From the IMG/VR virus record IMGVR_UViG_3300045988_013358, positions 1-5,579 of that record: a stretch of DNA of 5,579 nucleotides; one strand, 5' to 3'. The translations under genes were made by a program, and so were the position numbers. Under the pieces are notes generated by a model. It had not been told where the DNA came from. It was given only the letters and a program-made list of their open reading frames with translations, and did not search any database. Positions 1-5,579 of the stretch are shown one piece after another. How positions within the stretch are numbered: position 1 is the stretch's first letter; each line of letters opens with the position of its first letter. Source of the stretch: a virus.

Positions 1-89
1 ACACAATCTGCAAAAAATTGAAAGAGTACGAAAGGATTGACAAGGATGATTAAAAGCTATATCATGGACACAGACGCAAACAAAAAAAT
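1..89. repeat. Terminal direct repeat, copy 1. It is identical to 5491..5579 and marks the closure overlap of a circular 5490-nt genome.
   Basis: Base-by-base comparison shows acacaatctgcaaaaaattgaaagagtacgaaaggattgacaaggatgattaaaagctatatcatggacacagacgcaaacaaaaaaat at both ends of the window. Confidence 0.95.
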
Positions 90-438
90 AGGACAATACT
101 TTAAAGTGCGAGAATTCGCGTGCCGAGATGGTTCACAGGTAGTTTTCGTGGACGACTATCTCGTAACTATTTTAGACCTTCTAAGAAGCAAAATCAGAAA
201 ACCAGTAATCGTCACAAGCGGATACAGAACTCCAACATGGAACAAAAAATGCGAAGGAGCAAAATACAGCTATCACATGCGCGGCATGGCTGCAGACATC
301 CGAGTTGATGGGATGAGTCCAAAAGAACTCGCCAACAAACTGAATGCAATCATCCCGGAAGAATGCGGCATTATCGTATACAATGGCTGGATACACTTTG
401 ATGTGCGAGCCGGAAAAAAATACAGAAAGGGGGTGTAA
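46..438 (+). CDS. Peptidase M15 / LAS-family zinc peptidase (D-Ala-D-Ala carboxypeptidase-like, Peptidase_M15_3-like); putative endolysin.
   Basis: The ORF track gives 37..438 from TTG; I prefer ATG 46 (MIKSY...), which has GAAAGGA at 30..36. Motifs: SGYR (217..228), H-x6-D in YHMRGMAAD (His 274..276, Asp 295..297), and WIHFD (His 394..396, Asp 400..402), the typical zinc-ligand set of LAS/M15 enzymes. There is no N-terminal signal peptide or TM segment. Confidence 0.8.
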   Translation: MIKSYIMDTDANKKIGQYFKVREFACRDGSQVVFVDDYLVTILDLLRSKIRKPVIVTSGYRTPTWNKKCEGAKYSYHMRGMAADIRVDGMSPKELANKLNAIIPEECGIIVYNGWIHFDVRAGKKYRKGV

Positions 439-440
439 CA

Positions 441-557
441 ATGGCACACAGAAGCGGTGCAGGCCAAGGCGACCAGAAACGCTTTACCCAGACGGCCAAG
501 CGAGTGAAAAACATTAACGTCCGTCCGAAGGTATCGCGGGGCGGTATCCGATTGTAA
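441..557 (+). CDS. Small basic DNA-binding/packaging protein (gokushovirus VP8 / phiX174 protein J analogue), 38 aa.
   Basis: Below the 60-aa cutoff of the ORF track. ATG 441 lies 2 nt after the peptidase stop, with GGGGGTG upstream. Translation: MAHRSGAGQGDQKRFTQTAKRVKNINVRPKVSRGGIRL. The K/R-rich sequence and C-terminal RGGIRL match the tail I recall from gokushovirus ORF8-type proteins (e.g. ...IMRGGIRF). Confidence 0.7.
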   Translation: MAHRSGAGQGDQKRFTQTAKRVKNINVRPKVSRGGIRL

Positions 558-588
558 GCAATAAAAACCAAAGAAAGGAGGTGACTTA

Positions 589-705
589 ATGGCATTAATC
601 AAAGTCAAGGACGTTAAGGAAGCAATTGCGCTGATGATGAATATCCTCGAAAAGCTTGACGAAATTTACCACGCACTGAAGGATGCAAACAAAGACAAAG
701 AGTAA
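589..705 (+). CDS. Hypothetical small protein, 38 aa, predicted amphipathic helix.
   Basis: ATG 589 follows the best SD in the genome (AAAGGAGGTGA, 574..584). Translation: MALIKVKDVKEAIALMMNILEKLDEIYHALKDANKDKE; stop TAA 703..705. It fills the gap between flanking genes. I recognise no family. Confidence 0.5.
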   Translation: MALIKVKDVKEAIALMMNILEKLDEIYHALKDANKDKE

Positions 706-716
706 AGGAGAAAAAC

Positions 717-971
717 ATGAAACTGAAATTCTACTCATTCCACGATTCACTGACCAATGGCTACTCGCAGCCGTTCCTGCAGAACAACCGGGCACAGGCA
801 GTCCGAACGGCACGATGGAAGGCCAACGAAAGCAAACCGAGTGAAATCGAAGACATCAGTCTGGTAGAACTGGGCGAATTCGACACCGAAAACGGCTACA
901 TGAGCGAAGCAATGCCTGAACACATCGCACGGCTCATCGACCTGAAGGAGACGACCAATGCTAAATCCTGA
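717..971 (+). CDS. VP5: Gokushovirus VP5-like non-structural protein.
   Basis: SD AAGGAG at 705..710 and ATG at 717. The pattern F-Y-S-x-D...QPF...A-x-R...ED-x-x-L-x-ELGEFD-x-x-x-G matches the conserved layout I recall for VP5/ORF5 proteins of Gokushovirinae. Its position directly upstream of VP3 is also typical. Confidence 0.65.
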   Translation: MKLKFYSFHDSLTNGYSQPFLQNNRAQAVRTARWKANESKPSEIEDISLVELGEFDTENGYMSEAMPEHIARLIDLKETTNAKS

Positions 972-1401
972 TACACTGGTAAGGTACTATGGACTGCCGA
1001 CCGAGAGAGTGGCAAACAATCCGGGCAGCAAGACCGCGCCAACGTGGAAAGCAGTCAAGCGACCAAACGGCACAACCGACTACATCCAACAGCCCGATGA
1101 AAACACATATGAGAAAATCCAGCGCGCCGGCGAGGGATACGACCTTGCAAGCGCAATCGCACGACTGGAAGCAGGAGACACCAGTATCAAGGCAAAGAGC
1201 ATGGTATACACCGAAGGAACTGACCTTGAAAATCTGCCGAAGGATATCATGACGATGCACGAAAAGGCCGAGGCAGCAGCCGAAACAATGGAACAGCTGA
1301 AAGAACAGCTGAAACAGAAGCAGCAGACCGAACAGCCAAAGCCGGAAGAGGAAAAGGAAGAAAAAAAGGAAGAGGTGAAGGAAAACGAACCGAAACAGTG
1401 A
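958..1401 (+). CDS. VP3: Internal scaffolding protein VP3-like, with a K/E-rich low-complexity C-terminal tail.
   Basis: SD GAAGGAG at 944..950 and ATG at 958, overlapping the VP5-like gene by 14 nt. It sits directly upstream of the capsid gene. The central segment ENTYEKIQRAGEGYDLASAIARLEAGD resembles the conserved core of gokushovirus VP3 scaffolds. Confidence 0.65.
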   Translation: MLNPDTLVRYYGLPTERVANNPGSKTAPTWKAVKRPNGTTDYIQQPDENTYEKIQRAGEGYDLASAIARLEAGDTSIKAKSMVYTEGTDLENLPKDIMTMHEKAEAAAETMEQLKEQLKQKQQTEQPKPEEEKEEKKEEVKENEPKQ

Positions 1402-1426
1402 GAACCATTTCGCGCAAGTGCCGAGA

Positions 1427-3043
1427 ATGGAACGACCACGAAGCAAGTTTGACCGAAGTCACCAGCTGTTGACGACCATCAACGAAGGTGATTTGGTGCC
1501 CATCTACTGTGATGAAGTACTTCCGGGTGATACCGCGCGAGTACGGCTTAACGGGCTTATCCGTATGAGTACTCCCATCTATCCTATCATGGATAACTGC
1601 TACATGGATACCTATTTCTTCTTTGTTCCGTGCAGACTGCTCTGGGAACACTGGGAGAACATGTTCGGCGAGAACGACACCGATTATTGGGCAGAAAAGA
1701 CCGAATACAGCACGCCGTGGTGTCAAGTCGGCGGCACAAGCGGTCTAGCCAATGGCAGTATTGGAGACTACTTCGGACTGCCGACCGGAGTAAAAAAATC
1801 AATAAAAGTGAACGCGCTGCCGGCACGCGCCTACGCAATGATTTATAACGAGTGGTTCAGGGATGAAAACCTCGAAGCACCATTAATGCTCGGCTATAAA
1901 AAAAGCGATGGTGGAGGAAGCAACACAAACCCGGAAGCAACAAAGACAAGCGCCAACCACCCAAACAACACAACGGACACCAACGAAGCAAACCTCTACG
2001 CAAAAAAACCGGCAAAAGCGGGCAAGTTCCACGACTACTTCACCAGCTGCTTGCCGAAGCCGCTGAAAGCTGACCCGGTGGAAATCGGCCTGACAGGCAA
2101 TGCACCAGTAAAACTGTATAACAATGCAGAGTTAACAACTCAAACAGCAGCATCAACACAGCTAGAGTTAACTAAAAACGGCAGTATGCAGAACTTTTCA
2201 AACGTGATGGGAGTAACCGGACAAGATAAAGGCCAAATTGAAATGAAATTCATGGGCACAGACCTAAGCGGAGTGAACGCAATCAGCATTGCAGACTTGC
2301 GCATGGCAATTGCCTTGCAACACATCTTTGAGGCTGATGCACGCAACGGCACGAGATACCGTGAATTCCTGTCTGGTACGTGGGGCGTGACAAGTCCGGA
2401 CAGCCGTCTGCAGATTCCTGAATACATCGGCGGGCAGCGCATCGCAATCAATGTCAATCAGGTTGTCCAGACAAGCCAGACGGACCCGACAACCGGACAG
2501 GCACTAGGCAATACGGCAGCATACAGCCTGACCACATGCAGCAAGCAGATGGTGGACTATGCAGCAACGGAATACGGCTATATCATCGGCCTGGCAGTGG
2601 TACGAGTAGAGCACAGCTACCAGCAAGGCCTTGCGACCAAATGGACGCGCGGCGGGCGGTTCACCTACTACGACCCGCGACTGGCAGCACTGGGCGAACA
2701 GCCGGTATACAACCGCGAAATCTATGCACAAGGCACACCTGAAGACGAAGAAATCTTCGGCTATCAGGAGGCTTGGGCGGACTACCGCTACAAGCCTTCT
2801 TACGTAACCGGAGAAATGCGGTCTAACTACCAGACAAGTTTGGACGCATGGCATTATGCAGACGATTATGACAAGCTTCCGCGACTCTCGGCAGAGTGGA
2901 TTCAGGAAGGAACACAGAACATTGACCGAACAATTGCAGTGACGAGCGCAAAAAGTCATCAGTTCTTGTGTGACTTCTATTTCACAGAAGACTGGTACCG
3001 CGAGATGCCTATCTACAGCATCCCGGGCATCGAAAGAATTTAA
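1427..3043 (+). CDS. VP1: Major capsid protein VP1 (Microviridae F-protein family).
   Basis: The N-terminus RSKFDRSHQLLTTINEGDLVPIYCDEVLPGDT is the hallmark start of microvirus major capsid proteins. The length (about 540 aa) fits gokushovirus VP1. The start is ambiguous: ATG 1427 (chosen) or in-frame GTG 1418 (ORF track), and neither has a strong SD. Stop is TAA 3041..3043. Confidence 0.92.
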   Translation: MERPRSKFDRSHQLLTTINEGDLVPIYCDEVLPGDTARVRLNGLIRMSTPIYPIMDNCYMDTYFFFVPCRLLWEHWENMFGENDTDYWAEKTEYSTPWCQVGGTSGLANGSIGDYFGLPTGVKKSIKVNALPARAYAMIYNEWFRDENLEAPLMLGYKKSDGGGSNTNPEATKTSANHPNNTTDTNEANLYAKKPAKAGKFHDYFTSCLPKPLKADPVEIGLTGNAPVKLYNNAELTTQTAASTQLELTKNGSMQNFSNVMGVTGQDKGQIEMKFMGTDLSGVNAISIADLRMAIALQHIFEADARNGTRYREFLSGTWGVTSPDSRLQIPEYIGGQRIAINVNQVVQTSQTDPTTGQALGNTAAYSLTTCSKQMVDYAATEYGYIIGLAVVRVEHSYQQGLATKWTRGGRFTYYDPRLAALGEQPVYNREIYAQGTPEDEEIFGYQEAWADYRYKPSYVTGEMRSNYQTSLDAWHYADDYDKLPRLSAEWIQEGTQNIDRTIAVTSAKSHQFLCDFYFTEDWYREMPIYSIPGIERI

Positions 3044-3053
3044 GGAAGGAGGA

Positions 3054-3079
3054 AGCCCCGCAAAAGCGGGGCTATTTTT
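3054..3079 (+). terminator. Rho-independent terminator/attenuator between VP1 and VP2.
   Basis: An 8-bp GC-rich stem, AGCCCCGC (3054..3061) with GCGGGGCT (3066..3073), has an AAAA loop and is followed by ATTTTT (3074..3079). Confidence 0.8.
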
Positions 3080-3081
3080 GA

Positions 3082-3939
3082 ATGGAAACGTTATTAAAGC
3101 TTTTGCCATCCCTCATGCAAGGACTGAGCATGCTAACAGGCATCATAACAAGCAGTAACCAGAGCGGCGCCAAGAACAGCCAAGGAGCCGGCAGCGAAAG
3201 CAGCACCGGCAGCGAGACCACGACCGGCAGCGTAACAGGACCACAGCAGATAGGTGCAACACAAATCAGCACGCCAACAGGCGTAACAACGTTCGGGAAT
3301 CAGAGCAGCGTAAACACCGCAAACGCACTGCAAATGATGAGCGGACTGCTGAGCAACCTCGCGAATGCTGGAAGCCAAGCGAGCGCCAAGAAGTACAACA
3401 GCGCAGAAGCAGCAGCAGAACGAGCATTCCAAAAGGAAATGCGCGGGACAGCCTATCAGGATACCGTGAAAGACATGATTGCAGCAGGCATCAATCCTAT
3501 TCTGGCAGCGACCAACGGCGCAACAAGCGCACCATCGGGAGCATCTGCAAGCATTGGAAGCCAACATTATAACCAGCAGAGCGCACAAGCTGCAAGCGTA
3601 TCCGCAATGTACGAATACGGCAACAATACAGCAGAGCTGGCAGACAGATACTTACAGCTAGCAAAACAGGCCACCAGCGCAAAACAATTCAAGAGTGCGA
3701 AAAGCTGGGAACAGGCAGCGAGCGAGCTGGCAACCTCAAGCGCAAAACAGGCGCAACAGTACACCTATGCAGCTAGCAAGTTAGGTGCAGGCCTTGCGGG
3801 AGCTGGTAAAGCAGCCAAAGACGCAGTAAAAGAGGCTGGTAAAGCAGCCAAAGACACAGCAGGAAACTTCAAAAAGTACAACCAAAGAGTGCCAATCATG
3901 CCAAACATGGACACATTCAACGCATACAGAGGAGACTAA
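3082..3939 (+). CDS. VP2: Minor capsid / DNA pilot protein VP2.
   Basis: It lies downstream of VP1. It has a Gly/Ser/Thr/Ala/Gln-rich low-complexity composition. The motif AERAFQKEMRGTAYQDTVKDMIAAGINPILA matches the conserved motif of gokushovirus VP2 (...TAYQR...DM..AGLNP.LA). Confidence 0.85.
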   Translation: METLLKLLPSLMQGLSMLTGIITSSNQSGAKNSQGAGSESSTGSETTTGSVTGPQQIGATQISTPTGVTTFGNQSSVNTANALQMMSGLLSNLANAGSQASAKKYNSAEAAAERAFQKEMRGTAYQDTVKDMIAAGINPILAATNGATSAPSGASASIGSQHYNQQSAQAASVSAMYEYGNNTAELADRYLQLAKQATSAKQFKSAKSWEQAASELATSSAKQAQQYTYAASKLGAGLAGAGKAAKDAVKEAGKAAKDTAGNFKKYNQRVPIMPNMDTFNAYRGD

Positions 3940-3945
3940 GAAAGG

Positions 3946-3975
3946 AAGGGGGATGGTAAAACATCCCCCTTTTTT
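3946..3975 (+). terminator. Strong rho-independent terminator ending the structural operon.
   Basis: A 10-bp stem, AAGGGGGATG (3946..3955) with CATCCCCCTT (3962..3971), has a GTAAAA loop. A T6 run occupies 3970..3975, 7 nt after the VP2 stop. Confidence 0.9.
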
Positions 3976-4002
3976 AGTAACAATAATCCAAAAAATAGAG
4001 AT

Positions 4003-4026
4003 TGTGGAAAACTTGAGTTTTCAACA
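4003..4026 (+). promoter_or_regulatory. Hairpin whose stem contains a consensus DnaA box (TTTTCCACA on the - strand); candidate single-strand initiation / complementary-strand origin element.
   Basis: TGTGGAAAAC (4003..4012) and GTTTTCAACA (4017..4026) form a 10-bp inverted repeat with one G/A mismatch and a TTGA loop. The reverse complement of 4003..4011 is TTTTCCACA, which fits the DnaA box TTWTNCACA. The function is inferred, not demonstrated. Confidence 0.4.
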
Positions 4027-4191
4027 CTTTCAACAGGTTTTCAACAACAAGTTGCACAAAGAAATTCGTCATAATGACGAACATTCAACAATTCAACAAG
4101 TTTTCAACAAAGTTTTCAACAGGCAAAAAGACAATAAATAAACGTAGAAACGTTAAAAAAATAAAAAAACGAGTTTTCAACAGTTTCAACA
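4017..4191 (+). repeat. Array of nine same-orientation TTCAACA repeats (five extended to GTTTTCAACA) in three clusters; iteron-like protein-binding sites.
   Basis: TTCAACA starts at 4020, 4029, 4040 | 4084, 4092, 4103, 4115 | 4176, 4185. Full GTTTTCAACA copies are at 4017, 4037, 4100, 4112 and 4173. Spacings of 8-12 nt are not multiples of 3, which argues for a DNA-level rather than a coding repeat. Confidence 0.85.
4065..4081. repeat. Perfect palindrome TTCGTCAT-A-ATGACGAA between repeat clusters 1 and 2.
   Basis: The 8-nt arms at 4065..4072 and 4074..4081 are exact reverse complements. Each arm contains TGACGAA (TGNCGAA) read outward on its strand. Confidence 0.8.
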
Positions 4192-4210
4192 CTACTACTA
4201 CTACTACTAC
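4191..4210. repeat. Trinucleotide microsatellite (ACT)6 plus AC in non-coding DNA.
   Basis: Positions 4191..4210 read actactactactactactac, directly abutting the ninth TTCAACA copy. Confidence 0.9.
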
Positions 4211-4243
4211 AACAAGTTAATATAAAAAGAAAGCGAGGTGTCA

Positions 4244-4278
4244 ACCGGCACAAGATAGACAAGGAAGCTTGTGCCGGT
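4244..4278 (+). promoter_or_regulatory. Perfect 11-bp stem-loop overlapping the rep translation-initiation region; translational control element and/or origin hairpin.
   Basis: ACCGGCACAAG (4244..4254) pairs with CTTGTGCCGGT (4268..4278). The 13-nt loop ATAGACAAGGAAG contains the only SD-like sequence for rep (AAGGAAG, 4261..4267). Candidate GTG start 4271 lies in the 3' arm, and ATG 4286 is 7 nt downstream of the stem. Confidence 0.6.
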
Positions 4279-4285
4279 AACAAAA

Positions 4286-5275
4286 ATGCCATGTACAAAA
4301 CCATTAGTATTTCAGATGGACACGAAAAAACCACAACTGTGGGGAAGTCTGGAGAACCTATCAAAGCAAGGACTGCAAGCGGACATCATGGACGGAATAA
4401 AAAAAGGAAAGTTCGCGTTGTTACCATGCGGTAAGTGCGAGTACTGCCGAAAACAGATGGCTGACCAATGGGCAACCAGAATAGAGCTAGAAGCCAAAGA
4501 GTGGGACGATGTGATTTTTCTGACACTAACTTATGATGATGAGCACATACCTTATGGTGAAATCGTCAAAGGATACCAAAGCATCCAAAGCCAGACGGTA
4601 AGCAAACGAGACGTGCAGCTATTTCTGAAACGGCTACGAAAAGCATACAAAAAACCGATAAAGTATTTCCTAGCAGCTGAATATGGTGACAGAACAAAAA
4701 GACCACACTATCACGCAATAGTGTTCGGACTGAAACCACCAGATGCACAATGGTATAAAAACCAAAAAGGCAACAGCTATTTCAAAAGCGAGTGGCTGCA
4801 AAAAATCTGGGGCAAAGGCATGATAGACTTTTCACCAGCACAGCCAGGCAGCTTTGCATACGTAGCGCAATACGTCAACAAAAAAGCCATAGGCGCAGAG
4901 CAAGCGGCAAAATACTGGATGGAAGGCAGAGAACCTGAATTTAGAATCATGTCGAAAGGTATCGGAGAAAAGTATCTAAACGAACACAAAGATGAAATCT
5001 TAAAAACAGATAACATCATATGCGCAGGAGGACGCGAGAAAAGGCCTCCACGCTATTTTGATAAGATTCTAGATAAGGATACCAACAAAGACACAGAAAG
5101 CTATTTTAGGGCACATTCTGACGAGCTGAGAGAGGTAAGAGCCAGACGCAGACGCAGTGCAGTACAAAGTTTGGTCAATCTCGAACAAAGCACGAGCGTA
5201 GATTATGAAACCTATCTAAACATTCAGAAAGAAAAGGACAAGCTAAAGCAAAAGTGGCGTGAACCGAAAACATGA
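4286..5275 (+). CDS. VP4: Replication initiation protein VP4 (HUH rolling-circle endonuclease, phiX174 protein A family).
   Basis: RCR motif 1 is FLTLTY (4517..4534). Motif 2 is HYH in PHYHAIVFG (4706..4714). Motif 3 is YVAQYVNKK with two catalytic Tyr (4859..4861 and 4871..4873), almost identical to phiX174 A YVAKYVNKK. There is a Cys-rich PCGKCEYCR element. ATG 4286 gives MPCTKPL..., matching the M-x-C-x-x-P N-terminus I recall for gokushovirus Reps. GTG 4271 (ORF track) is an in-frame alternative with better SD spacing. Confidence 0.9.
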   Translation: MPCTKPLVFQMDTKKPQLWGSLENLSKQGLQADIMDGIKKGKFALLPCGKCEYCRKQMADQWATRIELEAKEWDDVIFLTLTYDDEHIPYGEIVKGYQSIQSQTVSKRDVQLFLKRLRKAYKKPIKYFLAAEYGDRTKRPHYHAIVFGLKPPDAQWYKNQKGNSYFKSEWLQKIWGKGMIDFSPAQPGSFAYVAQYVNKKAIGAEQAAKYWMEGREPEFRIMSKGIGEKYLNEHKDEILKTDNIICAGGREKRPPRYFDKILDKDTNKDTESYFRAHSDELREVRARRRRSAVQSLVNLEQSTSVDYETYLNIQKEKDKLKQKWREPKT

Positions 5276-5410
5276 CGCGCACAGCGCTAAAAAGGAAGAT
5301 TTTATTAAGCCGAGTTCCGCCTTAGCTCCACACGGCAGAGCGCTAAAGCGCCTTTCAAAACAAAGGAGCAAGAAAAAGGGTTACAAAATTATTACAAAGT
5401 GCAAAAAACA

Positions 5411-5439
5411 TTAAAAAACATATTGACATCTGATAAAAT
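5411..5439 (+). promoter_or_regulatory. Candidate sigma70/SigA-type promoter with an extended -10, driving the peptidase-to-VP2 operon.
   Basis: TTAAAA (5411..5416, 4/6 match to TTGACA), a 17-nt spacer, then TGaTAAAAT (TG at 5431..5432, -10 TAAAAT at 5434..5439). Phased A-tracts (AAAAAACAT twice, at 5403 and 5413) overlap or precede it. It lies about 30 nt upstream of the first SD of the operon. Confidence 0.45.
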
Positions 5440-5463
5440 TAAATCAGAAAAAGAAAGAGAGGT

Positions 5464-5487
5464 GAACACCATGGAGAACACCATGGA
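5464..5487 (+). repeat. Perfect 12-bp tandem duplication GAACACCATGGA x2.
   Basis: Positions 5464..5475 equal 5476..5487. The duplication creates two in-frame ATGs (5471 and 5483). Confidence 0.9.
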
Positions 5488-5530
5488 CAAACACAATCTG
5501 CAAAAAATTGAAAGAGTACGAAAGGATTGA
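5471..5530 (+). CDS. Possible 19-aa upstream/leader ORF spanning the circular junction (equivalent to 5471..5490 plus 1..40).
   Basis: SD GAGAGGTGA at 5457..5465 and ATG at 5471. Translation: MENTMDKHNLQKIERVRKD. Stop TGA 5528..5530 (38..40 in copy 1) lies 5 nt before the peptidase ATG and overlaps its SD region. It is too short to call coding from sequence alone. Confidence 0.3.
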   Translation: MENTMDKHNLQKIERVRKD

Positions 5531-5535
5531 CAAGG

Positions 5536-5579
5536 ATGATTAAAAGCTATATCATGGACACAGACGCAAACAAAAAAAT
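5536..5579 (+). CDS. Duplicate 5' end of the peptidase gene, truncated by the window edge. This is an artefact of the terminal redundancy, not a second gene.
   Basis: Positions 5536..5579 are identical to 46..89. Confidence 0.85.
   Translation, partial: MIKSYIMDTDANKK

Follow-up and report, generated by a model that had tools for sequence, protein, structure and literature searches.

A conserved, predicted M15-type peptidase in a gokushovirus without a recognisable holin or export signal: a probable endolysin related to those of Clostridia phages

The stretch of DNA analysed here (the window; 5,579 nt) carries an 89-nt terminal direct repeat and represents a circular genome with a unit length of 5,490 nt. 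Every recognisable gene, as determined from the ORF list and from Pfam and PHROG searches, lies on the + strand, in the following layout:

46-438, + strand: peptidase, recognised by Pfam and PHROG
441-557, + strand: ORF B, a basic protein of 38 aa (pI 12) that matches phrog_10695
589-705, + strand: ORF C, an acidic helical protein of 38 aa with no transmembrane stretch
717-971, + strand: VP5, recognised by profile searches
958-1401, + strand: VP3 scaffold, recognised by profile searches
1418-3043, + strand: VP1 capsid (Phage_F, E 4e-149)
3082-3939, + strand: VP2 pilot protein (pilot-protein PHROGs)
3091-3147, + strand: hydrophobic helix at the N-terminus of VP2, LLKLLPSLMQGLSMLTGII, with a 19-residue Kyte-Doolittle (KD) mean of 1.44
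Between VP2 and VP4: a repeat-rich non-coding stretch
4271-5275, + strand: VP4 replication protein, recognised by profile searches
5536-5579, + strand: the peptidase gene's first 44 nt once more, as part of the 89-nt terminal repeat

With VP1, VP2, VP3, VP4 and VP5 all recognised, the genome is that of a gokushovirus-type microvirus; an earlier, sequence-only reading of this DNA had likewise taken it for a microvirus. The peptidase gene occupies 393 of the 5,490 nt of the unit genome (7.2%; that reading gave 7%) and is an intact ORF that ends with the stop codon TAA at 436-438, encoding a protein of 130 aa (14.9 kDa, pI 9.5). The gene had been placed at 37-438, and an intact ORF is indeed present there; the listed start codon, TTG 37, is probably not used, and ATG 46 is the likelier start. 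This assignment rests on a Shine-Dalgarno-like site upstream of ATG 46 and on the N-terminus MIKSYIM, which is conserved in 32 aligned relatives. An in-frame stop at nt 19 means that no N-terminal extension of the peptidase is possible. Two sequence signals surround the start codon:

30-36, + strand: Shine-Dalgarno-like GAAAGGA, 9 nt 5' of ATG 46, with GGAGG at the equivalent spot in relatives
37-65, + strand: sigma-70-like promoter match TTGACA-17-TATCAT (11/12), straddling the peptidase start codon

Promoter-like boxes occur at the equivalent position in relatives (TTGAC[AG] in 41/74, TATCAT in 47/74), and the match would presumably serve as a promoter.

The product matched the Pfam family PF08291, Peptidase_M15_3 (71.6 bits, cut-off 23.2; E 7e-20), from peptidase residue 18 onwards and across profile positions 2-108 of 108, and it also matched phrog_894, annotated as 'endolysin' (E 3e-39). 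The profile search that had been proposed as a check therefore returned a full-length match above the gathering cut-off. Three motifs make up the zinc-peptidase signature:

aa 58-61, nt 217-228, + strand: SGYR, which aligns with GGFR of the D-Ala-D-Ala carboxypeptidase structure 1LBU and includes R61, by family the substrate-binding Arg of the S-x-x-R motif
aa 77-84, nt 274-297, + strand: H-x6-D, HMRGMAAD (H77, D84), predicted zinc ligands 1 and 2
aa 117-119, nt 394-402, + strand: H-x-D, HFD (H117, D119), predicted third zinc ligand and neighbouring acidic residue, with both roles assigned from the family

This SGYR / H-x6-D / H-x-D signature, already noted from the letters, is complete, and residues S58, R61, H77, D84, H117 and D119 are invariant in 51 aligned sequences spanning 94% down to 40% identity. 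When the sequence profile was compared with solved structures, 1LBU scored best (E 3e-7, across the SGYR and H-x6-D region; 28-29% identity over the core), with SGYR...SYHMRGMAADI of the peptidase aligning directly with GGFR...SRHMYGHAADL. A first AlphaFold model, made from a shallow alignment, had a pLDDT of 64 and produced Foldseek matches that were mostly noise, and it was remade with a more diverse alignment. The second model reached a mean pLDDT of 70, with 65-91 in the core and values below 50 in the N-terminal 35 residues. At this mean pLDDT of 70, Foldseek against the PDB matched 1LBU with probability 1.00 (TMq 0.58, rmsd 3.2 over 96 columns), and further matches were the Hedgehog N-domain (TMq 0.55), VanY, LysECD7, LdcB, MepA, ChiX and the T5 endolysin, the top matches having the LAS fold throughout. 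Among the predicted viral structures of BFVD, the model matched phage proteins named 'Peptidase' or 'Peptidase M15A' at TMq 0.81-0.86, including several marine microvirus peptidases. The PF08291 match, the complete signature and the LAS-fold matches all bear out the identification as an M15/LAS zinc peptidase, and the protein is predicted to be an M15A-type enzyme in the MEROPS classification, with a LAS (lysostaphin / D-Ala-D-Ala peptidase / sonic hedgehog) fold. Two narrower assignments were rejected. The score against the MepK family (NCBIfam NF053624) was 39.5 bits, compared with an equivalog cut-off of 185, which makes MepK a relative rather than an equivalent; and membership in VanX/VanY (M15B, M15D) was dismissed, as there was no Pfam VanY match at E <= 0.01. 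VanY sequences from the PDB reached E 0.05-0.08 against the peptidase, and the resemblance to VanY, judged from the model, is confined to the level of the fold.

Of 81 related genomes, almost all retain an intact peptidase ORF of ~130 aa, and a comparison with 41 relatives indicated purifying selection (median pN/pS 0.26, dN/dS ~0.17). At least 500 contigs in IMG/VR encode a relative; the best 80 are 72-80% identical and reside mostly on contigs of 4.2-6.3 kb. These data bear on the suspicion that the gene might be an artefact, either a product of chimeric assembly or a functionless passenger in decay, which could be raised by its GC content of 42.5%, as compared with 51-52% in the structural genes. 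However, VP4 has a GC content as low as that of the peptidase gene, the contig is circular, and the dN/dS ratio and the invariant catalytic residues speak against decay. Independent assemblies of several samples, one of them a human-gut metagenome from the Qin 2012 series, also recovered the identical genome and gene order, and the gene order recurs in the IMG/VR contigs, 80 of which were inspected. We give the artefact reading practically no weight; IMG/VR recurrence, selection and the independent assemblies exclude it.

We found no signal peptide or SAR domain in the peptidase, the highest 19-residue KD mean in its first 35 residues being 0.005, in line with the hydrophilic, signal-free N-terminus described previously; the N-terminus is hydrophilic and conserved in the relatives, too. 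Membrane proteins were searched for in the stop-free stretches of all + frames of the circularised genome, with a 19-residue KD mean of >= 1.6 as the threshold for a transmembrane segment. None of the three + frames of the 5,490-nt circular genome contained such a segment, and neither did the + strand of 73/81 related loci scanned. A holin, in the sense of a small phage membrane protein, was not found in any + frame, nor was an overprinted membrane ORF resembling phiX174 E found on the + strand, so that the sequence-only reading was right that the coding strand carries no holin-like or E-like membrane ORF. Its wider statement, that no + strand segment is transmembrane-like, stands at KD >= 1.6 but overlooked the VP2 N-terminus (KD 1.44). 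The absence of + strand transmembrane segments is real, yet it is what the base composition leads one to expect: since the + strand contains only 16.6% T, the result is statistically unsurprising, and 95% of shuffled genomes of equal composition lacked a + strand segment at KD >= 1.6 as well.

Several hydrophobic or closely placed ORFs were examined as candidates and rejected. A hydrophobic peptide in an alternative frame over VP1 (LLHGYLFLLCS..., ~1597-1848) has a stop directly upstream, and its first start codon comes after the hydrophobic core; it recurs in relatives with a downstream stop that varies from 24 to 92 codons, and is a by-product of the conserved VP1 motif YFFFVP. The other alternative frame over this motif is likewise not a membrane ORF, having no start ahead of the hydrophobic residues and stops that vary, and no local drop in VP1 synonymous diversity was seen in the window's own clade. 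Hydrophobic ORFs on the minus strand (e.g., 961-1446 and 3133-3588) are a composition effect, because the complement of a T-poor + strand is T-rich: there are 36 minus-strand hydrophobic segments in the window and 16-51 in every related genome, and the known genes are all on the + strand. ORF C, considered as a peptidase-specific partner, is acidic and is present in six related, peptidase-less genomes, which marks it as a gene of the lineage rather than a lysis partner. A fusion of ORF C to the peptidase was also discarded, the read-through 'GVKMAL...' merely reflecting that the frame of the next gene is open for a few codons. Finally, an ORF of 19-43 aa directly 5' of the peptidase gene (5399/5471-5530) recurs in few of the 81 related loci (1 to 14 with a match).

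A separate observation was made in peptidase-less microviruses. In one peptidase-bearing relative (L027), a hydrophobic ORF of 49 aa is overprinted on the start of VP1, and using it as bait retrieved ~45 gut microviruses without the peptidase, with ~33% T and contigs of ~5.0 kb. In this T-rich group the same frame runs for 104 codons without a stop, a length that is conserved; its codon 8 is an ATG, and it includes three stretches of strong hydrophobicity (KD ~3). The third-position diversity of VP1 in the group is 0.157 inside the overlap, compared with 0.278 in the rest of the gene (p 6e-9, Mann-Whitney), and is lowest at codons 30-60; no such drop occurs in the window's own clade (0.288 vs 0.322, p 0.10). 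VP1 is the sole GenBank annotation over the overprinted region, and a literature search returned no description of an overprinted VP1 membrane ORF. From its sequence, the ORF is a possible E-like or holin-like gene in gokushoviruses that lack the peptidase.

No segment in any + frame of the genome is more hydrophobic than the N-terminus of VP2, LLKLLPSLMQGLSMLTGII, which is weakly transmembrane-like and conserved in relatives. The pilot protein H of phiX174 inserts into membranes through an N-terminal helix that is rich in glycine and similarly weak. The VP2 helix is the only candidate in this genome for a membrane-active element.

Homologues of the peptidase outside the microviruses point to Clostridia. 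The best 80 matches in bacterial genomes, taking one genome per species, were 36-48% identical and came almost all from Clostridia, mainly from Faecalibacterium, Acutalibacteraceae, Eubacteriales and Oscillospiraceae. At 61/79 of the bacterial loci, there is, no more than 1.2 kb from the peptidase gene, a small ORF on the same strand that has one to three transmembrane stretches and in many cases abuts the gene; this fraction is an upper estimate, as the scan was crude and also counted spurious ORFs. Cultured tailed phages of Faecalibacterium encode an 'endolysin' that is 41-42% identical (41% for the FP_oengus protein), and in FP_oengus a holin is found two genes downstream of it. The annotation of the FP_oengus protein near a holin, together with the membrane ORFs at the 61/79 loci, argues for an endolysin role of the homologues. 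A set of contigs of 5.3-5.5 kb, whose peptidases share at least 80% identity with the FP_oengus endolysin, was considered as possible microviruses and set aside, since the one that we checked was a fragment of a tailed phage. Because the microviral peptidases form a tight group far from the bacterial and tailed-phage homologues, they would fit a single ancient acquisition, after which the gene was inherited and now and then recombined among microviruses. Shine-Dalgarno sites are strong ahead of most genes of the window, which fits a Firmicutes host slightly better than a Bacteroidota host. Going by the affinity of the gene and by the ribosome-binding sites, the host would be found among the Clostridia (Oscillospirales). 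The Clostridia affinity of the gene agrees with Roux et al. 2012 (PMC3394797).

We consider it rather probable that the peptidase is an endolysin acquired from phages of Clostridia, with the holin left behind. It would be made in the cytoplasm as a soluble zinc enzyme that cleaves the peptides of peptidoglycan. The donor would have been a tailed phage or prophage of Clostridia (Oscillospirales, e.g., Faecalibacterium and Acutalibacteraceae), from whose lysis cassette an ancestor of the present human-gut gokushovirus clade took up the gene; the adjacent holin would have stayed behind at the transfer, and the gene would have been kept under purifying selection since. [quoted passage not shown] A cytoplasmic endolysin with neither a holin nor a signal is harmless in the model systems studied. 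Because the peptidase lacks an export signal and no classical membrane protein is encoded in the genome, the wall must be reached with the help of another late factor that breaches the membrane, which could be a lysis function also used by gokushoviruses that lack the peptidase, or the N-terminal helix of the abundant pilot protein VP2, which may insert into the membrane. ORFs B and C are also present in related T-poor gokushoviruses that have no peptidase and, in most cases, no membrane ORF either, so lysis in the lineage cannot depend on the peptidase alone; judging by gene content, the lineage must have a peptidase-independent way to compromise the envelope. The peptidase could plausibly be an accessory that completes or speeds wall breakdown, which would suit a thick-walled host. 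In this scheme we infer the muralytic activity of the peptidase, the timing of its action, its host and its route past the membrane.

The same enzyme might instead serve entry, with a peptidase carried by the virion opening a local hole in a thick, Gram-positive-type wall for DNA delivery by the pilot protein, and release being achieved by other means. Action from the outside would remove the topological problem posed by the missing holin, and M15A domains do occur inside large phage proteins resembling tail or baseplate lysins (a 'cell wall hydrolase' of 1,191 aa and Gp5 OB-fold fusions of 510-646 aa). However, the closest homologues of the peptidase are stand-alone proteins of ~137 aa encoded beside holins and are not structural; the catalytic domain fills the 130 residues, with no capsid-docking or fusion domain; and a T=1 capsid that packs 5.5 kb of ssDNA, VP2 and a basic DNA-binding protein leaves little room for it. 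The wall hydrolase Gp7 of the Rhodobacter microvirus Ebor is found in virions, but merely in trace amounts (PMC11980548). We regard an entry role as decidedly unlikely.

Lysis from inside the cell was also considered, in which the cytoplasmic enzyme would destroy a soluble wall precursor (free D-Ala-D-Ala, or the D-Ala-D-Ala terminus of UDP-MurNAc-pentapeptide) in the manner of VanX/VanY-type enzymes. Wall synthesis would then fail and growing cells would burst, as with phiX174 E, Qbeta A2 and phage M LysM. This would account for the missing signal peptide and holin without any extra component, and among the small phages examined to date, targeting of precursors is the rule. The nearest structure by both sequence and fold is the D-Ala-D-Ala carboxypeptidase 1LBU, followed by VanY, and NCBI names one relative 'D-Ala-D-Ala carboxypeptidase family metallohydrolase'. 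Against this, the homologues at 40-48% identity reside in holin-endolysin cassettes, which argues for the assembled wall as the substrate; the match to the profile of MepK, a periplasmic murein endopeptidase, likewise points to polymeric substrates; and the similarity to VanY stays at the fold level, as seen from the missing Pfam match. We know of no enzyme of the M15 D-Ala-D-Ala kind that acts as a lysis protein. We judge this reading, an attack on the precursor followed by the bursting of growing cells, to be very improbable.

In a broader form, the clade would lyse its host by an endolysin that needs neither a holin nor an export signal, either because the enzyme acts on precursors inside the cell or because VP2 breaches the membrane; we hold this to be unlikely. 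If true, the precursor version would provide the first enzymatic single-gene lysis protein, and in the VP2 version the DNA-pilot protein would double as the membrane-breaching factor. Going by the affinity of the gene, the host would belong to the Clostridia and be of Gram-positive type; from this group, to our knowledge, no microvirus has yet been isolated. Gokushoviruses are among the most abundant ssDNA phages of the human gut, and an abundant clade that keeps a cytoplasmic endolysin under selection without a membrane protein implies either a non-classical mode of release or a target that can be reached from the cytoplasm. The puzzle of release without a holin thus concerns a large clade rather than the window alone, and a single cloned gene would suffice to test it; the affinity to Clostridia also supplies a concrete shortlist of hosts for resurrection of a synthetic virus.

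The presence of such a peptidase in gokushoviruses is already known: it has been published and deposited, and its interpretation dates from 2012. The identical 130-aa protein is found in UniRef/NR as 'Peptidase, Microviridae sp. ctJkV4', and GenBank KX513876 ('Human gut gokushovirus'), with 88% nucleotide identity over 94% of the genome, is annotated with a 'peptidase M15'. The peptidase, labelled 'similar to peptidase' (e.g., MG945xxx), is also encoded by about twenty more GenBank microviruses from the faeces of pigs, humans, monkeys and lemurs. Later work has treated microvirus peptidases as recurrent accessory lysis genes (PMC9239249; PMC7062461). The statement in the sequence-only reading that cultured microviruses lyse without an endolysin is outdated, as cultured Roseobacter microviruses encode M15 metallopeptidases (PMC11499846), cultured Rhizobium microvirus isolates carry an endolysin gene (PMC9512667), and purified Gp7 of Ebor (mBio 2025) degrades peptidoglycan in zymogram and plate assays (PMC11980548). 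Our literature search returned no paper that resolves how a gokushovirus peptidase reaches the murein.

Among enzymes of known structure, 1LBU, the zinc D-Ala-D-Ala carboxypeptidase of Streptomyces albus G and the type enzyme of MEROPS M15A, has the fold and the zinc-binding signature in common with the microviral peptidase, but it is secreted, is longer (213 aa) and has an extra N-terminal wall-binding domain. With phiX174, the window shares the situation of a small ssDNA phage that needs lysis with very little coding space; there, however, E is a membrane protein that is overprinted on gene D and inhibits MraY, whereas the window encodes an enzyme and has no overprinted hydrophobic ORF. By its description, Ebor Gp7 resembles the peptidase in being an accessory wall hydrolase of a microvirus (~146 aa). 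Ebor differs in belonging to the subfamily 'Tainavirinae', in its alphaproteobacterial host and in encoding a predicted membrane protein of 45 aa, Gp1 (PMC11980548), of which the window genome has no counterpart.

The endolysins of the Faecalibacterium phages FP_oengus, FP_Toutatis and Lelie, together with genes of Oscillospirales prophages, are 36-48% identical to the microviral peptidase over the full length, and these proteins resemble it in being single-domain (~137 aa), in their motifs and in the absence of a signal peptide. They differ in their surroundings, since the genes of the tailed phages and prophages adjoin small holins or holin-like membrane proteins and the microvirus has none. 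The closest precedent is provided by the M15_3 peptidases that Roux et al. 2012 (PLoS One 7:e40418, PMC3394797) described in human-associated Microviridae, with 11 genes among 81 genomes, a count that agrees with the statement of the sequence-only reading that such ORFs occur in a minority of metagenomic Microviridae. These authors showed that the genes had been acquired horizontally, four gokushovirus genes grouping in one clade with those of Faecalibacterium and Anaerofustis; they also pointed out that the prophage homologues adjoin holins, and proposed an endolysin role. Their peptidases, from Gokushovirinae and Alpavirinae of the human gut, belong to the same family and to the same kind of virus and habitat, and were given the same interpretation, with no substantive difference from the case described here; what the present analysis adds is an explicit, negative search for membrane ORFs, an estimate of selection and a check of the fold.

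The coding (+) strand of the window is unusually poor in T (16.6%, versus about 33% in other gut microviruses analysed) and rich in A (36%), a composition that leaves almost no room for hydrophobic overprinted ORFs. Its genome is divided into two GC modules, one comprising VP4 (the replication protein), the peptidase and the small ORF C, at 39-43% GC, and the other comprising ORF B, VP5, VP3, VP1 and VP2, at 51-56%. The GenBank relatives KT264784 and KX513864 match the window at about 80% identity, the former over the VP4 part only and the latter over the VP1-VP2 part only. The two GC modules, together with these partial matches to different relatives, suggest modular recombination.

Hydrophobic ORFs were detected in other microviruses, at the following positions:

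L027 (a peptidase-bearing relative), 111-260 (+): 49-aa ORF, TTG start, overlying a divergent VP1 N-terminal segment (+1 frame)
L165 (KT264799; a peptidase-less relative), 3972-4046 (+): 24-aa ORF, ATG start, MVDVIQSIAIMLLSIAVIINAKRR; 19-residue Kyte-Doolittle mean (KD19) 2.42
L202 (an example from L202-L248), nt 4-316 of VP1: overprinted ORF, +1 frame relative to VP1

The L027 product has a strong transmembrane-like stretch and a basic tail, so that in L027 the peptidase may coexist with a membrane ORF. The 24-aa ORF, a single example, sits in the accessory stretch that separates VP4 from ORF C, which is the site of the peptidase in the window's clade.

Recovered with the L027 ORF as bait, L202-L248 are gut microviruses that lack the peptidase and are rich in T (about 33%). 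They lie on IMG/VR contigs of about 5.0 kb, and in them a conserved 104-codon open frame overlies the first ~105 codons of VP1 in the +1 frame. Its ATG is codon 8, and the product of about 96 aa has three stretches of strong hydrophobicity (KD19 about 3). Synonymous diversity of VP1 in this group is lowered in the overlap (0.157 inside it versus 0.278; p = 6e-9), and no comparable drop was seen over the corresponding region in the window's clade. GenBank annotates VP1 alone over the overprinted region, with no second ORF. The overprinted ORF is a candidate lysis gene of E-like or holin-like type.

Within the window, putative signals and small ORFs were mapped as follows:

37-65 (+), second copy 5527-5555: promoter-like TTGACA-17-TATCAT (11/12), spanning the peptidase start codon
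441-557 (+): ORF B, 38 aa, unannotated; phrog_10695
589-705 (+): ORF C, 38 aa, unannotated
3054-3073 (+): GC-rich hairpin directly 3' of VP1, AGCCCCGC-AAAA-GCGGGGCT, then ATTTTTG
3946-3971 (+): GC-rich hairpin directly 3' of VP2, AAGGGGGATG-GTAAAA-CATCCCCCTT, then TTTTAG
4002-4191: repeat-bearing non-coding stretch upstream of VP4

Because the promoter-like site straddles the peptidase start codon, its transcripts would lack that codon. In 41/74 relatives TTGAC[AG] occurs in the spacer that separates the peptidase ATG from its ribosome-binding site, even though this spacer is non-coding, and the promoter-like site may set peptidase expression below that of the downstream genes. Both hairpins are followed by a T run on the + strand and look like intrinsic terminators. 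The stretch upstream of VP4 holds five copies of (A/G)(A/G)GTTTTCAACA, shorter TTCAACA units and one inverted copy, and is 81-89% identical to H45 and H46, microviruses that are diverged elsewhere; the stretch may contain iterons, or an origin region, used by the VP4 replication protein.

ORF B and ORF C lie downstream of the peptidase in varying order and are unbroken in nearly all 81 related genomes; six peptidase-less relatives also carry both, and in GenBank they mostly go unannotated. ORF C is predicted to form an acidic amphipathic helix in which ILEKLDEIYHAL is nearly invariant. ORF B is basic (pI 12), ends in RGGIRL and matches phrog_10695, and is probably a J/VP8-like DNA-binding protein.

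Follow-up and report, generated by a model that had tools for sequence, protein, structure and literature searches.

An oriC-like module of DnaA boxes and candidate DnaA-trios in gokushovirus genomes

What does a dense array of direct repeats do in the non-coding DNA of a 5490-nt circular phage? We analysed a 5,579-nt stretch of viral DNA (positions 1 to 5,579 of IMG/VR record IMGVR_UViG_3300045988_013358; hereafter the window), in which such an array lies between the genes VP2 and VP4. The repeats and the CTA triplets beside them amount to a near-perfect copy of one part of a bacterial oriC, that in which DnaA binds and opens the DNA, which suggests that this small gut phage recruits the initiator of its host and hints at the host group.

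The repeat array and its non-coding surroundings

Nine copies of TTCAACA occur in the window, all on the + strand and none outside the array (4020–4191), whereas shuffled sequence averages 0.99 copies and never exceeds 4. They start at 4020, 4029 and 4040, at 4084, 4092, 4103 and 4115, and at 4176 and 4185, bearing out the 3 + 4 + 2 clusters of same-orientation repeats described in the first-pass annotation. The extension of five copies to GTTTTCAACA was likewise recovered (4017–4026, 4037–4046, 4100–4109, 4112–4121 and 4173–4182), as was the repeat spacing of 8–12 nt (start to start 9 and 11, then 8, 11 and 12, then 9). The degenerate motif TTWTCMACA is matched six times against 0.23 expected.

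The gap had been put at 331 nt; it measures 346 nt (3940–4285), with VP4 most likely starting at ATG 4286. Its GC content is 0.30–0.36 versus about 0.45–0.55 elsewhere in the window. A reported switch to T-rich composition holds in part: the region is A+T-rich with a relative gain in T, yet A remains the commoner of the two (AT skew +0.28). Two ORFs overlap the array. Neither matched a Pfam family, and among 39 close relatives the ORF at 4074–4220 is intact in none and that at 3953–4141 in 18; a coding ORF at the array was rejected on these grounds. No Rfam family scored above threshold in the VP2–VP4 region, and a known RNA family was rejected as well.

The region opens with a terminator-like hairpin and T run on the + strand (3946–3975), which follows VP2 and forms the left edge of the non-coding DNA. 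An inverted DnaA box on the − strand (4003–4011), TTTTCCACA, reads TGTGGAAAA on the other strand and matches TTWTNCACA in full; it had been overlooked at first pass. Box cluster 1 (4018–4046, + strand) consists of TTTTCAACA at 4018–4026, CTTTCAACA at 4027–4035 and TTTTCAACA again at 4038–4046. Spacer 1 (4047–4081) contains the palindrome TTCGTCAT-A-ATGACGAA at 4065–4081; its sequence varies between clades and its hairpin potential recurs. The four boxes of cluster 2 (4082–4121, + strand; cores at 4084, 4092, 4103 and 4115) include a near-invariant 19-mer, TTCAACAWTTCAACAAGTT. Spacer 2 (4122–4173) is A+T-rich, with a small palindrome, AACGT-agaa-ACGTT, at 4140–4153 and an insertion of 8 nt peculiar to this genome, and leads to the last box pair and the CTA triplets considered below.

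At the right-hand end, GTGTCA and a hairpin with loop ATAGACAAGGAAG (4238–4278, + strand) form a candidate rolling-circle origin. The hairpin previously noted before rep is real: its 11-bp stem (4244–4254 / 4268–4278) is 100% complementary. VP4, the Rep protein, follows at 4286–5275 on the + strand (329 aa, REP_ORF2-G2P domain). A phiX174-type origin, CAACTTGATATTAATAAC, was rejected, there being no match within three mismatches. The tetranucleotide CAAG is common to the hairpin loop and to CAACAAGTTA, a motif found after the CTA triplets, and is too short to sustain a claim about Rep nicking.

Conservation, orientation and box consensus among gokushoviruses

The module, of about 230 nt, recurs in upwards of 140 distinct gokushovirus genomes, among them some with no more than 32–44% Rep and 38–48% capsid identity; because these genomes are interrelated, independent events are fewer than such counts imply. 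The region is matched at 70–95% identity by 42 GenBank phage records. When IMG/VR was scanned with the 19-mer, 116 of the 120 matches listed were microvirus contigs, a lower bound, and the matches in larger viral contigs (L092, L114, L144 and L169) lay in coding DNA and were discarded as chance. Among 79 distant genomes compared by blastn, a mean of 58.6 align at the module versus at most 20 at any other 250-nt window, which makes it the best-conserved DNA of these genomes. Conserved columns fall on the boxes, the trios and CAACAAGTTA, and those of box cluster 1 are at least 90% conserved in 31 representatives with less than 80% mutual identity. Aligning the intergenic regions of related gokushoviruses, a check put forward in the first-pass annotation, finds the boxes and the trio phase conserved.

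Pooling the boxes of 142 distinct elements gave the matrix N-T-T-T-C-[A 0.81 / C 0.19]-A-C-A, which equals the DnaA box at eight of nine positions and alternates between A and C at position 6. The A at this position departs from the classical DnaA consensus. At homologous box positions, relatives have TTATCCACA or TTTTCCACA; the box at 4101–4109, for instance, is TTATCCACA in 25 of the 142. Taken with the polarity and spacing of the trios and the parallels at dnaA–dnaN loci described below, the matrix and these canonical substitutions strongly support, at the level of sequence, host DnaA as the candidate binder among those first proposed.

A second proposal had been Spo0A, and sites for this or another response regulator could in principle control a VP4 promoter: TGTTGAA, the complement of the repeat, differs from the 0A box TGTCGAA at a single base, and the array lies upstream of VP4 in the window. 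Yet G has a frequency of 0 at box position 6, so that its complement is never C, the base which the CGAA core needs there. No sigma-70-like promoter was found in 3940–4285, and in most genomes the array comes after VP4 and is inverted. We consider regulation by such a host factor highly improbable.

Module orientation relative to the genes flips between genomes. The hairpin, by contrast, keeps to the gene-sense strand in relatives, and the A+T-rich end of the module faces it in 92 of 94 genomes, on whichever side the module sits. Exceptions to this coupling are L125, L156, MG945447 and L020. In the last of these, the module has been lost from the VP2–VP4 gap, a copy from another clade is carried after VP4, and the whole VP4 gene separates array from hairpin.

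Both the box matrix and the flipping bear on the idea, also raised at first pass, that the repeats are iterons for Rep (VP4) beside a stem-loop origin, in the style of CRESS-DNA viruses and rolling-circle plasmids. The window does indeed place direct repeats in the vicinity of rep and of a hairpin. Boxes do not co-vary with Rep, however: they and their layout are the same with Reps that are 32–44% identical. Position and orientation are not fixed either, as the array is found to one side of the hairpin or the other and in most genomes is inverted relative to both rep and the hairpin. Canonical TTATCCACA substitutes at box positions, and the same arrays occupy dnaA–dnaN spacers in bacterial chromosomes, without a Rep. 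The CRESS-like layout is thus unsupported, and Rep iterons appear very unlikely.

DnaA might instead act on single-stranded DNA. Under this alternative the module would be a complementary-strand origin, with box hairpins on the incoming strand binding DnaA and loading helicase and primase, much as the ABC primosome does at the A-site of M13 (PMC6127211). Positions 4003–4015 and 4097–4110 are predicted to pair into a near-duplex box, but folding is only weakly better than that of shuffles (z −2.0 and −1.7; for the A-site test of this pairing, only −2.0), a weak sign of single-strand structure. The inverted box, as TGTGGAAAA, is found in only about 36% of the 142 distinct elements, the trio-adjacent boxes have no pairing partner, and, as the module can lie either way round with respect to the genes, the packaged strands would differ in sequence. 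A complementary-strand origin seems decidedly unlikely to us.

The box pair, CTA triplets and A+T-rich DNA

The basal unwinding system (BUS) of bacterial oriC is made up of a DnaA-box pair, a GC spacer, DnaA-trios and A+T-rich DNA, as at B. subtilis incC (PMC6669920, PMC8287927). The rules of the BUS search program specify a box with at most two mismatches to TTATCCACA at 0–16 bp from the trios, a tandem box with at most four mismatches and at least three trios; a DnaA-trio is 3′-NAN-5′ (consensus 3′-GAT-5′), lies on the strand opposite the box-reading strand and is 3′ of the box. In the window, the tandem box pair (4174–4191, + strand) comprises TTTTCAACA at 4174–4182, two mismatches from TTATCCACA and 9 nt from the first CTA, and GTTTCAACA at 4183–4191, three mismatches from it; in relatives the second box is TTTCCACA, directly abutting the first. 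Next to the last box stands (CTA)6 on the + strand (4192–4209), that is, six perfect trios on the − strand (5′-TAG-3′, or 3′-GAT-5′), and at least three CTA units are present in 129 of 142 distinct elements. Beyond them, CAACAAGTTA, a phage-specific and near-invariant motif, is followed by A+T-rich DNA (4210–4232 in all, 83% A+T), the presumed unwinding element, which has its like in relatives and in bacterial loci. Both the trios and this stretch had escaped the first pass.

The window and its close clade lack the GC-rich spacer of about 4 bp: there the box runs directly into CTA, and a CTA unit takes the place of the spacer; most other clades have one (GCCC, CTCC or ACCT). The window, with 18 nt from upstream box to trio frame, keeps the phase of its relatives (21 nt). 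Trio polarity relative to the boxes is that of R1 in E. coli oriC and of tested BUS scaffolds. The layout matches the scaffolds tested for S. aureus, TTATCCACC-AATCCACA-GCAC-CTACTACTA, and S. elongatus, TTTTCCACA-TTTTCCACA-GCCC-CTACTAC, and phage relatives read TTTTCAACT-TTTCCACA-GCCC-CTACTACTAC. Across 2.9 million viral contigs the BUS pattern matched 113 stretches; among those listed, nearly all were on microvirus-size contigs of 4–6 kb and four on longer ones. A chromosomal oriC proper was rejected given the location of the element between VP2 and VP4 of a phage, and we use oriC-like or mimic only.

Could the boxes simply soak up DnaA? Acting as datA does, they would titrate the host protein and so stop or retime host initiation, while the phage DNA stayed closed. 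Since the replicative form is multicopy and each copy has 9–11 boxes, such a sponge is conceivable, and in B. subtilis box clusters outside oriC are known to regulate initiation (PMC3245932). For a decoy, however, boxes alone suffice, yet conservation extends to the phase of box pair, spacer and trios and to the A+T-rich end, and that end is positioned beside the hairpin. We regard a pure sponge as unlikely; titration could still arise as a side effect.

Clostridial origins, a proposed role and known systems

A 23-nt box-N4-trio pattern matched at least 120 bacterial contigs, against about 9 expected by our own calculation. The match lies between dnaA and dnaN in four of five loci tested, and in the fifth only dnaN was found, downstream. 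Origins with at least three TTCAACA are all from Clostridia of gut or rumen, namely Ruminococcus and relatives, in a sample that was selected by the search pattern, so that the TTCAACA dialect may also exist outside Clostridia. TTCAACA reaches 14–33 per kb in four Clostridia dnaA–dnaN spacers, while the DNA flanking these spacers has 0–1.6 per kb. Where the dialect is used, the recognition helix of DnaA reads DHST[IV][IV]Y, which suggests that box dialect and recognition helix co-vary in Clostridia.

A profile of the phage elements aligns nearly full-length and collinearly to two Clostridia origins (E 2e-19 and 7e-19). The origins compared (L219, L249, L268 and L294), from Ruminococcus sp. RGIG7051 and from Eubacteriales and Clostridia metagenome-assembled genomes, share with the phage the TTTTCAACA dialect, box runs 9–11 nt apart and an end of the form box pair-GCCC-(CTA)4. 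Unlike the phage element, their spacers are longer (340–790 nt), are flanked by dnaA and dnaN, and are without the 19-mer and CAACAAGTTA. Dialect and collinearity together point to Ruminococcus-like Clostridia as candidate hosts. Microviruses of Gram-positive bacteria are barely documented in the literature, and the M15 peptidase gave no host clue, its best 120 homologues all being on contigs of at most 9.3 kb, mostly of microvirus size.

Collinearity over nearly the full length would also be expected of a functionless piece of host oriC acquired by recombination. A single copy is nevertheless kept across genomes with 38–48% capsid identity, as the most conserved DNA there; two of its invariant motifs, the 19-mer and CAACAAGTTA, are particular to the phages; and it is replaced after loss, as in L020. 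That the module is an idle fragment is barely credible.

We therefore favour, as probable, the reading that the phage carries, at 4003–4232, a copy or mimic of the oriC segment for DnaA assembly and basal unwinding, of the Firmicutes dnaA–dnaN type, and that this recruits host DnaA to the replicative form. On this double-stranded form, host DnaA-ATP would bind the ten boxes, and the box pair at 4174–4191 would direct DnaA to form a filament on the − strand, over its (TAG)6 trios. The filament would open the A+T-rich DNA at 4210–4232, about 20 nt from the GTGTCA hairpin preceding rep. The opened DNA may load the host helicase and primosome for replicative-form synthesis, and/or provide the HUH Rep with a single-stranded hairpin substrate. 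A bolder extension, of low probability, has two replication modes: DnaA would drive mini-chromosome replication of the replicative form in step with the host cell cycle, allowing a phage that lacks an integrase to persist in gut Clostridia as a plasmid-like episome, and Rep and the hairpin would serve only to make packaging strands; the box dialect would then double as a host tag for uncultured microviruses.

The view that no such microvirus element had been described agrees with our literature searches, in which Microviridae, gokushoviruses or phages in combination with DnaA or oriC brought up incidental co-mentions and the T5 case only. If the favoured reading is true, no earlier microvirus or rolling-circle single-stranded-DNA phage would have been shown to have a complete DnaA-box and DnaA-trio unwinding module, and the module would join two initiation systems usually held to be alternatives, duplex opening by the host initiator and nicking by an HUH Rep. 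It would also give a testable handle on the hosts, suggested to be Gram-positive, and the life style of abundant gut gokushoviruses. Being small, modular and orientation-independent, with natural variants (a swap, inversions and 3–6 trios), the module would be a convenient system in which to study the BUS.

Among known systems, the BUS shares with the phage element its box polarity, tandem 9+8-nt boxes, at least three 3′-GAT-5′ trios with A+T-rich DNA next to them, extra same-sense boxes upstream and, in the phage relatives, a 4-nt GC-rich spacer and the 21-nt box–trio offset of S. aureus and L. monocytogenes. Unlike the BUS, the element is on a 5.5-kb single-stranded-DNA rolling-circle phage rather than beside dnaA and dnaN, has a CTA unit for the GC spacer in the window and the phage-specific CAACAAGTTA after the trios, and adjoins a Rep-proximal hairpin; its unwinding role is one that we infer. 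The phiX174 origin and the complementary-strand origins of phiX174 and G4 come from the same virus family as the phage, with rolling-circle replication by an HUH Rep. The phiX174 origin, however, is a 30-nt sequence inside gene A, and phiX174 replication uses the PriA primosome and is independent of DnaA, so that no microvirus precedent is known. Origins of CRESS-DNA viruses and rolling-circle plasmids likewise place direct repeats near a hairpin and an HUH Rep gene, but their iterons co-vary with Rep and keep a fixed orientation, and the phage element does neither.

T5-like phages have eight DnaA boxes in the injection-stop region, in an arrangement reminiscent of oriC (bioRxiv 10.1101/866236). 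Here, too, a conserved, ordered set of boxes, with TTATCAACA-type variants in T5, lies in phage non-coding DNA; unlike the present element, T5 has double-stranded DNA, its boxes are in inverted repeats with no trios or unwinding module described, and their proposed role is injection arrest, not replication. In P1 oriR, pSC101, F, R6K and RK2, DnaA boxes assist plasmid or phage initiators. As mobile replicons that borrow host DnaA beside a Rep of their own, they resemble the phage as proposed here, but they replicate by the theta mode, their boxes number one to a few and accompany Rep iterons, and we know of no trios described in them, whereas the phage element combines a full oriC-style array with trios on a rolling-circle phage.

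A putative DnaA-box array with CTA trios in the VP2–VP4 gap

The window covers one whole circular gokushovirus genome (5490 nt), its circularity shown by an 89-nt direct repeat that stands at both ends (1-89 and 5491-5579) as terminal redundancy. It encodes an M15 peptidase (37-438), ORF5 (717-971), the scaffold protein VP3 (958-1401), the capsid protein VP1 (1418-3043), VP2 (3082-3939) and VP4, a rolling-circle Rep of 329 amino acids with a REP_ORF2-G2P domain. The start codon of VP4 is most likely ATG 4286 rather than GTG 4271, and the non-coding gap therefore spans 3940-4285, correcting the 331 nt of the first-pass annotation. The best sigma-70-like promoter (TTGACA-17-TATCAT, 37-65) lies at the start of the peptidase ORF, with a second copy in the redundancy. 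Among microviruses, a lysis gene encoding a peptidoglycan peptidase is unusual, and it would fit a host with a thick wall; the M15 gene has >1000 homologues at E <= 1e-10, and the best 120 of these, all on contigs of <=9.3 kb and mostly of microvirus size, gave no clue to the host.

As first described, the gap holds nine TTCAACA copies (0.99 expected), all on the + strand (4020-4191) and 8-12 nt apart within clusters, five of them extended to GTTTTCAACA. The array region also proved non-coding: two overlapping ORFs, intact in 18/39 and 0/39 close relatives, matched no Pfam family, and an Rfam search of the region returned no family above threshold. Three flanking features had been overlooked, namely an inverted box, TTTTCCACA, that fully matches the DnaA-box consensus TTWTNCACA (4003-4011), a perfect (CTA)6 directly 3' of the last box (4192-4209), and CAACAAGTTA leading into a stretch of 83% A+T (4210-4232). 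GTGTCA and a hairpin follow (4238-4278). We refer to 4003-4232 as the module, and to its boxes and CTA trios as putative DnaA sites.

This arrangement resembles the basal unwinding system (BUS) of bacterial oriC, for which published search rules specify one box with <=2 mismatches, optionally a tandem box with <=4, a spacer of <=16 bp that commonly comprises a second box and ~4 GC-rich bases, and >=3 trios of consensus 3'-GAT-5' (PMC8287927). The window agrees with every rule except the GC spacer. Polarity agrees as well: in E. coli oriC the strand reading TTATCCACA runs on into CTAATAAGA, and 5419 genomes share this sequence at 100% identity. The experimentally tested scaffolds of S. aureus (TTATCCACC-AATCCACA-GCAC-CTACTACTATTACTA) and S. 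elongatus (TTTTCCACA-TTTTCCACA-GCCC-CTACTACTAC) share the layout of the phage module, of which the commonest version is TTTTCAACT-TTTCCACA-GCCC-CTACTACTAC; in C. difficile the trios read CACCTACTACTATTACTACTATGA (PMC7561715). The upstream box starts 21 nt before the first CTA in most phage elements, S. aureus and L. monocytogenes alike, and 18 nt before it in the window, which preserves the triplet phase. A pure DnaA sponge, in which the boxes would simply bind the protein, explains neither the trios nor the geometry of the module.

Conservation of the module across microviruses

The module is conserved far more widely than the surrounding genes. It matched 42 GenBank phage records at 70-95% identity, compared with only 8 for whole-genome megablast, and an IMG/VR scan with the 19-mer TTCAACAWTTCAACAAGTT returned at least 120 stretches; 116 of the matches listed were microvirus contigs, and the other four were chance matches in coding DNA. 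Among 79 distant genomes (VP1 <50% identical), blastn aligned the element region in 58.6 on average and any other 250-nt window in <=20, although these genomes were picked for holding the 19-mer, which guarantees a blastn seed at the element.

A common architecture runs through 142 distinct elements: three to four boxes, a spacer, four more boxes, a second spacer that is A+T-rich, a pair of boxes, a GC-rich spacer of 4 nt (not in the window's clade), (CTA)3-6, CTACAACAAGTTA and A+T-rich DNA. The comparison of relatives' intergenic regions proposed in the first-pass annotation separates conserved boxes and trios from variable spacers; across 31 representatives (pairwise <80% identical, mean 54%), conservation of >=90% is confined to columns in the boxes, the trios and CAACAAGTTA. 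The pooled box matrix reads N-T-T-T-C-[A 0.81 / C 0.19]-A-C-A, with a perfect TTATCCACA at one box position in 25/142 elements. These base frequencies, with only A or C at the variable position, exclude the Spo0A boxes suggested earlier. The genomes counted are related, and the counts overstate the number of independent events.

Several finer features accompany this pattern. The window's spacers contain small palindromes at 4065-4081 (TTCGTCAT-A-ATGACGAA) and 4140-4153 (AACGT-agaa-ACGTT); at the same two places other clades carry different sequences that keep hairpin potential (TGCACAAA..TTTGTGCA; ACGC..GCGT), and another factor may act at these sites. At 4160-4167 the window has an 8-nt insertion, ATAAAAAA, a duplication within the A run that none of the close relatives listed shares. 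Even near-identical genomes differ in the number of their CTA units (3 to 6), in microsatellite-like fashion.

Counterparts at bacterial origins

We scanned 185,579 species, one genome each, for the pattern TTTTCMACA-N4-CTACTACTAC and obtained at least 120 bacterial matches against ~9 expected (calculated for 18 fixed bases and one two-fold position in 1.2e12 positions). Further same-sense boxes lie upstream of these matches and A+T-rich DNA downstream. Of five loci tested with Pfam, four have the match between DnaA and DnaN, those of Ruminococcus sp. RGIG7051 (L219), Lachnospira multipara ATCC 19207 (L209), a Eubacteriales MAG (L249) and a Clostridia MAG (L201); the match of the remaining locus (L268) lies upstream of dnaN. 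A profile made from the phage elements aligns over almost its whole length with the L249 (E 2e-19) and L268 (E 7e-19) origins, and with the BUS part only of the others. Among viruses, the same pattern occurred in 113 stretches, those listed lying nearly all on microvirus-size contigs of 4-6 kb, with four longer. One Prevotella sp. MAG contig (JAFTFC010000001.1, 71 kb) carries box-GACC-(CTA)3 twice, ~40 kb apart with identical flanks.

Among the matches listed, origins with >=3 TTCAACA are all from Clostridia (Ruminococcus, Acutalibacteraceae, unclassified Clostridia or Eubacteriales), whereas Cyanobacteria, Acidobacteriota and the remaining groups use TTCCACA. TTCAACA density reaches 14-33 per kb in four Clostridia spacers, against 0-1.6 per kb in their flanks. 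Where the adjacent DnaA has the recognition helix DHST[IV][IV]Y, we counted 52 TTCAACA and 23 TTCCACA; with the canonical DHTTVxH, the counts were roughly 8 and 150. Within the bacterial loci L176-L295, TTCAACA-rich origins went with DHST[IV][IV]Y in 14 loci, and TTCCACA origins with DHTTVxH or DHTTVxY. Initiator and box dialect may co-vary in Ruminococcus-like Clostridia. The dialect also points to such Clostridia as possible hosts of the phage, on a sample of origins that the search pattern selected. Hardly any microviruses are documented for Gram-positive bacteria.

Placement beside the GTGTCA hairpin and a proposed role

With VP1 as reference, 30 genomes carry the module in the same sense and 82 carry it inverted; it lies between VP2 and VP4 in window-like genomes and after VP4 in most others. 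The Reps of same-sense genomes are 38-98% identical to that of the window, those of inverted genomes 32-44% (median 36%). Boxes that stay unchanged across Reps 32-44% identical contradict the earlier proposal of Rep iterons, as do the inversions and the copies in bacteria.

GTGTCA and its hairpin occur in 99/104 distinct genomes and in every case on the gene-sense strand, either immediately ahead of the VP4 start or immediately past its stop. The loop has a conserved core (TATCAAG(T/A)A or ATAGACAAG / ATAGACAAGGAAG), and the stems fall into at least six families with full compensatory change. The hairpin is a candidate for the rolling-circle (+) origin or the nick site of Rep. Wherever the module is placed, its A+T-rich end faces this hairpin in 92/94 genomes (exceptions: the contigs L125 and L156, also MG945447), across a median gap of 20 nt when same-sense and 83 nt when inverted. 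In many relatives a long alternating CG/CA hairpin, such as CGCGCGTGCGCGCGTGCGCGC...GCGCGTGTGCGCACGTGCG, stands between the two (L055 1880-1925; L056 1120-1170; L058 1700-1745; L060 1720-1765); the window has none. It could form Z-DNA or a cruciform.

One contig, L020 (470-600, 1577-1815), is a naturally occurring recombinant with a VP4 96% identical to that of the window: the module is cleanly missing from the VP2–VP4 gap, and another clade's KT264791-type module stands inverted directly after the VP4 stop. This swap marks the module as discrete, exchangeable and retained in single copy; together with its conservation, it contradicts a captured fragment without function.

The orientation of the module is independent of the genes and single-strand folding is weak, both of which point to the duplex replicative form as the place where it acts. 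A single-strand origin resembling the ABC primosome fits poorly with the two orientations, the patchy inverted box and the same weak folding. For the duplex form, the most economical reading is that host DnaA-ATP would occupy the boxes and the box pair would nucleate a filament along the TAG strand of the trios. That the trio phase and the A+T-rich end are conserved points to DNA opening rather than mere binding. As the module adjoins the sense-strand hairpin, the opened DNA may serve initiation there, through helicase and primosome loading or as a single-stranded substrate for the HUH Rep. We infer all of these steps from what is observed, the sequence grammar, conservation, bacterial counterpart and geometry.

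An incomplete literature search linked neither DnaA boxes, DnaA-trios nor oriC to Microviridae or gokushoviruses, in keeping with the initial view that no such microvirus element had been described; an earlier description in these groups is possible. DnaA boxes on plasmids and phage P1 provide precedent for borrowing DnaA, and we know of none among these with a box-trio unwinding module and none that is a rolling-circle single-stranded-DNA phage. Another precedent is the set of DnaA boxes in the injection-stop region of T5 (bioRxiv 10.1101/866236), for which no box-trio unwinding module is described; T5 is not a rolling-circle single-stranded-DNA phage.

Follow-up and report, generated by a model that had tools for sequence, protein, structure and literature searches.

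The window, that is, the whole stretch of 5,579 nucleotides analysed here, is the complete circular genome of a gokushovirus (Microviridae) of the human gut, with an overall A+T content of 52.8%. It is a 5.5-kb ssDNA rolling-circle phage whose Rep, VP4, is an HUH nickase. Between VP2 and VP4 lies a non-coding cassette of approximately 230 bases (4003-4235), hereafter the module, whose elements are listed below together with the two features that flank it.

3946-3976, + strand: Rho-independent terminator following VP2 (G+C-rich stem of 10 bp, 3946-3955 / 3962-3971, then a T run)
4003-4011, - strand: inverted DnaA box TTTTCCACA, the sole reverse-oriented box of the module
4018-4046, + strand: box cluster 1, with TTTTCAACA (4018-4026), CTTTCAACA (4027-4035) and TTTTCAACA (4038-4046)
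4065-4081, no strand assigned: 8-bp palindrome TTCGTCAT-A-ATGACGAA, partly conserved, between box clusters 1 and 2
4082-4121, + strand: box cluster 2, with CATTCAACA (4082-4090), AATTCAACA (4090-4098), TTTTCAACA (4101-4109) and TTTTCAACA (4113-4121)
4141-4154, no strand assigned: small hairpin AACGT-AGAA-ACGTT, within the spacer that precedes the tandem boxes
4174-4191, + strand: tandem DnaA boxes TTTTCAACA-GTTTCAACA (4174-4182 and 4183-4191), pointing at the trios
4192-4209, - strand: six perfect DnaA-trios (top strand (CTA)6, bottom strand six 3'-GAT-5'), 0 nt from the tandem boxes
4210-4235, no strand assigned: AT-rich stretch (73% A+T vs 52.8% in the genome), candidate DNA unwinding element
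4244-4278, + strand: perfectly paired 11-bp hairpin that overlaps the GTG at 4271 and the ribosome-binding site of VP4

The terminator, conserved in two relatives (L001 and L002), bounds the non-coding region on the left and lies outside the module, and the 11-bp hairpin forms the right flank, likewise outside the conserved cassette. The first-pass annotation of this DNA proposed a hairpin at 4003-4026 as a possible DnaA-dependent complementary-strand origin and placed it just past an operon terminator. The reading frame of VP4 spans 4286-5275. A small basic protein of 48 amino acids, encoded by an open reading frame across the repeats (4074-4220), was considered and rejected, as the frame carries a stop in one relative (L004) and its ATG is missing in another (L005). 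Rfam at E ≤ 1 returned only three sub-threshold chance matches, at 3933-4024, and the module had no match among the plasmids of PLSDB.

Within 4003-4191 we found ten copies of the repeat family TTTTC[A/C]ACA, nine of them on one strand. With at most one mismatch allowed, TTTTCAACA occurs eight times in this interval and nine times in the window, against 1.9 expected, a count that none of 200 shuffles reached; similarly, TTCAACA has nine copies at 4020-4191, all on the + strand, where 1.0 would be expected. It is this repeat array, rather than any single hairpin or box, that is far beyond chance. The inverted box at 4003-4011 fits the relaxed consensus TTWTNCACA and is the sole such match in the window (0.47 expected; at least one in 80 of 200 shuffles). 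It stands head-to-head with the box at 4018-4026, which gives rise to the hairpin 4003-4026, with arms TGTGGAAAAC (4003-4012) and GTTTTCAACA (4017-4026) and the loop TTGA (4013-4016); as ssDNA this hairpin has a folding energy of -4.7 kcal/mol (z = -1.31), equalled by 25 of 200 shuffles. Taken alone, neither the hairpin nor the consensus box is beyond chance.

The cassette was identified in more than 110 IMG/VR contigs and in 33 GenBank gokushoviruses, the latter from the gut of human, pig, mink, raccoon, monkey, dog and turkey. Of 14 contigs with no VP1 match, one (L090) is a genuine module-bearing fragment; the other 13, large IMG/VR contigs matching TTCAACAATTCAACAAG, were discarded as chance 17-mer matches in unrelated coding sequence, holding only the two motif copies of the pattern itself. 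We distinguished the 40 closest genomes (group A) from 73 more distant module-bearing genomes (group B). The module is on the gene strand and upstream of VP4 in all 39 group-A genomes scored, and downstream of VP4 in 73/73 group-B genomes, being inverted in 69 of these, where it points into the 3' end of VP4. Of the four non-inverted group-B genomes, L057, L085 and L008 are approximately 80-86% identical to the nearest inverted ones, and L004 approximately 75-77% (aggregated megablast); the module has inverted repeatedly among close relatives, in genomes 80-85% identical. This independence of orientation, which is observed directly, fits a duplex, bidirectional function.

The borders of the module are sharp. 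Across 110 phage modules conservation peaks in the columns of the trios and tandem boxes, reaching 95% or above in the trios, although between the two groups VP1 is only 37-49% identical and VP4 41% (E = 1e-62). Column conservation in box cluster 1 is at least 80-95%; box cluster 2 is the most conserved stretch, its TTCAACAATTCAACAAG being found exactly in more than 110 gokushovirus contigs. These modules have a median of seven boxes and 7-8 NAN triplets, with a spacer of 0-5 nt in 104 of the 110. The top strand of the trios is also a run of TnnT, the DnaD recognition element motif. The AT-rich stretch begins with ACAACAAGTTAAT, which is highly conserved, phage-specific and without counterpart in bacterial origins. 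Relatives retain the ACG...CGT pairing of the hairpin at 4141-4154, and the bacterial oriC L130 has a comparable ACGCAGTTACGT in the corresponding position.

The hairpin at 4003-4026 had been interpreted as an A-site, in which the + strand would present a duplex DnaA box and nucleate a DnaA-dependent (ABC) primosome for complementary-strand synthesis. The 10-bp stem exists as described, with nine Watson-Crick pairs and one G/A mismatch, and TTTTCCACA is present on the minus strand and invariant in 29 close relatives; DnaA is, moreover, very likely the reader of the region. The mismatch, however, falls on the critical position 6 of the box, leaving the consensus box incompletely paired in the stem, and the hairpin is weak. 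In the fold of 3990-4240 the inverted copy pairs with the distal direct copy at 4097-4110 (13 of 14 bases) instead of with its neighbour, and the region as a whole folds weakly (z = -1.73, matched by 9 of 200 shuffles), on which ground a strongly structured ssDNA origin at 3990-4240 was rejected. Conservation follows the same line. The inverted box occurs in 29 of the 40 group-A genomes, with one variant, TGTAGAAAAC, that destroys it; it is confined to the window's own subclade, and the sister subclade lacks it. In numbers, ten group-A and all 73 group-B genomes are without it, 83 of the 113 that keep the module. Where present it is invariant; the only two variants (L121 and L049) both weaken the hairpin, and no compensatory changes were found. 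Furthermore, a packaged-strand signal should not tolerate the flips of the module relative to the genes. What was found is therefore neither a stable hairpin with an intact duplex box nor an element of fixed strand conserved in relatives, as an A-site would be.

A strand-specific signal fits better elsewhere in the genome: the non-coding element 5276-5371 is on the same strand in 49/49 genomes, with real compensatory pairs, and is a better candidate than the module hairpin. In addition, the likely hosts are Clostridia, in which helicase loading proceeds through DnaD/DnaB/DnaI, whereas the ABC primosome is defined by the DnaC system of E. coli, a mismatch that partly depends on the predicted host. 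Taken together, these results make an A-site highly improbable, and the hairpin is probably a by-product of two head-to-head boxes. Bacterial origins too show boxes in both orientations, and the TGTGGAAAACTTG string of the inverted box is also present in the Oscillospiraceae oriC L130. Of the proposed DnaA-dependent origin, the link with DnaA is retained, through the box array, the trios and the collinearity with clostridial origins described below, while a strand-specific ssDNA origin is not.

In their order, orientation and spacing, the boxes, trios and AT-rich stretch have the sequence layout of the basal unwinding system of bacterial oriC. The definition of the DnaA-trio and the architecture of this system were taken from PMC8287927 (Table S1). 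Written 3'->5' in the style of that table, the window reads AAAAGTTGT-C-AAAGTTGT-GATGATGATGATGATGAT, beside AAAAGGTGT-CAAAGGTGT-CCGG-GATGATGATGATGATGAT in Deinococcus geothermalis, AATAGGTGT-TTAGGTGT-CCGG-GATGATAATGAAGATGAT in B. subtilis and ...ATAGTTGT-TCGG-GATGATGATGATGATGAT in C. botulinum (PMC8287927 Table S1); C. difficile has CACCTACTACTATTACTACTA as its trio sequence when the top strand is read. The box TTTTCAACA is a documented variant, given as AAAAGTTGT, a DoriC species-specific box, and lies two mismatches from TTATCCACA. It is identical to the dnaA-flanking boxes of two Oscillospiraceae origins, L130 and L180, which have clusters of TTTTCAACA/TTTTCCACA around dnaA and no TTATCCACA in 8 kb, and which also share the identical tandem pair. 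In the window this pair is oriented towards the trios with a 0-nt spacer (at most 16 nt being allowed), the strand opposite the TTATCCACA reading carries six GAT trios (at least three being called for), and the AT-rich element 4210-4235 lies beyond them. A chromosomal origin would sit beside dnaA or dnaN; the module is instead located between VP2 and VP4 of a microvirus, and is therefore oriC-like rather than a chromosomal oriC.

The reciprocal comparison started from the phage. The pattern TTWTCAAC-N1-3-WTCNACA-N0-6-CTACTACTA, run against bacteria with one genome per species, matched at least 120 species, mostly Clostridia, also Negativicutes. Among the 120 matches listed, 75 had dnaA directly upstream and dnaN directly downstream, and 30 more had one of the two genes beside the match and the other side beyond the end of the sequence; overall, dnaA and/or dnaN adjoined the match at 105-112 of the 120 listed loci, at least these being therefore chromosomal. 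DnaA and DnaN at the matched loci were confirmed by Pfam. A profile of 110 phage modules aligned over nearly its full length with the origins L211 (E = 4e-15), L130 (4.5e-13) and L180 (3e-10), and a joint alignment of phage modules and oriCs was collinear. The window is 58.0%, 57.3% and 50.0% identical to L211, L130 and L180, respectively, and a related phage module (L005) 58.3, 59.5 and 51.2%; the phage-oriC range (50-59.5%) compares with 58-65% between the oriCs themselves, and at 57-58% the phage module is about as close to Oscillospiraceae oriCs as they are to one another. As these are arrays of the same short repeats, their similarity could be partly convergent rather than inherited. The match to oriC, like the anatomy and conservation of the module, is a direct observation.

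Because of the dense box array, the trios and the collinearity with the dnaA-dnaN origins of Clostridia, an involvement of DnaA in the region is supported. We consider it probable that 4003-4235 is a captured bacterial origin of the dnaA-dnaN intergenic type (oriC2/incC), which would act on the double-stranded replicative form (RF). Its source was most likely gut Clostridia of the Oscillospiraceae/Ruminococcaceae kind, and its function on the double-stranded RF is most likely that of a DnaA-dependent unwinding or helicase-loading site. From the sequence we infer DnaA binding, unwinding, helicase loading and a benefit to the phage, in the following manner. On the double-stranded replicative form, and not on the packaged single strand, host DnaA-ATP would bind the ten TTTTC[A/C]ACA boxes; a DnaA filament would be nucleated at the tandem boxes 4174-4191, the counterparts of boxes #6/#7 in the basal unwinding system of B. 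subtilis, and extend along the bottom strand over the six 3'-GAT-5' trios at 4192-4209; and the filament would melt the adjacent AT-rich 4210-4235. Host helicase loaders (DnaD/DnaB/DnaI in Firmicutes) could then enter the melted duplex. The phage would gain either RF replication started by the host initiator or an opened duplex on which its own Rep could act. E. coli DnaA needs C at position 6 of the box; since the phage boxes have A at this position instead of C, binding would depend on the DnaA of the predicted host.

Whether the captured unit is complete and actually fired, giving a rolling-circle phage with a DnaA-dependent theta-type or helicase-loading origin, is a more tentative matter, and we regard it as possible but somewhat doubtful. 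A hybrid may also exist, in which melting of the trios by DnaA would let the HUH Rep nick in the adjacent conserved ACAACAAGTTAAT. C. difficile oriC2 alone is not unwound in vitro without oriC1, so a lone module of the oriC2 type may not be self-sufficient. Microviruses are not known to depend on DnaA, and rolling-circle phages already carry their own Rep, here VP4.

The adjacency of Rep leads to a different reading, in which the module is the rolling-circle double-strand origin, the repeats are iterons of VP4, DnaA perhaps helps melting, and the nick falls in the TACTAC(G/T)AC run or in the conserved ACAACAAGTTAAT. Direct repeats and conserved sequence do stand beside the Rep gene, many relatives read CTACTACTACGACTAC, and ACAACAAGTTAAT is phage-specific; the nick sequence of pMV158/pE194, TACTACG/AC, resembles the TACTAC(G/T)AC run, and DnaA melting might supply the single-stranded substrate that HUH nucleases need. 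Nevertheless, the same boxes and CTA runs occur in bacterial chromosomal oriCs, where they are not linked to VP4, and the repeats do not co-vary with a Rep that is 41% identical between groups, as iterons would. A nick here would also flip the packaged strand and the direction of the fork between genomes 80-85% identical. We consequently find this reading quite unlikely.

The position of the module in group A, directly upstream of VP4, after a terminator and oriented as oriC is to dnaN, could also point to a DnaA-regulated VP4 promoter or operator inherited with the region upstream of dnaN, or to neutral passenger DNA from the host. Against the promoter, no sigma-70-like site was found in 3977-4243, and all 73 genomes of group B have the module on the downstream side of VP4, in 69 of them pointing into the 3' end of that gene; against passenger DNA, such a sequence would have lost its sharp borders, and its columns would not be conserved at 95% or more across phages with capsid proteins 40% identical. 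Both possibilities seem to us very unlikely.

The DnaA-binding case, as far as it can be made from sequence, would be the same for a cassette that fires no origin and whose ten boxes, on high-copy RF, soak up host DnaA, blocking initiation on the host chromosome or altering DnaA-controlled transcription to the benefit of the phage. Independence of position and orientation fits a pure array of binding sites, and titration alone would likewise select for box clusters; the incA, incB and incC regions were reportedly named, by Moriya in 1988, for the incompatibility that they caused when cloned on plasmids. Titration, however, needs only duplex boxes, yet across divergent phages conservation is highest in the six trios, in their 0-5 nt spacing from a tandem box pair and in the AT-rich stretch, which points to selection on an unwinding function. 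We therefore regard such a decoy as unlikely, and retain the captured origin as the preferred explanation.

Microviridae rank with the most abundant phages in the human gut, and almost none from gut Firmicutes has been cultured. The literature searched contained no paper connecting DnaA or oriC to Microviridae, or DnaA-trios to any phage element, nor anything relevant on gokushovirus origins and oriC-like phage elements. With a mimic of a host origin, Microviridae would have their first reported DnaA-dependent replication element, and the mimic would indicate that chromosomal origins can become mobile, as discrete cassettes able to invert. It would also allow hosts to be predicted from sequence, as bacteria whose oriC boxes are TTTTC[A/C]ACA, with Oscillospiraceae as the best match, and would provide in 4174-4235 a compact natural substrate of 60 bp for the basal unwinding system outside a chromosome. 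If the module were fired, RF replication would be tied to the host initiator, which could permit plasmid-like carriage without integration, and a large clade of uncultured microviruses from the human gut would be assigned Oscillospiraceae-type Clostridia as its hosts. If it were a decoy, it would represent a new phage route to shutting down host replication.

Comparison with known systems places the module among several elements that draw on host replication proteins. The A-site of R6K and pBR322, described by Masai and Arai, is a DnaA box in an ssDNA hairpin stem that directs the ABC primosome. Like it, the phage region has a DnaA-box sequence that can be drawn in a one-strand hairpin stem; unlike it, the phage stem is mismatched in the box, weak, limited to one subclade, not covarying and not constant in strand, and is surrounded by nine direct boxes and trios that have no counterpart in the A-site. 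The complementary-strand origins of Microviridae, PriA-dependent with an n'/pas in phiX174 and served by primase in G4, are strongly folded, strand-specific ssDNA. The module would resemble them as a non-coding, intergenic microvirus signal that calls on host replication proteins, but it folds weakly (z = -1.7) and flips its orientation; with the phiX174 origin, its 3' end has only the hexamer AACTTG in common, on the reverse strand and not collinear.

Theta origins with DnaA boxes (P1 oriR, F, pSC101, RK2 and R6K) have 1-5 boxes that aid a plasmid initiator binding iterons. The phage would be, like them, a mobile replicon with its own boxes for host DnaA, but it has a whole unwinding unit of chromosomal type, and its sole initiator is an HUH nickase. 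The DnaA-titrating loci, datA of E. coli and the DnaA-box clusters (inc regions) of B. subtilis, are matched by a dense box cluster outside an origin that could sequester DnaA, but they have no unit of tandem boxes, trios and AT-rich DNA, which in the phage is the best-conserved part.

The closest of the known systems is the basal unwinding system, represented by boxes #6/#7 and the DnaA-trios of B. subtilis incC and by the dnaA-dnaN oriC2 of Clostridium, including C. difficile (Richardson 2016 and 2019; Pelliciari 2021, PMC8287927; PMC7561715). The module differs from it in being carried by an ssDNA phage instead of lying between dnaA and dnaN, in lacking a GC cluster in the window, where the spacer is 0 nt (1-5 nt in relatives), in having ACAACAAGTTAAT after the trios, and in that both its orientation and its side of the Rep gene vary. 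In common with that system, the module has tandem boxes in the TTATCCACA orientation, separated by 0-5 nt from at least six trios on the opposite strand and followed by AT-rich DNA, additional box clusters upstream, some of them reversed, and a collinear alignment with Oscillospiraceae oriCs at 57-58% identity.

The 5,579 bases constitute a complete circular gokushovirus genome, positions 5491-5579 being repeated at 1-89, and the closest GenBank records are the human-gut gokushoviruses KX513876 (88% identity) and MT121961 (86%). Its genes lie on the + strand throughout:

37-438, + strand, M15 peptidase
717-971, + strand, VP5
958-1401, + strand, scaffold protein
1418-3043, + strand, major capsid protein VP1
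3082-3939, + strand, VP2
4286-5275 (or start at GTG 4271), + strand, HUH Rep VP4

The module under study lies in 330 nt of non-coding sequence, bounded by the VP2 terminator (3946-3976) on one side and VP4 on the other. A basic 48-aa ORF at 4074-4220 (MTNIQQFNKFSTKFS...TTTTTTTTS), which extends across both the repeats and the CTA run, was rejected as a repeat artefact, being broken in the related phage L004 and lacking its start in L005. Further downstream, a perfect 11-bp hairpin (4244-4278, ACCGGCACAAG / CTTGTGCCGGT, with ATAGACAAGGAAG as its 13-nt loop) overlaps both the ribosome-binding site of VP4 and GTG 4271; this hairpin is retained with changed stem bases (CTGGCGCAAG...CTTGCGCCA) in the clade of phage L003, and could serve in Rep translation control or as a Rep nick hairpin.

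The first-pass annotation had proposed that a hairpin at 4003-4026, presenting a DnaA box on single-stranded DNA, acts as an A-site-type origin of complementary-strand synthesis. The hairpin does exist as drawn (TGTGGAAAAC / TTGA / GTTTTCAACA, nine pairs plus one G/A mismatch), and so does the box, 4003-4011 reading TTTTCCACA on the minus strand, the sole TTWTNCACA match in the window. Hairpin and lone box are unremarkable in themselves: the fold (-4.7 kcal/mol, z = -1.31) was equalled by 25 of 200 shuffles, 0.47 single consensus boxes are expected per window, the G/A mismatch falls within the box, and in a fold of the entire gap the preferred partner of the inverted copy is a distal one, at 4097-4110. 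The actual signal is the repeat family to which the box belongs, not the hairpin. TTCAACA occurs nine times in 4020-4191, on the + strand only (1.0 expected), and TTTTCAACA with at most one mismatch eight times in 4003-4191, its window total being reached by none of 200 shuffles; counting two ATTCAACA-type copies, the box-like 9-mers total ten, in three clusters. The elements are arranged as follows:

4003-4011, minus strand, reversed box
4018-4046, + strand, box cluster 1
4065-4081, palindrome
4082-4121, + strand, box cluster 2
4141-4154, small ACGT hairpin
4174-4191, + strand, tandem box pair TTTTCAACA-GTTTCAACA
4192-4209, top strand, (CTA)6, with no spacer
after (CTA)6, ACAACAAGTTAATATAAAAAGAAAG, 73% A+T vs 52.8% for the genome

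On the bottom strand, (CTA)n reads as 3'-GAT-5' repeats, the consensus DnaA-trio.

The 17-mer TTCAACAATTCAACAAG matched at least 120 IMG/VR contigs, and among the 120 listed, 107 are gokushovirus genomes or fragments and the other 13 are chance matches in large contigs. In GenBank the module was found in 33 records, all Microviridae/Gokushovirinae, from the gut of human, pig, mink, raccoon, monkey, dog and turkey; 29 carry no annotation under the match and four a protein-type one. NC_015785 (Microviridae phi-CA82, turkey) holds the tandem-box-plus-trio core only (3773-3815, corresponding to window 4167-4210 with 93% identity), under an ORF annotated as 'p4 putative non-structural protein'; either this annotation is spurious or the core lies within coding sequence. 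The plasmids searched for the module gave no match. About ten larger IMG/VR viral contigs (L246, L257 and L270, of 95-160 kb, and L255, L264, L267, L268, L269, L274 and L275) display canonical TTATCCACA arrays that include tandem boxes, CCCC as spacer, CTACTACTAC and an AT-rich segment; neither dnaA nor dnaN is present in the stretch examined. Other phages, or phage-plasmids, may therefore likewise have origin-like unwinding units.

The borders of the phage module are sharp, and conservation reaches 95% or more in the columns of the trios, of the tandem boxes and of ACAACAAGT; the median per module is seven strict boxes and 7-8 NAN triplets, with a spacer of 0-5 nt. The main rival explanation, a pure DnaA decoy, accounts for the boxes but leaves the conserved trios and their spacing unaccounted for, and we consider it possible but rather unlikely.

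In 39 genomes with a VP1 at least 70% identical to that of the window (group A), the module lies on the gene strand, upstream of VP4, whereas in 73 more distant genomes (group B; VP1 37-49% and VP4 41% identical) it lies downstream of VP4 and is inverted in 69. In the other four the module is not inverted, and for every one of these the closest relatives include genomes with an inverted module, at about 80-86% identity for L057, L085 and L008 and at about 75-77% for L004; the second-closest relative of L004 is L057, likewise non-inverted. In L004 and L005, oppositely oriented modules sit between the same flanks. The DnaA-box cassette thus behaves as a discrete unit capable of inversion, and such opposite orientations among close relatives indicate that it has been flipped repeatedly and that its orientation is neutral. 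The cassette appears to be under selection in many divergent phages and to work in either orientation, and its being a promoter or passenger DNA is very improbable. Alternating purine-pyrimidine tracts are Z-DNA-prone and self-complementary; (CGCG/TGCG)n tracts of 20-50 nt (2290-2345 in L005, 1120-1175 in L004, 2975-3020 in L003) border the trio/AT-rich side of the module in group-B genomes and the L003 clade, and recombination between them could bring about repeated inversion.

These inversions also bear on the proposed A-site signal, since a strand-specific single-stranded signal would not be expected to withstand a reversal relative to the genes. Furthermore, the inverted box is confined to the 40 closest genomes, of which 29 carry it and one more (L049) has a variant, TGTAGAAAAC, that abolishes it; the box is absent from the L003-like sister subclade and throughout group B. 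Where it occurs it is invariant, L121 lacking the closing C-G pair, and no compensatory changes were found. The hairpin's reversed box, TGTGGAAAACTTG, also occurs in the Oscillospiraceae chromosomal origin (oriC) L130; the hairpin is therefore explained as two oppositely oriented boxes, an ordinary origin feature. A role for DnaA is retained, through an oriC-type box and trio module; the single-hairpin mechanism is scarcely plausible. For any strand-specific signal in these phages, a better candidate is a conserved non-coding element directly after the VP4 stop (5276-5371), which was found in 49 genomes (29 of group A, 20 of group B) and lies on the gene strand in all 49, including those with an inverted module. 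Its consensus-fold hairpin (5309-5312/5333-5336 and 5314-5315/5330-5331) shows compensatory pairs (G-C 16 / A-U 14; U-A 19 / C-G 11), with further GCGC hairpins at 5277-5287 and 5339-5352; the element might function as a strand-specific origin, as a terminator or as an RNA element.

A pattern derived from the 3' portion of the phage module (top strand TTWTCAAC-N1-3-WTCNACA-N0-6-CTACTACTA) was scanned against 185,579 species, one genome each, and matched at least 120 loci, mostly in Clostridium, Oscillospiraceae, Lachnospiraceae, Ruminococcus, Selenomonas and Sporomusa. Flanks were checked using as queries the Pfam-confirmed DnaA and DnaN of L180, an Oscillospiraceae origin from roe-deer rumen. 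Among the 120 matches listed, 75 had dnaA directly upstream and dnaN directly downstream on the same strand, a further 30 had one of them with the other side beyond the available sequence, and seven had only one; dnaA and/or dnaN thus adjoined 112, which makes the motif combination diagnostic of chromosomal oriC. A profile built from 110 phage modules matched several bacterial origins over near-full length, including L211 (Clostridia MAG, E = 4e-15), L130 (Hadza gut, E = 4.5e-13) and L180 (E = 3e-10). The joint alignment is collinear, cluster for cluster, with identities of 50-59.5% between phage and oriC and 58-65% between oriCs, the cassette being about as close to Oscillospiraceae origins as those origins are to each other. 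Around dnaA, L130 and L180 carry TTTTCAACA/TTTTCCACA clusters, with no TTATCCACA within 8 kb; the similarity of the repeat arrays could be in part convergent. A very phage-like array (seven forward TTTTCAACA boxes, tandem boxes, CTACTACTACTA) was also seen at 2500-2800 of L137, a Thermotogota contig (Mesoaciditoga MAG); neither dnaA nor dnaN lies within 2 kb of this array, which may represent a mobile element or a non-canonically placed origin.

The repeats might instead be iterons of a rolling-circle origin bound by Rep, whose site could be the phage-specific ACAACAAGTTAAT; because the same repeats are present in bacterial origins and alongside Reps just 41% identical, and because of the module's inversions, this is improbable.

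The cassette carries all the sequence features of an origin-unwinding unit of the dnaA-dnaN type, and is very likely a captured oriC-type DnaA-binding module in which the hairpin is incidental. Somewhat less securely, we favour a mechanism acting on the duplex replicative form (RF), in which host DnaA-ATP would fill the boxes, the tandem pair would seed a DnaA filament onto the bottom-strand trios, and the AT-rich stretch would then open for entry of host helicase-loading proteins, either starting RF replication or exposing single-stranded DNA for VP4. The predicted hosts are Clostridia using TTTTC[A/C]ACA boxes, with Oscillospiraceae as the best match.

Theta origins of plasmids and phages are known to have DnaA boxes, and chromosomes to have the basal unwinding system (BUS); no full chromosomal-type origin unit within a single-stranded DNA rolling-circle phage was found in the literature searched. 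The BUS is defined by DnaA boxes in tandem, 0-16 nt of spacer (often a GC cluster of 4 nt), three or more trios on the opposite strand to the TTATCCACA reading, and AT-rich DNA past the trios (PMC8287927). The C. difficile trio reads CACCTACTACTATTACTACTA on the top strand, and C. difficile oriC2 by itself was not unwound in vitro; in Firmicutes, the trio-complementary strand doubles as a TnnT-rich DnaD recognition element. Table S1 of PMC8287927, written 3'->5', gives AAAAGTTGT (= TTTTCAACA) as a DoriC species-specific box, and window 4174-4209 was compared in the same notation.

Unwinding units of bacterial origins (PMC8287927 Table S1) and of the window, 3'->5'
B. subtilis: AATAGGTGT-TTAGGTGT-CCGG-GATGATAATGAAGATGAT
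D. geothermalis: AAAAGGTGT-CAAAGGTGT-CCGG-GATGATGATGATGATGAT
C. botulinum: AATAATTGT-ATAGTTGT-TCGG-GATGATGATGATGATGATAAA
Window 4174-4209: AAAAGTTGT-C-AAAGTTGT-GATGATGATGATGATGAT

The order and polarity of the elements in the window are identical to those of the BUS in B. subtilis, D. geothermalis and C. botulinum.
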